NCBI GenBank assembly: GCA_011174825.1
Contig: DUEZ01000065.1
Span: 4,151 to 68,150, forward strand
Direction: 5' to 3'
DNA length: 64,000 bases
Origin: Anaerolineae bacterium
Lineage (GTDB): Bacteria; Chloroflexota; Anaerolineae; Anaerolineales; E44-bin32
Position numbers and translations under genes: made by a program. Position 1 is the first letter of the stretch, and each line of letters opens with the position of its first letter. The notes beneath the pieces were generated by a model that saw nothing but the letters and a program-made list of their open reading frames with translations, had not been told where the DNA came from and did no database searches. Shown in pieces: positions 1-64,000 of the stretch.

Positions 1-378
1 TTCGCTATCGGAGAGGCTCTGGGCCAGATCATCCATCCAACCCTGGCGGGCGTGGACACCTTCTTCAAGAATCCGGTGACCCTTATCGGTCAAGGCAATT
101 TGTTTAACACGTCGGTCATCTGGATCCTCCGTGCGCAGGATTAATTCCTGTTGAACCAAGCGCTCCAGCATTTGGCTGGCAGCGGCACTAGTCACACCCA
201 GATGATCACCTAGATCCGTAACGCCACAGCTCCCGATGTGATGGATATGGAACATAGCACCGATATTCGTCATCGAAAGTCCACTTTCTCGGGCATAGCG
301 GATGATGTTCCGCATCGAGTGACGCATGGAGACTTCTGTCCATTCTTTTAACGTGGCGACAAACGGATCGGCTTGCAT
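1..378 (-). CDS. MarR-family transcriptional regulator (C-terminus runs off the window edge)
   Basis: I translated the minus strand from the ATG at 376-378: MQADPFVATLKEWTEVSMRHSMRNIIRYARESGLSMTNIGAMFHIHHIGSCGVTDLGDHLGVTSAAASQMLERLVQQELILRTEDPDDRRVKQIALTDKGHRILEEG... This is the winged-HTH pattern (LxRxxDPxDRRxxxxxLTxKG) typical of MarR. It is absent from the ORF track because it is open at position 1. Confidence 0.75.
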   Translation of the reverse strand, partial: MQADPFVATLKEWTEVSMRHSMRNIIRYARESGLSMTNIGAMFHIHHIGSCGVTDLGDHLGVTSAAASQMLERLVQQELILRTEDPDDRRVKQIALTDKGHRILEEGVHARQGWMDDLAQSLSDSE

Positions 379-551
379 GCTTCACCTCTCTAAATAGTTA
401 AACGAGCTGAATTATAAAGACATCTTAGGTATATGTCAATGAATGAGTTGAAGATCGATGATCGAGGATCATAGAAGGTCGTATTTCGTGGTATAGGGTG
501 GTGATTGACGAACAATCCAGGGAATGTATTAAGAGGCGCTTTCCTTCAATC

Positions 552-716
552 TGTCATTGCGAGGAGTCGTTAGGCGACGAAGCAAACTTATCCTTGAAGA
601 GATCGCTTCGCTCTGGAGTCTGTCCTGAGCCATGTCCTGCCTGTCCCGAACCTGCCGAGGGGAGCTTGTCGAAGGGTTGTCGAAGGACCGCTCACAATGT
701 CAGGATGAGATCCTGC
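552..716. repeat. Composite of short intergenic hairpin repeat units (TGTCATTGCGAGG...CGACGAAGCAA unit, GTCCTGAGCC / GTCGAAGG units, GTCAGGATGAG unit)
   Basis: The unit at 552-592 is almost identical to the reverse complement of 9651-9691. The other units resemble elements at 37562-37659 and 53642-53670. Confidence 0.6.
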
Positions 717-783
717 AGGCGCTACACTACTCTGCTTGGGTACCACTTTTAAGAAAGCCCCTCTTACCAATTTTTCTCGCAGT

Positions 784-1222
784 TTACCTTTCTATTTGCA
801 GAGCCTTCATAAACCCATTGGGGAACGTCTCGGGATCCCCCCAGAAGACACACCTTGTAGGACAGACCGTGGTACACGCGGGAGCCTCCCCCCTGGCTCG
901 TTTTTCAATGCAGAGGTCGCACTTCACCGCCTTATAGATTTCATGGTTGAACTGCATGGCATCATACGGACAGGATTGAACGCAACTGGCTCCACACATG
1001 ATGCACCTGTTGCCCTCCTGCACGGTCATGTCTTCCGTAAATCCGGTTTGCACTTCATTAAAGGATTGAATTCGCGCACCAGGTTCCAAATGGGGCATTT
1101 GAACGCGAGCAGCAGGATCGAATGTCTCCTTCTGAACCTCTGTGATCGCCTTCAACACCTTATCTCGACTTAATCAAACAATCGAAGATCACGACCGGTG
1201 AGATATCGGTCAATGGATCCGC
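784..1222 (-). pseudogene. 3' fragment (about the last 140 codons, 2x[4Fe-4S] ferredoxin domain) of a paralog of the flavoprotein gene at 3734-5647
   Basis: The 124-aa ORF 784-1158 aligns residue for residue with the C-terminus of the 637-aa protein (..MPHLEPG.RIQSF.EVQTGFTEDMTVQEGNRCIMCGASCVQSCPYD.MQFNHEIYKAVKCDLC.EKRARGEAPACTTVCPTRC.FWGDPETFPNGF). Homology continues upstream (SIDRYLTGRDLRL) but is broken by a TAA and a frame change near 1160-1175. No N-terminal part is present. Confidence 0.6.
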
Positions 1223-1620
1223 TTGCGGGGAAGGAATAGCGAGTCGAACTTGAATTGCATCACAAGTGTATAAAGTATGGTAGTCTGTCAATAGAAAAGC
1301 CCAATCAGACGGATAAATCCAAATAGCTTCACTCCGTGGAGGAGTTATGATAGCCTTTCACCGCCGGCTACAACGCCTCCCGAATGTCATCCCGAGGAAG
1401 GGATGACCAGAGCGAGTTCATTCAGCTATGCCGTCCCTTAGTAACCGCTGTTGGCGACTCTCATCTGAACATATGGACCAGCTGCCAAACTGAGAACACA
1501 TACACATGCTACAGATTCATGCGAGCGTTTCGCTCTGGAATAACCCGGTTATGGCGAATCTGCTCCCCGAACCGCAACTGGACAAAGAATAGAAGCGAAA
1601 ACCGCAAGGAGAGATACACC

Positions 1621-3378
1621 ATGATCGATCGAAGGGGATTCCTACAACTTTTATCAACCCTGGGCATTTCGTCAGTGCTCTCGCAGGCCTGCTCACCGAG
1701 CCCCACCCTACTACCGACAAGCACGTCCCTCCCACCATCCACCACGCCCACTCGTACAGCGACACTATCACCAACACCGACAACCACTCCAGTTGAAGGT
1801 GAGATTACCCTTGAGATGATCGCCGCCGCGGAAAAGATATTTGGCATCGAATTGACTGACGAAGAAAGAAGAGAAATTTTGGAAAGGTTGTACGAGAACA
1901 TCGAACTCTATCAAACACTCAGAGATGAAAAACTAGACGATACCGTCATGTCTTCCATGGTCTTTAACCCCATCCCACCAGGAATGACGTTTTCAAACGA
2001 AAGACGACCCTTCCGCTACAGTGACGTGGACGTTGAAATACCGGAGCAGATCGAAGATGTCGCTTTTTATTCCGTCCTCCAACTGGCCAAACTGATCCGA
2101 ACCAGAAAGATTACCTCTACCGAGCTGACGGAAATGTACCTCGCAAGGTTGAGAAGGCTTGATCCCACCCTGGAATTCGTGGTCACGTTCACCGATGAAT
2201 TAGCCCGAGAACAGGCCCGGAGAGCGGATGAGGAAATCCAAGCCGGCAACTATCGTGGCCCGCTGCATGGGATCCCTTATGGAATCAAGGACCTATACTC
2301 GGTAAGAGGCTACCCGACAACCTGGGGAGCAGAGCCTTTCAGGGATCGAATCATCGATCGGGATGCATCTGTCGTTGAGAAGCTCGAGAAAGCCGGTGCT
2401 GTATTGCTGGCCAAACTAAGCACGGGTACGATGGCGACAGGAGATGACTGGTTTGGAGGGTTTACGAGAAATCCGTGGAATCCCGAATGGGGGGCTGGCG
2501 GATCTTCTGCTGGACCGGGATCTGCTACGGCGGCAGGCTGTGTCGGTTTTTCGATCGGTACGGAAACGAATGGATCCATGACCTCCCCCTGCGACGCCTG
2601 CGGAGTTTCGGGATTGAAGCCGACATTTGGAAGAGTGAGCCGATACGGGGTGATGACTGTGGCCTGGAGTTGGGACAAGGTGACCCCCATGTGTCGCACC
2701 GTGGAGGATTGTGCGGTGGTGTTCAATGCTATTTACGGCCCGGATGGAAGAGACAACACGATCATCGATCTGCCGTTCAACTGGGACCCAGATTTTGATA
2801 TTCGCCAATTACGAATCGGCTACCGCACCCAGTTCTTTGAAGGGGAGCTCATGGACGGAGACGTGGCATTCAGGAGGGGCGTAAGGGAAGAAAGTCTCAA
2901 AGTGCTGGATTTCTTCCGCAACCTCGGTATCGATCTGGTGCCACTGGACATCGATGTCAATCCGATGAGCGCAGTCGGATTCACTATGATGTGCGAAAAC
3001 GCAGCTGCAGCTGATGAAATGTTCCGCAGCGGTCAGGATGATCTGATCCAAGATCCTAGGTGGCCCAACTACTGGAGAGAACACCGTTTCGTTCCAGCCG
3101 TCGAATATGTGCAGGCAGCCCGATACAGAAGCTTGGTCATCCAAGAGATGAACCAAGTATTCGAAGATATCGATGTCTATATCGAGATCACCTGGACAAG
3201 CTGCTGGCTGACAAATACAACTGGCCATCCGGTTGTCGTCGTGCCGTGCGGATTCTTTAGCGGCAGACCTGTCAGCATCTCCTTCGTTAGTCGGCTGTTT
3301 GGGGAAGCAGAACTCTTAGCGGTTGCTAAGGCATTTCAAGACGGGACAGAGTACCACTTGAGACATCCGGAACTGTGA
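1621..3378 (+). CDS. Amidase-signature family amidase, predicted exported lipoprotein with Pro/Thr/Ser-rich linker
   Basis: The ORF 1384-3378 most plausibly starts at the ATG at 1621 (MIDRRGFLQLLSTLGISSVLSQAC, a twin-arginine-like signal plus lipobox Cys). A PT/S-rich linker follows. The amidase signature GGSSAGPGSATAAG and the GxKD..G motif (GIPYGIKDLY) are present. Confidence 0.85.
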   Translation: MIDRRGFLQLLSTLGISSVLSQACSPSPTLLPTSTSLPPSTTPTRTATLSPTPTTTPVEGEITLEMIAAAEKIFGIELTDEERREILERLYENIELYQTLRDEKLDDTVMSSMVFNPIPPGMTFSNERRPFRYSDVDVEIPEQIEDVAFYSVLQLAKLIRTRKITSTELTEMYLARLRRLDPTLEFVVTFTDELAREQARRADEEIQAGNYRGPLHGIPYGIKDLYSVRGYPTTWGAEPFRDRIIDRDASVVEKLEKAGAVLLAKLSTGTMATGDDWFGGFTRNPWNPEWGAGGSSAGPGSATAAGCVGFSIGTETNGSMTSPCDACGVSGLKPTFGRVSRYGVMTVAWSWDKVTPMCRTVEDCAVVFNAIYGPDGRDNTIIDLPFNWDPDFDIRQLRIGYRTQFFEGELMDGDVAFRRGVREESLKVLDFFRNLGIDLVPLDIDVNPMSAVGFTMMCENAAAADEMFRSGQDDLIQDPRWPNYWREHRFVPAVEYVQAARYRSLVIQEMNQVFEDIDVYIEITWTSCWLTNTTGHPVVVVPCGFFSGRPVSISFVSRLFGEAELLAVAKAFQDGTEYHLRHPEL

Positions 3379-3622
3379 GGAAGACGATGGAACACAGAAA
3401 CTACGCCCTTCCCTGAGTCCCTAGCCTCCGCTGAAGGGCTCCGTGCCTCCGGTGCGTTCGCGTCACTCGTCGCGGACAAGGAGAACACCCTCCGCACCCC
3501 GCAACCCTTGCGCGGCGCGCTTAACGCATATCAGCCGTACAGGCAATTATGAACCATACTTCGACATAGGTAACAGAACAGTCTCACAACATTGGCAACA
3601 CATGTTCTCTAGACATGGGGAA

Positions 3623-3738
3623 CACTTTACTTCAGAGGAGGTAGTACCCATGCCCTGGAAGGGAGATGTACATGAGGGGGTGTGGGCTACGCCCACACCC
3701 CCTCACACCGATCTCTCTCGCAATTAACTTTCTTTACA
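3623..3738. repeat. MITE-like nested-palindrome element, copy 1 (diverged)
   Basis: The core hairpin is ATGAGGGGGTGTGGGC-TAC-GCCCACACCCCCTCA. The ends CACTTTAC.. and ..CTTTCTTTACAG resemble the CACTGAAAAAG / CTTTTTCAGTG termini of the other copies. The right end overlaps the stop codon of the gene 3734-5647. Confidence 0.5.
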
Positions 3739-5647
3739 GGACCTTCTTAAAACCATTGGGAAAGGTCTCGGGATCCCCCCAAAAGATGCATCTTGTTGGG
3801 CAGACTGTGGTGCAAGCGGGTGCCTCCCCTCGGGCTCGTTTTTCAACGCACAGGTCGCACTTCACCGCCTTATAGATTTCATGGTTGAACTGCATGACAT
3901 CATATGGACAGGATTGAACGCAACTGGCCCCACACATGATGCACCTGTTGCCCTCCTGCACGGTCATGTCTTCCGTGAATCCAGTCTGCACTTCATCAAA
4001 GGATTGGATTCGCACGCCAGGCTCCAAATGAGGCATTTGAGCGCGAGCAGCACGATCGAATTGCTTCTTCTGAACCTTCGTGATCGCTTTCAAGAATTTG
4101 TCTCGCCCTAATCGTCCCAAGCGAAGATCACGTCCGCTGAGATACCGGTCGATGGACCTCGCCGCCTCCCTACCAGAACCGATGGCCTGTGCGATGGACT
4201 CTGGTCCATAAATCACATCCCCCCCTGCGAAGACACCCTCGAGCGACGTCGCCAAGGTCACAGGATCGACCTCAAGACCGCCATTTGAACTGATGGGAAT
4301 CCCCTGCTTCTTTGCAAACGAAAGATCCGCAACCTGACCGATGGCTACAACGACATTATCGACCTCAAGCGTTGTCAGATCCGTTTCATCATATTGAGGA
4401 TTGAACGTCCCGTCCTCATCGAAGACACGCGTGCAGCGCTTGAATTCAATTGCGGCCAATGTCCCATCCTGCAATAGGAATCGGTTGGGACCCAAGCAGT
4501 TGACGATCTCAACCCCCTCTTCGGTGGCCATCTGGATTTCGCTTTCCCAGGCCGGCATCTCCTCTCGGCATTCCAGGCACACCAGAGAGACCTCTTCCGC
4601 ACCCTTACGAAGCGCGGTCATGGCCACGTCCATGGCCACATTGCCACCCCCAACGACAATGACCCTTTTCCCAATGGATACTGAATTTCCGAGCGCCACG
4701 TCCCGCAGAAAATCGATCCCACGAAGCACACCCTCCATGTCCTCGTTTTCGACGTTCAAACGGACATTGTCATGGAGCCCTGTTGCTAAGAAGGTGGCTC
4801 GATACCCGTCCTGTTTCAGATCCTCGAAGGTGATATCACTGCCGAATGTCACCCCGGTTCGAATTTCTACCCCTAAGTCCTGAATGGCCTGAATTTCATC
4901 AGAAAGGATAACTTTCGGCAGGCGATACTCCGGAATGCCTACGGCCATCATGCCACCGGCAATAGGTAATTTTTCAAAGACAGTTACCTGGTATCCTTTT
5001 CTTGCCAGAAAATAAGCAGCTGTTAGGCCGGCTGGGCCTGACCCGATGATGGCTACTTTTTCTTCTCTCGCCTCTTCGACCTTCGGGATATATTGATCTT
5101 TACTGGAACGATCGTGATCAGCCACGAAACGTTCGATGGAACGAATGGCTACCGGTTCATCGATTTGATCGCGATTACAGTCAGCCTCACAGGGGTGAGG
5201 GCAAACCCTCCCGCAGATGGATGGGAAAGGGCTTGTTTCTTTAATGACCTGCATCGCCCTACCAAATTTCCCCTTGGCGGCAAGGCTCACAAATCCCTGG
5301 ACATTATTGTGAGCCGGGCAACCCACCATACAAGGAGACGTGTCCTGCTTTTCGGTTCCGGAAATGCCCGGCACGGCGAGGCAGCCGTTGCATAGCTCGT
5401 TATGATGTAAGACGATCCCTGTATCCGGATCGATGGTGATGGCGTCTTCCCAGCAGGCCACGACGCATGGGGCGTCCTCACAATGGTGGCAATACAGAGG
5501 TAGGAAAAACGGTGCCCTCTCAATGACCCTCACCAACCTTGGTCCAACACCCAGCCCATGCTCCTGTTTACAGGCTATTTCACATGCGTGGCAACCGCTG
5601 CAATTTACTTCATTGATCATTAAAGTTGTCTTTGTCATCTCAACCAT
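3734..5647 (-). CDS. Fused iron-sulfur flavoprotein: N-terminal 2x[4Fe-4S] ferredoxin, GltD/NfnB-like NAD(P)H:FAD oxidoreductase, C-terminal 2x[4Fe-4S] ferredoxin
   Basis: The 637-aa ORF has N-terminal CSGCHACEIAC...CHHCEDAPC clusters. It has the GltD-like cysteines (CPAHNNV, CGRVCPHPCEADC) and the dinucleotide folds GSGPAGLTAA and VVGGGNVAMD. The C-terminus carries CIMCGASCVQSCP...CDLC...CTTVCP. Its stop lies 3 nt from the start of the bisPGD gene. Confidence 0.85.
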   Translation of the reverse strand: MVEMTKTTLMINEVNCSGCHACEIACKQEHGLGVGPRLVRVIERAPFFLPLYCHHCEDAPCVVACWEDAITIDPDTGIVLHHNELCNGCLAVPGISGTEKQDTSPCMVGCPAHNNVQGFVSLAAKGKFGRAMQVIKETSPFPSICGRVCPHPCEADCNRDQIDEPVAIRSIERFVADHDRSSKDQYIPKVEEAREEKVAIIGSGPAGLTAAYFLARKGYQVTVFEKLPIAGGMMAVGIPEYRLPKVILSDEIQAIQDLGVEIRTGVTFGSDITFEDLKQDGYRATFLATGLHDNVRLNVENEDMEGVLRGIDFLRDVALGNSVSIGKRVIVVGGGNVAMDVAMTALRKGAEEVSLVCLECREEMPAWESEIQMATEEGVEIVNCLGPNRFLLQDGTLAAIEFKRCTRVFDEDGTFNPQYDETDLTTLEVDNVVVAIGQVADLSFAKKQGIPISSNGGLEVDPVTLATSLEGVFAGGDVIYGPESIAQAIGSGREAARSIDRYLSGRDLRLGRLGRDKFLKAITKVQKKQFDRAARAQMPHLEPGVRIQSFDEVQTGFTEDMTVQEGNRCIMCGASCVQSCPYDVMQFNHEIYKAVKCDLCVEKRARGEAPACTTVCPTRCIFWGDPETFPNGFKKVL

Positions 5648-5650
5648 CCC

Positions 5651-7741
5651 TTACTCATCTTCACAGCGCGAGATGTTGCACAACAGGACCCTCAGACTGG
5701 TTGACCCCATCACCGGATCCGTCGCCTCCGGGGAGTTATCCGTCAGGATGTTGATGTTGGATATGTCCCATCCATGATCCGGTGTTTTGATCTCCGGATA
5801 CCACCAGGCATGCTCGGCGGCGATCACGCGGGGATCGATGCCATCGTTCAGTTTCGCACGTTGTTTAATGCGACCCCGAGGCGATTCGATCCAGACCCAG
5901 TCTCCCTCTTGGATGCCGTGCTTCTTCGCCGTCTCGGGGTGGAGTTCCATAAGGGGATCGGGTCTGATCTCCCGGAGCCAAGGGATCTGCCTGTTCGCGG
6001 AGTGGAAGAACATGGCGTTCCTGAGCCCTGAGTTCAGGACGTAGGGGTACTTTTTAGCCAGTTCAGGTGTAGAAAAGGGGCTTTCCGTGATCTCTGTGTA
6101 CTTGGGTATGGGATCGCGACCCCATTTCTCAAGAATGGTGGAATAGATTTCCACTTTCCCCGTGGGGGTCTTGAAACCCTCTTCCTTGTATTTGTAATAT
6201 TTCTCTTCTCCGTGAAGATAACCTACCTTCTTGAACTCCTCCCAGGTCAGGCCAGACGGTTCTAACGTCCAATCGAGCGCATCCTCCACGGTGTCCCACC
6301 ACTGCTGACCAAACCGCTTGCCCAGCTCCATGAAGATCTTGTGATCCTGCCAGCACTCACCGATCTCGACGGCCTTTACTCTAGCAAGCACGTATCCGTG
6401 GAACTTCCAATTGTCCGCCACGTGATTCTGCTCTAACCAGGTACCAGAGGGAAGAAAGATGTGGGCCAACTCGGCGGTCGGCGTCAAGAAGAAATCGGCT
6501 ACTGCGAGAAAATCGAGACTGCTCAAAGCTTTGTAAACCTCCCTGGCATTGGCTCTCGTCATCACCGGGTTGGTCCCTACTAGTAATCCAGCTTTGACCG
6601 GATAGGGTACGCCAGTCAGGATGGCGTCCCAGACAGGCTTGGGCGTGCAGATGGTCATTCTGGCCGCAAGCTTGTATTGCTCCCCACCAAGACGTTTCTT
6701 CCACTGCTCGGGCGGCAGCTCTTTGTGAGCTGAGAATTCGGAGACCTTTCTGACCGGAGGCGGGACGTGTAAGGCATTCCCGCCGGGTGCGTCGAGGTTT
6801 CCAGTGACGGCCATCAGGCCGATCACAGATCGGGTGTAGTCGGTAGCGTTGAGGTTCTGCTCTGTCGTCACTCCCCAGTGGATACCAGCCGGCTTGGTAG
6901 TGGCATATAACCTGGCCGCCTTTCGAATAAGTTCTTGATCAACCCAAGTGATCTCTGCCACACGGTCGAGGGGGTAATCTTTCATGACCCTCTCAACAAA
7001 GGCATCCCAGCCATTAAGGTGATGCTCGACGAATTCCTTGTCATAGAGTTCTTCCTCAATAATCACGCGGTGGAAACCTATCGCCATGGCTGCATCGGCT
7101 CCTGGTCGTATCTGGAGCCAAATGTCCGCTTTCTCAGCATAGAAAGATCTTCGAGGATCGATGGTGATCAATTTGGCGCCTCGATCAAAGGCTTGCCAGA
7201 ATTTCATCCCCTTGTATTCGTCCGGGTTGGTCCACAGCGGATTGCATCCCCACATCACGATGCATTTGGGATCATTCTCATAGTCGCACGCTGGCAGACT
7301 CCCGCACGTGATCAGGGAGGCGCCTATCCGTGAGAGATAGCACATATGCCCCGCCGTTATGATGTTTGGTGTTCCCAGCAGGTTACCAAAGCGCGAGAAA
7401 TGGCTCTCATAATCCCGACCGGTCCCCTGACCGACAACGATACCTTCGGGACCATACTTCTCAATCACCTGATTAAATTTCTCGACGCAGGTATCCAGTG
7501 CCTCATCCCAGGAGATCCTCTCCCATTTACCATTGGATTTTTTCATCGGATACAGCACCCTGTCCGGATGATAGGCAAGTTGGGTAATGGACAGCCCTTT
7601 CGTACACATGGTGCCATGGCTGATCGGTGAGTCGGGATCACCTTCCACCTTGATGACCTGGCCATCTTTCACATGGGCGATGACACCACATCCGCCATGA
7701 CAACTTCGACAGACCGTTTTTACTTTCTTAACCTCTTCCAT
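5651..7741 (-). CDS. Cytoplasmic molybdopterin/tungstopterin (bis-PGD, DMSO-reductase superfamily) oxidoreductase, substrate unknown
   Basis: The 696-aa ORF has an N-terminal Cx2Cx3Cx26C 4Fe-4S motif (CRSCHGGCGV...MCTKG), as in formate/nitrate-reductase-type enzymes. It has no Tat signal. A GGGAGGAA RBS lies upstream. Confidence 0.85.
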   Translation of the reverse strand: MEEVKKVKTVCRSCHGGCGVIAHVKDGQVIKVEGDPDSPISHGTMCTKGLSITQLAYHPDRVLYPMKKSNGKWERISWDEALDTCVEKFNQVIEKYGPEGIVVGQGTGRDYESHFSRFGNLLGTPNIITAGHMCYLSRIGASLITCGSLPACDYENDPKCIVMWGCNPLWTNPDEYKGMKFWQAFDRGAKLITIDPRRSFYAEKADIWLQIRPGADAAMAIGFHRVIIEEELYDKEFVEHHLNGWDAFVERVMKDYPLDRVAEITWVDQELIRKAARLYATTKPAGIHWGVTTEQNLNATDYTRSVIGLMAVTGNLDAPGGNALHVPPPVRKVSEFSAHKELPPEQWKKRLGGEQYKLAARMTICTPKPVWDAILTGVPYPVKAGLLVGTNPVMTRANAREVYKALSSLDFLAVADFFLTPTAELAHIFLPSGTWLEQNHVADNWKFHGYVLARVKAVEIGECWQDHKIFMELGKRFGQQWWDTVEDALDWTLEPSGLTWEEFKKVGYLHGEEKYYKYKEEGFKTPTGKVEIYSTILEKWGRDPIPKYTEITESPFSTPELAKKYPYVLNSGLRNAMFFHSANRQIPWLREIRPDPLMELHPETAKKHGIQEGDWVWIESPRGRIKQRAKLNDGIDPRVIAAEHAWWYPEIKTPDHGWDISNINILTDNSPEATDPVMGSTSLRVLLCNISRCEDE

Positions 7742-7852
7742 CGATTCCTCCCGGGATTACTGATCTCAAACGCCAAGACTCGTGTGAATTTGTTGTGCAC
7801 CCGAAGAAGCAGCCAGCTAATCTAGTACGCTTTTGAAAATATCCAAGACCCG

Positions 7853-9439
7853 TTATTCCTGATATTTGGACCGGATCTCCCGTTTTAATATTTTTCCTTG
7901 AGGATTTTTCGGCAGATCGTCCACGAATTCAACTGTTTTAGGTGACTTGTACTTCGCGATGTGTTCCTTGCAAAAGTCGATGATGTCTTCCTCAGATGTC
8001 TGAGCATTTTCTTTAAGGACCACCAAAGCGTGGACACGCTCTATCCAATAGGGATCCGGGACACCGATGACGGCGACCTCTTTGACAGCAGGATGTCTAT
8101 AGAGGACATTCTCCACCTCGATGGGATAGACATTCTCCCCTCCCGAGATGATCATGTCCTTCTTTCTATCAGCGATGTAGATGTACCCCTTCTCGTCGTA
8201 ATACCCCAAATCCCCCGTATACAGCCATCCATCCCGAATCGTCTCTTTTGTCTCCTCGGGTCTGTGATAGTATCCTGTCATGATTCGTTTGCTCTGCACG
8301 ACGATCTCCCCGATCTTCCCCACCTCGACATCACGACCGTCATCGTCGACGATTCGCACATGGACCCCGACACATGGTCGCCCGCAGGATGCAAGCACAC
8401 TCTGTGCATCTGTGGATTCTTCTGGAAAGTGGTGGTTTTCTTTACTGAGAACTGTCACATCGGGACCAGATTCGGTAAGCCCGTAACCTTGGATAAACTT
8501 AGATCCAAAAACTGAAAGACCTTGCTTTAGAATTTCCGTCGGCATGGGAGATGCCGCATACCAGATTCTCTTAAGGCACTGATGATCATATTTGTCAATA
8601 TCGGGCAGGTTTATCAGTGAAACAAGTTGCGTCGGGACGATATGAATGTCCGTAATCTGCTCCTCCTGGATGGCCCTTAAAGCGTCCGCCAAATCGAAAG
8701 GAACGGGCATGATCACGTTGCATCCACCCTTCAGGAAAAAGGGCCAGATGTGGCTATCTCCGCCAATGTGGAACATCGGCAGAACGACGAGGTGCCGATT
8801 TCCAAATTCCACCCCGATATCCAGCGCCTTCATACATGTGTTTTCCATCTTCTGTCTATGTTTGTAGATGGCTCCACGCGGCATCCCGGTCGTACCGCTG
8901 GTATAGAAGATCGTCAGGGGATCCTCTTCCGTGACCCTGGTATCGGGTTCTTCTATCGGTTGGCCCTCCAACATTCCCTTATACGCCTTGATTTGCCCCT
9001 GCACATCACCAAAAGACAGGAAGTATTCTGTCTTAGGTAGCTGTTTCAAGATTCCATCGATCGTTTCGACCAATTCGGGTCCAAGAAACAGAACCCTTGG
9101 TTCGGAATCATTGATAACATGAACGAGCTCTTTCGCATGCAGGCGGGGATTGTAATGCGCGAGGACAAATCCCCCCTTCATCGCCGCTCCAAATACCTCG
9201 GGGTATTCAAGTTGGTTCCACGAAAGGATCCCGATGATGTCCCCCTTTTGAATCCCTAAGGCGTGAAGACCATGGATGAGTCTATTCACCCTCTCATTAA
9301 ATTGCTTAAAGCTTACCCTCTCAGATCCGTATACAAAGGCTTCACTATCTGGATGGAGGATGGCATTTCTGTAAATGATGTCGGCAAAGGTTCCTAAAGG
9401 GTAACGATTTAGTTCCCGCAACACATACCTCGTTGTCAT
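7853..9439 (-). CDS. AMP-forming acyl-CoA synthetase / class-I adenylate-forming enzyme
   Basis: It has the AMP-binding motifs YTSGTTGMPRGA, GYGLTE, YYTGDLGYYDEKGYIYIADRKKD and PKNPQGKILKRE. I prefer the ATG at 9439 because GGAGGTGA lies 5 nt upstream; the ORF track starts at 9460. Confidence 0.85.
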   Translation of the reverse strand: MTTRYVLRELNRYPLGTFADIIYRNAILHPDSEAFVYGSERVSFKQFNERVNRLIHGLHALGIQKGDIIGILSWNQLEYPEVFGAAMKGGFVLAHYNPRLHAKELVHVINDSEPRVLFLGPELVETIDGILKQLPKTEYFLSFGDVQGQIKAYKGMLEGQPIEEPDTRVTEEDPLTIFYTSGTTGMPRGAIYKHRQKMENTCMKALDIGVEFGNRHLVVLPMFHIGGDSHIWPFFLKGGCNVIMPVPFDLADALRAIQEEQITDIHIVPTQLVSLINLPDIDKYDHQCLKRIWYAASPMPTEILKQGLSVFGSKFIQGYGLTESGPDVTVLSKENHHFPEESTDAQSVLASCGRPCVGVHVRIVDDDGRDVEVGKIGEIVVQSKRIMTGYYHRPEETKETIRDGWLYTGDLGYYDEKGYIYIADRKKDMIISGGENVYPIEVENVLYRHPAVKEVAVIGVPDPYWIERVHALVVLKENAQTSEEDIIDFCKEHIAKYKSPKTVEFVDDLPKNPQGKILKREIRSKYQE

Positions 9440-9610
9440 AGGAATCACCTCCGAACCCACTCATACGCCCCCAGGAGCATAATCCGACGGATGGAGCTCA
9501 AATTTAAATCAATAGTAGACACAATGCTCTTCGGAGAAAAAGGTCATTCATGGGATTGTCTCAGAAGCGGTACTCAATCAGAGCAGTGTAGCGCCTGCAG
9601 CATCTCTTCC

Positions 9611-9691
9611 TGTCATTGCGAGCCCTGAAAGGGCGAAGCAATCTCCTCAATGATAAGTTTGCTTCGTCGCCTTACGGCTCATCGCAATGAC
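9611..9691. repeat. Hairpin repeat TGTCATTGCGAGCC..GAAGCAA / TTGCTTCG..GGCTCATCGCAATGACA
   Basis: Inverted-repeat arms are visible in the sequence. It belongs to the same family as 552-592. Confidence 0.65.
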
Positions 9692-9852
9692 ATCACGTAG
9701 TACAGGGTATTCTCGCTGTCCATGGGCATGGCTTTTGAGACAGCCCCTATCCTGACCTTTTCATCAAAGATCCGTATGTATGCAGAAATCCGTACGCCCA
9801 TCCAATGGCTTTCCCATGATATAGGCGTTCAAGATTTGAGGTTATTAATCCT

Positions 9853-10482
9853 TCACTCCATACTTTTAATAATGATCTCGCTAGCTAACCTAGCGCCTAT
9901 CCCTGGAAGGAGACCACACTTTTCGAAACCACCCGCCATCGCGAAGGCTTCCATATTCTCTGGGCTGGCCGCAGGATCCATGTAACGTCCGAATACAACG
10001 TCTTCCTGTAACTTGGGGCAGATTACAGAACCCACCTCATCCTCGAAACGGGGCATAAATTGCCGGGCAGCCATGATGGTTGCGCCAACAGTCTCGTAAT
10101 CCAGCACATCCTCGCTTCCGAAATAAAGTCCAAGGGCAATTAGGCCACCGGTGACGCCTCCACACATCCAACCGGTCCCGCCAAAACCGGGAAACGGGGA
10201 CATGGCTTTGACGATCTCCATATTACCCAGACCGAACTCCTCCATCACGGCAAGCGCTGTACCTCGAGCGCAATTACGGGCGATGAAGTTGTATTCCTCA
10301 CCCCGCCGCTGAACTCGATCGAGGATCTGCTCTTTATTGGCCAATATCTCTTGGGGGTCAAGTACCTTCTTGGGAATCCCTTCCTCATACAGTTTCTTAA
10401 CTCTGGCTTCAAGAGCTGGCACATCCCAATCTCTTTCAGCCAATTCCTGCACTCTTGCTTTTAATGCCTCATAGTCTGCCAT
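9853..10482 (-). CDS. C_GCAxxG_C_C family protein (putative redox-active Cys protein)
   Basis: The 209-aa ORF has the cysteine pattern NCARG...WMCGGVTGG...CPKL...EKCG, in the order of the family signature as I remember it. Confidence 0.65.
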   Translation of the reverse strand: MADYEALKARVQELAERDWDVPALEARVKKLYEEGIPKKVLDPQEILANKEQILDRVQRRGEEYNFIARNCARGTALAVMEEFGLGNMEIVKAMSPFPGFGGTGWMCGGVTGGLIALGLYFGSEDVLDYETVGATIMAARQFMPRFEDEVGSVICPKLQEDVVFGRYMDPAASPENMEAFAMAGGFEKCGLLPGIGARLASEIIIKSME

Positions 10483-10572
10483 AGCTTGATCGCCTCCTTT
10501 GGGTGCTCGTCCTACGAATTCCGCTACTTAGCGAATGGCAGTCATACAAAAAATCTATGATCTAGTCACCAA

Positions 10573-12012
10573 CTAGAACGGGAAATGGTGTTCCGATTTC
10601 TCGATCGTGACCCACTTGATCTGAGTCAGTTGTCCGACGGAATAGAAACCACCTTCCCGACCTTGGCCGCTTTCCTTGAAACCACCGAAGGGGACAGATG
10701 CCTCCGCGTCAATGGAAGCGTTGCCCACATGAACCATCCCGGCTTCGAGGCCTTCCGCGAGGAAAATGGCTTTTTGCAGATCCCGGGTGATGACACCTGA
10801 AGAGAGACCATACGTGGTATCGTTGGCAACTTCCAGCGCTTCTGTTTCATCCTTGACGGCGATAATCGGAGCAACAGGTCCAAAGGTCTCCTCGCGATAG
10901 ACCAGCATGTCTTTGGTGATGTTCTTAAGCACAGTGGCCTCGTAGACACGCCCTTCGTATTTTCCTCCAGCAAGGAGCTCGGCACCCTTGGAAACGGCAT
11001 CCTTCACATGGGAATCGACCTTCTGTACCGCTCCGTCGTTGATGAGTGGACCAATGACCGTCTCCGGAATGCTAGGATCTCCCGCTGGCAGGGACGCAGC
11101 CTTTTCCGCTAATTTCGTCGCAAACTCATCGACGATCGACTGCTCCACAATCACTCGGCCAACGGACATGCAGATCTGCCCTTGATGCATGAATACGCCA
11201 AAGGCAGCCGCATCTACGGCGTAGTCGATATCCGCATCACCAAGGACGATGAGCGGGTTCTTCCCACCCAACTCGAGGACATACGGTTTCAACTTTGCAG
11301 CGGCCCTTTGGGCTACATGACGGCCGGTCTCGGTCTGACCCGTGAGGGTCACAAAAGAACAGCGGTCATCATCGATAAGCGCATTTCCAAGCACACTCCC
11401 AGGGCCCGTTACCACGTTGAGAGCTCCAGGAAGCAAGCCCGCCCGTTCGAAAAGCTCGCCGATCTTGAGGCCGATGACTGGTGTGTCGCTCGCCGGTTTG
11501 AAGACGACTGTATTCCCCGTCGCCAAACCATAAGCCACCTTGTACATAGACAGGATAAGCGGGAAGTTCCAAGGTGAGATGGCCACAATTGTGCCCCATG
11601 GTGACCGAAGGCTCATGGAGAGCTTCGTCGGATCGGTGTGAAAAGTTTCACCGAGGATGCGTTTGCCGTCGGCCGCTGCTGTTGCGAGCAGGTCCACTGT
11701 TTGAGAGATCTCAAACATGCATTTGCCAAATGTGCCCCCTCCTTCACCGGTGAGCACTTCGGCAAACTCCATTCGGCTCTCTTCGAGGATATGACCGGCC
11801 TTGGCGATAATCAGTGCCCGATCGAACGACGACGTCGAGGACCAAGGTTTCCGTGCGGCATAGGCGGCTGCCATCGCCCGATCCGCATCCTTTTCGTCAC
11901 CTTTTTGTACACGAGCGTAAACTTCCCCGGTATATGGATTGAGATCATCAAAGGTTTCACCAGATACGGAATCCACCCACTCCCCATTGATAAACATCTG
12001 ATAAGTTTTCAT
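10573..12012 (-). CDS. NAD(P)-dependent aldehyde dehydrogenase
   Basis: The 479-aa ORF has the ALDH motifs FKPASDTP, GPGSVLG, the LELGGKNP catalytic Glu region, the QGQICMSVGR catalytic Cys region and EETFGPV. Confidence 0.9.
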   Translation of the reverse strand: MKTYQMFINGEWVDSVSGETFDDLNPYTGEVYARVQKGDEKDADRAMAAAYAARKPWSSTSSFDRALIIAKAGHILEESRMEFAEVLTGEGGGTFGKCMFEISQTVDLLATAAADGKRILGETFHTDPTKLSMSLRSPWGTIVAISPWNFPLILSMYKVAYGLATGNTVVFKPASDTPVIGLKIGELFERAGLLPGALNVVTGPGSVLGNALIDDDRCSFVTLTGQTETGRHVAQRAAAKLKPYVLELGGKNPLIVLGDADIDYAVDAAAFGVFMHQGQICMSVGRVIVEQSIVDEFATKLAEKAASLPAGDPSIPETVIGPLINDGAVQKVDSHVKDAVSKGAELLAGGKYEGRVYEATVLKNITKDMLVYREETFGPVAPIIAVKDETEALEVANDTTYGLSSGVITRDLQKAIFLAEGLEAGMVHVGNASIDAEASVPFGGFKESGQGREGGFYSVGQLTQIKWVTIEKSEHHFPF

Positions 12013-12046
12013 CGCAGCTCCTTTCTAAAAAACGGTTTGGCTTGGT

Positions 12047-12130
12047 TTACAATCGTAAAACCGGCTTCGTCACATGTCCCTGCTTAATTGCTTCCACCGT
12101 CTGGTTGATTTCATCAACAAGATAGCTCAG
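12047..12130 (-). pseudogene. Remnant of the last ~27 codons of a Zn-alcohol dehydrogenase paralog
   Basis: The translation LSYLVDEINQTVEAIKQGHVTKPVLRL* matches the C-terminus of the ADH at 13803-14900 (ITFYPFDDINQAVEDMEKGRVIKPVLRL*). It lies directly downstream of the CocE-like gene stop. Confidence 0.5.
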
Positions 12131-12134
12131 GGTC

Positions 12135-13769
12135 CTAGGTTTGGACCGGCAAGATAATCGCCGACGGGTGTGCCGGGTCATGAAAGACAGTCTGATCCGC
12201 GGCGCGCAACGTCTGGGCTGTTGCCAATGGCTCGCCACTCCCGGGATTGCGCGCCCAACGTGGATGCGCCCCGCTCGACACCTGTACCCGGATTCGGTGG
12301 CCACGCTTGAAGCGGTATGCCGTAGGCCACAGATCGATGCTGACGCGGAGCGTGCCATCCGACTCGCGCGGAGGCCTGCCAGGGATCAACCGCACCAGGG
12401 CATCACTGATATTGATTGACTTGCCCGAGGGATGCACATCGCAGAGACGCGCAAAGAAGTCGGTGTGTTCGAGGCTCGACTTCACGAACAGATCCGCTTG
12501 GACAGGACCGATCACTTCCATGTCGCGGTCGAGGACGGCGCTGGTGTAGACCAGGACGTCCGGTCGCGCTTCCAGCGCGCGCTGGTCTTTAGGCCCCGAG
12601 TTGGCGCTCATGGCGGCTCCGCCCAATCCGGGCGTTGGATACGCCGGGTCATAGCGGTAGCGATCCGGCTCCGAGTCGGGCGGCGTTTCCGAGGAGAGGA
12701 AACGATTCGGGTGCAAGTACCAGCGCTGCGGTCTCGAATTGGCCGGCGGCCACTCCGGCAGGTCCCGCCACTCGTTCGCTCCCATCACAAAGATGCGCAC
12801 CGGCATCTCGCGCAACCCACTCCGATCACCAAGGAGATGGGCCTGGAACCAGGCAAGCGCCTCTTTGAGCGACACACCCATGTACCGCAAGTTAGTATGC
12901 GTCCAGGGGCCAATGGTCAAGTAGGGCTGGCGACCGGCACGTACTAGCGCCAAGTAGTCTCGAAGAGTCTGGCGCAGGAAAAGGTCGTACCAGCCGCCTC
13001 CCATGTGGTTAGGCGCCGTCACTTGAGAGACCGTTCCACTGAAATCGCTCCGTGTCCACCATTCGTCGCCAGGCTCGTTGTGCTCTAACCATTCGCGCCA
13101 GAACTGCACCGGCCTGCCCAGCACCATCTCATCCACCTCAATCAGCGGCAGATGCCAGAAGGCTGGCCGTAACTTCTTGTCTCCCGAGAGCATGCCCATG
13201 AGGACACCCAACGGCGATCCTTCCTGCGTCATGATCTGGTTCGTCCAGCCAAAACTCGATTCGAACCAGAGGGACTCGCCCGGATAAGTCACCGTGCGGA
13301 ACTCGGCGCTCGTGACCCATGTTGACATCGCTTCGAGTACCGACCCCGCTTCTTTGGCAATCGCCCACTCGACAAAGCCAAGATAGCTCGCACCGAAGGT
13401 GACCAGCTCGCCGTTGAACCAATCCTGCTTCTTCATCCACTCGACGGTCGCTAATCCGTCAGCTCGCTCTTGATGAAAGGGGTCCAGTTGGCCGCCCGAA
13501 CCGAATGTGCCACGGCAACTCTGGATGAAGACCTGAAAGCCGCGCTCGGCGAAAGGCCGACCGAACAAGAGGCCCCATATGCTCCGTCTGCCGTACGGCG
13601 AACGGATCAAGATAGTCGGAGGCTTGCCTTTGTCCGGATAATAGTGGTCGGCGAGTAAGACGACCTCATCGGGCATGGGTACCTTGACATCCCGTTCGAT
13701 CGCGATCTTATACGTTTCAGCTGTCGGCAGATCGAACAGCCTTCCGATGAGGCGACTGGAGATGCTCAC
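12135..13769 (-). CDS. CocE/NonD family (S15 X-Pro dipeptidyl-peptidase-like) alpha/beta hydrolase
   Basis: The 544-aa ORF has the nucleophile-elbow context GASYLGF and a C-terminal beta-sandwich typical of the family. Its GC content is visibly higher than both neighbours, which produces many spurious antisense ORFs. Confidence 0.8.
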   Translation of the reverse strand: MSISSRLIGRLFDLPTAETYKIAIERDVKVPMPDEVVLLADHYYPDKGKPPTILIRSPYGRRSIWGLLFGRPFAERGFQVFIQSCRGTFGSGGQLDPFHQERADGLATVEWMKKQDWFNGELVTFGASYLGFVEWAIAKEAGSVLEAMSTWVTSAEFRTVTYPGESLWFESSFGWTNQIMTQEGSPLGVLMGMLSGDKKLRPAFWHLPLIEVDEMVLGRPVQFWREWLEHNEPGDEWWTRSDFSGTVSQVTAPNHMGGGWYDLFLRQTLRDYLALVRAGRQPYLTIGPWTHTNLRYMGVSLKEALAWFQAHLLGDRSGLREMPVRIFVMGANEWRDLPEWPPANSRPQRWYLHPNRFLSSETPPDSEPDRYRYDPAYPTPGLGGAAMSANSGPKDQRALEARPDVLVYTSAVLDRDMEVIGPVQADLFVKSSLEHTDFFARLCDVHPSGKSINISDALVRLIPGRPPRESDGTLRVSIDLWPTAYRFKRGHRIRVQVSSGAHPRWARNPGSGEPLATAQTLRAADQTVFHDPAHPSAIILPVQT

Positions 13770-13802
13770 AATCCCTCGCTATCAGTGACAAATCTACTGG
13801 TG

Positions 13803-14900
13803 CTATAGTCGCAACACTGGTTTGATTACACGCCCCTTCTCCATATCTTCCACCGCCTGGTTAATGTCGTCGAAGGGATAGAAGGTGATCAAGCGGTCGA
13901 AGGGGAACCGCCCCTGGCTATACAATTCAATCAATTTCGGGATAAATAAATCTGCGATAGCATCGCCTCCCAGGATCCCCCTAACCGTTCTGCCGTTCAT
14001 GATCAGGTCCATATCCAGACTGACCTCCGTACCGGGAGGCACAACCCCGGTCAGTCCACAAACCCCGAGACGGGGGAGGACATCCACGGCTTGCCGAAAG
14101 ACCTGGGGGTTCCCGACACACTCAAGGCTATAATGTGGTCCTCCGCCAGTAAGTTCTCGGATCGCCTCAACCGGATCCGTCTTATCGGGGTTGATGGTAT
14201 GAGTCGCGCCCATTTCCTCTGCCAGTTTGAGACGTTCTGGGTTGGGATCCACACCGATAATGGTGGTACAACCGCACACGATCGATGCGAGAACCGCGCT
14301 CATCCCCACGTTGCCAATACCGAAAATCGCGATGGAAGATCCGGGTTCAGCATGAAATGAATTCATGACCGCACCGGCACCGGTCATAACGCCGCACCCC
14401 ATGGGGCCTAGAATCTCAAGCGGAACATCATCCCGCACCTTGACCACATTCCGTTCGTTGGCTAATGCGTAATTGGAGAATGAAGACTGACAGAAGAAGG
14501 AACCGTGGATGGCTTGATCACCCTTCCTCATGGTTGAGGTATCGTCTGGACGGGCGCCATGGAAATTGTGTAGGAAGAAATTCATACAATAGAGTTCCTT
14601 GCCCAACTTGCATGCGGTGCATGTCCCGCAGTAATCCCAGGCTAATACCACATGGTCGCCCGGTTTAACCTTAGTCACCCGCTCCCCTACCCTTTCAACC
14701 ACACCAGCACCTTCGTGTCCGAAGACACTCGGTGGCGGGGGGATCGGTAAGTGCATGTCCCGACCGGCCAGGTCGGTATGGCATATGCCAACGCCGACGA
14801 TCCGAACCAACACCTCATCATCGTTCGGATCACTGAGTTCTAATTTTTCAATACTGAATGTCCCCGATGGCTCCCAAATCACCGCGGCTTTGATTTCCAT
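13803..14900 (-). CDS. Zinc-dependent medium-chain alcohol dehydrogenase
   Basis: The 365-aa ORF has GICHTD, GHEGAG, the structural-zinc cysteines CGTCTACKLGKELYC, and the Rossmann motif GIGNVG. Confidence 0.9.
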   Translation of the reverse strand: MEIKAAVIWEPSGTFSIEKLELSDPNDDEVLVRIVGVGICHTDLAGRDMHLPIPPPPSVFGHEGAGVVERVGERVTKVKPGDHVVLAWDYCGTCTACKLGKELYCMNFFLHNFHGARPDDTSTMRKGDQAIHGSFFCQSSFSNYALANERNVVKVRDDVPLEILGPMGCGVMTGAGAVMNSFHAEPGSSIAIFGIGNVGMSAVLASIVCGCTTIIGVDPNPERLKLAEEMGATHTINPDKTDPVEAIRELTGGGPHYSLECVGNPQVFRQAVDVLPRLGVCGLTGVVPPGTEVSLDMDLIMNGRTVRGILGGDAIADLFIPKLIELYSQGRFPFDRLITFYPFDDINQAVEDMEKGRVIKPVLRL

Positions 14901-15103
14901 TTTTCACCTCCTCTTCATAGATGACCACTCACAACGGGTCATGACTTAAGCCATGACATCTTCAGGTGAACAGCGAGTAGGGATAAGCTAAACCACCATC
15001 CTGCGCCAATCAAATATATAGCCCTATCAGCTAGTGTTTCAATAACGAAGAGTTCGCGGTCAATCGCCTCTGAAGCACCCTGGTGAAAATCGAAATAGTT
15101 GCC

Positions 15104-15808
15104 TTAGAGCCCCAAATAGGCCTTTCTCACAAAATCGCTTTCGAGGAGCTCATCGCTAGCCCCTTCCAAACAGATTCGGCCATTCTCCAACACGTACGCT
15201 CGATCGGCTGTCTCAAGAGAATGGCGAACATTTTGTTCGATCAACAAAACGGTAATACCCTGGTCGCGGAGCTCTTTGATAATACGGAAGATATCTGACA
15301 CCAACCTCGGTGCTAATCCGTATGAAGGCTCATCTAATAGACATAGTTTGGGCTTGGACATTAAACCCCGACCGATGGCTAGCATTTGACGTTCACCACC
15401 GCTCAATGTTCTCGCTAATTGCCCCGCTCTTTCCTTCAGTATGGGGAAGACATGGTAGACCTGTTCCAACGTCTTTTCCTTCTGGCTCCAGGCGTGAGGA
15501 GGATAGGCACCCATCTCTAAATTTTCATACACCGACATCTCAGGAAAGACTTTTCCGCCTTCAGGGACATGGGAAATGCCCAATTCCACAATGGCGTGGG
15601 GCGGTAAACCGTCGATCCGCTTACCAAGGAACTCGATCGTGCCTGATTCCGGAGGATGCACGCCAGATATGGCGTTAAGCAGCGCAGTCTTTCCGGCTCC
15701 GTTTGATCCAATCAAGGCGACGATCTCTGATTCATTGACTTCCATACATACGTCCCACAACGCTTGTGTCATGTCGTAAGGAGTGGACACATCACATACT
15801 TCCAACAC
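15104..15808 (-). CDS. HAAT-family (Liv-type) ABC transporter ATP-binding protein, LivF-like
   Basis: It has Walker A GSNGAGKT, the signature LSGGERQ and Walker B LCLLDEPS. Confidence 0.9.
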   Translation of the reverse strand: MLEVCDVSTPYDMTQALWDVCMEVNESEIVALIGSNGAGKTALLNAISGVHPPESGTIEFLGKRIDGLPPHAIVELGISHVPEGGKVFPEMSVYENLEMGAYPPHAWSQKEKTLEQVYHVFPILKERAGQLARTLSGGERQMLAIGRGLMSKPKLCLLDEPSYGLAPRLVSDIFRIIKELRDQGITVLLIEQNVRHSLETADRAYVLENGRICLEGASDELLESDFVRKAYLGL

Positions 15809-15812
15809 GAGT

Positions 15813-16532
15813 CTATTCTCCTAGATAGGCCTCAATCACTGCCTTGCTGTTGGCAATCTCCGACGGCGTTCCCTCAGCGATCTTCTCACCGTGATGGAGA
15901 ACCATGATTCGGTCGCAAATGTTCATGATGGCTTTCATAACATGCTCGATCATAAAAATGGTGATCCCCATGAAACGTATCATAACGACCAATTCCATCA
16001 CCTCAGATACCTCAGTTGGATTTAAACCGGCCATCATCTCATCCAATAGAAGGAGCTGTGGTTTGGTCGCTAATGCCCTGGCCAGTTCGAGTCGTTTTCT
16101 GTTTGCTAGTGTCAAACTCTTGGCAGGTTCTTCAATCACATCTAACAAGCCCACGAACGCTAAGAGTCCTGCAGATTCTCCCTCTGCATCTGTAGCTGAT
16201 GGAGTGGTGGATCTCCCAAACGTTGAGCCTAAAAGGACATTCGCGAAAACCGGCATTTCGGGAAACACCTTGACCGATTGAAACGTCCTCGCTACCCCCT
16301 TCCTGCATATTCGATGTGGTTTTAAACCGGTGATCGTCTCTCTATTAAATTTGATCGTTCCGGACTTAGGGACCAGCGCCCCGGAAATTAAATTAAATAA
16401 GGTCGTTTTACCGGCACCGTTGGGTCCGATCAATCCGACGAGCTCGCCACGATCCACACTGAAATCTACATTAGAAACCGCGGCTAACCCACCAAAATAT
16501 TTCGTGATACCTTCACCTTCAAGGATTGGCAT
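15813..16532 (-). CDS. HAAT-family ABC transporter ATP-binding protein, LivG-like
   Basis: It has Walker A GPNGAGKTT and Walker B LLLLDEMMAG, and overlaps the upstream permease gene. Confidence 0.9.
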   Translation of the reverse strand: MPILEGEGITKYFGGLAAVSNVDFSVDRGELVGLIGPNGAGKTTLFNLISGALVPKSGTIKFNRETITGLKPHRICRKGVARTFQSVKVFPEMPVFANVLLGSTFGRSTTPSATDAEGESAGLLAFVGLLDVIEEPAKSLTLANRKRLELARALATKPQLLLLDEMMAGLNPTEVSEVMELVVMIRFMGITIFMIEHVMKAIMNICDRIMVLHHGEKIAEGTPSEIANSKAVIEAYLGE

Positions 16533-17469
16533 GCTGTTTCCCTTTACGTTTCTCTTGCCAATTATCTATTACCCCTGCTAGCCCGTCAGGGATGAAGAGG
16601 ATTACGATCAACAAGATGAGACCGAACGCGAGCATGTAGTAGTAGGGAAACTTGGTGATTAAGACTTCCTCCAAGTAGGCAAAGATTGCAGCGCCAACAA
16701 CAGGACCATAAAGCTGTCCCATACCACCAAATGCGGCCATCAAAACGACCATGAAAGAATAGAACGCCTTAAAAGCGATGTATGGATCAACATACGTCCA
16801 TCGTGTGGCCATAATGGCCCCTGTTGCCCCCATGAAGGAAGCGCTAACGGCAAAGGTAATGGTTTTCAAGGCATTGACATTCACGCCCGAGTGCGCTGCT
16901 GCATCCTCAAATTCTCCGATGCTCCAGAGTGCTAACCCATATTTAGAACGCCGTATCAAGTAAGCGGTGATCAGCAATACCACGAGAATAATGAGCATGG
17001 TGTGGTAAATCGTATTGTTGTCAACGAGGATAACAAAACGTCCCCGTGTGCCTGTAAATTTAATTTCATACCAAAGGAGAAGATGCTTGATGAGCTCAAC
17101 AAGCCCGAATGTGAATACGGTGAAATAGATGCCCCTCAACCTAAGGGTCAATGCACCGATGAGAAGAGCAAGGCAAGAGCTTAATAATGCGCCAATGAGG
17201 ATGACAAGCACTAAGGGTAATTCCGTCCCCAGACTCGCTGAAGTGTAAATACCAATCCCAAAGAAGGCTGCGGGTGCTAATGAAATATACCTGGTTGGAG
17301 CGGAAAAAATGACCCAACTCACAGTCAGGTTGATGTACATCAAGATGCTGGTAATGAGGATGACAGTATATATTGAGGCATAGAGGGTCAATGTAGACAT
17401 TAGACCCAGGATGACAAGAAGTGAGCCTGGGACCCATAATTTTCTAATATCAAGATTAGAAATTTTCAT
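16519..17469 (-). CDS. HAAT-family ABC transporter permease, LivM-like
   Basis: The 316-aa ORF is a polytopic hydrophobic protein, positioned between the LivH-like and LivG-like genes. Confidence 0.85.
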   Translation of the reverse strand: MKISNLDIRKLWVPGSLLVILGLMSTLTLYASIYTVILITSILMYINLTVSWVIFSAPTRYISLAPAAFFGIGIYTSASLGTELPLVLVILIGALLSSCLALLIGALTLRLRGIYFTVFTFGLVELIKHLLLWYEIKFTGTRGRFVILVDNNTIYHTMLIILVVLLITAYLIRRSKYGLALWSIGEFEDAAAHSGVNVNALKTITFAVSASFMGATGAIMATRWTYVDPYIAFKAFYSFMVVLMAAFGGMGQLYGPVVGAAIFAYLEEVLITKFPYYYMLAFGLILLIVILFIPDGLAGVIDNWQEKRKGKQHANP

Positions 17470-17472
17470 TGC

Positions 17473-18342
17473 CTACTTCCCCATAATCCCAGTTGGTCTA
17501 ACCAAGAGGAGAATGGTGAAAATAAGGTAGTAGGCCACCAGTGATAAGCCAGGGTCTATGTAGGTTACGATGCTACCAATGATCCCCAGCAGGAAGCCCC
17601 CAATGAAACTGCCCAGTATACTGCCCAAACCACCCAGGACCACCACAATGATGGCGATGACGGTATACTCGAGCCCCATCACCCCATGAACGGGGTAGAC
17701 CATGCTAATCAGCATACCGGCAATTGAAGCCAAAGCTGCACCAAATCCGAAGCATAATGCGAGCACATGGTTAATATTCACCCCCATGAGCCCCGCCGTG
17801 GTCGGATCTTGGGCCGCCGCCCTGATGGCTTTGCCCATGCGAGTGCGAGCTAAGAAAAGGTAGAAAGCCACCCCGATGACAATCGCAAACCCAGCGGTCA
17901 CGAGGCGATTGGCACCAAAGAGCGCACCACCAATATTCACTGGAAATGCCAAGTAGGAATATCCCCTGATTTCAGGCCCCCACGCGATCAAAGCTAAATT
18001 CTGAATGACAAAAAAGAGACCGAATGAAGCCAACATGGAATTAGCTTCAAAAATATCCGATGTTTCTGATGATGATAGAAGGTACCTGAACAACGTGCGG
18101 TGGAGAATGAAACCTAAGATGAATGCAAGGGGACCACAAACGGCGAGGGCTAACAATGGGTTTATGCCCAAGCTGCCTTGTAGTGTCCAAGTGGTTAAAG
18201 CCCCGAGCATGATAAATTCGCCATGAGAGATGTTAAGTATTCTGGCAACACCGTACTGCAGGCTGAGCCCCATGGCGATCAAGGCATAAAGACCACCTAG
18301 CAATAACCCTGCGATCACAATCTCTAGGAAAGTTACAAACAT
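17473..18342 (-). CDS. HAAT-family ABC transporter permease, LivH-like
   Basis: The 289-aa ORF is a polytopic hydrophobic protein. Its stop is 3 nt from the start of the next permease gene. Confidence 0.85.
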   Translation of the reverse strand: MFVTFLEIVIAGLLLGGLYALIAMGLSLQYGVARILNISHGEFIMLGALTTWTLQGSLGINPLLALAVCGPLAFILGFILHRTLFRYLLSSSETSDIFEANSMLASFGLFFVIQNLALIAWGPEIRGYSYLAFPVNIGGALFGANRLVTAGFAIVIGVAFYLFLARTRMGKAIRAAAQDPTTAGLMGVNINHVLALCFGFGAALASIAGMLISMVYPVHGVMGLEYTVIAIIVVVLGGLGSILGSFIGGFLLGIIGSIVTYIDPGLSLVAYYLIFTILLLVRPTGIMGK

Positions 18343-18493
18343 AGCATTCGCTTCCCAGTAACGACGACCAAAGATGCAGGCTGCCTAAAGGATCCAGCAA
18401 TCACAACTTTCTAGGGCATCAACACCCACCGAGTTGTGCGGTATTTTAGGCAGCCTGCCTAGCTGCTCATTTTGTTGTCGATGAACGCAATGT

Positions 18494-19759
18494 CTACCCT
18501 TCTGCTGGAGGTGGCCACTCAGGCTTGGGGTAGACAAACTCTGCGGTAGCCTTGTCCTTCGGTCCGACGACCTCAAACACGCCGTTGATCCACTGACCAA
18601 TCTCACCAGGATGAGCATCCTTTGCCAGGAGCCCATTCTCGTACCACGTCGGGCCCAGGATCGTATCGAATGTCTCTGTGGCAAGCACATCCCTTATCGC
18701 GTCCTGATTGAGCGTTCCCGCCTTCTCAATGGCCGCCTTCCAAGTTTCTAAGGCTGCCCAGTAGAGCGGGTGCCCCCACCAATCCTGGATCTCTACAGGC
18801 GCGCCACCGTAAAGCTTGTCTGCAAAAGCAGCGAGTTCGGGGGAGGAACCGCGAGCAAAGGTCGTGAAACCGAGCAATCCCTCCGCCGCTGGACCAAATG
18901 CCGCCTGGAAAAAGCCGAAATTAACCCCAGGACCACCAACCCACGCCTTGGGATTATAGGCAAGGCCCATGGACGTCCCAACAGCAGGCATGACCTGATC
19001 GGGGTAGGCAAAGCAGCAGAAGACATCGGCTTCAGACGCTTTAGCCATGTTGATCACCGGTGCCAGGTCCTTGATGTCCGGGGGCAAACTCTTAACACCA
19101 AGAATCTCGATCCCCCTCTTCGGGAATTCAATACCCGCCACACCGGAATACTCTATGCCGTGGAGGTCAGCTATGTAGGCTACAAAGGCCGACTTCGCGC
19201 CCTTATCGGCAAGAATGTCGGCTAGAACGGGCAGCTCGTACCAGTCGGAAAAACTCAGGGAAATGAACACATAGGGTAGGCTGGGAAGCATGGGCATGAT
19301 CGTCGTGCCACCGCCTTCCGCCGTGACGAGGACATAGCCGTACTTGTTGGCAATCGGAGCCTGGGCATAGATGAAAGCAGTACCACAGGCAGGCCACAGA
19401 AAGTCAACTTTGTCCTCCACGATCAGCTTTTCCGTCAGCCTGGTCATCGTGCCCACATCACTGGTATCATCGTAGATCAGCAACTCGATGGGCAATTTCT
19501 TGCCATATTCCTCCACGTAGATCCCACCATCGGCATTAACCTCTGCAACCCATGCATCATAGATCGGTTTGAATGCCGAGTCCCCGATGACGGCTAACGG
19601 GCCCGAGAGAGGTCGTGACATGCCAACAACGATCTTGTCCTTGGGTACCTCGGTCGGGGTCTCTTCTGCCGCTGGGGCGCATGACGCTGCGACCAATCCA
19701 GCACCGGTGACCGCTGCGCCGCGTATGAAATCACGACGTGTAATTCGTTTCTCGCTCAT
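18494..19759 (-). CDS. Liv-type periplasmic/extracytoplasmic substrate-binding lipoprotein (ligand unknown)
   Basis: I prefer the ATG at 19759 (MSEKRITRRDFIRGAAVTGAGLVAASC, a Tat motif plus lipobox) because an AAGGAGGAG RBS precedes it. The body resembles type-I Leu/Ile/Val-binding-protein-like SBPs. Confidence 0.8.
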   Translation of the reverse strand: MSEKRITRRDFIRGAAVTGAGLVAASCAPAAEETPTEVPKDKIVVGMSRPLSGPLAVIGDSAFKPIYDAWVAEVNADGGIYVEEYGKKLPIELLIYDDTSDVGTMTRLTEKLIVEDKVDFLWPACGTAFIYAQAPIANKYGYVLVTAEGGGTTIMPMLPSLPYVFISLSFSDWYELPVLADILADKGAKSAFVAYIADLHGIEYSGVAGIEFPKRGIEILGVKSLPPDIKDLAPVINMAKASEADVFCCFAYPDQVMPAVGTSMGLAYNPKAWVGGPGVNFGFFQAAFGPAAEGLLGFTTFARGSSPELAAFADKLYGGAPVEIQDWWGHPLYWAALETWKAAIEKAGTLNQDAIRDVLATETFDTILGPTWYENGLLAKDAHPGEIGQWINGVFEVVGPKDKATAEFVYPKPEWPPPAEG

Positions 19760-20155
19760 CTTCTCCTCCTTCTTGTCCTCAAGTTCTTGATAGCGGGTCG
19801 GATCTCTTACTCCCATTCCTGCCCTCCTCTAACTCGGTCGGAGACGATTTTCTCCTTGAGGTGCGGCTTTTCATCCCTTGCACTATCAACCTTGGTGGAT
19901 AGATTTCTAAGGGATGTGTCGTTAGAATGAAGTCGTCAGCTCGCTTTGAAACCACATTCTTAGCCACGTTTATTGACAATTGCTAGATGCAATTCTCAAA
20001 CTCCGATAGCGTATCAGTGTCCAATCGCGAACTGATCTCATGGACACCAGGTTCAACGCTTCCGCTCTATTTCCTCTTGGCCTCCTTCCTTTTTGGTCTA
20101 TGAAAACGGTCAAATTTCACGGTTGAGTTGATACAATCTTGGCCAATTTTGATAT

Positions 20156-21514
20156 CTATTTGTAGGCGCCGTATTCCTTGGTGGTATCAACCATCGCCTT
20201 AACATTTTCCGGCTTAGCTTGGTCAAAGAATGCCCCATTGCATACGATCAAGCCACCGTCTGTGCCTGCATCATCTACCACCTTCTTGACATAGTCCTCC
20301 ATCTGTTGGGGTGTGCCCAAATTCAACAATGCGGAGGGCACGTTTCCAAGGAGACAGGCGTTCTTACCCAGTGTTGCCTTGACATCAGCCATGTCCGTCA
20401 GATCGATCATCCAGAGGGTCTTGCCCTTCGGTAGATCTTGGACCACTTCGAGGCGTGTGCTATAGCCACCCTCGGCAGCAGGGAGTGGCACGCATCCTCC
20501 CTCGATCAAGCCAAGCAGGACCTTCTCAAGCGTAGGCCAGTAGAATTTCTTGAACTGCTCGTCGGAGAGGAAACCGTCAGCACCTTTGTGCAGGGGGATG
20601 AAAATGAGCGGTTTTTGGTTCATTTCTGCCGCACCAATCCCCATGTTAATCATGAGCGGTGTGATTGCCTCCATGGCTTCGAGGAGCTTGTCAGGCTGCC
20701 GGTAGATATCCAGCATGACCCCTTTCGTACCTCGCAATGTGTCGCCGATGACATCAAAGGGAGCTTTGGTGAATCCGCCAAGGAGATTTGGATATCCCAA
20801 AGTTGCTAGTTCGGCGTCGGCACCACCCATTGCACCTGCCCATTTCAGCGCCTCTCCGCCGGCTTCAAAAAGTGCCTGATAGGTACTCTGAACTGGAGGT
20901 AAGCCAAAGGGGATGAAGTTAAAAGCGACCCCGTACATTTCGAGAATGCCTGGGAGAAATGGGAGCATCGGGAAGCCTCCCAACGATCCGAACACGCGCG
21001 GCAAATAAACACTAGAGAAGAAGCCTGAAGGATCCTGAATCAAGGCGTCATACTCATCCGCCATCATGTACTCGCCTTCATTACACTGGTAGCTGTGTTC
21101 AGGCGCGACGCCATGACCTGGCCAGGAGTAAAGCTTGTAGTCCATGATCTCAAAGAACTTCCCTGGACCTGGTGCAGCGGCACCCCAATGCACATCAAGA
21201 TCAAAGTCCTTGACGAATTTCTTAAAGGCCTTAGTGCATTTGCCATAGTCATACATGGCTTCTTGAATCGTCATCCCGGCATTTGTCCAAGGGAACATGC
21301 TAGGAAATATCGTGACCGGCACCCTGTCCGGCAGCTTCTTCATCTGGATGGCATCTTTAAACCGAAATATTCTTTTCTTGAATCCATTCTCGGCTTCTGG
21401 GCTCTGGAAAGGAAGGGGGTTCCCATCAGGACCTTTTGGCGTTAACACCGCTTCCCACAACCCCTCCTGTACTTCTTCTGGTGATAGTTGTTTTTCCAAT
21501 CTTACGGCCTCCAT
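20156..21514 (-). CDS. Uroporphyrinogen-decarboxylase (URO-D) family methyltransferase, candidate substrate:corrinoid methyltransferase (MT-I), paralog A
   Basis: The 452-aa ORF aligns end to end with 22041-23384. It sits with corrinoid proteins and a pterin-binding methyltransferase. An alternative TTG start 5 codons in follows a GGAGG. Confidence 0.7.
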   Translation of the reverse strand: MEAVRLEKQLSPEEVQEGLWEAVLTPKGPDGNPLPFQSPEAENGFKKRIFRFKDAIQMKKLPDRVPVTIFPSMFPWTNAGMTIQEAMYDYGKCTKAFKKFVKDFDLDVHWGAAAPGPGKFFEIMDYKLYSWPGHGVAPEHSYQCNEGEYMMADEYDALIQDPSGFFSSVYLPRVFGSLGGFPMLPFLPGILEMYGVAFNFIPFGLPPVQSTYQALFEAGGEALKWAGAMGGADAELATLGYPNLLGGFTKAPFDVIGDTLRGTKGVMLDIYRQPDKLLEAMEAITPLMINMGIGAAEMNQKPLIFIPLHKGADGFLSDEQFKKFYWPTLEKVLLGLIEGGCVPLPAAEGGYSTRLEVVQDLPKGKTLWMIDLTDMADVKATLGKNACLLGNVPSALLNLGTPQQMEDYVKKVVDDAGTDGGLIVCNGAFFDQAKPENVKAMVDTTKEYGAYK

Positions 21515-21532
21515 CTTCTCTGCTGAGCTTCC

Positions 21533-21745
21533 TTACTTGGCGGCGGTCCATTTATTAGCGAGTGATACGCCAGCCATGGCGTGCAGAGTTTCTGAGGTTG
21601 TGTCATCAAGGATGGTGCCATCGGTAAGGATAAGGCCGCTAATCTGGGTTTTGTCCCTAAGTAGTTGTTTACTGTAATTCTCAATCTCCTTTGGCGTCTC
21701 GGCTTTCAACAACGAACCAAGCACCTTGCCTACAAAGTAAGCCAA
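21533..21745 (-). pseudogene. Chimeric gene scar: URO-D-type C-terminal fragment fused to the last ~16 codons of a corrinoid-protein gene
   Basis: The tail HAMAGVSLANKWTAAK* matches DAMAGVSLAKKWTGAK* of 23403-24035. Positions 21502-21545 are near-identical to 23372-23415. The upstream part (TPKEIENYSKQLLRDKTQISGLILTDG) resembles the MT C-terminus (TPEEVREYSKKLIDTAGKNGGFILSNG). Confidence 0.5.
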
Positions 21746-22040
21746 ACTTCCAAGTTTCCTCTAGACTTCCTTCATACTCATCATGGTCAAACGTCCGTAT
21801 CGTGGTGACGCGGGTAAATCCGGCTCTGTAATGATATCCAAACTCTGATGAAGATCGCCCATCCCATCCAAGAAGGGGCACAATATCCATATCGATCAAA
21901 TTCAGGAGAATGTTCTGTCAAGGGAGCTCGTAGAGTTTCCCTAATGGATCGTCAGAAATTAATCTCTCCGCTCTCAGATATCAAGTCCCTCCTTCGTTAC
22001 TACAACCTCAGCTAATTTGAGGAAATTATTTGTATACGCC

Positions 22041-23384
22041 TTATTCCTTGGCGGCATCGACCATCGCCTTGACATTTTCCGGCTTTGCATGATCAAAGAA
22101 CGCCCCATTGCTCAAGATGAAACCACCGTTTTTACCGGCTGTATCGATGAGTTTCTTGGAGTACTCTCTCACTTCCTCGGGTGTACTCAAAGCCAACATA
22201 GACGAGGATACATTGCCGAGTAGGCAGGCATTCTTACCCAGGGTTTCCTTAGCCTTTCCTATATCCGACTGGTCGACCATCCACACAGTCGTGCCTTTGG
22301 GCACGTCTTGAATGACTTTCAGCCGCGTATTCCAGAACCCCTCAAGCGCAGGAAATGGTACGCACCCTGCATCGATTAAGCCCATCATGACTTTCCTAAA
22401 TGTGGGCCAATAGAATTTCTCGAACTGCTCATCGGAGAGGAAGCCATCTGCACCTTTATGCAGGGGAAAGAACACAATTGGTTTTGCGTTCATTTGTGCT
22501 GCGCCCACCCCCATGTTGATCATGAGGGGCGTAAGGGCTTCCATCGCTTCAATAAGCTTGTCCGGCCGTCGGTAGATATCCAACATGATCCCTTTGGTGC
22601 CTCTGAGGGTGTCCCCAATGACATCAAACGGCGCCTTGGTGAATCCGGCCAGGAGCTGAGGATATCCTAACGAGACCAACTCGGCTTCGAGGCCACCCAC
22701 GGCTCCTGCCCATTTCAGAGCTTCAGCCCCGGCCTCAAAAAGGGCCTTGTAGGCGGATTGAACGGGAGGTAGACCAAAGGGGATAAAACTAAAGGCAACC
22801 CCGTATATTTCGAGGATGCCAGGGAGAAATGGTAGCATACCCCAGGGCTCCAATGCTCCGAATACACGAGGTAGGTAGACATTAGAGAAGAAACCCGATG
22901 GATCAGCAATAAGGGCATCATACTCATCCGCCCTCATGTATTCGCCTTCATTGCACTGGAAGCTATATTCAGGCTTAACTCCATGGCCCGGCCATGAATA
23001 TAGCTTGTAATCGAGAATCTCGAAGAACTTACCGGGGCCGAATTGTGCAGCTCCCATGTGCGTATCCGGTTCGAATTCCAGGATAAATTTCCTAAAAGCC
23101 GTGACAATTTTATCGTAGTCATACATGGACTCTTCAACGGTTATCCCGTCATAAGTAGCAGGCCACATGCTCGGAAATATGACGACTGGCACCCTATCGG
23201 GTAATTTCTTCATCTGAATGGCATCTTTTATCCTGGTTACTCTTTCCTTGTACGACTTTTCGGCTTCCGGGCTTTGAAATTTAAAGTCATTCCCTTCGGG
23301 GTCTTTCGGCGAAAGCCATTTCTGGAACAGCGCCTCCTGCTTCTCTTCTGGTGATAGTTGTTTTTCCATTTTTACGACCTCCAT
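22041..23384 (-). CDS. URO-D family methyltransferase, candidate MT-I, paralog B
   Basis: The 447-aa ORF is a paralog of 20156-21514. It ends 5 codons earlier because a TAA replaces the TAC seen in paralog A (..AKE* versus ..TKEYGAYK*). Confidence 0.7.
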   Translation of the reverse strand: MEVVKMEKQLSPEEKQEALFQKWLSPKDPEGNDFKFQSPEAEKSYKERVTRIKDAIQMKKLPDRVPVVIFPSMWPATYDGITVEESMYDYDKIVTAFRKFILEFEPDTHMGAAQFGPGKFFEILDYKLYSWPGHGVKPEYSFQCNEGEYMRADEYDALIADPSGFFSNVYLPRVFGALEPWGMLPFLPGILEIYGVAFSFIPFGLPPVQSAYKALFEAGAEALKWAGAVGGLEAELVSLGYPQLLAGFTKAPFDVIGDTLRGTKGIMLDIYRRPDKLIEAMEALTPLMINMGVGAAQMNAKPIVFFPLHKGADGFLSDEQFEKFYWPTFRKVMMGLIDAGCVPFPALEGFWNTRLKVIQDVPKGTTVWMVDQSDIGKAKETLGKNACLLGNVSSSMLALSTPEEVREYSKKLIDTAGKNGGFILSNGAFFDHAKPENVKAMVDAAKE

Positions 23385-23402
23385 CTTCTCTGCTGAGCTT
23401 CC

Positions 23403-24035
23403 TTACTTGGCGCCGGTCCACTTTTTCGCGAGGGAAACCCCGGCCATGGCATCCTTGCCGTAGGCATCCGCGCCAGCATACTCGCTGATCTCATCGTTTA
23501 CCTGACCACCGCCAACCATGATATGGACGTCGTCCCGCAGTCCTGCTTCTGCAATGGCCGCGGTTGTTTCCTTCATGGCATCGAATGCCAGAGTCAGGAA
23601 TCCACTCAAAGCAACAACCTGGGGCTTGAATTTCCTGATTGCTTCTACAAACTTCTGGGGGGGTACATCAACACCCAAGTCGCGGACTTCGAATCCGTTG
23701 ACATCGAGCATAAAGGTGACGATGTTCTTTCCAATGTCGTGTATGTCCCCCTCCACGGTACCGATGAGCACCTTTCCAAAACGCTTCACCTCCGGCATCT
23801 TGGCTAATTCAGGTCTTATCATTTCCGTGATCTGGGCCATCATCTCCCCAGCCAACATCAGTTCGGGCAAAAAGTAGTCACCCTTCTCAAAGCGCTGGCC
23901 GACGATGTCCATGGCTTCCCTGGCTGCATCCAGGATCGCTGTGGGCTCCGATCCGTCTTCTACCATCTTCTTGACAAGATTGAGGGCCTCTTCCTCTTTC
24001 ATGTCAGCGATGGCATTGACAAGCTTTTTTGACAT
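23403..24035 (-). CDS. Corrinoid (cobalamin-binding) protein, MtaC/MtbC/MtvC-like
   Basis: The 210-aa ORF has an N-terminal helical cap. It has the B12-binding motif DIHDIGKN (DxHxxG), then SGFLT (SxL), then VGGG. Confidence 0.9.
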   Translation of the reverse strand: MSKKLVNAIADMKEEEALNLVKKMVEDGSEPTAILDAAREAMDIVGQRFEKGDYFLPELMLAGEMMAQITEMIRPELAKMPEVKRFGKVLIGTVEGDIHDIGKNIVTFMLDVNGFEVRDLGVDVPPQKFVEAIRKFKPQVVALSGFLTLAFDAMKETTAAIAEAGLRDDVHIMVGGGQVNDEISEYAGADAYGKDAMAGVSLAKKWTGAK

Positions 24036-24187
24036 AGCATCCTCCTCTCAAGGATTGAATGTAGGGTTCTTGCCTTTGACCGTTAGAGCAAGTCAATCGA
24101 TAGTCTCCTCCTCCCAAAGGCCATGCGAGAGGTTTATGATCCCAACCAATGAGACCCATCCCCCCTTAAATTGACGTTTACCATTAA

Positions 24188-25000
24188 CTAGCTGTCACTC
24201 TCCATTCCATTGAACAGCCCGGCACGATACGCGCGAGTGTAGTCAAGACAATGACGATCATGCCCCAGGATCAACCTGGCAGTGACCAGTGCAGCTCTCA
24301 ATTCGCGATCAAGTGGGTCGAGAATGGCACTGTCCAGACCGGCAGCCAGCGCCAAGATTAAAAAAGCCCGGTTGATGTACGATCGGGCGGGTAGTCCAAA
24401 GGAGATGTTGCTCAACCCCATGATCAAATGCGTTTTAGGATATTCCTGGCGGATAGCATGCATGGTGTCCAAGGTGATCATGGCACTGTCGGTGTTGGTA
24501 GCCAGGGTCATGGTAAGGGGATCGATGTACATGTCATCATCTGGAACAGCATGGGTCCGGGCTATCTCCATAAGCTTATGGACGACCTCCATGCGCCGTT
24601 CACAGGTCTCGGGGATCCCTGAGTCATCCAAAGCCAGGGCGATGGTCGGACAACCATGTTTGGCTACCAATGGCAGGATACCCTCCAGCCGTTGCGGTTC
24701 TCCGCTGATCGAATTGATCATCGGCGTCCGTTCGACAACTTGGATGGCCGCCGCCAGAGCTTGCGGGTTGGCACTATCCAGACAGAGTGGTACATCTATA
24801 ACAGACTGGATTGTTTCAACCAGCCAGATCAGATCGTCTGGCTCCTTGCTCCGACGCGTACCGGCATTGACGTCCAGCCAGGCTACACCGGCTTCTGCCT
24901 GCTTGGCGGCTAAATCTTGGATGAAGATAGAATCACGCTCTTCAATCGCTTGAGCCACGCGCTGACGCGTACCGTTGATCTTCTCACCGATGATTCTCAT
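24188..25000 (-). CDS. Pterin-binding (MeTr/AcsE/MetH-like) methylcorrinoid:tetrahydrofolate methyltransferase (MT-II)
   Basis: It has the dihydropteroate-synthase-like TIM barrel motifs IGEKINGT, LDVNAG, CLDSANP, INSISG and MGLSNISFGLP. I prefer the ATG at 25000 (MRIIGEKING), which gives a 17-nt overlap with the DUF1638 gene stop. Confidence 0.8.
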   Translation of the reverse strand: MRIIGEKINGTRQRVAQAIEERDSIFIQDLAAKQAEAGVAWLDVNAGTRRSKEPDDLIWLVETIQSVIDVPLCLDSANPQALAAAIQVVERTPMINSISGEPQRLEGILPLVAKHGCPTIALALDDSGIPETCERRMEVVHKLMEIARTHAVPDDDMYIDPLTMTLATNTDSAMITLDTMHAIRQEYPKTHLIMGLSNISFGLPARSYINRAFLILALAAGLDSAILDPLDRELRAALVTARLILGHDRHCLDYTRAYRAGLFNGMESDS

Positions 25001-25697
25001 GTTTTCTTGTATTTCTCTTGAAATCCATGTACGTGATGGTCTCACCGGGGTGAGCGACGACGAATTCATCATCCCAAGGACCGTGCAACAGTTTTTTGAT
25101 CAGGGTATTCGAACCAGGGATCTCTTCATAGCGTAAATTAAATTGCTTCGCCGTACATCGGCAGTAATCGCGATAGCGGTCTAACTCATATTGGCCGGTG
25201 TTGATGAGCGCTAGGCGGGTATAGTTATTGAGAAGCTTGCCCATCAGATAGCGGGCTTTATCCTCGCCGTACTGCTCCACCATGTCGTCATACTCACCAA
25301 ATGGACTATCTCCGGCTTCGATCCAGCCCTTGGTCATGTAGTAAGTGCCCGGCGCGGCGCGATGCTGTGCCTTATATGCCTGCTCTGAGCCCAAAAAGAT
25401 CGCGATACAGTCATCAACTTTGGGCACCACCAACGTACAGCCGTTGGCACGCAAGCCGACAACTGCTTGGGAACAAAGGCCGTAGCCCAAGAGAATCGTA
25501 TCGGCTGAAGTCGCTGAGGCGTCGATGGTTTCTTGCAGGGCGCCCCTCAATACTTCAGGGTTGACATGCAGGCCAAAGTCCAGAACGCAGGTTTCTACGT
25601 CCTTGGGCAGATGCGCTAGCATCTCCTCGATCACCGTCGCGCAGGCGATGACCTTGGTGCGTCTAAATTGTTCCGAATCCGGTCCTTCTGACCCCAT
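24984..25697 (-). CDS. DUF1638-like protein (function unknown, recurrently linked to corrinoid methyltransferase loci)
   Basis: The 237-aa ORF shows the pattern VIAC..V.EE....LP......LDFGLH..P..L...LQ..ID.....D.ILLGYGLC......L......LVVP...DCIAIFLGS..Y......PGTYYMTKGW. This matches my memory of the family; I have not checked it against a database. Confidence 0.6.
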   Translation of the reverse strand: MGSEGPDSEQFRRTKVIACATVIEEMLAHLPKDVETCVLDFGLHVNPEVLRGALQETIDASATSADTILLGYGLCSQAVVGLRANGCTLVVPKVDDCIAIFLGSEQAYKAQHRAAPGTYYMTKGWIEAGDSPFGEYDDMVEQYGEDKARYLMGKLLNNYTRLALINTGQYELDRYRDYCRCTAKQFNLRYEEIPGSNTLIKKLLHGPWDDEFVVAHPGETITYMDFKRNTRKHENHR

Positions 25698-25776
25698 TTA
25701 ATGACCCATGGCGCGCACCAAAAGCATTATATACTTATATAGGGAAGCAGTCAAATTTAAGCAAACTACGATTCGT

Positions 25777-25805
25777 TTGACAATATAGATTGGGTTATAT
25801 ATAGT
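25777..25805 (+). promoter_or_regulatory. Sigma-70-type promoter for the GntR-corrinoid protein unit
   Basis: TTGACA (25777-25782), a 17-nt spacer, then TATAGT (25800-25805), about 30 nt upstream of the TTG start at 25838. Confidence 0.5.
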
Positions 25806-25837
25806 TATAGAGAAAATCCACGTTAGGGTGATCACAC

Positions 25838-26584
25838 TTGGTCGACGACCAAAATATTACTATTGATCGTGAATCATACGAACCGGCCTACGCCCAATTG
25901 GTACGCATCCTCACAGGACAGATCGCAGCTGGGGTGTTCCGCCCTGGCGACCGCCTACCTTCAGAAGCCCAACTCTGCGAACGCTATGGCGTTAGCCCTA
26001 TGACCGTACGTCGCGTCGTCAATATCCTCGCGGATCAAGGCTTGGTGACCACCGAACGCGGGCGCGGTACCTTCGTTAGACCGCTTGAACTGAGTACAGC
26101 TACATTTGATCTGGGTAGACTTCAGCAACTCTTTCGTGACGGAGACCAATCCACGGTCAAACTTCTGGAGGCGCGCATCACTTCAGCCACTGAGCGTGCG
26201 GCTCGCAAGCTGGCCATCGAAATCGGGGATCGGACTGTATTTATCCGACGTCTGATCTTCCAGGGCGATGAGCCCATGCTGTTACATCGCGAACACGTGA
26301 TCTACGACCCCAGCCGCCCGATTGTCGAAGCGGAGATGGAGGCCACCACCCTACGAGGCCTCTTCAGTGGAGGTGGCGGATCAGATCTAAAGCGAGGGGA
26401 CCTCACCATTGAGACTACTTTACTCACCGAAGAAGAAGCCGCGCTACTCCAATCAGAAACCGGTGTCCCAGCCTTTCGCCTGGAGCATATTTTCTATGAC
26501 TTTGATGACCAACCCGTCAGTTGGGGTTGGTTTATCTGCTCCGGTGACCGTCTCCGCTTCACTGCCAACATAGGCATCCCCTGA
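25838..26584 (+). CDS. GntR-family (HutC-like, UTRA effector domain) transcriptional regulator
   Basis: It has the N-terminal wHTH LPSEAQLCERYGVSPMTVRRVVNILADQGLVTTERGRGTFV and a C-terminal UTRA-like domain. Confidence 0.85.
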   Translation: MVDDQNITIDRESYEPAYAQLVRILTGQIAAGVFRPGDRLPSEAQLCERYGVSPMTVRRVVNILADQGLVTTERGRGTFVRPLELSTATFDLGRLQQLFRDGDQSTVKLLEARITSATERAARKLAIEIGDRTVFIRRLIFQGDEPMLLHREHVIYDPSRPIVEAEMEATTLRGLFSGGGGSDLKRGDLTIETTLLTEEEAALLQSETGVPAFRLEHIFYDFDDQPVSWGWFICSGDRLRFTANIGIP

Positions 26585-26600
26585 AGGAGACAGGCCATCC

Positions 26601-27260
26601 ATGAATAACACGGACACGAGTACGACATTGATCGATGCTATCGCCGATCTCCAAGAGGAGACCGCCCTGGCCCTCGTTCGTCAGCGATTGGATGCCAGCG
26701 ACGACTCTTTATTGATCATCGAAGACTGTCAAGAAGGTATGCGTCAAGTAGGTGAACGCTATGAACGACACGAATACTATCTCGCTGGGCTGATCATGGC
26801 AGGTGAGATCTTCAGCCAGGTGATGGAGCTACTCCAGCCCATCGTAGAACGCCAGGTTTCCGGTCAGGCTTCAGGACGCATCCTACTTGGTACGGTAGAA
26901 GGCGACATCCACGATCTGGGCAAGAACATCGTTAACATGCTTTTGAGCTGTCATAATTTCGTCGTCCATGACCTCGGGGTAGACGTGGCGCCCACTACCT
27001 TCGCCAAGAAAGCCGCTCAGGTACAACCGCACCTCGTAGGCCTATCTGGCCTGCTGACCAGTTCCTATGACTCCATGCACACAACCATCAGCCTCTTACG
27101 AGAGCGAGGATATCAGAAGCCCATTATCATCGGTGGAGGACAGCTCAGCGAGGAGGTCTGTCAGTATGTGGGTGCTGACCATTGGACAACCGATGCCATA
27201 TCAGGTGTGGAACTGTGCAAAAAGCTGATTTCAAAACAAGCGAGAAAGGGTGAAGAGTAA
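26601..27260 (+). CDS. Second corrinoid (cobalamin-binding) protein
   Basis: The 219-aa ORF has DIHDLGKN (DxHxxG), SGLLT and IGGG. Confidence 0.9.
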   Translation: MNNTDTSTTLIDAIADLQEETALALVRQRLDASDDSLLIIEDCQEGMRQVGERYERHEYYLAGLIMAGEIFSQVMELLQPIVERQVSGQASGRILLGTVEGDIHDLGKNIVNMLLSCHNFVVHDLGVDVAPTTFAKKAAQVQPHLVGLSGLLTSSYDSMHTTISLLRERGYQKPIIIGGGQLSEEVCQYVGADHWTTDAISGVELCKKLISKQARKGEE

Positions 27261-27498
27261 AAACGGACCTTGCTCATCATTTCTCATTCTGCGATTCGCT
27301 ATTCATTCCAAGTTGATTTTTCAATGTACTCACAAATCGAAAGTCGTTCAGAAAGCGCCTGTGCGGGCGTTTTGATTTCTGATGGTTTGTCGGTATATCG
27401 CATGAATCCCCACGAATATATGCGTACTGCTGGAAACATACACTCCAACATTCGCTTACGAAACGATCTTATGTATTTAGTGCTAAAGTGTCCTTTAG

Positions 27499-28140
27499 TT
27501 AAAGCCTATTCTCTTCCCGTATCATGTCCCGCAATTTATTGAGATCATCAACAAGATAATCCGCTGAAGATGGACCGCCCCTTAATCCAAACAAGCACGT
27601 CCTGACACCTGATGCCAGTCCAGCTTCAATATCCATGTCACGATCTCCAACGAGAAGCGCCTGCTCTTTATCGATACGATTGCGCTCAATAATCACTTCG
27701 ACCCCTCCAGGATCTGGCTTCATTGGGTATCCGTCATCACCGGCGATGAAATCCGCAAACAGTGCTTCCACCCCATGTGTTCCTAGAAGGTCGATTGTCG
27801 AGGGTCGATCACGATGGGTCACGATGACATTCATCCCTCCAAGTCCGACAATATACTCACAGAGATCTTTGGCGCCTGGCATTAAAACCTGGGTTTCAAG
27901 TGGCATCGCGAGATAATGCCGCCAAAAAGCGTTCTCAACCTCCTCTTCCGTTAAATGAAAATGCGAAGCCAATACAGAAGCGCAATGGCTGAAATTTACT
28001 TTAGTCAAACTCAACACCCATTCTGGATCAGCGGAGTATTGAAAATCGTTAAGGGCTTCGAGAAACGCGTCCGTAAAGGCGGGATAGGTGTCAAACAACG
28101 TGCCGTCCAAATCCCAGATTAGATACTTGATCATGGTCAA
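27499..28140 (-). CDS. HAD-superfamily hydrolase (phosphatase-like, subfamily IA)
   Basis: It has motif I WDLDGTLFDT, motif II VTHR, and motif III-IV K..(V)GDRDMD. Confidence 0.8.
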   Translation of the reverse strand: MTMIKYLIWDLDGTLFDTYPAFTDAFLEALNDFQYSADPEWVLSLTKVNFSHCASVLASHFHLTEEEVENAFWRHYLAMPLETQVLMPGAKDLCEYIVGLGGMNVIVTHRDRPSTIDLLGTHGVEALFADFIAGDDGYPMKPDPGGVEVIIERNRIDKEQALLVGDRDMDIEAGLASGVRTCLFGLRGGPSSADYLVDDLNKLRDMIREENRL

Positions 28141-28435
28141 TTGATATCCTGCACTGCTTGATGTCCAAGAGCCTTGAGCTACTGAAGAGGTCCGGGGAGG
28201 ATGACCACACGCAACTCCTTGGCTTTAGCGGATTATGAGGTAACTAACAAAAAGAATCATAACTCTTGTGAAACCAAAAAGACAAACTTGAAACAGTGAA
28301 TTTATTATCGGGACACTTACCGTGATGATTTAGACCTCCCTAATTATTGGGTGGCCCCATTATCTTTGGGATTCTACATGTGCGACATAATCAGAAATAA
28401 TTGACCCAGACCATAATTGGTGGTCTTGAGATGAT

Positions 28436-28478
28436 AGCTAAAGAAGAGATCGCTAGCATGTTGTATGCTAGCGATCTC
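28436..28478 (-). terminator. Intrinsic terminator downstream of 28516-28962
   Basis: A perfect 14-bp stem (GAGATCGCTAGCAT / ATGCTAGCGATCTC) with a 5-nt loop, followed on the minus strand by TTCTTTAGC. Confidence 0.5.
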
Positions 28479-28515
28479 CGGTTTATTGAAATCTGGTTTG
28501 AAGGACAAATATCGC

Positions 28516-28962
28516 TTACTTTACTGGAACCTCAACACCTATCTTTTGAAGAATACCCATCAAACCACTTCCCTCAACCGATTTAACATGTAAGGATACA
28601 ACTTTATCGCCCTTCACTACCGCCTCGCCCTCCTCTTCAGGATTCGAAAAGGAGATGCCCGTTGCTGGGATGACGCCCAACCCCATTGCGGTAAGATCCA
28701 ATCCACCCGTGTGAGTTCCTGTGAGCCGGGTAGTGGTTCTTACAACATCTCCCTCTATACTATCAATTCGGAAATGGTATTGGATATCTGGAAATGCTCT
28801 CAACATTGATTTTGAGAGTCTCACCCATTGCTTCCCACTCATGGGTTCTGGCACGGGTCCCATAAATTTAAAATCTTCTGACAGGAAAGATTCGACCTTT
28901 TCCCAGTCACCGGAGTTCATCGCCTTGGTAAAAGATTCAGCTATTTCTCGAACACTCATCAC
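28516..28962 (-). CDS. SnoaL-like / NTF2-fold small protein
   Basis: The 148-aa ORF has an N-terminal pattern (REIAESFTKAMNSGDWEKVESFLSEDFKF) typical of SnoaL/ester-cyclase-like NTF2-fold proteins. Confidence 0.5.
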   Translation of the reverse strand: MMSVREIAESFTKAMNSGDWEKVESFLSEDFKFMGPVPEPMSGKQWVRLSKSMLRAFPDIQYHFRIDSIEGDVVRTTTRLTGTHTGGLDLTAMGLGVIPATGISFSNPEEEGEAVVKGDKVVSLHVKSVEGSGLMGILQKIGVEVPVK

Positions 28963-29260
28963 TCGCTCCTCTCTGGATGTGGAAGGATTATGATAGTCCT
29001 TTCGGTATTAGGACTAATATTATCCGATTACTGTCATTAAATCAAGGGAGGAATATGTTGTCTATTCAAGCTACTATGGGAAAGGTAAATGATGGCTTCC
29101 CAAACTTATTCACCAACATTTTCCAGTGCACGATCTATTAAACCCTCTGCCATGGCTATGTATTAGGTCTTTTCCACACTGTTTAGTTGCGCACAATTGT
29201 CTTCACGAGTATCCTTAGATCACGGGTCGACCTTGTTTCTATTCTCAACTGAGTTTTGCC

Positions 29261-29905
29261 ATGTACATAGCCATTGAGGGTGTGATCGGCGTAGGAAAGA
29301 CCACCCTGGCACGTTTACTCCAACCGGTGTTCGACGCTATCTTACTCCTCGAAGTCTTCGAGGAGAATCCCTTCCTCTCCGACTTTTATGGCGATCGCAG
29401 TCGTTATGCTTTCCAAACGCAGATCTTCTTCCTGCTCAGTCGTTACCAACAACAATATGGCGTTGTTCCACAGGCTATCGCTAAGGGTAACCTGATTGCC
29501 GATTACACTTTTGATAAGGACGCCCTTTTCGCCAGGTTAAACCTTGTGGGCGATGAGCTAGCAACGTACACGCTCGTTCATGAGGCGTTAGCCGAACGAA
29601 TTCCCATCCCCGATTTGGTCGTTTACCTGAAAGTCGATACCGATATCGCCCTGCAGCGAATTGCGATGCGTGATCGATCTTACGAACGGCTCATTGAACG
29701 GTCATACATCGAGGATCTCAATCAAGCCTACGAGGCATACTTCTCGGATCAGAAGATCTATCCAGTCTTAAAGATTGACACGAATTCGCTTAACTACGTC
29801 ACGCAACGCAATCATTTGGAGCACGTCGCCAAGCGTATCCGTGCTGCACTCGGCATACCGCCCTTCCAACCTGAGCTGCCTCTCAGTGGAGGGCCTTCAT
29901 TGTGA
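29261..29905 (+). CDS. Deoxynucleoside kinase (dAK/dGK/dCK family)
   Basis: It has the P-loop IEGVIGVGKTTL, then ENPFLSDFY, then the FQTQIFFLLSR motif and the DRS region characteristic of dNK-family kinases. Confidence 0.85.
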   Translation: MYIAIEGVIGVGKTTLARLLQPVFDAILLLEVFEENPFLSDFYGDRSRYAFQTQIFFLLSRYQQQYGVVPQAIAKGNLIADYTFDKDALFARLNLVGDELATYTLVHEALAERIPIPDLVVYLKVDTDIALQRIAMRDRSYERLIERSYIEDLNQAYEAYFSDQKIYPVLKIDTNSLNYVTQRNHLEHVAKRIRAALGIPPFQPELPLSGGPSL

Positions 29906-30894
29906 GGATCACACGCGAAACGCTGATCGAGTTGGCGCGACACGAAACAAAACAACGCGCTGCAATAGGGGACGTCATATCGGGTTATATCATCGGATCA
30001 GTGGCCAGGGATGAACCCGTATTGGGTGGAACAGCCGATATCGATCTGGTATTAATCCATCGAGGAAATCCCCCAAAAATACGTGAGATCGTTCGTCTTT
30101 CCCAGGACGTGCACCTGGATATCGCCCACCACCCACGAGATCTCTATTCTAAACCTCGGGAGTTGCGAGTTCACCCCTGGCTCGGACCTGCGATGTGTGA
30201 GCCCATATTTCTCTATGACCCTCAACATTTCTTCGAGTGGGCTCAAGCCGGCGCAAGAGGTCGCTTCTTTCGCCCTGATCACGTCTATGCTCGAGCGCGA
30301 GCCTTTCTAAAAATGTCACGTCAATCGGCATCGGTCCTAAAACTCTCCGACCGCTGGATAAAAACCTACACACGAGCCATGATGGAGGCGGCGAACGCCG
30401 TTGCGTGCCTGACGGGCTTTCCAGTTGCAGGAAGACGTATGGCCCTTGACCTTGAACAAGCCGTCAGTGATTTGGATCACCCAGAAGTATATGAAGGCTT
30501 CACCCGTCTACTTGGTGTTGAGGCGATCCAACCTAACGACACCTCCGAGTTGTTGTCTGCATGGACACGGGTCTTTGATCAAGCGAGCGAACTCAACTCC
30601 GAACCTGAATTGGCTCATTGTCGTCGATCCTATTATTTAAACGGTTTTCAAGCCCTGCTGGAAGCAGGGCGCCCTGATGCTGTTATCTGGACATTACTCA
30701 CGACCTGGGAGCGTTCCATCTATTCCCTGATATCTGCTGAACGAGCCGAACAGTTCCTGCCATTGTGGGAGAACACCTTAGAACGTCTGAGACTCACCTC
30801 TGCGCGATCCGATGCACGCAACGAAGAATTAGAGAGGTATTCAGATCTCGTTGAGGAAATCGTCGAGTTGTGGGCCGAACGAAATGGAGCCTAA
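29902..30894 (+). CDS. Nucleotidyltransferase-fold (Pol-beta-like NTase) protein with helical C-terminal domain, function unknown
   Basis: The GTG start overlaps the upstream stop (GTGA). The NTase signature is GYIIGSVARDEPVLGGTADIDLVLI (G-S...D-x-D). The C-terminal ~200 aa is helical, a KNTase-like layout. Confidence 0.6.
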   Translation: MRITRETLIELARHETKQRAAIGDVISGYIIGSVARDEPVLGGTADIDLVLIHRGNPPKIREIVRLSQDVHLDIAHHPRDLYSKPRELRVHPWLGPAMCEPIFLYDPQHFFEWAQAGARGRFFRPDHVYARARAFLKMSRQSASVLKLSDRWIKTYTRAMMEAANAVACLTGFPVAGRRMALDLEQAVSDLDHPEVYEGFTRLLGVEAIQPNDTSELLSAWTRVFDQASELNSEPELAHCRRSYYLNGFQALLEAGRPDAVIWTLLTTWERSIYSLISAERAEQFLPLWENTLERLRLTSARSDARNEELERYSDLVEEIVELWAERNGA

Positions 30895-30916
30895 ATAGAC
30901 GCTGGAGTAAAGAGCC

Positions 30917-31588
30917 ATGAAGAAGTTTGTCGCAGTCGCAGGAAACATCGGTGTAGGAAAATCTTCCCTCGTAGAATTGCTCTCCGCGCGATTGGGTTGG
31001 GAGCCATTCTATGAACCGGTAGGCGAAAACCCTTACCTCGCTGACTTCTACAAAGACATGCGCGCCTGGTCGTTTCAATCACAAATCTTCTTCCTCTCCC
31101 GAAGGCTGCGGGCTCACCGACAACTATTAGACCATCCCACTTCAGCCATTCAGGACCGCAGTGTCTACGAGGATGCAGAGATCTTCGCCTACAATCTGTA
31201 CCTACAAAAACACATGACCGAGCGGGACCACCAAACCTATCGTGAACTCTATCAAGTGCTCAGCCAATTTTTACCTCCACCTGACCTTGTCGTCTATTTA
31301 CGCGCAACCGTTGATACCCTGGTTCAACGCATCGCCAATCGAGGCCGCGATTACGAACAACTGATTGAGCGCGAGTATTTAACCCGCTTGAACTCCCTCT
31401 ACAAATCTTGGATCGAGAATTTCACCCTCTGCCCCGTGCTCACCGTTCCAGCTGATGATCTCAACTATGTCGCCTACGATAGCCATCTAGACCTGATCGT
31501 CTCAAAAATTCAAGAAAAACTCGCCGGTAAAGAGGAGGTCATTTTCGAAGACGCTGAAGTCGCTCACGTCAACAACCTTTCTTCCTAA
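30917..31588 (+). CDS. Deoxynucleoside kinase (second paralog)
   Basis: It has the P-loop AGNIGVGKSSL, ENPYLADFY, FQSQIFFLSRR and DRS. Confidence 0.85.
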   Translation: MKKFVAVAGNIGVGKSSLVELLSARLGWEPFYEPVGENPYLADFYKDMRAWSFQSQIFFLSRRLRAHRQLLDHPTSAIQDRSVYEDAEIFAYNLYLQKHMTERDHQTYRELYQVLSQFLPPPDLVVYLRATVDTLVQRIANRGRDYEQLIEREYLTRLNSLYKSWIENFTLCPVLTVPADDLNYVAYDSHLDLIVSKIQEKLAGKEEVIFEDAEVAHVNNLSS

Positions 31589-31770
31589 TAGCGGACACAC
31601 CTTACTTCGTTGGTGTAACTACCCAGTGGCGTAGATGTGGGGGTTGTACATCTACCAAACAAAACCCCATTCCTCACCCTTTACGCGTGCGTTGCAACTT
31701 CTTTGGGATGGCTCCTGAATCCCCTAATCCGTGCTTCGCCTCATTGAATACTGTACCAGAATACTGTACA

Positions 31771-32094
31771 ATGCTTGTGAGAAAAGGTAACGTATCGGGC
31801 GACCACGTTTCCACCGCCAAGGGAGAAAGCCCGGTGACCGTCATCAAGGTTTCGTCTCAGTCTCGCACCTCGGCTGTCGCCGGTGCCATTGCAGGTGTGG
31901 TCCGGGAACATCGCCGAGCAGAGGTTCAAGCAATTGGCGCTGGTGCGGTCAACCAAGCTGTTAAGGCCGTCGCCATCGCACGCGGCTATCTTCAAGAAGA
32001 TGGCTTGGATGTTGTTTGCATCCCCGAGTTCACATCCGTGGAAATCGACGGAAAGGAACGCACCGCGATACGATTAGTCGTCGAGCCACGCTAA
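31771..32094 (+). CDS. spoVS: SpoVS-family protein (stage V sporulation protein S homolog)
   Basis: IKVSSQSRTSAVAGAIAGVVREHRRAEVQAIGAGAVNQAVKAVAIARGYLQEDGLDVVCIPEFTSVEIDGKERTAIRLVVEPR matches the highly conserved SpoVS sequence. The exact start is uncertain: ATG 31771 or a later GTG. Confidence 0.8.
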   Translation: MLVRKGNVSGDHVSTAKGESPVTVIKVSSQSRTSAVAGAIAGVVREHRRAEVQAIGAGAVNQAVKAVAIARGYLQEDGLDVVCIPEFTSVEIDGKERTAIRLVVEPR

Positions 32095-32175
32095 CGCCCC
32101 CCCTTTGGCATTCCAACACTCACGAGAACAAGAACCACTACGCACATCCCTATTGTTTACCATGACCACAAGAAA

Positions 32176-32205
32176 ACCTCAGGTCGCCCTGAGGTCAATT
32201 TTATT
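32176..32205 (+). terminator. Intrinsic terminator after spoVS
   Basis: An 8-bp stem (ACCTCAGG / CCTGAGGT) with a 4-nt loop, followed by CAATTTTATT. Confidence 0.6.
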
Positions 32206-32354
32206 ATCGTCGCTCTTGTTATGTTTCTTAACCTAGACTTCCGATGTCTTACCTTCTTTGAAGGTCAGGAATCATCCAGGAATTGTCAACGGCCCACAAC
32301 ACGAACCCAACATACCAGTGAATAGGATCGCAAACAACAGGTTTTGACGAATCA

Positions 32355-33470
32355 TTATCCGGGTATGATGGTGGGTAAATCGAGCAAATGATTCTCCATC
32401 GCTAATTGCACATTTGCATACTGATGAAGTGTGCGTAAGGTTCGCTCAGTGCTTCTTACAGCGTCAACCACCTGCTCCGTACTGACACTCGATGTGATAC
32501 GTTCGATGTCGGTTCTCCGGTCGTCGTTCTGCACAGAGGCCTCAGCCCCCAACGTGTTGATCATGATGTCACGCCATAGACTGAGCCAAGTCTCCAGCGT
32601 CTTAACCGCCCGGGCACGTACCTCCTGAGTGCTTTCATTCCTTGTTGGCCTATAATTAACCGCATAGTTGAATCGCTCAGCTCGGTTTTTCTCAAGCAGC
32701 GAGAACAGATCCTCGAGTAAAGCTTCTCGTTCCTCCATCCTTTCTGGGTCTTCCATCAGCTTCAACGCTAACCCGGGGCGTCCCGCAGATAATCCGGCCA
32801 ACAAACGAGCTCTCTCATCCGCTTCCCCAATCGAAACCAATCCCTTCTCAAGTTCCGACCGGGCCAGAGCTCGCAAGGGAATTACCTCACAACGTGAAAC
32901 AATGGTGGGCAACAGAGATTCAGCTGATCGCGCTGTAAGCAACATCACGACCTGAGGGGCGGGTTCCTCCAGCGTCTTGAGCAGTGCATTGGCCGCACTT
33001 TCACTGGCCTCCCAGAAACGTGGCAACAACGCCACCCGCCAACGGCCTTCATAGGGCGCTAAGGCTAATTGTCGTTGTAAGAGGCGGATCTGCTTCACTT
33101 TCACCATGCTGCTTACCTGTCTTGCCGTTTGCGAACCTCCTGCTCCCCCATAGGTCTGTTCTCCCCTTACCTCCACACCATTGGGGACATGCTCATCTCT
33201 GATGACCTCGTCAAGTTGCCCCACTTTGACCACATGCAGATCGGGATATTTCCCCTCGGGGATCTTGATACACGCACGACACTCACCGCAGTAGTCACCA
33301 GGAGATGGTGGCGCCTCGCAATTCAAAGCCTGCGCAAAACGCAACGCCAAGGTTCGCTTACCCACTGAGTCGGGGCCAATAAAAAGGTAAGCGTGCCGCA
33401 CGCTTTCAGACGCGATGTGGCTTCTCAACAGGTTCACAGCCCATTGGTGTCCAAGCATTCCCCAAGCCAT
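32355..33470 (-). CDS. holB: DNA polymerase III delta-prime subunit (clamp loader)
   Basis: It has HAYLFIGPDSVGKRTLALRFAQALNC followed by the zinc module C..C..C (CGECRAC), then SRC (VSRCEV). A ~40-aa Gly-rich insertion (..VPNGVEVRGEQTYGGAGGSQTARQ..) precedes the KVKQIR box. Confidence 0.8.
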   Translation of the reverse strand: MAWGMLGHQWAVNLLRSHIASESVRHAYLFIGPDSVGKRTLALRFAQALNCEAPPSPGDYCGECRACIKIPEGKYPDLHVVKVGQLDEVIRDEHVPNGVEVRGEQTYGGAGGSQTARQVSSMVKVKQIRLLQRQLALAPYEGRWRVALLPRFWEASESAANALLKTLEEPAPQVVMLLTARSAESLLPTIVSRCEVIPLRALARSELEKGLVSIGEADERARLLAGLSAGRPGLALKLMEDPERMEEREALLEDLFSLLEKNRAERFNYAVNYRPTRNESTQEVRARAVKTLETWLSLWRDIMINTLGAEASVQNDDRRTDIERITSSVSTEQVVDAVRSTERTLRTLHQYANVQLAMENHLLDLPTIIPG

Positions 33471-33507
33471 GGTCTGATTGTAGCCCAGTTGGCTGTCCGG
33501 TCACAAG

Positions 33508-33617
33508 AGGGAGAGGTGCCCGTTCCCTCTCCCCTGTAGGAAGATGGTTAGGGTGAGGGGAGGTTGACCGACGAAATCTACCCTCACCCCTGCCCTCTCC
33601 CTGGCAGGGAGAGGGTG
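33508..33617. repeat. CCCTCTCCC / GGGTGAGGG paired-hairpin intergenic repeat
   Basis: CCCTCTCCCCTGTAGGAAGATGGTTAGGGTGAGGGGA ... ACCCTCACCCCTGCCCTCTCCCTGGCAGGGAGAGGG. The architecture is the same as at 53695-53788. Confidence 0.65.
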
Positions 33618-33682
33618 AATACCATCCACCTTAAGTCACATGAGCCCACATTCCCCTCAGGGTATAATCACGTGTAGAAAAT

Positions 33683-34216
33683 ATGAGAGGAGGGTTCAAT
33701 GTGTACAAGCAATTCCTGAACCATCCAGTCCTTTTACGCGTCCGCCGCAATCACGGTCTTGAACACGCGACTATGCACGTCCTCTCCGAGCGATACCCGA
33801 ACTCTTCTTTTGTTGGTCGTTCCGATGGCAGGGGCTTCTATATATATGGGCAGGTTGCCACGGATGTTGTTCAATCATCCGTAAACGAGGCTCTAGATCG
33901 ATTGCGGAACGGTGAAAAATCCCTGGCGATCCACCCAACATGCGGGACCAACCTCGTAACAGCAGGGTTATTGGCCGCTACGGCTTCATTCCTCTCCCTT
34001 GGCGGAAACAAGGAAGAGGGTTGGCGCGAGAGACTGAGACGCTTACCGACAGCCATTGCTGCGACAACCGTTGCCCTCTTTCTCGCTCAGCCAATCGGTA
34101 GAGCCGTTCAACAATACGTGACGACGGAACCTAATCCAGGCTCCTTAGAGATTGTCGCGATCCATCCGATCCGAGGTGCCCGGGGTAACGTCCATCGCGT
34201 TCTTACAGCAAACTGA
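33683..34216 (+). CDS. Conserved hypothetical protein with RNHGLEHAT and HPTCGTN motifs and a hydrophobic segment
   Basis: The 177-aa ORF has a possible GTG start at 33701 behind AGGAGG. Codon usage is coding-like. I can assign no function. Confidence 0.5.
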   Translation: MRGGFNVYKQFLNHPVLLRVRRNHGLEHATMHVLSERYPNSSFVGRSDGRGFYIYGQVATDVVQSSVNEALDRLRNGEKSLAIHPTCGTNLVTAGLLAATASFLSLGGNKEEGWRERLRRLPTAIAATTVALFLAQPIGRAVQQYVTTEPNPGSLEIVAIHPIRGARGNVHRVLTAN

Positions 34217-34224
34217 TATGAGTG

Positions 34225-34338
34225 CACTGAAAAAAACCACCTTCGAGGAGTAGGAAGTGTTATATATGTGGGAGTGCGGGCGAAGTCCGTATCCCCACAT
34301 AGTCCGGTTCTATTCCCGCGGTGGACCCGTTTTCAGTG
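34225..34338. repeat. MITE-like nested-palindrome element, copy 2
   Basis: CACTGAAAAAAACC..GAGGAGTAGGAAG..TATATATGTGGGAGTGCGGG..CCCCACATA..CGTTTTCAGTG. It occupies the 5' extension of the ORF-track holA ORF. Confidence 0.65.
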
Positions 34339-34347
34339 GAGTCGGAT

Positions 34348-35355
34348 ATGGATCAACCGAAACCAACCGTCTACTTGATTTATGGGGACGACGAGTTCAC
34401 CATCGCACGCATTATCCATCAATTGCGGGAGAAGCTTGGAGACTCCACGGCAGCGGATATGAATGTCCAACGCTTCACAGCGATAGGTTTGGACATGGGA
34501 GCCCTGGAAGAAGCCTGTTCTGCGATTCCCTTTCTCTCAAACCGACGCTTGATCATCCTCGATAACGCAGAACACTTAACTCGGGGAAAATCCTGGAATG
34601 ATAACCAAAAGGAACGTTTCTTCAACTTCCTCGAAAACATGCACGAGACCACGGCCCTCGTTCTCATTGAACACGTCGACATCCAAAGCACAAAGAAGCT
34701 CGAGAACTATAAAACCCGATCGCCTTTCTTTCGATGGGCTGAACCCCTTCATCCACATAAAGCCTATCTCATTCCGTGTCCCACTCCAAAAGGAGGCGCG
34801 TTCCTGCATTGGATAATGGAGCATTGTAAGGACCTAGGCGGCGAGATTGAGCCTACTGCGGCGCATATGCTCGCTGAATTTGTCGCTGAGGACCCATTGC
34901 TGGCTGACCAAGAATTAAAGAAAATCCTTGATTACATCAACCGTGAACGTCCGATCGTTAGAGACGATGTTGAACGCCTGACCCCTTTCTACGGCCAAAG
35001 TAATGTCTTCGCCATGGTTGACGCCATAGGTCTTCGTCAAGGTAAGGATGCTCTGCATCATCTTTATCGATTGCTGGAGAATAGCGATCCTCATTACGCC
35101 TTTGCGATGATCGTGCGACAATTTCGCCTAATTCTTCAGGCACGAGAAGCGCTCGACAACGGAGAAAATCCTGAGCAGGTACTGCAATTACCGCGTTTCA
35201 TTGCCGATAAAATCAGCGCCCAGGCCCAAAATTTTTCGCTCACGGACCTCGAACGCATTTACCACAAACTGCTTGCGATAGACATAGCATCAAAAACGAG
35301 CCAAGCCTCTTACGATGTCGAACTTGATCGCTTCATCGCTGAGCTCGCGACTTAA
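34348..35355 (+). CDS. holA: DNA polymerase III delta subunit
   Basis: MDQPKPTVYLIYGDDEFTIAR... is a typical HolA N-terminus (YL.yGdd.f). I prefer the ATG at 34348 because 34321-34338 belongs to a repeat element. Confidence 0.8.
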   Translation: MDQPKPTVYLIYGDDEFTIARIIHQLREKLGDSTAADMNVQRFTAIGLDMGALEEACSAIPFLSNRRLIILDNAEHLTRGKSWNDNQKERFFNFLENMHETTALVLIEHVDIQSTKKLENYKTRSPFFRWAEPLHPHKAYLIPCPTPKGGAFLHWIMEHCKDLGGEIEPTAAHMLAEFVAEDPLLADQELKKILDYINRERPIVRDDVERLTPFYGQSNVFAMVDAIGLRQGKDALHHLYRLLENSDPHYAFAMIVRQFRLILQAREALDNGENPEQVLQLPRFIADKISAQAQNFSLTDLERIYHKLLAIDIASKTSQASYDVELDRFIAELAT

Positions 35356-35388
35356 TCACACACACCCGAAACTTTGATGCTGTACGAT

Positions 35389-35655
35389 TCAGCGAGCTGA
35401 AGCTGATCCATCACTTGATGCCACCCCCCGCTCTGTCATTCCCAACCAGAAATAATCCGGTTGTACAGTTTCACTCGTTCGCACATCAACACCTGTAACA
35501 GAACCAGGATGGTCCTCACCAGCCGTGGAGGGATGTATGACGCACAGGTTCGGTGAGCGACCATATTTGTCACGATAATAGATGGCCGCTCGTTCAATTC
35601 GGACCCCCAGGTCGAGCTGGAGATCCCCATCAAACCACAACATGCCGACTTTCAT
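35389..35655 (-). CDS. Hypothetical 88-aa protein, fourth gene of the SOS-box operon
   Basis: The ATG at 35655 lies behind GAGGAGGGG and overlaps the upstream stop (ATGA). The sequence is MKVGMLWFDGDLQLDLGVRIERAAIYYRDKYGRSPNLCVIHPS... Confidence 0.6.
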   Translation of the reverse strand: MKVGMLWFDGDLQLDLGVRIERAAIYYRDKYGRSPNLCVIHPSTAGEDHPGSVTGVDVRTSETVQPDYFWLGMTERGVASSDGSASAR

Positions 35656-35927
35656 CTTACCCCTCCTCGAGCGATGAGCACCTTTTCCAAATGCCAAGTT
35701 TCGCGTTCAATATCTTGAGAGAGCAGACAACGCATGCCGCTCGCTGTTCGCAGGCGGAAAAGCCTACGCCTCGTTACACCATTACGACGTGGCCTCGTCT
35801 CGGTATTGAATCTCTCAACGCTCCGTACACGGTGACGTCTTCCACGCCACGTGAACTCGGTGGGAAATATCCCAGAAGACATTGGGACAACTCTCACCAA
35901 TTCGCCATATTCGATGGTCGTCATCAA
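35652..35927 (-). CDS. Hypothetical ~90-aa Arg-rich protein, third gene of the SOS-box operon
   Basis: The start (TTG 35927 or ATG 35924) overlaps the upstream TGA, and GAGGAG lies upstream. The sequence is ..FPTEFTWRGRRHRVRSVERF...WHLEKVL. Confidence 0.6.
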   Translation of the reverse strand: MMTTIEYGELVRVVPMSSGIFPTEFTWRGRRHRVRSVERFNTETRPRRNGVTRRRLFRLRTASGMRCLLSQDIERETWHLEKVLIARGGVR

Positions 35928-36298
35928 CCCATCTCCTCATGCATCTCAAACTCGAACGTATCTACGAAAAAATACTTCCTTCGCTGGTCATCAGGATTCT
36001 TAACTTGTGAACAGAACATGTCCCCCGGATGATGCTCATCACTCTCGTTGATCAACCTGTGGGAATGTGTGACAATGACTTCATTCCGTGTTGAGACAAG
36101 GAACCTCCTCAATATCAACTTGATCAGCGATCCGAGTGATGCAATCAACAAGCCAGAAAGAACACCCAACAAGGCCGCTTCGAGATGAGCTTGAGAACTT
36201 GGAACGGCCTCGTACCATGTTCTGCTGCGTGCGATAAGATTTACAGCAAGCATGACTGCCACCAGGCAACTGAAGACACGAAGTATGAGAGCCGTCAT
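35924..36298 (-). CDS. Hypothetical 124-aa membrane protein (two predicted TM helices), second gene of the SOS-box operon
   Basis: The ATG at 36298 overlaps the stop of the ATPase gene (ATGA). The hydrophobic segments are ALILRVFSCLVAVMLAVNLIA and AALLGVLSGLLIASLGSLIKLIL. Confidence 0.6.
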   Translation of the reverse strand: MTALILRVFSCLVAVMLAVNLIARSRTWYEAVPSSQAHLEAALLGVLSGLLIASLGSLIKLILRRFLVSTRNEVIVTHSHRLINESDEHHPGDMFCSQVKNPDDQRRKYFFVDTFEFEMHEEMG

Positions 36299-37326
36299 TT
36301 TTCGAACTCAATCGCGGGCAACGGTGACATCCCAGTAGCACGCCAACCCGCAACGGCAAGCTTCGATGCCGTGTTCAGATCGCGTAAGCTCAACCATGCC
36401 ACGTCTGCGATGCTGACGTCAGCGTTCGAAGTGAACTGAAATCTGCCAACCGATGTCTTGCCCTTCAGAAATGCGTTCTCATCCGGCACCACCTCGACAA
36501 CCCCTCGATGATCGGCTAAATCACGCAAAGTCATAGGAAGAGGTGCCTGCGTGGCTACTAAGAAATGAACGCCTACATCAACACCAACCTGCCCAATGTG
36601 CTTTAACGCAGCAAGAGCATGTTCCTCCCGCTTGTCCGCAAGCCATCCCAAGTCATCAATCAGGAGGACCAAATGTGGGCTGGAAACACCTGCAACAAGC
36701 CTCCTACCGGCCTCCTCCGAAAGCCAGGTGAGGATTTCCTCCGCGAACTTAGGCTCAGTCGCCAGATCGGTCAATGCATGAGGCAGCGACTCGAGGACAG
36801 CCAATTCCCTCCCACCGATGTCAATCCCCAACATGCTCAATTGAGATCGACGACTGGTCAGGGCAAGGGACATCATCAGGGTGCGAATAAGCTCTGATTT
36901 ACCATACCCCTTTGGTGCATAGACGAGCAAATTCCATGTGGAGGGCTTGGTTAGATTAAAGAGCAGAGGCCGACCTTCAATGGACATACCAACTACTGCG
37001 GTCGATGCAGAAAGACCGGGCAAAGCATGCAGCAGGGGCAGCAACCTAAGTTCAGTCCCCTGTTGGAGAGGGACATCGATTGTTAACCCTTGCGATCGCT
37101 CCGCAATTCGCAAACCCGAGACCCCTATCGCCTCAGCCACCTCCTCGGCCACCTGAACGACCTTGTCTGCGCGTGTGCCAGACACTGGAGTGAGGTGGTA
37201 CCGAACCCAATGGCTGCCAACCTGACCACCCTGGACACGTGCCGGTAGATCTAACAAGGAAAGCACTCGTTCAATGCTATCCGCCTGCCGGTCAAGATAG
37301 GGACGCTGCAAGAAAGACTCACCCAC
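36295..37326 (-). CDS. Soluble FtsK/SpoIIIE-family motor-domain ATPase, no TM or gamma domain, atypical Walker A
   Basis: The GTG at 37326 lies behind GGAGGTG. The alpha/beta-domain pattern is (VQGGQVGSHWVRYHLTPVSGTRADKVVQVAEEVAEAIGVSGLRI..GLTIDVP). The P-loop is LLVYAPKGYGKSELIRT, where FtsK has GxTGSGKS. Walker B is HLVLLIDDLGWL, and VHFLVATQAP matches ..ATQRP. Confidence 0.75.
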   Translation of the reverse strand: MGESFLQRPYLDRQADSIERVLSLLDLPARVQGGQVGSHWVRYHLTPVSGTRADKVVQVAEEVAEAIGVSGLRIAERSQGLTIDVPLQQGTELRLLPLLHALPGLSASTAVVGMSIEGRPLLFNLTKPSTWNLLVYAPKGYGKSELIRTLMMSLALTSRRSQLSMLGIDIGGRELAVLESLPHALTDLATEPKFAEEILTWLSEEAGRRLVAGVSSPHLVLLIDDLGWLADKREEHALAALKHIGQVGVDVGVHFLVATQAPLPMTLRDLADHRGVVEVVPDENAFLKGKTSVGRFQFTSNADVSIADVAWLSLRDLNTASKLAVAGWRATGMSPLPAIEFEK

Positions 37327-37346
37327 TGTGCACCTCCATCAATGAT

Positions 37347-37397
37347 ATAGAATAGAACGTGTGTTCTATTCTATCAGAACATATGTTCTTTTGTCAA
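37347..37397 (-). promoter_or_regulatory. Promoter (TTGACA-N18-TAGAAT) with two GAAC-N4-GTTC LexA/Cheo-type palindromes
   Basis: The minus strand reads TTGACA AAAGAACATATGTTCTGA TAGAAT AGAACACACGTTCTATTCTAT. Box 2, AGAACATATGTTCT (37376-37389), sits in the spacer. Box 1 has 12+12 perfect arms (37347-37374) over the -10/+1 region. The GTG start is 21 nt downstream. Confidence 0.75.
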
Positions 37398-37561
37398 GCC
37401 CGAATATTTGCCATCAGACTTGAGTAGATACCATTCACAGAACAGCCTCCAAAAAATGATTTAAAAAAAATTACACTCACAAGCAGAGAGAACACCTGGG
37501 CTACTTTCTTACCCGGCTTTGGAGTAAGTTCAGCTGAACGGCGTGGGAACCTGACCATTAA

Positions 37562-37659
37562 TGTCATTCTGAGCGCCGCAAGGCGCGAAGAAACTTGTTG
37601 TTGGGAAAGAGCGTTAAATGAATTCGGAAAACGAGATCCTTCGCTCCGCTCAGGATGAC
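37562..37659. repeat. Hairpin repeat TGTCATTCTGAGCG ... CGCTCAGGATGACA
   Basis: Terminal inverted arms are visible. It explains the spurious ORF 37394-37690 (..HPERSEGS..). Confidence 0.6.
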
Positions 37660-38045
37660 ATTGGTGAAAATATCTTTCTCCAGATAACAAAATCCCTGGA
37701 CAGAATATTCAAGGCTTCGCTCATGGTGTAAATCTTGTTGAACTCAAGATGCATTATCCAGAGAATCGGCCAGAGTACTTTGCCAGAGGCGAATTCAAGG
37801 TTCGTACAAGTAAAACCGAGATCAAGTCAACCATCTAGGACGAAACAGGTTGCGAGAACGCATTATGTATTTAGGGGCGATTTGCAAACGAAAAGCAATA
37901 AGCTACTTATTCACTTTGAGGACAAATAATCCCCTCCATCCCCAGCGCCTGTAAAATCTACAGCATAACGCAATCCCTCCCGATCACCTCTACCGAGAGG
38001 TGACTCCTATGCTACAATCCAAGTCAAAGAGACAGGATAAGAAGA

Positions 38046-38891
38046 ATGCTTGACGTACGACCCTCACCCATATCAGGCACATGGTATCCGGGTGATCCGG
38101 AGGCACTCGCCCAATCGATCGACCGTCAGCTGCAGAATAGCGAGATCAGCCCAATATCCGGTGAATTGATTGGGGTGATCGCCCCCCACGCCGGACACCG
38201 CTATTCGGGCCAAGTCGCCGCACATGCATTCCGTTACCTGGAGGGACTCACTCCTGATGTTGTCGCCGTGATTTCGCCTCTTCACCACCCTCATCTCAGT
38301 CAAGTACTCACCACAGGCCATGACGCTTATGGAACACCATTGGGCTCCATACCGGTGGACCAAACATTGCTTCAGCGATTCGAAACCCAATTGATCGAAG
38401 ACGGAGGAATTGAGGTCACGTATGTCAGAAACGATGGTGAACACTCCGTAGAGATCGAACTGCCCTTCCTGCAACGCATCCTTACCCAACCCTTCCAATT
38501 GTTACCGCTGATGTTACGTGATCAATCACGACCCACCGTCGAAGCTGTTGGCCACGCATTAGGAAAAGTGTTGCGCGACCAATCTGCCATCCTTGTCGCT
38601 AGTTCTGACCTGTCCCATTTCTATCCCCAGTCAATGGCAGAACAGTATGATGCGGAGGTTCTGACCCGCGTTGAAGCCTTCAACCCATCCGCTGTCCTCT
38701 CCGCTGAAGACGAGGGATTGGGATTTGCCTGCGGACGGGCCGCGATGGCAGCTGTCCTCTGGGCTTGTGAGGACCTCGGAGCGGACTCTGTTAACGTTAT
38801 TCACCATGCCACTTCAGGCGATGTCACCGGTGACTACCATTCGGTCGTCGGATATGCAGCGGCCGTGATCTATCGTGAATTTCAAAACTGA
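38046..38891 (+). CDS. MEMO1-family protein (AmmeMemoRadiSam system protein B-like)
   Basis: It has GTWYPGDPEAL, GVIAPHAGHRYSG, and SSDLSHF with downstream His residues, which is characteristic of the family. Confidence 0.85.
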   Translation: MLDVRPSPISGTWYPGDPEALAQSIDRQLQNSEISPISGELIGVIAPHAGHRYSGQVAAHAFRYLEGLTPDVVAVISPLHHPHLSQVLTTGHDAYGTPLGSIPVDQTLLQRFETQLIEDGGIEVTYVRNDGEHSVEIELPFLQRILTQPFQLLPLMLRDQSRPTVEAVGHALGKVLRDQSAILVASSDLSHFYPQSMAEQYDAEVLTRVEAFNPSAVLSAEDEGLGFACGRAAMAAVLWACEDLGADSVNVIHHATSGDVTGDYHSVVGYAAAVIYREFQN

Positions 38892-38966
38892 TGCCCTATT
38901 ATCGTTTTATTGGCTCCAGCTCATATATGTCATCACACTACCCCACTCGATTAGGATATAGAGGCG

Positions 38967-40319
38967 ATGCTATGGTTTGATCTGCTGAGACTCGTAGCTG
39001 TCGTGCTGCTTGTGCTAGCCAATGCTTTCTTCGTTGCAGCCGAGTTTGCGTTGGTCGGTGTTCGCCGAACTCGTATCGCCGAGTTGGTTGCCAAAGGTAA
39101 TATTTCGGCCCGATCGGTCGAACGAGCCATCGCGGATCCCGATCGGTTCATAGCCGCCACACAACTCGGCATCACCCTTGCCAGCCTAGGATTAGGTTGG
39201 ATTGGTGAGCCAGCGTTAAGCCACTTTCTCGAGCCGCTCATTAACTTGTTCCCGATCTCAATCGAATCGGAACTCTCACACAGTCTATCCGCTGGTCTCG
39301 CTTTCGCTCTGATCACTTTCCTGCATGTAGTAATTGGAGAACTGGCGCCCAAATCTGTCGCTTTACAAAACCCGGAGCGCACATCATTGCTCGTCGCTCG
39401 ACCAACTTTGTGGGTCGAGTGGATTTTCAGACCTGCCATCTGGTTGCTTAACGGAGCTGGTAACGCACTGCTGAGACTTTTCAAAATTAGGCCAGCCTCG
39501 GGTCACGAACTGGTCCATTCGGTCGAAGAGCTAAAGATGCTGGTTTCGGCCAGTGCAGGGAGCGGTGTCGTCGAGGACGAGGCAGAGGAGATGCTGCGTG
39601 CCGTCTTTGATTTCGGTGAGACCCTGGTGCGTCTGGTGATGATCCCTCGGACCGAGATGACCGCCGTGACGGCCGACAGCAGCTTAGAGGAAGCCCTGCA
39701 AATCGCCATCGATCATCAATACACAAAATTACCAGTCTATGGCGAGAGTCTTGATCAGGTTCTCGGTGTGCTTAACCTTAAAGACCTGCTCAACGCGATG
39801 CATAGTGAACGTAGAGATACCAAGACGGTTCGTGATCTGATGCGAGAAGCCCTCTTTATCCCAGAAACCGCAAAAGTAGGTGCATTGCTTAAACTGTTCC
39901 GCGTGCGGCAACGGCACATCGCCATCGTCTTGGATGAATATGGGGGCACCGCTGGGTTGGTGACACTAGCAGACCTTCTGGAGGAGATCGTTGGCGAAGT
40001 CGGCGACCCCTTTGATCAAGAACCCGAGGTCCTCCCGTTGCCTGACGGATCTTCTTTGGTTGATGGTCTGATGCCCATCGATGATTTTAATGAGCATTTT
40101 AACCTGAACTTACACGATCCATATTACGATACCCTCGCAGGGTTTATGCTCGGACGCTTAGGACGGCTGGCAAAAGTCGGTGATACGATCATAGTGGAAG
40201 GCGTAGAACTGCATGTCGAAGCTATGGAAGGTTTACGCATTGCGCGCGTATCGCTCGTTCCACGTTCCAATAGAAGCACACCTCCACCCGCTGCTCCTGT
40301 TGTCGAAGATCAAGAATGA
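38967..40319 (+). CDS. CNNM/CorC/TlyC-type hemolysin-family protein (DUF21 TM domain, CBS pair, CorC_HlyC)
   Basis: The 450-aa ORF has an N-terminal 4-TM DUF21 pattern (AEFALV...GELAPK), CBS pair motifs, and the C-terminal transporter-associated domain. Confidence 0.85.
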   Translation: MLWFDLLRLVAVVLLVLANAFFVAAEFALVGVRRTRIAELVAKGNISARSVERAIADPDRFIAATQLGITLASLGLGWIGEPALSHFLEPLINLFPISIESELSHSLSAGLAFALITFLHVVIGELAPKSVALQNPERTSLLVARPTLWVEWIFRPAIWLLNGAGNALLRLFKIRPASGHELVHSVEELKMLVSASAGSGVVEDEAEEMLRAVFDFGETLVRLVMIPRTEMTAVTADSSLEEALQIAIDHQYTKLPVYGESLDQVLGVLNLKDLLNAMHSERRDTKTVRDLMREALFIPETAKVGALLKLFRVRQRHIAIVLDEYGGTAGLVTLADLLEEIVGEVGDPFDQEPEVLPLPDGSSLVDGLMPIDDFNEHFNLNLHDPYYDTLAGFMLGRLGRLAKVGDTIIVEGVELHVEAMEGLRIARVSLVPRSNRSTPPPAAPVVEDQE

Positions 40320-42820
40320 TGTTTGTCGAGGTTGTGATTAACTTACCCCGCTTGCGGGGAACCTTCGATTATCATCTCCCCTCTCCACTACGAGGCCGAG
40401 TGGAACCCGGCCATCTTGTCACCGCTCCCTTTGGCCACAGGAGCGTCCAGGGAATCGTGGTTAATCTGCTCGAGAGACCATCTGTCCCAGAAACGCGCCC
40501 GATTGAAGAACTTCTCGATCCAGAACCCGTCTTAACCCCCTACCAACTCAAATTGGGTCGGTGGATAGAGGGTCAAACGCTGGCGCCTCTGATCGAATGC
40601 CTTACGTTGATGCTACCCCCCGGTCTAAGTCAAAGGGCCGATTCCCTCTACACGCTTCTTGACCTCAGCGCTGAAGGTACAACGAAGAACCAGAAACGGA
40701 TCATTGATCTGCTCACGCGACGTGGCCCCTTGAGGGGGCGGCAAATCTCGCGTGCCCTTCCGCGTCACAATTGGCAATCTGCGGCTAACGGATTAGTCAA
40801 ACGAGGTGTGCTCAACCAAGTTTCTGTCCTCGATCCCCCGCGAGCTCGCGCGAAGCATGTTCGCATAGCAAGATTAGCCGTCTCGCCCCAGGTCGCCCGT
40901 CAAACTTACGATGACCTAGGCCTTCCCGGCAGGGCAGCCGCAGGCCGACGAAGAGCAATCCTGGAGACGTTGATCCAAGAGGGGGAGCCTTTAGAAGTGC
41001 AGTGGCTCTATGCTGAGTGCGGCGCCAAATTGTCGGACCTACGCTATCTGGAAGAACGCAATCTCATATCCTTGAGTGAATCTGAGGTGTGGCGCGATCC
41101 GCTTGAATCGATCGACTTCGTGCCCAGCACGCCACCCCGTCTAACTTCTGACCAAGCTAACGCTTGGGAGGTAATCCAGGGTATGGTGCGTAAAGCGGCG
41201 GCAGAACTTGTACCCCCCATCCTGCTTCATGGGGTTACCGGTTCGGGTAAAACTGAACTCTATCTTCGAGCTGTCTCCGAGACACTTTCCTTGGGGCGTC
41301 GTGCTATTGTGCTCGTGCCAGAGATTGCCCTCACACCTCAAACTGTACGGCGCTTCCTAGCCCGTTTCCCTGGCCAAGTTGGCTTGTTACATTCACAGCT
41401 TTCCGACGGTGAGCGGTACGATACTTGGCGACGAAGCCGGGCAGGCACACTGGGGGTAATCGTCGGTCCTCGAAGCGCACTGTTCGCTCCATTACCCGAC
41501 ATTGGTTTGATCGTGGTGGACGAATCACATGACGAATCATACAAGGAACAAGGTCGGTCGCCGCGCTATCACACCCGGGAAGCCTGCCTTTCTTACAGCC
41601 AAATCATCGGTGCGACCTGCATTCTGGGTAGTGCGACACCCGACATCGTTAGCACATATCGGGCAGAACATGGCGAGCTGGTAAGGGTACGTTTACCTCA
41701 ACGCATCCTGGGTCACCGCGAGCGGATTGGCCGCCAGGCTGCGCGTCTTGGTGTGACAACACACTACAAACCATCCGAGGGCGATGCGGAAGCGATCGCC
41801 CTGCCGCCTGTTCGAGTGGTGGACATGCGTCAGGAATTGCGAGCCGGAAATCGTTCGCTCTTCAGTCGTGCGCTACAGGCTGCCCTCTCAGAAGCATTGC
41901 AAGCAAATCAACAAGCGATTCTCTTCCTCAACCGGCGAGGGACTTCTACCTATGTTTTCTGTCGCGATTGTGGTTGGGTGTCGCGCTGCCCGCGTTGCGA
42001 GACTTCTCTGACCTATCACCGTGCTCATGAGCGCTTGATGTGTCACCATTGTGGCTACACGCGAAAATCCCCGACCTCATGTCCAAATTGCAGGGGGCAA
42101 AGGGTTCGGCACTTCGGTGCTGGCACCCAACGCATCCAAGCCGAGCTCGAGAAGACTCATCCTGATGTTCGAACTTTGCGTTGGGATTGGGACGTTACGC
42201 GCACCAAGGGCGCCCATGACATCATCCTGTCCCATTTCGCTGCCCATCGGGCGGATGTCCTCATCGGAACCCAAATGATTGCCAAGGGCCTCGATCTTCC
42301 ATTGGTGACGCTTGTCGGTGTGATCTCTGCGGACACTGGGCTCAATCTGCCCGAATACCGCGCCTCCGAGCGGACCTTCCAGATCCTCACCCAAGTCGCC
42401 GGTCGCGCGGGCAGAGGTCTGCTCGGTGGTCGTGTCATCCTGCAGACATATCAACCTGAACACTTTGCCATCCAAGCGGCTTCCAAACACGACTACAACG
42501 CGTTCTATGATCAAGAACTGCGGAACCGTCACCAGCTTGGTTACCCCCCCTATAGGCGGTTGGCAAAATTAGTATTCCGACACATCTCTGACCTTGAAGC
42601 GGAAAACCAAGCCAAACAAATGAGGGTTTCCCTCCAGCGCAAACAATCCCAGCTCGAGCTATCGGCCGAGATCATCGGCCCCACCCCCTGTTTTTTTAGG
42701 AAGGAACGCGGACAATACCGCTGGCAGATCTTGATCCGCGCTACCGATCCGGCTCGTTTGATTCCAGAGGAAATACCCGAAGGTTGGATCGTGGACATCG
42801 ATCCCGTGACACTTTTATGA
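40316..42820 (+). CDS. priA: Primosomal protein N' (replication restart helicase PriA)
   Basis: The 834-aa ORF has LHGVTGSGKTE Walker A, DESH (the DExH box), the Cys-rich zinc module CRDCGWVSRCPRCETSLTYH...CHHCGY...CPNCRG, and helicase C motifs. The start overlaps the upstream stop (ATGATG). Confidence 0.92.
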   Translation: MMFVEVVINLPRLRGTFDYHLPSPLRGRVEPGHLVTAPFGHRSVQGIVVNLLERPSVPETRPIEELLDPEPVLTPYQLKLGRWIEGQTLAPLIECLTLMLPPGLSQRADSLYTLLDLSAEGTTKNQKRIIDLLTRRGPLRGRQISRALPRHNWQSAANGLVKRGVLNQVSVLDPPRARAKHVRIARLAVSPQVARQTYDDLGLPGRAAAGRRRAILETLIQEGEPLEVQWLYAECGAKLSDLRYLEERNLISLSESEVWRDPLESIDFVPSTPPRLTSDQANAWEVIQGMVRKAAAELVPPILLHGVTGSGKTELYLRAVSETLSLGRRAIVLVPEIALTPQTVRRFLARFPGQVGLLHSQLSDGERYDTWRRSRAGTLGVIVGPRSALFAPLPDIGLIVVDESHDESYKEQGRSPRYHTREACLSYSQIIGATCILGSATPDIVSTYRAEHGELVRVRLPQRILGHRERIGRQAARLGVTTHYKPSEGDAEAIALPPVRVVDMRQELRAGNRSLFSRALQAALSEALQANQQAILFLNRRGTSTYVFCRDCGWVSRCPRCETSLTYHRAHERLMCHHCGYTRKSPTSCPNCRGQRVRHFGAGTQRIQAELEKTHPDVRTLRWDWDVTRTKGAHDIILSHFAAHRADVLIGTQMIAKGLDLPLVTLVGVISADTGLNLPEYRASERTFQILTQVAGRAGRGLLGGRVILQTYQPEHFAIQAASKHDYNAFYDQELRNRHQLGYPPYRRLAKLVFRHISDLEAENQAKQMRVSLQRKQSQLELSAEIIGPTPCFFRKERGQYRWQILIRATDPARLIPEEIPEGWIVDIDPVTLL

Positions 42821-42826
42821 AGGGCC

Positions 42827-42911
42827 AGGGCACTTAGGCACCGGGGCACCAGGGTGGAATCCATGAAGCTCTTAAGCGACCAGGTGCCCAAGTGCCTTGG
42901 TGCCCAGGTGC
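42827..42911. repeat. Inverted arrays of GGCACY units with ~8-nt period
   Basis: The left side is GGCACTTA GGCACCGG GGCACCAG. The right side is the inverse, CAGGTGCC CAAGTGCC TTGGTGCC CAGGTGC. It lies in the convergent priA/dnaA gap. Confidence 0.55.
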
Positions 42912-42916
42912 TTTAA

Positions 42917-42945
42917 TAAGAAAACGCCCCTGTCGCAAGGGGCGC
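42917..42945 (-). terminator. Intrinsic terminator downstream of dnaA
   Basis: A 7-bp GC-rich stem (CGCCCCT / AGGGGCG) with a 6-nt loop, followed on the minus strand by TTTTCTTATT. Confidence 0.55.
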
Positions 42946-42971
42946 ATAAATACTCAGGACAAGAGTAGACC

Positions 42972-44315
42972 TCAGGCTGGTATACCGACCTCATGGAAGA
43001 GCTTTTCTCGAACCAGCAACACCTGTCGCCGCAACACATCGTCGGTTTCCATGAGGTTCGTGATCTTATCGTATCCGTATATCACTGTCGTATGATCACG
43101 TCCCCCAAGTGCCTCGCCAATTTGCGGTAAGGAGGCAGATGTTTCCTCTCGCATGAGATACATAGCCACTTGACGAGGCAACGCTACCTCCCTCGATCGT
43201 TCACGGCTGAGCAACCGATCTACCTCAATACCGAACTGCCTAGCAACGACAGCAATGATTCGTTCAACAGTCAGCGTGTCGCCACGAGGCAGGAGATCGA
43301 TCAGCGCCGTTTCCACCAACTCACGGCTCAACGGAGCCCCACTCAGGTCGGAAAAGGCCAAGACTCGCGTGAGCGCACCCTCAAGTTCTCGAATATTGCT
43401 CTGCACGCGACGGGCGATAAGCTCCAGCAGCTCAGACTCTACGGATCTCCTTGCACGCTCGGCCTTCGAACGCAAGATTGCTAGCCGGGTCTCAAAGTCG
43501 GGCAACTGGATATCGGCCGTCAAACCCCATTCGAACCGTGAACGCAAGCGTTCCTCCAACGTTGCGAGCGCTTTGGGTGGTCGATCGGAGGAGATGACCA
43601 ATTGTTTATCCTGTCCATGGAGCGTATTAAAGGTATGGAAAAACTCTTCCTGTGTCGATTCCTTCCCGACAAGAAATTGAATATCATCGATCAAAAGTAG
43701 ATCAATGCGGCGATAACGTTCACGGAAGGCGTCCGTTGTGTGGGTTCGAATAGCGTTGATCAGATCGTTGGTGAATTCCTCAGAGGAAACGTAGAGCACA
43801 TTCAATCCATCTGTGGCACAAATGTGTCCAATGGCATGTAGTAAATGGGTCTTCCCTAAACCGACCCCCCCGTAAAGGAATAGTGGGTTGTATGCACGAG
43901 CTGGGCTTTCGGCAACCGCTTGGCAGGCTGCGTGAGCTAGGCGGTTGCTAGATCCAACGACAAAGCTTTCAAAAGTGTAGCGGCTGGTCAGGTTAGCTGA
44001 AAGCTTCAGGTTGCTCTCGCTACCCGAGGACGCCTTCAGAACAGGCTCAGGGGATTCATCGACATTGTCCTCATGCCACACGACGAAACGCACTTCAACC
44101 GTGCGGCCAAGGATCCCGGTCAATACCTGCTTGACGGTGGAGAGCAATCGATCTTCAAGCCAGTCACGGGCGTAGGCATTCCGTACGCCGATGACGAAGG
44201 CACCATCTTCATAAGTAAGCAACTCCGTGTCGCGCACCCAGGTATCAAATGCCGCGCGTGGCATTTCCATCTGCAGTTGTCCGAGCGCAGCTTGCCAGAG
44301 TTGCTCTGAGTTCAT
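42972..44315 (-). CDS. dnaA: Chromosomal replication initiator protein DnaA
   Basis: It has AAA+ Walker A GGVGLGKTHLLHA, Walker B LLLIDDIQF and the sensor motifs. The C-terminal DnaA signature is ..LPQIGEALGGRDHTTVIYGYDKI. I prefer the ATG at 44315, 5 nt after GGAGG; the ORF track starts at TTG 44336. Confidence 0.95.
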   Translation of the reverse strand: MNSEQLWQAALGQLQMEMPRAAFDTWVRDTELLTYEDGAFVIGVRNAYARDWLEDRLLSTVKQVLTGILGRTVEVRFVVWHEDNVDESPEPVLKASSGSESNLKLSANLTSRYTFESFVVGSSNRLAHAACQAVAESPARAYNPLFLYGGVGLGKTHLLHAIGHICATDGLNVLYVSSEEFTNDLINAIRTHTTDAFRERYRRIDLLLIDDIQFLVGKESTQEEFFHTFNTLHGQDKQLVISSDRPPKALATLEERLRSRFEWGLTADIQLPDFETRLAILRSKAERARRSVESELLELIARRVQSNIRELEGALTRVLAFSDLSGAPLSRELVETALIDLLPRGDTLTVERIIAVVARQFGIEVDRLLSRERSREVALPRQVAMYLMREETSASLPQIGEALGGRDHTTVIYGYDKITNLMETDDVLRRQVLLVREKLFHEVGIPA

Positions 44316-44336
44316 GTACACCTCCACTGATCCCAA

Positions 44337-44910
44337 CTGGGAGTTAAATACACCCCACTCACTCTGTATACGTAGATCGCATATTTATAAATGTTTCGTT
44401 GAAACGCGAGAGTGTGTTCAGCCGCCGAGGATGCGGCTGTCCCGGCCATCGCCAACAGAATTTCAGCGGGACCGCGTTCCTCCTCAGTTCACCACACCAT
44501 CCACGTGGAAGCATTCTAACAAAACTGATGAGCAGGTTCAATAGATTTACCCTGCTACATCGTAAAAACTTTCAAAGTTTTAAGATTGCGAAATGTTAAA
44601 AGAAATCTTATCGATCAATTTCCCTCGATCACCAGGTGAATAAAGCCATGGCAAGTTATCACCCCATATCCGGGTTGCAACCTCACCCTCACCCCTAGAT
44701 CTAGGGAGTTGTCCCCCAACATATCAACACGAGAAGACTCAAATGTTAAATCTTAAAGAAATGCGGGAATTGCGATGAAGTAAGCGCGCACCCTCCAAAC
44801 CTAAAATCCCGGCTTCGTCTGGTCAGAAGTGGATAAATAGTATTGATCCTGATCTTAAATGCGTCTTATCGTCGCGGGTTGTGGACAAAACGCGCCCCGA
44901 GGGACGGCGA
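44337..44910. other. Candidate oriC / dnaA control region (weak support)
   Basis: There are two 8/9 DnaA-box matches: AGTGGATAA at 44828-44836 and TGTGGACAA at 44880-44888. An AT-rich tract lies at ~44565-44625, and AAATGTTAAA is repeated at 44591 and 44741. The flanking gene orientation does not fit an origin (see findings). Confidence 0.3.
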
Positions 44911-46278
44911 TCATGACCTCAAGATTTCGGCCAACGCCTCGCGCAGAGAGCGAACCTGGATCACTTGTAAGCTTTCAGGTCGAAGGTCAGCGGATATGTC
45001 GACCTGAGGGATGACCACGCGTTGGAAACCGAGTTTAGAAGCCTCACTCAGGCGCGCAGGAATCTGAGGAACGGTCCTCAATTCACCGGACAATCCGACC
45101 TCTCCAATGAATGCCACATCTCCTGGGAGCGGGAGATCCTTCACCGAGGAGGATATGGCTGCCGCGACCGCGAGGTCCGCCGCGGGCTCACTGATGCGCA
45201 ATCCTCCGACCACATTGACAAACACATCTTGATCCGATAACCGCAAACCCACTCGACGGGAGAGCACGGCAATCGTGAGCAGCAGACGGTTAAAATCCAC
45301 CCCGTTTGCAGTTCTGCGTGGGTGCCCAAATGAGGTCGCGCTGGTTAGACCCTGGATTTCTACCAACAAAGGACGCGTGCCCTCCATGGTGACAGCGATG
45401 GCCGAACCAGGTGAGTCCACGACGCGCTCAGCCAGAAAAGTTTCCGACGGGTTCGGAACCTCTTCCATTCCTGACGCACCCATCTCAAAGACACCCACCT
45501 CGGTTGTCGGACCAAAGCGGTTCTTCACCGAGCGTAACAATCGATAGGCATGAAAGCTGTCACCCTCCAGATAAAGCACGGTATCCACGATGTGCTCCAA
45601 GACCTTCGGTCCTGCGATCGCGCCTTCTTTCGTCACATGCCCTACTAGAAAAACAGCCACGCCAGAGGATTTTGCTAATGTCTGCAAACGTGAAGCACAT
45701 TCACGAACCTGTGATATGGAACCTGCGCTCGCGTCAAGTTCTGACGTGTGCGTGGTTTGAATCGAATCGATGACTACCACGATCGGGCTTGTCCTCTCGA
45801 TCGCCGGGGTGATGGCTTCGAGGCTGGTTTCTGTGAGTAAGTACAAATCGTCAGGCGCCCCACCATGCAGTATCCGCAACACCCTGTTTTTGATCTGACG
45901 CTCGGACTCTTCACCAGAGATATAGAGGACCGATCCCTGATCAGCCAATACCAGTGCTAACTGGAGCAACAACGTTGACTTACCAATACCAGGGTCGCCA
46001 CCGATCAACACCACAGAGCCGGGCACCACACCACCACCCAACACGCGAGAGAACTCATGGATAGGCAGAGGTATGCGGTCTGTGTCCTCTCCCTCAATCT
46101 CCATCAAGCGCATCGGTTGGGAGGTCTCAACCATCGCACTTGGTCCTCTACCTCGTTTTGTTGTGACAATCTCCGCCACCATGCTGTTCCAGGCACCACA
46201 TTGCGGACAACGCCCAAGTGCTTTGGCCGCCCTCCGTCCACATTGTTGACATACATACTCGGTCTTTGACTTGACCAC
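44911..46278 (-). CDS. radA: DNA repair protein RadA/Sms
   Basis: It has the N-terminal zinc ribbon CQQCG...CPQCGAWNS, the RecA-like Walker A GGDPGIGKSTL, the KNRFG motif, and a Lon-like C-terminal domain. Confidence 0.95.
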   Translation of the reverse strand: MVKSKTEYVCQQCGRRAAKALGRCPQCGAWNSMVAEIVTTKRGRGPSAMVETSQPMRLMEIEGEDTDRIPLPIHEFSRVLGGGVVPGSVVLIGGDPGIGKSTLLLQLALVLADQGSVLYISGEESERQIKNRVLRILHGGAPDDLYLLTETSLEAITPAIERTSPIVVVIDSIQTTHTSELDASAGSISQVRECASRLQTLAKSSGVAVFLVGHVTKEGAIAGPKVLEHIVDTVLYLEGDSFHAYRLLRSVKNRFGPTTEVGVFEMGASGMEEVPNPSETFLAERVVDSPGSAIAVTMEGTRPLLVEIQGLTSATSFGHPRRTANGVDFNRLLLTIAVLSRRVGLRLSDQDVFVNVVGGLRISEPAADLAVAAAISSSVKDLPLPGDVAFIGEVGLSGELRTVPQIPARLSEASKLGFQRVVIPQVDISADLRPESLQVIQVRSLREALAEILRS

Positions 46279-46345
46279 GATTCCTCCTACGGAGGATTAT
46301 ACTTGCCCCAGCTCTCTCACGCGAGTGAAAGATAACTCACGAGAG

Positions 46346-46455
46346 CACTGAAAAAGTCACCCCCGAGGAGCAGGAAGAGGTATATGAGGGGGTGTGGGCG
46401 TTGCCCACACCCCCTCATAAAACAATGTCCCTCGCGCGATTGACCTTTTTCAGTG
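46346..46455. repeat. MITE-like nested-palindrome element, copy 3
   Basis: It has the termini CACTGAAAAAGTC / GACCTTTTTCAGTG and the core ATGAGGGGGTGTGGGC-GTT-GCCCACACCCCCTCAT. Confidence 0.7.
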
Positions 46456-46523
46456 GATGCAACTCATCTGTTCGTGCAAGAATGGCTAACTGGTTTCTGG
46501 TCATCATTCAGACAATAAGATAA

Positions 46524-46553
46524 CCAAAAGAGCCCGATACCATCACCGGGCTC
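46524..46553 (-). terminator. Intrinsic terminator downstream of clpC
   Basis: A 7-bp stem (GAGCCCG / CGGGCTC), followed on the minus strand by TTTTGGTT, about 65 nt after the clpC stop. Confidence 0.5.
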
Positions 46554-46618
46554 AGTTCATCTTGGGTGTGGGTTTTCACCCACCTCAACATATCGTGTTT
46601 GTTTTAATAAATACCCTA

Positions 46619-49114
46619 TCAACCAGCCGGTACTGTCTCATGGGCCTCTCTTGTCGGCTCAGTTTCCACCCGGCGTAAAACCACCTCTTCATCCTCGGCG
46701 TCGATTAGAATGGTGTCGCCACGTTCAAATTCCCCAGCCAGCAGGGAATCCGAAAGCTGATCTTCGATCTTATTTTGAATCACCCTACGTAGAGGGCGAG
46801 CCCCCATCTCGGGGTCGTAACCCAGATCAGCCAACAAGGATCGACCTGCTTCACTGGTTTGAAGGGTAATTTCATACTCTCCCAACCGCACCGCTACCTT
46901 CGCCAACTCGAGGTCGACAATCTGGGCGATTTGATCTCTTGTCAGAGCGTGGAAGACGATGGTGGCGTCCACACGGTTGAGAAATTCAGGGCGAAAGACC
47001 TTACGCAATGCATCCATCAGCTTCTTGCGCATTTCGTCGTAAGCCAGGCGTTCTTCGATCTCCTCGTCTCTATCAAGCGCGAAGCCAATTTGAGATTGCC
47101 GTCTAATCATCTCCGCTCCGACATTGGAAGTCATCACAACGATCGCATTGCGGAAATCAACCGTTCGCCCGCGCGCGTCCGTAAGATGCCCCTCCTCCAT
47201 GATCTGGAGCAGCATGTTATGAGCCTCAGGATGCGCTTTCTCAACCTCGTCAAAGACCACAATCGAGTATGGGCGACGTCGGATGGCTTCTGTCAGCTGA
47301 CCAGCGTCATCATAACCGATATAACCGGGTGGCGCACCGACCAAACGGCTGACGCTGTGCCGTTCCATGAACTCTGACATGTCCATCTGGATCAATGCAT
47401 CTTCACTGCCGAAGATGAATTCCGCCAATGCCTTGGTGAGCTCGGTTTTACCCACGCCAGTTGGACCAAGGAAAACAAAGGATCCAATCGGTCGTGTCGG
47501 GTCTTTTAAGCCAGCTCGTGCTCGACGAACGGCCTTTGAGATGGTCTCGATCGCCTCATCCTGGCCGATAATGCGTTGATGCAGCGCCTCTTCCATCCGC
47601 AACAGGTGCTCGGATTCCTCCTTAGCCAGTTGCATCACAGGCACACCGGTCCACATTGAGACCACTTCAGCGACATCATCGGCTGTAACCTGAGGCCCGT
47701 CTCCCTTTCGGTTCCAAGCGGTTCGTAATTGTCCAAGTTCTTCTTCAAGTTCAGCTTCTCGCTCTATCAGCTCCTGAACCTCGTCATGGCGCGCTTCTTC
47801 GACCGCTTGAGCATGCGCTTCACGTGTTTGTCTCAGGTCGGTGATGACCTTCTTTAGTGAAATCGCCTCTGGGCTTTTGTACATCCGAACGCGTGAAGCT
47901 GCCTCATCAATTAAGTCTACGGCTTTGTCTGGTAAAAAACGATCGGTCACGTAGCGGGAAGAGAGGTGCACCGCTGCTTCCAACGCATCGTCCGAAATGT
48001 TTAAATTATGGTGCTCCTCATAGGGACGTCGAATACCGCGTAAAATCTCGATCGCCTCCTCAACGGTGGGTTCGTCCACCATCACCGGCTGGAAACGCCG
48101 CTCCAACGCGGCATCGTTCTCGATGTGTTTTCGATATTCGTCCATCGTGGTCGCGCCGATAACCTGTAACTCGCCACGTGCCAGGGCAGGCTTGAGGATA
48201 TTGGCCGCGTCCACCGATGAGCCGGCCGATCCGGCGCCCACTAACATATGGACCTCATCAATAAAGAGAATAGACCTGGACGATTTCAACTCATCGATCA
48301 CCCGTTTGAGGCGCTCTTCAAACTGGCCCCGGTACATCGTCCCTGCCACCAAGGAACCCACATCCAACTGAAGCAAACGCTTCTCGAGCAACGGTCCGGG
48401 GGTCTCACCAGCGACAATATGTTGGGCAAGTCCCTCGACGATAGCCGTTTTGCCTACACCAGGCTCACCGATTAGGGCCGGGTTGTTCTTGGTACGTCGA
48501 GCGAGGATCTGAATCACGCGCTCGATCTCCTGCTCGCGACCAATGACTGGATCTAGCTTGCCATCCTCCGCTAACAATGTCAGATCTGTTGCCAATTGAT
48601 CAACGAGAGGGGTTTTCTGTTCTTGCTCTTTTCGTGCTACGCCTGTCGGACGAGCCGTTCGACGGGCGGGGCTTTCCTGAAGAATCCTGCTGGTCTGGCG
48701 ACGGATCTGTTCTGGCGTAATGCCTAAACGGCGTAAGACATCAAGCCCCACGCCCTCTCCTTGACGTACCAAACCCAGCAATAGGTGTTCCGTGCCGATG
48801 TAATGGTGTTCCATCCGTCGCGCTTCCTCAATGGCGATCTGCAACACCTGCTCGGTCCCTGGAGCAAGCTCAATCCGACCTCCAATGTGCCGGCCGATCC
48901 CCGTGAGGCGTTCAACCATCTCTTTCACACGTCCCAGGTCGAGACCCAACTCTCGTAAAACACGGCCGGCTACTCCACCCTCCTCACGAATCAAACCGAG
49001 TAGCAGATGCTCGGTTCCAATGTAACCATGATGCATCCTCTCGGCTTCTTCATGAGCTAGACTCAACACTCGTCGAGCCCTTTGGGTAAAACGTTCCATA
49101 TTATCCGCCACCAA
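46619..49114 (-). CDS. clpC: ATP-dependent Clp protease ATP-binding subunit ClpC (class III Hsp100)
   Basis: The 831-aa ORF has N-terminal Clp repeat domains (FTQRARRVL...GTEHLLLGL, twice), a UVR-like linker, and two AAA+ modules ([18 protein letters not shown]). The GTG start at 49114 follows GGAGG. It is followed by radA, as in Firmicutes. Confidence 0.95.
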
Positions 49115-49220
49115 AAACCTCCACCATGTCCTTAATAATCCTCGTACCTGTTTCCCATTCTACCAAAATTTCTAGAAAAGCCTCTTAGAACCAATGTCCC
49201 GTCATTTATAACTATGACAC

Positions 49221-49328
49221 CACTAAAAAAGGTCAACATCCAGAAGGGGACTGATATGTGTTGGGTTGCGGGTTAAGCCCGCAACCCAACACATACCCCT
49301 CCCTACTCCTCGAGCGTTTTTTTTAGTG
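49221..49328. repeat. MITE-like nested-palindrome element, copy 4
   Basis: It has the termini CACTAAAAAAGGTC / CGTTTTTTTTAGTG and the core ATATGTGTTGGGTTGCGGG-TTAA-GCCCGCAACCCAACACATA. Confidence 0.7.
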
Positions 49329-49330
49329 TA

Positions 49331-49380
49331 ATTAACAACAAAACGGTCGGAGGCATTTCTTTCTGGACTACCCGACCGTC
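49331..49380 (-). terminator. Possible intrinsic terminator downstream of rpsA
   Basis: An 8-bp stem (ACGGTCGG / CCGACCGT) with a long 21-nt loop, followed on the minus strand by TTTGTTGTT. Confidence 0.4.
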
Positions 49381-49383
49381 AGA

Positions 49384-51360
49384 TTACTTACCTTCGTCCT
49401 CGTCGTCCACAACCTCGCTGACAGCCTCTTCATCAACTGGGGGAATGCCACCCTCAACCTCACCTTCAACAGTTATCTCGGCTGCTGGGTTCCCTTCACC
49501 AAGCGCTGCGGCTTCGGGTACCGCTTCCTGCTCATCCAACGCTGTATCCTCGGAGAGCTGTGCGCTCGGCTCGACACCCTCTTCGGTTTTCGTTTCTTCT
49601 TCTGATCCTGGATCCAAATCCTCGGAGATGTCTTCCAACGACTCCACTTCATCGACAACTTCGTCTACCTGCTCCGCTTCTATCTCTTGGTCAACGATTT
49701 CCTCGACCTCTTCCAATTGGGTCTCGAGACCAACCTGGTCAGCTTCAGCGATGATTTCCTCTTCGAACATGTCGGGGTCTGCTGCCACTTCTTCGACGAT
49801 CTCTTCCTGCTCCTGTGCAAGTGCTTCCGAGGATTCAAGCTCTTCACCCTCGATCTCAACCACCGCGTCAATCTCCCCAATATCCTCCGCCGTTGCCATA
49901 GCTATCTCTTCAACAGGAGTGGCGTCCTCGATCTGCGCCTCGGGAACCAAGACCTGGTCACCCTCGGCCTCCGGTTCCTCAGATTGAGCCACTTCGACCA
50001 TTAATTCGGACTCATCCATACCCTCAGCTTCGGCTTCTAACGCCGCATCGAAGTCCTCGACATCTTCTGTCAGACGAACGCTGATCCCTTCTTCGCCTAA
50101 GTCGTCAATCTCCTGCATCGCGGCTTGCAAATCTTGCTCCGCATACTCCACCGAATCAACCCGTTTGAGACTGAGCCCGATTCGCCGTCGGTCACGCTCT
50201 AGTTTGATTACCCGCAAGGTTAATTCCTGACCCTCCTGTACAATCTCGCGGGGATGTTCGATGCGTTTATCAGAGAGCTCTGATATGTGTATCAAACCCT
50301 CGATGTCGTATTCCTCTGTTCCCACAAGCGAAGCGAAAGCACCGAATCGGGTGAGTTTCGTGATGGTTCCTTCGATGAGTTGTCCTTCGCGGTAATTCCC
50401 GAGGATGCTTTCCCAGGGATCGGCCTCGAGCTCTCGCAGTGACAGGCTGATACGCTTGCGAGAGGGGTCAACCCCTAGCACTTTCACTTCAACCTTCTGA
50501 CCAACTTTCAGTAGCTCGCGAGGGTGTGAAATACGCTTCCAGGATATTTCTGACATGTGGACAAGTCCGTCCGCTCCACCGATATCGATGAAGGCCCCGA
50601 AATCAGCCAGGCTGATGACATGACCCGTGCGGATCTCCCCTGGTTTTAGTTCGCTGATCAAACGCTCCTTAAGAATATCTCGCGCCTCGCGCGCCGCCGA
50701 TCTTTCAGACATGATGAGTCGATTACGACGCCGATCAACCTCGATCACTTTCGCCATGATCGGTTCACCGATCATCTTGCCCCAACGTTGATCAGGCGAA
50801 TTCCCATGAGCTCGCCGCCGTCGAGAAAGGCTCACTTGCGAAGCGGGCACAAATCCCCTCAGGCGACCGACCTTGATGATCAATCCACCCTTATTGAAAC
50901 CACTGATAATCCCCTCATATAGGCTCTGATCGGTAAGCAACTTTTCTGCTTCCCGCCAATCGTTCTCTTCTTCGGCTCGTACGATGGAAAGTAGAAGCGC
51001 CCCGTCTCGACCCCCGGAGCGCAAAACATAAACATCGACCTCTTGACCAATGGTTAATTCTTCTCGACGCTCAATCGTTAGCTTTTCAAGTTCACGGGCG
51101 GGGATCACACCTTCGGACTTTGCACCAACGTCTACCAAGATATCTGTCTCGGTTACCCGAGCTATCGTTCCCTTTCGAAGTTCACCCCTTCTGGGCATCT
51201 CGAGTTCATACGAATCCGAATCGAGCAAGACATCCATAGGATGCGTATCTAGTTCTTTGTATTCCCCTGAATCTGGCGTAGAAGGCACGGCATCATTGCC
51301 AGTGACCTCCTCGTTCGGCTCGGTCAACGCAGTTTTCTCCACACGATAAGATGAGCGCAT
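49384..51360 (-). CDS. rpsA: 30S ribosomal protein S1 with a ~250-aa acidic low-complexity C-terminal extension
   Basis: It has four S1/OB repeats (G.I..V....I.VD.G.K.EG.I pattern). After ..GLSLKRVDS the sequence becomes extremely Glu/Asp/Val/Ala-rich through to the stop. Confidence 0.9.
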   Translation of the reverse strand: MRSSYRVEKTALTEPNEEVTGNDAVPSTPDSGEYKELDTHPMDVLLDSDSYELEMPRRGELRKGTIARVTETDILVDVGAKSEGVIPARELEKLTIERREELTIGQEVDVYVLRSGGRDGALLLSIVRAEEENDWREAEKLLTDQSLYEGIISGFNKGGLIIKVGRLRGFVPASQVSLSRRRRAHGNSPDQRWGKMIGEPIMAKVIEVDRRRNRLIMSERSAAREARDILKERLISELKPGEIRTGHVISLADFGAFIDIGGADGLVHMSEISWKRISHPRELLKVGQKVEVKVLGVDPSRKRISLSLRELEADPWESILGNYREGQLIEGTITKLTRFGAFASLVGTEEYDIEGLIHISELSDKRIEHPREIVQEGQELTLRVIKLERDRRRIGLSLKRVDSVEYAEQDLQAAMQEIDDLGEEGISVRLTEDVEDFDAALEAEAEGMDESELMVEVAQSEEPEAEGDQVLVPEAQIEDATPVEEIAMATAEDIGEIDAVVEIEGEELESSEALAQEQEEIVEEVAADPDMFEEEIIAEADQVGLETQLEEVEEIVDQEIEAEQVDEVVDEVESLEDISEDLDPGSEEETKTEEGVEPSAQLSEDTALDEQEAVPEAAALGEGNPAAEITVEGEVEGGIPPVDEEAVSEVVDDEDEGK

Positions 51361-51443
51361 TATAAAGGTGAACCACGGTCTTGTAAACCTTGGACATTTT
51401 GGCCCACTCTTGTTAGGGTATAATCCCCCTGGAGACGCTTTTT

Positions 51444-52541
51444 ATGGCCTTTGTCTACCCCTTCACAGCTATCGTAGGTCAAGAGCGCATGAGACGTGCG
51501 CTGGTTCTGAATGCTGTCAACCCCCGCATCGGTGGCGTTTTGATACGCGGCGAGCGTGGTACCGCTAAGTCCACAGCTGCCCGTGCGCTGGCGGCTCTTC
51601 TTCCCGAGGTCCAAGTCGTAGCAGACTGTCGTTTCGGATGCGCTCCGGACCAACCCACAACATGGTGCACCGAATGCAAGGAGCGCGTCGCGAACGGCGA
51701 GAAATTACCGGTCGAAATGCGACGGACTTCTTTCATCGACCTTCCCGTCTCAGCAACGGAAGATCGAGTAGTGGGCACCCTAGATATTGAACGAGCGATC
51801 AAGGAGGGTGAACGGCACTTCGAGCCGGGCGTGCTCGCCGCAGCTAATCGCGGCTTGCTCTACATCGATGAGGTCAACCTCCTCGACGATCACGTTGTAG
51901 ATTTGCTACTCGATTCAGCCGCCCTTGGCATGAATATCATCGAGCGAGAGGGTATCTCCTTCAGCCACCCGGCTCGTTATATCCTGGTAGGCACAATGAA
52001 TCCCGAAGAGGGCGATCTCAGGCCTCAATTGCTTGATCGATTTTCGCTCTCGGTACAAATCCGCGGTCTGCCACACCCACGCGACCGAGTAGCGATCATT
52101 GAACGTAACCTAGCCTTTGAGGACAGCCCAGATGCGTTCAGGGAGCATTGGATGGAGCAGGAGCGCTCACTGTCCCAGACCATTGAAGCCGCCCGCAAAC
52201 TCGTGGGTAACGTCGCATATACGAAGCGCGATCTGCATGCCATCGCGGCGCTGACCTCCTCGCTTGAGGTTGATGGACATCGGGCAGACCTAGTGATTCT
52301 GAAAGCTGCGCGTGCGCACGCAGCCTTCGAAGGCCGCACAGAGATCAACGATCGCGACATCGCACTGGCTGCAGAACTCGCACTTCCGCATCGTCTACGC
52401 CGCGGGCCGTTCCAACAAGTTGAAGTGAGCCCAGAGGATCTGCAAGCGCGTATCGAGCAAATCCAAGCTCAGTTCGGCAATGAAGAGGTCGACCCTACTC
52501 CTACTGAAGAGCCCATTCCCGATAAAAAAAAACTGAACTAA
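51444..52541 (+). CDS. ChlI/BchI-type AAA+ ATPase (Mg-chelatase subunit I-like)
   Basis: YPFTAIVGQERMRRALVLNAVNPRIGGVLIRGERGTAKST is the canonical ChlI/BchI N-terminus. It has Walker B LLYIDEVNLLDDH. It carries a Cys-x3-Cys...Cys-x2-Cys insert (CRFGCAPDQPTTWCTEC). Confidence 0.85.
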   Translation: MAFVYPFTAIVGQERMRRALVLNAVNPRIGGVLIRGERGTAKSTAARALAALLPEVQVVADCRFGCAPDQPTTWCTECKERVANGEKLPVEMRRTSFIDLPVSATEDRVVGTLDIERAIKEGERHFEPGVLAAANRGLLYIDEVNLLDDHVVDLLLDSAALGMNIIEREGISFSHPARYILVGTMNPEEGDLRPQLLDRFSLSVQIRGLPHPRDRVAIIERNLAFEDSPDAFREHWMEQERSLSQTIEAARKLVGNVAYTKRDLHAIAALTSSLEVDGHRADLVILKAARAHAAFEGRTEINDRDIALAAELALPHRLRRGPFQQVEVSPEDLQARIEQIQAQFGNEEVDPTPTEEPIPDKKKLN

Positions 52542-52603
52542 CCGGTGAGGTCGTCGAAGACACCGAAGAAAAGGGACAGGCCGAACCTACCCGGCAGTCC
52601 ACC

Positions 52604-53491
52604 TTGGATTCCCTTCAAGCACGCTGGTGGGAGGGCGGCGACAAAGTCAAGATAGGCAAGACCTTCGTTCCAAGACACATCGAAGGTCAGCTTGATCGCC
52701 TCACCCGCCGGCAAGGCGGACGTCGTACCAGAACACGGACCGAACGCAAACGCGGTCGATACATTACCGCTCGTCCCGCTGATGGAACGACCTCCGACAT
52801 CGCCTTTGACGCAACCTTCCGGGCGGCTGCGCCATACCAGCGCCGACGTGAGGAACAGCGGAAGAAGGTAGCCTTCGCAATCCAACCTACAGATCTCCAG
52901 CGTAAGGTGAGAGTACGCAAAGCCGCCAACCTGATCCTCTTCGTCGTGGATGCATCGTGGTCGATGGCCGTTGCCGAGCGTATGTCGGCTACCAAAGGGG
53001 CGATTCTCTCTTTATTGGCCGATGCCTACCAACATCGGGACAGGGTCGGACTGGTGGTCTTCCAGAAGGATCGCGCATTGACCGTGCTCCCACCAACCAA
53101 TTCCATTCAGTTGGCACAACGAGCATTGGCTGATATCCCCGTGGGTGGCAAAACCCCGCTTTCGGCTGGGCTTCAACTAGCTTTTGAAATATTTAAAAAG
53201 GAGATGATCATTCACAAGGATGTATTACCGCTTATGATCATGCTTACCGACGGGGCGGGAAACGTCTCGATGGGCAATCAACCTCCACAGGAGGAAGCTC
53301 ACCAAATCGCCGATCAGATCCGAAAGGCCGAGATTCGTTCCGTCGTGATCAATATGGAACATGCCGCTTTTGACCAAGGGTTGGCAAATGCACTTGCTGA
53401 CCACTTGGGCGGTCCTTGCTACACGCTTCATGAACTCAAGGCGGATCACCTGTACCGTGCCGTTCGCCAAGAATTAAATGGTGGGGGCTGA
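52604..53491 (+). CDS. VWA-domain protein resembling the C-terminal half of Mg-chelatase subunit D
   Basis: A basic linker (RGRYITARP...DIAFDATFRAAAPYQ) precedes a VWA domain with a MIDAS motif (VVDASWSM, a DxSxS motif; the later T and D are also present). The TTG start is uncertain. Confidence 0.75.
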   Translation: MDSLQARWWEGGDKVKIGKTFVPRHIEGQLDRLTRRQGGRRTRTRTERKRGRYITARPADGTTSDIAFDATFRAAAPYQRRREEQRKKVAFAIQPTDLQRKVRVRKAANLILFVVDASWSMAVAERMSATKGAILSLLADAYQHRDRVGLVVFQKDRALTVLPPTNSIQLAQRALADIPVGGKTPLSAGLQLAFEIFKKEMIIHKDVLPLMIMLTDGAGNVSMGNQPPQEEAHQIADQIRKAEIRSVVINMEHAAFDQGLANALADHLGGPCYTLHELKADHLYRAVRQELNGGG

Positions 53492-53641
53492 TCCATAACT
53501 GGGGTAGGGCAACGATCTCTCTGTACCCCAATTCTCACATGAAATCAATGCGGTAAATACGCAGTGTGTCCGATTTCTTCGTGGGGATGAAGTGCGGGAA
53601 ACGCACCCCGAGCATATCGAAGGGTGCGTTTTACTGTTATC

Positions 53642-53670
53642 CGTCATCCTTCGACATGCTCAGGATGACG
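53642..53670. repeat. Short hairpin CGTCATCCT..GCTCAGGATGACG
   Basis: It has the same arm sequence family as 37562-37659. Confidence 0.5.
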
Positions 53671-53694
53671 TTCTTTCCTGAGTTCAGGGGAATT

Positions 53695-53788
53695 TCCCCT
53701 CTCCCCTATGGGGAGAGGGTTAGGGTGAGGGGAGCTTGATGGGAGAAACACACCCTCACCCCGGCCCTCTCCCTATAAGGGAGAGGGG
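53695..53788. repeat. CCCTCTCCC / GGGTGAGGG paired-hairpin intergenic repeat
   Basis: CCCCTCTCCCCTATGGGGAGAGGGTTAGGGTGAGGGGA ... ACCCTCACCCCGGCCCTCTCCCTATAAGGGAGAGGGG. It parallels 33508-33617. Confidence 0.65.
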
Positions 53789-53938
53789 GTTGATTCCCAA
53801 AGTTGGTCCTCAAGCAATTCCCATCAACCCACAACTTCAACGGGCACCTCCCCGCGAGCTTAAAGCTCGCGGGGAGGTCGTCTATGGCTTGAAGCTTGCG
53901 ACTTGTGGCTTGTGGCTTACAATTCGTTTGATGCTATC

Positions 53939-55174
53939 TTATCCAGGCCCCGATTTCCTCGCCAAGCGTGCTAGACGATGCTCGATTTCCGCCCAGACTT
54001 GGTCCCTTCGCCAATCGTCCTCCCAATGAGATAGGCAGACGAGAGCTTCTTGGGCCCAATGTTGCGCCTGCGCAAGATCGTTCGCGTGCCACTCGTAATA
54101 TTTGGCTAATTCCACACAGGGTCTTGGATCATCTGGAGCTATGCTGTGTAATGTTTGCCATTGCTCGACCGCTTCCTCACGTCGATCTTGACCTTTGAGA
54201 TATGTAGTATAGCGATGAAGGGCATCAATGCGCACATCCAGCTTGGAACTCTTAATCGCCCGCAGGAAAGCATCTTCAGCCGCTTCCAACCTTCCGACTT
54301 CATGATGCCAACGAGCGACCGCGAGCGCCTCCGCCCCAGACAACTTCGAGGAATCCTGAGACTGATGGCGACTTAGGATCTGCGTGGCGAGGCCGACCAA
54401 TGTCAATATGTCCACCGCGTTGTGATAGACGATCCTTGCCATCTGGCTGGCATCACCACTACGAAGATAGTCGAGATAAAGACCTGGGATCAACGCCCCT
54501 GGCACGTCCTCCTCGGTCCGATGTACATCCAATTGCATTTTTTCGATCGTACCAAGCGTGCAGTCAGGTAGACTCATACGCCACAAGCGTCGTGCGGGGT
54601 GCAACAGATCGAACTGCGGCCAGGTGCTTAACGACCAATGGTGCCGCAATCCGAGCATATAACGCATTTCCAATAGAGGAAGATCAAACGCCCGTCCATT
54701 GTAGCTCACGAAACCTTCTGCCGATTCAAGATCCCCTTGTAAGGCAGACAACATTCCACGCTCTTCGCCTGGATCCCTTAAGAAGTACTGATGGAGCACG
54801 AACGAGTCATCCGTAAAGGCGCCTACCCCTATCATAAAAGCGATCGTACCAGCACCACCCACCAGACCGGTGGTTTCTGTGTCGATAAATGCCAACCGTT
54901 CGATCGAGATCTCACCCAAGCTTGGTTGGCGGGCAACCTCCGCCGCAATTGATGTGTCGTAGTCAAGGATTTCGGATAGCCGGCTCCTGCCATGCAGATA
55001 ATCCATCGGGTATTGGGTCTGGATGAGAAAGGTGGTGCCAAAGGGCGTGTCGATCTCTTCCCCAGGAGGTAAGCCACTGCGGGGAAGCACAGGCTCGCTA
55101 TCGACCTTCAAAGTAGGACTACGACGCTTTCGATCCAATCGTCCTAGCCGTCGGCGTAAAGTTTCATCACCCAC
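53939..55174 (-). CDS. RNase H-fold (DEDD/YprB-like) exonuclease domain protein with C-terminal TPR-like repeats
   Basis: It has LAFIDTETTGL (the Exo I motif), YNGRAFDLP, and HNAVDIL (Exo III-like). The C-terminal helical repeats are (ALAVARWHH..GRLEAAEDAFLRAI..). Confidence 0.6.
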   Translation of the reverse strand: MGDETLRRRLGRLDRKRRSPTLKVDSEPVLPRSGLPPGEEIDTPFGTTFLIQTQYPMDYLHGRSRLSEILDYDTSIAAEVARQPSLGEISIERLAFIDTETTGLVGGAGTIAFMIGVGAFTDDSFVLHQYFLRDPGEERGMLSALQGDLESAEGFVSYNGRAFDLPLLEMRYMLGLRHHWSLSTWPQFDLLHPARRLWRMSLPDCTLGTIEKMQLDVHRTEEDVPGALIPGLYLDYLRSGDASQMARIVYHNAVDILTLVGLATQILSRHQSQDSSKLSGAEALAVARWHHEVGRLEAAEDAFLRAIKSSKLDVRIDALHRYTTYLKGQDRREEAVEQWQTLHSIAPDDPRPCVELAKYYEWHANDLAQAQHWAQEALVCLSHWEDDWRRDQVWAEIEHRLARLARKSGPG

Positions 55175-55451
55175 AGGATTAATGCCTCACCCTCGTTTAA
55201 TCAAAAACCATCATAAAGAGAACCTAAACCTGCCTTAGTCCTGCGCAGTCAAATACCTTCCTCACTCGTTACAGTATCTCGATATCACAAACTCCCATCA
55301 GGTACCTGCATTCGATCCTCGCGTGGGATGAAAGTCACTTTTTCACGATGACCTTCAACAATGGTCTGGTACTTGTTGAGGGGATATTATAGCGCACGGA
55401 GACGGGAGACTTAGCATCACAACGTTCATCGCTGTCTCCTCCTTTGGCGAA

Positions 55452-55504
55452 AGCCTCCGCCGGGCAATCCCCTCACCGCCCCGGCGGAGGCTTCTTTTTT
55501 TTAT
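55452..55504 (+). terminator. Strong intrinsic terminator oriented on the plus strand (12-bp stem plus T-run)
   Basis: AGCCTCCGCCGG (55452-55463) pairs with CCGGCGGAGGCT (55481-55492) around a 17-nt loop, followed by TCTTTTTTTTTATT. No annotated plus-strand gene lies upstream. Confidence 0.6.
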
Positions 55505-55561
55505 TCCCGTGCTTTTCGCTAGATCGTGCTCGCCCTCCCCTTCTATGGACCCTCTTCTGAT

Positions 55562-57481
55562 TTACGTTTCAACGGCCTGGAGGACCACCGTAAAGGTCGT
55601 TCCTTCTCCCAATTTGGAATCCACCCAGATGCGTCCACCATGATTATCAACAATTGATTTAACGATTGAAAGCCCTAATCCTGTTCCAGGTAAATCCTCT
55701 GGCACATTGCTGGCACGGAAGAATTTATCAAACAAGTAAGGTTGATCGGCCTGAGGAATACCTACACCAGTGTCACTGATGCGCAGGATCACTTGGTCTC
55801 CTTCGGCTTCGACGGCCAGACGCACAACACCATCCTCGGGAGTGTATTTAATTGCATTGTCCAGCAGATTCCCGATCATCTGTCGTAAACGAACTGGATC
55901 ACCGTTTACAAGCGGGGCAAATTCCTGCAAATCCACATCCAAGGTAATCTCCTTCGCCTCGGCTGAGCCCCGCAAACCTTCAATTGCATACCGTGCCAAC
56001 ACCGTGAGAGGTGTATCTTCCTTCGCCATATCCAAGCCGGCTTCAACCCGCCCAAGCTCGAGCAGATCATTTACCAGTTCCGTGATCTGTGTAACGCTCA
56101 TCTGTGCTCGACGGATGAATTCCCCCTGTTGCTCGTTGACCTTCCCTGCACGATCAATCAACTCTAAGTAACCCAGAACAGCGGTGAGCGGTGATCGTAG
56201 ATCGTGTGACACAGTGGTGACGAATTCTGATTTGATGCGATCCAGTTCCCTAAGATGGGTGATATCGTGGAATACGATTGCTTGCCCGACACCCTCGATT
56301 GGCGTCCGTTGAACACTATAAAATCGTTCAGTATCGACTTCAATTTCATCCAAGTGCGGATGCTTTCCCTTGGTGCATAGCAAAGAGACTAGCTTTTCAT
56401 CATCGAAGATCTCGACGACAGGCTTCCCGACCAGTCTCCCCTCCACGCCAAAGATTTGCATGGCAGCACGATTGATCAAGAGCAATCGGCTCTCTGGATC
56501 GGTTACGATCACGCCATTCTCTGATTGTGTAAGGATTGTTTCGAATTTATTACGCTCCACCTCTGACCGCTGGAACAACTGCGCGTTCTCAATAGCGACG
56601 GCGGCGTAATCAGCCATCGCCATCATCATGTCCCTGTCTTCATACGTCAACGACCGTCCCGCCTTACGATGATCAACCCCTAAGACCCCAATCACCTTAC
56701 CGCGCAGCCGCAAGGGCACGTAGATCAACGATTGTACGGGATAAGAAGTCAAGATCTCTTGGGGAGAGCTCTCATCGACAAGTATAGATTCGCCCGATGT
56801 GATCACCTGTCCTGCAAGTGAATCAAGGACATGTAAACGGAATGTGCGTGCGAACTCCTCATCGAAGTTCTTTGACGCTCGCATGTAAAGCTCGCCGCTC
56901 TCGTCGTCAACCAGCAACAAACTCCCCTCCTGAGCTCCTGTAAGTCGGACAGCAGCTTCAACCACAGTGGTCAGGACCTCGTCAAGGTCCAAGAGAGAGG
57001 TCACTGTTCGCCCCACCAGTGTTAAAGCTTCAAGCGCCCGTAAGCGGCTGGCGAGATCCTCAGCACTGGCCTGGGCTTCAGATCTGGCCTCCACCAGCGA
57101 TTCCCAGCGCCGTCGTTCGGTTAAGGCTCGACCAACCGCTGCTAATAAATGCTCGGCTTCGAATGGTTTTGTCAAATAATCTACGGCCCCGGCTCGCAAT
57201 GCTTCCACGACCAAGAACTCTGACCCCTCGCTTGTAATAAGAATTGCAGGAAGATGAGGAAGCTCACGTTTTAGTTGTTGAATTAATTCGATCCCTGTGA
57301 GGTTGGGCATTTGTTGATCGGTGATGAGAAGGTCAGGTTTGATTTCACGGGCGAGGATTAAGGCGGACATACCATCCTCTGCCGATCGAACCAAGTAACC
57401 AGCCGGAACGAGAACGTTTTCTTCAAGGAAGTTCCGAATCTCGCGACTGTCATCGGCAACCAAGATCAGAGATTCACTCAT
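55562..57481 (-). CDS. Hybrid sensor: receiver (REC), GAF, PAS, HisKA/HATPase histidine kinase
   Basis: The N-terminal REC has the phospho-acceptor context LLITDQQMP. A GAF region follows. The H-box is SHDLRSPLT, and the N/G boxes are (LLDNAIKY, DTGVGI, GTGLGLS). Confidence 0.85.
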   Translation of the reverse strand: MSESLILVADDSREIRNFLEENVLVPAGYLVRSAEDGMSALILAREIKPDLLITDQQMPNLTGIELIQQLKRELPHLPAILITSEGSEFLVVEALRAGAVDYLTKPFEAEHLLAAVGRALTERRRWESLVEARSEAQASAEDLASRLRALEALTLVGRTVTSLLDLDEVLTTVVEAAVRLTGAQEGSLLLVDDESGELYMRASKNFDEEFARTFRLHVLDSLAGQVITSGESILVDESSPQEILTSYPVQSLIYVPLRLRGKVIGVLGVDHRKAGRSLTYEDRDMMMAMADYAAVAIENAQLFQRSEVERNKFETILTQSENGVIVTDPESRLLLINRAAMQIFGVEGRLVGKPVVEIFDDEKLVSLLCTKGKHPHLDEIEVDTERFYSVQRTPIEGVGQAIVFHDITHLRELDRIKSEFVTTVSHDLRSPLTAVLGYLELIDRAGKVNEQQGEFIRRAQMSVTQITELVNDLLELGRVEAGLDMAKEDTPLTVLARYAIEGLRGSAEAKEITLDVDLQEFAPLVNGDPVRLRQMIGNLLDNAIKYTPEDGVVRLAVEAEGDQVILRISDTGVGIPQADQPYLFDKFFRASNVPEDLPGTGLGLSIVKSIVDNHGGRIWVDSKLGEGTTFTVVLQAVET

Positions 57482-57548
57482 GTATCTGCGTCACCTTCTG
57501 TCTTAGCACTCGCTCCATATTGATCAAACGGACATAACAACGTGGGGG

Positions 57549-58748
57549 TTAAGTCGAGGGTTTTGATCCAAACGAAGATAGTTCTTCTGATGGATCAGAT
57601 GGGGAAACAGAAGCGACTACTTGAAGCAACGCTTCAAGGTCGCCATTGAGAGTCTCCAAACCAGCTTGGAGATCAGATTCCTCGGTTTCCTCCAATAGAC
57701 GTGCGATCTGGGCTTGTGCTGCTCGTAAGCCTCGGTTCAACCCCGCTCTCCACTCAGCACGCGCTTCAGCGTCCATGTGGGCTTCATCGATCACCTGTTG
57801 CAACCTCTGAGCCCGGGCTTCGAGTGCCTGGAAGAGTCTGGCGTTGACCAGTGAGATCGATGCGTAGTCAGCCACCGCTTCCAGCATGGCTTGGTCCCGC
57901 TCAGTAAAAGGACGGGATTCTTTGCGGGAAACAGCGATGACTCCGATCGACTGATCTCGAACTTTAATCGGCGCGATCAACGCCGCTTCGCCGAAGCGGG
58001 CTAATTTAAACTGGGACAATCCTTCGCCATGAATAGCGAGGGCTTCGCCTGAAAGCATCACCAATGAACTCACACCATCGTCCCAAGGTTGATGCATCTT
58101 GCTTGCCAGGCTAGAGGGTAGATTGCGTTGTGCTCGCAGGAATAATTGTTGCTCTTCTTCCTCGGGCACTAAAACCCAGCCCATATCGGCTTCCGTGACA
58201 TATAGGCTGCCGTCCATCAACTTGTCGAATAATTGCCCTTGATGAGTCGTTGATGTCACCGTCTTCCCGAGGCCGAATAACGTCGTCAACTCTCGCACCC
58301 GCCGCTCTAGTTGTCGGTTGCTCTCCGCCAGTTGCCTTGATAACTTTCCCCGCTCGCGACGCACCCGTATCTCTGAAATCGCCCGTTCAACGGCTGTGAC
58401 CACCTCAGCTTCACGGAGCGGCTTTACCAGGTAATCTGTTGCACCAAGACGAAACGCTTGTATTGCGTCCGCGTCCATGCCTTCTCGGGCCGTCACCAAC
58501 GTTGGCACATCCATGCCCTGCGAACGCAAAGCCACCAATAAATCCTTTCCACTGAGACCCGGCAGCGACAGGCTGGCGATCACCAAATCAGGCGCAAACG
58601 TCACGGCGTGCTGAATTGCACCTGACGCATCGCTGGCCGTCGCCACATTGTAACCAAGCGGTTCCAGAACTTGTCGTGCGACCAGATCCAGCACCTCAGG
58701 ATCTTCATCCACGACCAGAACACGTTCAAGCTGAGCAGGTGTGGTCAT
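57549..58748 (-). CDS. Response-regulator receiver protein with coiled-coil and GAF domains
   Basis: The REC domain reads (VLVVDEDPE...DLVIASLSLPG...YLVKP), followed by a GAF-like region. I recognised no DNA-binding or kinase domain. Confidence 0.75.
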   Translation of the reverse strand: MTTPAQLERVLVVDEDPEVLDLVARQVLEPLGYNVATASDASGAIQHAVTFAPDLVIASLSLPGLSGKDLLVALRSQGMDVPTLVTAREGMDADAIQAFRLGATDYLVKPLREAEVVTAVERAISEIRVRRERGKLSRQLAESNRQLERRVRELTTLFGLGKTVTSTTHQGQLFDKLMDGSLYVTEADMGWVLVPEEEEQQLFLRAQRNLPSSLASKMHQPWDDGVSSLVMLSGEALAIHGEGLSQFKLARFGEAALIAPIKVRDQSIGVIAVSRKESRPFTERDQAMLEAVADYASISLVNARLFQALEARAQRLQQVIDEAHMDAEARAEWRAGLNRGLRAAQAQIARLLEETEESDLQAGLETLNGDLEALLQVVASVSPSDPSEELSSFGSKPST

Positions 58749-58831
58749 ATGGGTATGATAGCATGGAAGAGCATGGGGAGGGAGTCAAATCGCTGTGGTG
58801 ATTTAGACCTAGCATTACTCAAACGTGAGTG

Positions 58832-58941
58832 CAATGAAAAAACTACTTTCGAGGGTTAGGGAGGGGTATATGTGTAGGTGCGGGCTGCGACCGCACCCAC
58901 ATATATACCGGTCCTCTTCTCGCGGTTGATTTTTTTCAGTG
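58832..58941. repeat. MITE-like nested-palindrome element, copy 5
   Basis: It has the termini CAATGAAAAAACT / GATTTTTTTCAGTG and the core GGTATATGTGTAGGTGCGGG-CTGCGA-CCGCACCCACATATATACC. Confidence 0.7.
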
Positions 58942-59034
58942 GAGTCAAACGTTAGAATCATATTAGATTCACCCAGATTACCTTGACGCGAATTCCCAGC
59001 CACCTTTACAATCAGTAGTGAAGGTTGGGTCTCC

Positions 59035-59949
59035 ATGGAGTACAAAGATTACTACAAGATATTAGGAGTAGAGCGGAACGCGAACGAGGAAGAAATCAAA
59101 CGCGCCTACCGTCAATTGGCATTAAAGTATCACCCAGACAAGAATCCGGGCGATAAGAAGGCAGAAGATCGCTTCAAAGAAATAAACGAGGCCTATGATG
59201 TCCTCGGCGATCCGACAAAACGCTCCAAATATGATCAATTGGGGTCTTCTTATCGAGCCTGGGAGAGGACGGGTGGTCAACCTGGGGGGTTTGATTGGTC
59301 ACAATGGGCAAGCGGAACCCCAGGAGGTGTACGCATTGAGGTCGGCGATCTCGGCGATCTGTTCGGCGGTTTCTCCGATTTCTTCAACGCCATCTTCGGT
59401 GGTATGGCCGGCCAAAGCCAGGATTTCACAGGTCGTCCCCAGAGCCGTACCCGCGATATCGAACAACCGGTGAACATCAGCCTCGCCGAGGCATATAACG
59501 GCACTAGCCGGGTTGTCCGTGTCGATGGGCGACAAATCGAGGTAAAGATCCCCCCAGGTGCCAAGACAGGCACTAAGGTCCGTCTCAATCTCAAGAAGGG
59601 TTCCGGACAACTGGAGATGGGCAACCTCTACCTCCTGGTTAATGTCGCACCAGATCCTATCTTTGAGCGTAAGGGGGAAGACCTCTATATCGATGTAGAG
59701 CTCGATCTTTATAGCGCCATTCTTGGATGCGAGACTCGAATAAAGACTCTCGCTGGCGATGTCATGCTCACCATCCCACCTGGGAGCCAGCCAGGACAAT
59801 CCTTTCGACTTAAAGGTCGAGGTATGCCGAAGCTAAGGAAACCTTCTCAACATGGAGATCTCTACGCCCGCCTTCAGATAGAGCTACCACGACGGCTCAG
59901 CGATCAGGAGCGAGAGCTATTCCAACAACTCGCCAAACTCCGCAATTGA
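59035..59949 (+). CDS. DnaJ-class co-chaperone without zinc-finger domain (CbpA-like)
   Basis: It has the J domain DYYKILGV...[13 protein letters not shown], a G/F-rich linker and two C-terminal beta domains. No CxxCxGxG repeats are present. Confidence 0.85.
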
Positions 59950-60181
59950 GTATTGTATATGCGATCCGACCACAAATTTAATAATAATGGTGAAGGCTTA
60001 ACACCGGTATGGATTATGGCAAAGACGGCATCCCCACAACACTTGCTATCCCAGACAAAGGGGTTGAAAATATCATCGATGCGACAAGTGAGCACGCCAC
60101 ACATCGATCTTCGCCGACCAGAACCACCTTCTACCCTCGATCTTGCGTCAATGATTCATAATTTCAATCCACGAGGTAATC

Positions 60182-61390
60182 ATGAAATCTCGTTTCAATA
60201 CGACAGTAATCGTTGCAGTAGTTCTGTTTGTAGTTACCACATCTTGCTCTCTCTCCTCCGCGGTTTCAGGAAACCCAACGGCTACTTCGCCGCCATCGCC
60301 AACAACTCAGCAGACTAGAACACCCTCTCAACCACTAGCTATACCAACCACCTTCGGGGAACAACAGATCCTGGCTTCGGATCTTGCAGCGCTTTATCAG
60401 CGCGTCAGCCCCGGCGTCGTCACAATATGGAGGTTTGATACCAATGGCTCGCCGCAGGACCCGAACCTGCCAACCGGGCAAGGTTCAGGTTTTGTGATCG
60501 ATTATGATGGACACATTGTGACCAACCAACATGTGATCAATGGAGCCGACGAGATCGAGGTCAATTTCTCATCCGGGTTGAAAGCTTGGGCAGAATTAAT
60601 TGGCTCCGACACCGATTCAGACCTTGCAGTGCTCAAGGTTGATGTCTTGCAAGAAGACCTTGTGCCACTACCGCTAGCTGATTCAGATCAGGTCAGAGTC
60701 GGAGATTTTGTCGTCGCTATTGGTAACCCTTTCGGCCTTTCAGGCACGATGACGATCGGCATCGTCTCCGCCCTGGATCGCACACTTGCATCCCAAAATA
60801 TCGCGCCAGGAGGTGGTATCTTCACTAGTGGCGATATCATCCAAACCGACGCTGCTATCAACCCGGGTAATTCTGGAGGACCGTTAATCAATTTGAGAGG
60901 CGAAGTCATCGGCGTTAACCAGGCCATCCGCACTGAGTCATTTACCCTCGTAGGCGAATCGGTGAACTCAGGTGTGGGCTTTGCCATCCCTGTGAACACG
61001 GTACAGCAGGTGATCACCTCGATCATTGAATACGGCAGGTATCGCTACCCATACTTGGGCATCGCAATGATGGGTGAAGATTTGTGGAACCTTAAAATAA
61101 TCGAGGCCTTAGGGTTACCCCCTGACGCGGCCGGCGTTTATCTTACAGATGTCACTCCCGGCGGTCCTGCCGAGCAAGCCGGACTCAGAGGTGGCAACCG
61201 ACGGACTGTGGTAGGTGTCAATGCAGGCGGCGACCTGATCATCGCGCTCGACGGCAACCCGATACGACGCAACGGCGATTTGCTTTCCTATTTGATCAAC
61301 AACACACAGGTTGACCAGGTCGTGACCTTGACCATTCTACGAGACGGAGAAGAAATAGACATTTCGTTGACCATCGGCGCACGCCCTTAA
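60182..61390 (+). CDS. HtrA/DegP-family serine protease with PDZ domain, predicted lipoprotein
   Basis: It has a signal/lipobox (VVTTSC) and a PT-rich linker. The catalytic triad contexts are TNQHV, DLAVLK and GNSGGPL. A C-terminal PDZ domain is present. Confidence 0.9.
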   Translation: MKSRFNTTVIVAVVLFVVTTSCSLSSAVSGNPTATSPPSPTTQQTRTPSQPLAIPTTFGEQQILASDLAALYQRVSPGVVTIWRFDTNGSPQDPNLPTGQGSGFVIDYDGHIVTNQHVINGADEIEVNFSSGLKAWAELIGSDTDSDLAVLKVDVLQEDLVPLPLADSDQVRVGDFVVAIGNPFGLSGTMTIGIVSALDRTLASQNIAPGGGIFTSGDIIQTDAAINPGNSGGPLINLRGEVIGVNQAIRTESFTLVGESVNSGVGFAIPVNTVQQVITSIIEYGRYRYPYLGIAMMGEDLWNLKIIEALGLPPDAAGVYLTDVTPGGPAEQAGLRGGNRRTVVGVNAGGDLIIALDGNPIRRNGDLLSYLINNTQVDQVVTLTILRDGEEIDISLTIGARP

Positions 61391-61442
61391 CCTAGATCCG
61401 TAGGTCAAACCCTTCTGGTCACCCATTTTGGGGAGGTTTCAC

Positions 61443-62549
61443 ATGTTTACCGAGCAGAATCTTCAGGAATTGATCTCCTATCGTTCGAAACACCCAGTAC
61501 TAAGTGTGTACCTCAATACAGATCCTTCCGCCGGCTCCGCGGATGCTTACAAATTGCGCCTGCGGCAGATGCTTAAGGACTTTGATGAAATCGTGGCGGA
61601 AGACACAGAAAGCATCGAGCGCTTCGTAGAACATGAATACGATTGGTCCGGTCGAGGTTTAGCGATTTTCTCATGCACAAAGGACGAATTCTTTCGTAGC
61701 TATTCACTCTCTTTACCTGTGCGTAGTCGCACGCGTCATTTGAACCGTCCCTATGTAAAACCCTTAGCTGATCTGCTCACGAATTATGGCAATTACGGTG
61801 TCGCGCTGGTTGATAAACAGGGAGCCCGTCTATTCCACTTCCACTTGGGTCAACTAGGTGAACAACAGGGAACAACAGGCGAGGCTGTACGTCACACCAA
61901 ACGCGGTGGTGGATCGCAAGCTCTCGGTAGGCGCGGTGGCACGACCGGCCAGACGCGCTACGCGGAGGAGGTTGCAGAGAGAAACTTAAAAGAGTCAGCC
62001 CGATTCACGGCCGATTTCTTCTCAGAACAGCGCGTGCGTCGAGTGTTGGTAGGCGGTACAGAAGCGAATGTGGCGCGTTTTATTGATCTGCTACCGAAGA
62101 CTTGGCAGAGTCTCGTCATGGGCTCCTTTCCTATTGAGATGACCGCTGGACACGCACAGGTGCTGGAGAAAGCGATGATAGTTGCCCAGAAGGCAGTGAA
62201 GAAGAAAGAGTCGCGTTTGGTGAGCGCAGTGATTACCGCCGCCGCTAAAGGTCGTGAGGGTGTCATCCGGCTCGACGATACCTTAGGCGCGGTGCACGCT
62301 GGTCAGGTTCAAACATTGATCATCAGCGAGGGGCACCGAGCGCCAGGATATCGCTGTAAGGGTTGTGGCTACTTAACCGCACAGACGCTAGAGATATGTC
62401 CCTTCTGTGGTAACGCCATCGAAAAGATCGAGGACGCCATCGAGATGGCCGTGCGCAAGGTGTTCTCAGATGGGGGCGAAGTCGAGGTGATCCACGATAG
62501 TTCTGACCTCGAGGCAGCGGGTGGGATTGGTGCTCTATTGCGCTATTAA
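61443..62549 (+). CDS. Bacterial eRF1/Pelota-superfamily protein (baeRF1 / Vms1-like release-factor fold) with zinc-ribbon insert
   Basis: The ATG at 61443 is 7 nt after GGGGAGG. The central loop is HTKRGGGSQ (a GxxQ-type motif at the position of GGQ). The C-terminal domain ends GGIGALLRY, as in aRF1/eRF1/Pelota. A CKGCGY...CPFCG ribbon is inserted. Confidence 0.7.
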   Translation: MFTEQNLQELISYRSKHPVLSVYLNTDPSAGSADAYKLRLRQMLKDFDEIVAEDTESIERFVEHEYDWSGRGLAIFSCTKDEFFRSYSLSLPVRSRTRHLNRPYVKPLADLLTNYGNYGVALVDKQGARLFHFHLGQLGEQQGTTGEAVRHTKRGGGSQALGRRGGTTGQTRYAEEVAERNLKESARFTADFFSEQRVRRVLVGGTEANVARFIDLLPKTWQSLVMGSFPIEMTAGHAQVLEKAMIVAQKAVKKKESRLVSAVITAAAKGREGVIRLDDTLGAVHAGQVQTLIISEGHRAPGYRCKGCGYLTAQTLEICPFCGNAIEKIEDAIEMAVRKVFSDGGEVEVIHDSSDLEAAGGIGALLRY

Positions 62550-62585
62550 CATTCAAAACGGCTTGGTGTTTTTCCACATACATTA

Positions 62586-62660
62586 TAGGGGCGGTTCGCG
62601 AACCGCCCCTACAGCATCCACCCGATATCATCGTAGGGGCGCAATTCATTGCGCCCCTAC
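62586..62660. repeat. Two tandem GC-rich hairpins (TAGGGGCGGTTCGCGAACCGCCCCTA and GTAGGGGCGCAATTCATTGCGCCCCTAC)
   Basis: The perfect palindromic arms are separated by ~20 nt. They lie in the convergent gap after 61443-62549. Confidence 0.65.
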
Positions 62661-62771
62661 CATTATTAATACCACCCAATCCCTAGTCCAACGGAACCAT
62701 GGAGAGTTGACCACAAAACGAAACCTCTGAGCCTAAAGCAATGCCCAGAGGTTTGCCACAATCAGATCCGG

Positions 62772-63479
62772 TTATTCGCCAAACAACGAACGCTCAAGGG
62801 AGATCAAGTTGTTGGCGAGAATCTGCAGATCGCGTTGAGCAGCGAAGGTGTCGCTGTCTAACTCATCCACGACCAGCGCCAGCCTTGTTCGTAACCCCTC
62901 CAAGGTATCCGTGCCGACAAGCTCCACGTCCAACTTCTGTAAACGTTCATCCGTACCTGCCAAAGCAGCTTTCGCTGCAACCGGATCTTCCTGAGCCATA
63001 GCCAGCTGAGCCGAAGTTACATCGACCAGCACACCCCTAATAGCCATCTGTTGCTCGGTTTCCGCTAATTCCGCTTGTAATGACACGTTTTCATCTTCAA
63101 GTGGGAGGAGCGATCGTACCTGATCTTCGAGGGTCGTGATCTGATCCTGCATCGCATCCAGTTCAGCCTGCTGGGATTTAAGCTCTGCCTGCGCAGGTCT
63201 CACCCGAATGACCCACATCGCAACGATCCCCAACACGAAAACCAGCATGAAACCAGTTATCCAACGTAAGGCTCGATTGAGGAAAAGACGGAACTTACTT
63301 GGCGGTGGAGGTTCAACCTCCGGTAGAATCTCGGGGAGTTCTTCTTCCAGAAGCTCGGGCTCAATTGGAGGAACTTCGATCTCGGGCTCAATAGACTCAG
63401 CAATCACAGGTTCGCTTTCAATGGCCGAGGGTTCAACCTCAGGTTGTTCATCGTGAATTTGTGAATCGTCTTCGCTCAT
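62772..63479 (-). CDS. Hypothetical single-pass membrane protein: acidic Pro/Glu-rich N-terminus, TM helix, coiled-coil ectodomain
   Basis: The 235-aa ORF has an EPE/PEx repeat region, the TM helix WITGFMLVFVLGIVAMWVI, and then heptad-rich sequence. Confidence 0.5.
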   Translation of the reverse strand: MSEDDSQIHDEQPEVEPSAIESEPVIAESIEPEIEVPPIEPELLEEELPEILPEVEPPPPSKFRLFLNRALRWITGFMLVFVLGIVAMWVIRVRPAQAELKSQQAELDAMQDQITTLEDQVRSLLPLEDENVSLQAELAETEQQMAIRGVLVDVTSAQLAMAQEDPVAAKAALAGTDERLQKLDVELVGTDTLEGLRTRLALVVDELDSDTFAAQRDLQILANNLISLERSLFGE

Positions 63480-63516
63480 CCTACATCTCCTCTAGGTTCT
63501 TTTCCACATCACACAA

Positions 63517-64000
63517 TCAAGGCGTTGGTGTTAGTGTGAAGGGTTGGGGGTTTGTCGCCTCCACCAATAACTTCCAGGCGATCTCCAATTCGTCGGCAGC
63601 AACGATCGGCATTGTTCTCACATCCGCCAGGGCAAGATCAAGCCTTTCGATGATCTGAGTTATTTCATCATCAACTACATTGGTGTCCACCATTGAATTG
63701 GCTAGCAGCTCTCTGGCAGCAGAGATCTCCTCGGCAGCTTGTCCAAGGTTGTCTTGAATCAACCACAAACGAGCCTTCGTAATCATGGTCATGGCGGAGA
63801 TCATCCGCACTTGCCTTCTGAACTCTACAGCAGGAAATTCGACCTCAGAAAGGGTAACTTCTAGCAATTCCACCCGTGCGATGGTCTCATCCAGATCAGC
63901 GGTTATCGCCTCCAACTGATTAGACAGAATCGTCAACCTGGAGATCTTACTTGCTTGATCATCCAGCACTTCCCCAATTCCATCCAATTCTGCTTGTAAT
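63517..64000 (-). CDS. Hypothetical coiled-coil protein, paralog-like to 62772-63479 (N-terminus beyond window)
   Basis: The reading frame stays open to position 64000 (..LQAELDGIGEVLDD..). The ORF-track start at 63987 is an internal TTG. Confidence 0.45.
   Translation of the reverse strand, partial: LQAELDGIGEVLDDQASKISRLTILSNQLEAITADLDETIARVELLEVTLSEVEFPAVEFRRQVRMISAMTMITKARLWLIQDNLGQAAEEISAARELLANSMVDTNVVDDEITQIIERLDLALADVRTMPIVAADELEIAWKLLVEATNPQPFTLTPTP

Follow-up and report, generated by a model that had tools for sequence, protein, structure and literature searches.

A conserved dual-operator promoter, putatively LexA-controlled, ahead of an FtsK-like/DUF6504 operon in Anaerolineae

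SOS promoters with several operators are known in E. coli (lexA, recN, the colicin genes) and in B. subtilis (lexA), and the presence of two repressor dimers on one promoter is read as tight repression with late or strong induction. Genes located beside lexA also supply small, SOS-induced membrane proteins that inhibit division: YneA in B. subtilis, ChiZ (Rv2719c) in M. tuberculosis, DivS in C. glutamicum and SidA in Caulobacter. The LexA proteins of B. subtilis and M. tuberculosis recognise the motif GAAC-N4-GTTC (PMC3323433), and E. coli ftsK is SOS-induced by way of the dinH promoter (PMC4080785). Here we analyse a promoter found in a 64-kb stretch of Anaerolineae DNA (64,000 nucleotides, hereafter the window), which carries a pair of putative LexA operators of the Gram-positive type. 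Such a pair is a known kind of cis-element; the novelty lies in its cargo, an operon for an FtsK-like protein and a DUF6504 protein.

The core GAAC-N4-GTTC found here is identical to that of the B. subtilis LexA (DinR) “Cheo box”, CGAACATATGTTCG, and of the M. tuberculosis SOS box. The likeness to the Cheo box extends to the ATAT centre of operator 1, to the overlap of the operators with promoter elements, and to lexA and recA being boxed alike (in the clade and in related contigs). The flanks differ, being C/G in the Cheo box and A/T here (T-AGAAC...GTTCT-A), and so does the recognition helix, which reads ISSTSVVNYYL in Anaerolineae LexA and SSSTVHGHL in Firmicutes (the latter form was met in L103). 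Compared with the B. subtilis and M. tuberculosis repressors, many Anaerolineae LexAs are also devoid of Gly at the cleavage bond. With the multi-operator SOS promoters it would share two repressor dimers on one promoter, but its operator 1 keeps a fixed place in the -35/-10 spacer and the distance to operator 2, further downstream, varies between 21 and 30 bp; the Anaerolineae lexA gene itself usually has a single box.

As in E. coli dinH-ftsK, a LexA-type promoter stands ahead of a DNA motor of the FtsK type, here a predicted one (PMC4080785). The E. coli dinH box is CTGT-N8-ACAG, whereas two Gram-positive-type boxes are present here, and the E. coli gene encodes an essential FtsK of full length, in which 4 TM segments are combined with the alpha, beta and gamma domains, whereas the product here is a 343-aa paralogue reduced to alpha and beta, with DD in its Walker B motif, which is encoded together with three small proteins. 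By way of analogy, the operon may also be likened to the YneA, ChiZ, DivS and SidA cases, as its second gene specifies a small, fast-diverging membrane protein under predicted LexA control, and the module adjoins lexA and recA in contigs L039 and L072; unlike the YneA-type inhibitors, this membrane protein has no LysM or other recognisable domain that we could find.

Promoter architecture and its conservation

The minus strand from 37397 to 37347 reads TTGACA-aa-AGAACATATGTTCT-ga-TAGAAT-AGAACACACGTTCT-attctat, and continues down to 37324 with atcattgat, GGAGGTG, caca and the GTG start at 37326. The initial annotation had described a TTGACA-N18-TAGAAT promoter followed by a GGAGGTG ribosome-binding site and a GTG start at 37326, and re-reading of the sequence placed all these elements where it had put them. 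The features are as follows.

37392..37397, minus strand: -35 hexamer, matching the consensus TTGACA in full; in an alignment of 20 promoters each column has 2.0 bits
37376..37389, no strand: operator 1, AGAACATATGTTCT, perfect 14-bp palindrome, PSSM score 23.6 bits
37368..37373, minus strand: -10 hexamer TAGAAT, with TGa before it as an extended -10, from the promoter scan
37354..37367, no strand: operator 2, AGAACACACGTTCT, abutting the -10, PSSM score 26.5 bits
37347-37358 and 37363-37374: arms of a perfect 12+12 inverted repeat in which operator 2 is embedded
37331..37337, minus strand: Shine-Dalgarno sequence GGAGGTG, 4 nt 5′ of the GTG; GGAGG is kept in orthologues

Both operators overlap the core promoter. 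Operator 1 begins 2 nt past the -35 and fills the 18-nt spacer, its final T forming, with the next G, the TG of the extended -10; operator 2 lies against the -10 and, if the start is placed from the -10 hexamer, would span the transcription start at about 37360-37362. A promoter scan of positions 35200-38100 returned this promoter as its top call (11/12 hexamer matches, 18-nt spacer, TG extended -10). No Rfam match was found over 35200-38200, and the search for intrinsic terminators was negative as well.

The exact motif GAAC-N4-GTTC occurs twice in the 64 kb of the window, at 37354-37367 and 37376-37389, in agreement with the earlier claim that its intergenic regions hold no other such palindrome. 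About 1.1-1.2 sites are expected per 64 kb by chance (shuffle mean 1.12, analytic value 1.17), so that the number of sites alone is not significant. Their clustering is: by analytic estimate, a pair 12-40 bp apart has a probability of about 6×10−4, and of about 1.6×10−6 if A...T flanks are required. A PSSM built from 40 orthologous operator sites detected no further site of at least 11 bits in the window, the third-best site being intragenic and scoring 9.8 bits, below the weakest true site (12.7).

Two other elements were noticed upstream. A weak, half-site-like PSSM match, AGAGAACACCTGGGCTAC, lies at 37487-37504, some 100 bp upstream of the -35, with a sub-threshold score of 8.6 bits. Further on, a REP/MITE-like inverted repeat of 16 nt, AATGTCATTCTGAGCG and CGCTCAGGATGACATT (37560-37575 and 37647-37662, 71 nt apart), sits in the ORF-poor stretch of about 650 bp that extends from the promoter to the divergent Memo gene; it has no Rfam match.

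Orthologous promoters were collected by a genome scan with the family alignment A1, which gave 20 loci, 18 of them with the upstream region of a true orthologue. Four more loci were added by protein identity, and L022, a duplicate of L021, was left out of the count. The footprint set consisted of the window and 22 other Anaerolineae promoters, with protein identities ranging from 93%, for the orthologue in CP070708.1, to about 35%. The 23 promoters share one layout: TTGACA, 2 nt, [A/C]GAAC-N4-GTTC[T/G], a TAnAAT-type -10, then AGAAC-N4-GTTCT. The -10 is conserved across loci as TAnAAT or TATGAT. Operator 1 has an identical position in all 23 promoters, and operator 2 was found 21-30 bp downstream of it in all 23 as well, the spacings met being 21, 22, 23, 25, 26, 28 and 30 bp. 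As this spacing is variable, the layout does not imply that repressors bind cooperatively along one helix face. Both cores are exact GAAC-N4-GTTC in 19 of the 23 promoters; in the remaining 4, one core is exact and the second departs from the motif at one arm position.

The GTTC arms and the -35 hexamer have 2.0 bits of information per column, and the GAAC arms have 1.7-2.0. Values drop to 0-0.5 bits in the N4 of operator 2 (two of the four positions having 0.2-0.3 bits), in the spacers and in all sequence upstream of the -35. In the 110 bp preceding the gene start, 40 exact sites were counted in 22 loci; elsewhere, over 390 kb, only 7 were present, which amounts to 1.15 per 64 kb, the density expected by chance. 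Six of these 7, located in L001-L018, were inspected and all six were intragenic. The 12+12 inverted repeat, put forward in the initial annotation, is indeed perfect in the window, but it is not a conserved element: the unit kept across loci is T-AGAAC-N4-GTTCT-A, and the extension to 12+12 is peculiar to the window.

The downstream operon and its genomic setting

The promoter precedes four genes.

36295..37326, minus strand: gene 1, putative short FtsK/SpoIIIE-like ATPase of 343 aa (PF17854 and PF01580)
35924..36298, minus strand: gene 2, 124 aa, predicted to have two TM helices; start and gene 1 stop share ATGA
35652..35924, minus strand: gene 3, all-beta DUF6504 protein of 90 aa (PF20114); its ATG overlaps the gene 2 stop
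35389..35655, minus strand: gene 4, soluble protein of 88 aa, MKVGMLWFDGD...; its ATG and the stop of gene 3 share ATGA

Such start/stop overlaps (ATGA or TGATG) across the four genes indicate a translationally coupled operon.

Gene 1 comprises the alpha and beta motor domains, followed by a C-terminus modelled as a beta-hairpin and a helix (AlphaFold model, pLDDT 83). In Foldseek it matched best to dsDNA-bound motor domains of FtsK (E about 1×10−22), and its profile matches in the PDB are FtsK and EccC. Neither a membrane domain nor a gamma (KOPS/XerD) domain was found in the protein, which begins straight with the alpha domain. Lacking the N-terminal membrane domain and the gamma domain, it is to be regarded as an FtsK-like motor and not as a canonical FtsK. 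The Walker A GKS is invariant in the family, and Walker B reads hhhhDD in 19 of 20 members, where the canonical form is DE; DE is present in P0072 and in the homologue of L072, which is linked to lexA and recA. The family is made of FtsK-like proteins of about 320-350 aa, whose named members come from Anaerolineales. Searching 1.84 billion representatives with the family HMM returned 537 proteins at E ≤ 1×10−30; among the best 150 of these 537, most were single-stretch matches in proteins shorter than about 470 aa, and proteins of 320-350 aa filled the top.

Gene 2 evolves fast and cannot be detected by sequence beyond close relatives; its slot is occupied by a TM protein in L003 and L072, and by a 138-aa gene with no Pfam match in L021. 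Gene 3 is present in 14 of 21 loci, and in L072 in addition. Its model (pLDDT 85) had no significant fold match in the PDB, a word search for DUF6504 brought up only close Anaerolineae relatives, and a literature search for DUF6504 yielded no paper. Gene 4 accompanies gene 1 in all 21 orthologous loci. Genes 2 and 4 had no match in Pfam, NCBIfam, PADLOC or PHROGs, and gene 3, outside Pfam PF20114, had none in NCBIfam, PADLOC or PHROGs. A role as a defence system or phage function was considered and dropped, as gene 1 gave only weak, generic matches in PADLOC and PHROGs and genes 2-4 gave none.

The window belongs to the core chromosome in the neighbourhood of the origin and includes dnaA, radA, clpC, holA, holB and priA. 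The arrangement of a divergent Memo gene, the operon and a convergent holA near dnaA is conserved. The best plasmid and phage matches to gene 1 share about 27% identity with it and are generic FtsK motors. With a fixed chromosomal synteny across the order and no close plasmid or phage relatives, a mobile-element gene was ruled out.

Two observations on the surroundings are reported here for completeness. Cumulative GC skew falls monotonically over positions 1-64000 with no inflection at dnaA (42972-44336), so that a skew minimum, or the origin, is not evident in the window. At 29261-31588, two paralogous deoxynucleoside kinase genes flank an ORF of about 330 aa with no Pfam match (267 aa in L154); this trio is syntenic across Anaerolineales (L021, L152-L154) and adjoins holB, DUF6391 and holA.

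LexA of the clade and alternative explanations

A literature search on LexA in Anaerolineae gave nothing relevant, and LexA sequences were obtained from metagenome contigs, scanned for AGAAC-N4-GTTCT and then for codons for GYPPxxREI. One mid-GC group of these bait hits was marked by the recognition helix ISSTSVV-Y-L, the form of the clade being ISSTSVVNYYL. A profile of 11 ISSTSVV-type sequences (A2) then retrieved 8000 LexA homologues, in a search independent of any operator. Among the best 120 of these 8000, all named members were “repressor LexA” of an Anaerolineaceae or Anaerolineales bacterium, with PF01726 and PF00717. A scan of viral contigs with the box and GYPP pattern gave only 2 LexA-like loci, of low GC (0.26-0.35) and outside the ISSTSVVNYYL group. 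A large soil LexA group of high GC (0.68-0.71; L030-L104), with MTRHDAERRQRILDCIA...GYPPSVREI...STSAVHHHL, was also seen to have AGAAC-N4-GTTCT upstream.

The DNA around seven lexA genes was fetched by protein homology. In 6 of the 7, the promoter has an exact box 2 nt past TTGAC[AG], at the position that operator 1 occupies, following the pattern TTGAC[AG]-2 nt-GAAC-N4-GTTC-...-TATATT. The seventh has a single mismatch, GCAC...GTTC, at the same position. A second box is present 32 bp downstream in two of the seven. These seven promoters are only partly independent, since the baits required a box and the L149 lineage is that of the bait contig L088. The sample is nevertheless not confined to box-bearing genes, as L148 would have escaped the bait pattern.

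Just downstream of the lexA -10, an element T[A/T]AGCACAAA[T/C]G is conserved in L025, L077, L088, L094, L145, L147-L149 and L151. Its left half, TAGCAC, resembles the one-mismatch boxes (operator 1 of L013, L148, L039), but the right half departs from GTTC. The element may represent a second operator that has degenerated, or else be part of the leader.

Scanning the collected Anaerolineae-type DNA with the PSSM, gene identities being confirmed by Pfam, disclosed high-scoring extra boxes just past lexA in three contigs. The module and these genes are arranged as follows in related contigs.

L073, 3291-5409: lexA, box, recA, start of an FtsK-like gene
L072, 1934-6035: lexA, box, recA, 349-aa FtsK alpha+beta protein, 2-TM protein, DUF6504 protein
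L114: recA, then an FtsK-like gene
L039, 1265-2458: lexA, intrinsic terminator, TTGACA-17-TATAGT, ATAGCACAGGTGTTCTAT, FtsK-like gene

The boxes ahead of recA in L072 and L073 score 25.4 and 23.0 bits, and belong to these related contigs, not to the genome of the window. The FtsK-like gene of L072 has no box of its own and may be co-transcribed with recA. The physical clustering of the module with lexA and recA brings to the LexA reading a support that does not come from the motif.

The proposal made at the outset, that two putative LexA operators occlude a sigma-70-type promoter, is supported by the dual-operator footprint in 23 promoters, by clade lexA promoters with the same motif at the same position, and by the clustering of the module with lexA and a boxed recA. 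From these sequence comparisons we consider it probable that this is a LexA-controlled, SOS-type promoter serving a conserved four-gene operon of Anaerolineae.

A first alternative keeps LexA on the operators, but as a conventional or differently signalled repressor in this clade and not as a damage switch, in which case the operon should not be called “SOS”. Some cyanobacterial LexAs are reported to be repressors of that kind. What speaks for it is the cleavage bond, scored with the motif GRI[VF]A-x-xP in the 120 closest LexA clusters (proteins P0108-P0227): 53 clusters have Ser after the conserved Ala, 41 have Gly, 18 have Ala and one has His, so that 71 of the 113 scorable clusters show Ala-Ser or Ala-Ala in place of Ala-Gly. 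With such variation, RecA-dependent cleavage, and hence induction by damage, cannot be assumed for every member. Against it, Ser and Ala are small and such bonds may still be cleaved, the Ser (G-x-S-M)/Lys (T-L-K) dyad is retained in all 120 clusters, and a boxed recA adjoins lexA in L072 and L073, a hallmark of the canonical SOS circuit. We hold this alternative to be unlikely. At the same bond, the LexA of L042 was seen to have an Asp following the Ala.

A second alternative, for which we see very little room, is that the operators belong to another factor recognising GAAC-N4-GTTC, for example a local regulator of the operon. In its favour, no lexA or recA was detected within the 64-kb window by tblastn with the E. 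coli and B. subtilis LexA, the E. coli RecA, and clade-specific LexA and RecA; none was detected either in the 22 FtsK-like loci, searched with the E. coli and B. subtilis LexA and the E. coli RecA. However, no DNA-binding domain was detected in any of the operon proteins or a conserved neighbour, lexA genes of the clade have the motif where these promoters have it, the motif is also found upstream of recA, and its core is identical to the established Gram-positive LexA motif (PMC3323433).

That the palindromes arose by chance, or form a structural or recombination site (dif/Xer- or FtsK-related) with no role in transcription, is hardly credible: the chance-level site count of the window and the FtsK-like nature of the downstream gene would fit, but the pair is improbable (about 6×10−4 to 1.6×10−6) and it keeps strict register with the -35 and -10 across 23 loci, and the dif/Xer reading in particular was rejected on position, the locus adjoining dnaA and not a terminus, and on conservation pattern, the conserved bases being the GAAC/GTTC arms and not a dif-like 28-mer.

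Predicted regulation and significance

Under LexA control, the probable reading, repression would proceed at two places. On operator 1, which reaches into the TG of the extended -10, a LexA dimer would keep RNA polymerase from binding; on operator 2, which extends from the edge of the -10 across the predicted start, a second dimer would prevent initiation. Since the operators lie at differing distances from each other (21-30 bp), two independent blocks are favoured over phased cooperativity. Once LexA is inactivated, in the canonical circuit through self-cleavage that RecA stimulates after damage to DNA, the operon would be transcribed as a single unit, and the promoter, with its near-consensus -35, extended -10 and -10, should fire strongly when unoccupied. 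As lexA in the clade is usually single-boxed, the operon is predicted to be more tightly repressed than lexA. Induction would then occur only on substantial loss of LexA, as is typical of functions harmful in normal growth. The likeliest role for the operon would be DNA translocation or chromosome clearing during damage, with or without a division block.

For the Anaerolineae, the comparison points to T-AGAAC-N4-GTTCT-A as the motif that their LexA would recognise. Of the promoters in our analysis, the one most richly supplied with operators serves an uncharacterised FtsK-like operon and not a classical repair gene; the FtsK-like/DUF6504 operon would thereby be a core member of the predicted regulon, and possibly the most tightly repressed one. 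If the sequence evidence is read correctly, the locus would add a second FtsK-type motor under SOS control to that of E. coli, and it suggests for DUF6504 and the two orphan small proteins a role in the DNA-damage response. The variable cleavage bond is a separate oddity of Anaerolineae LexAs.

A broader proposal, which goes further than we can hold with confidence and which we put forward tentatively, is that the operon is a core module of SOS effectors, so far unrecognised, in Anaerolineae-type Chloroflexota, ancestrally linked to lexA and recA, more tightly repressed than lexA, and clearing or pumping DNA and/or arresting septation. It would consist of a soluble motor with the FtsK alpha and beta domains, whose DD Walker B is unusual, a 2-TM partner that evolves fast, the DUF6504 protein and the 88-aa protein. 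If true, the module would act after DNA damage in filamentous bacteria, as a split, damage-dedicated counterpart of E. coli dinH-ftsK combined with a YneA/ChiZ-like checkpoint.
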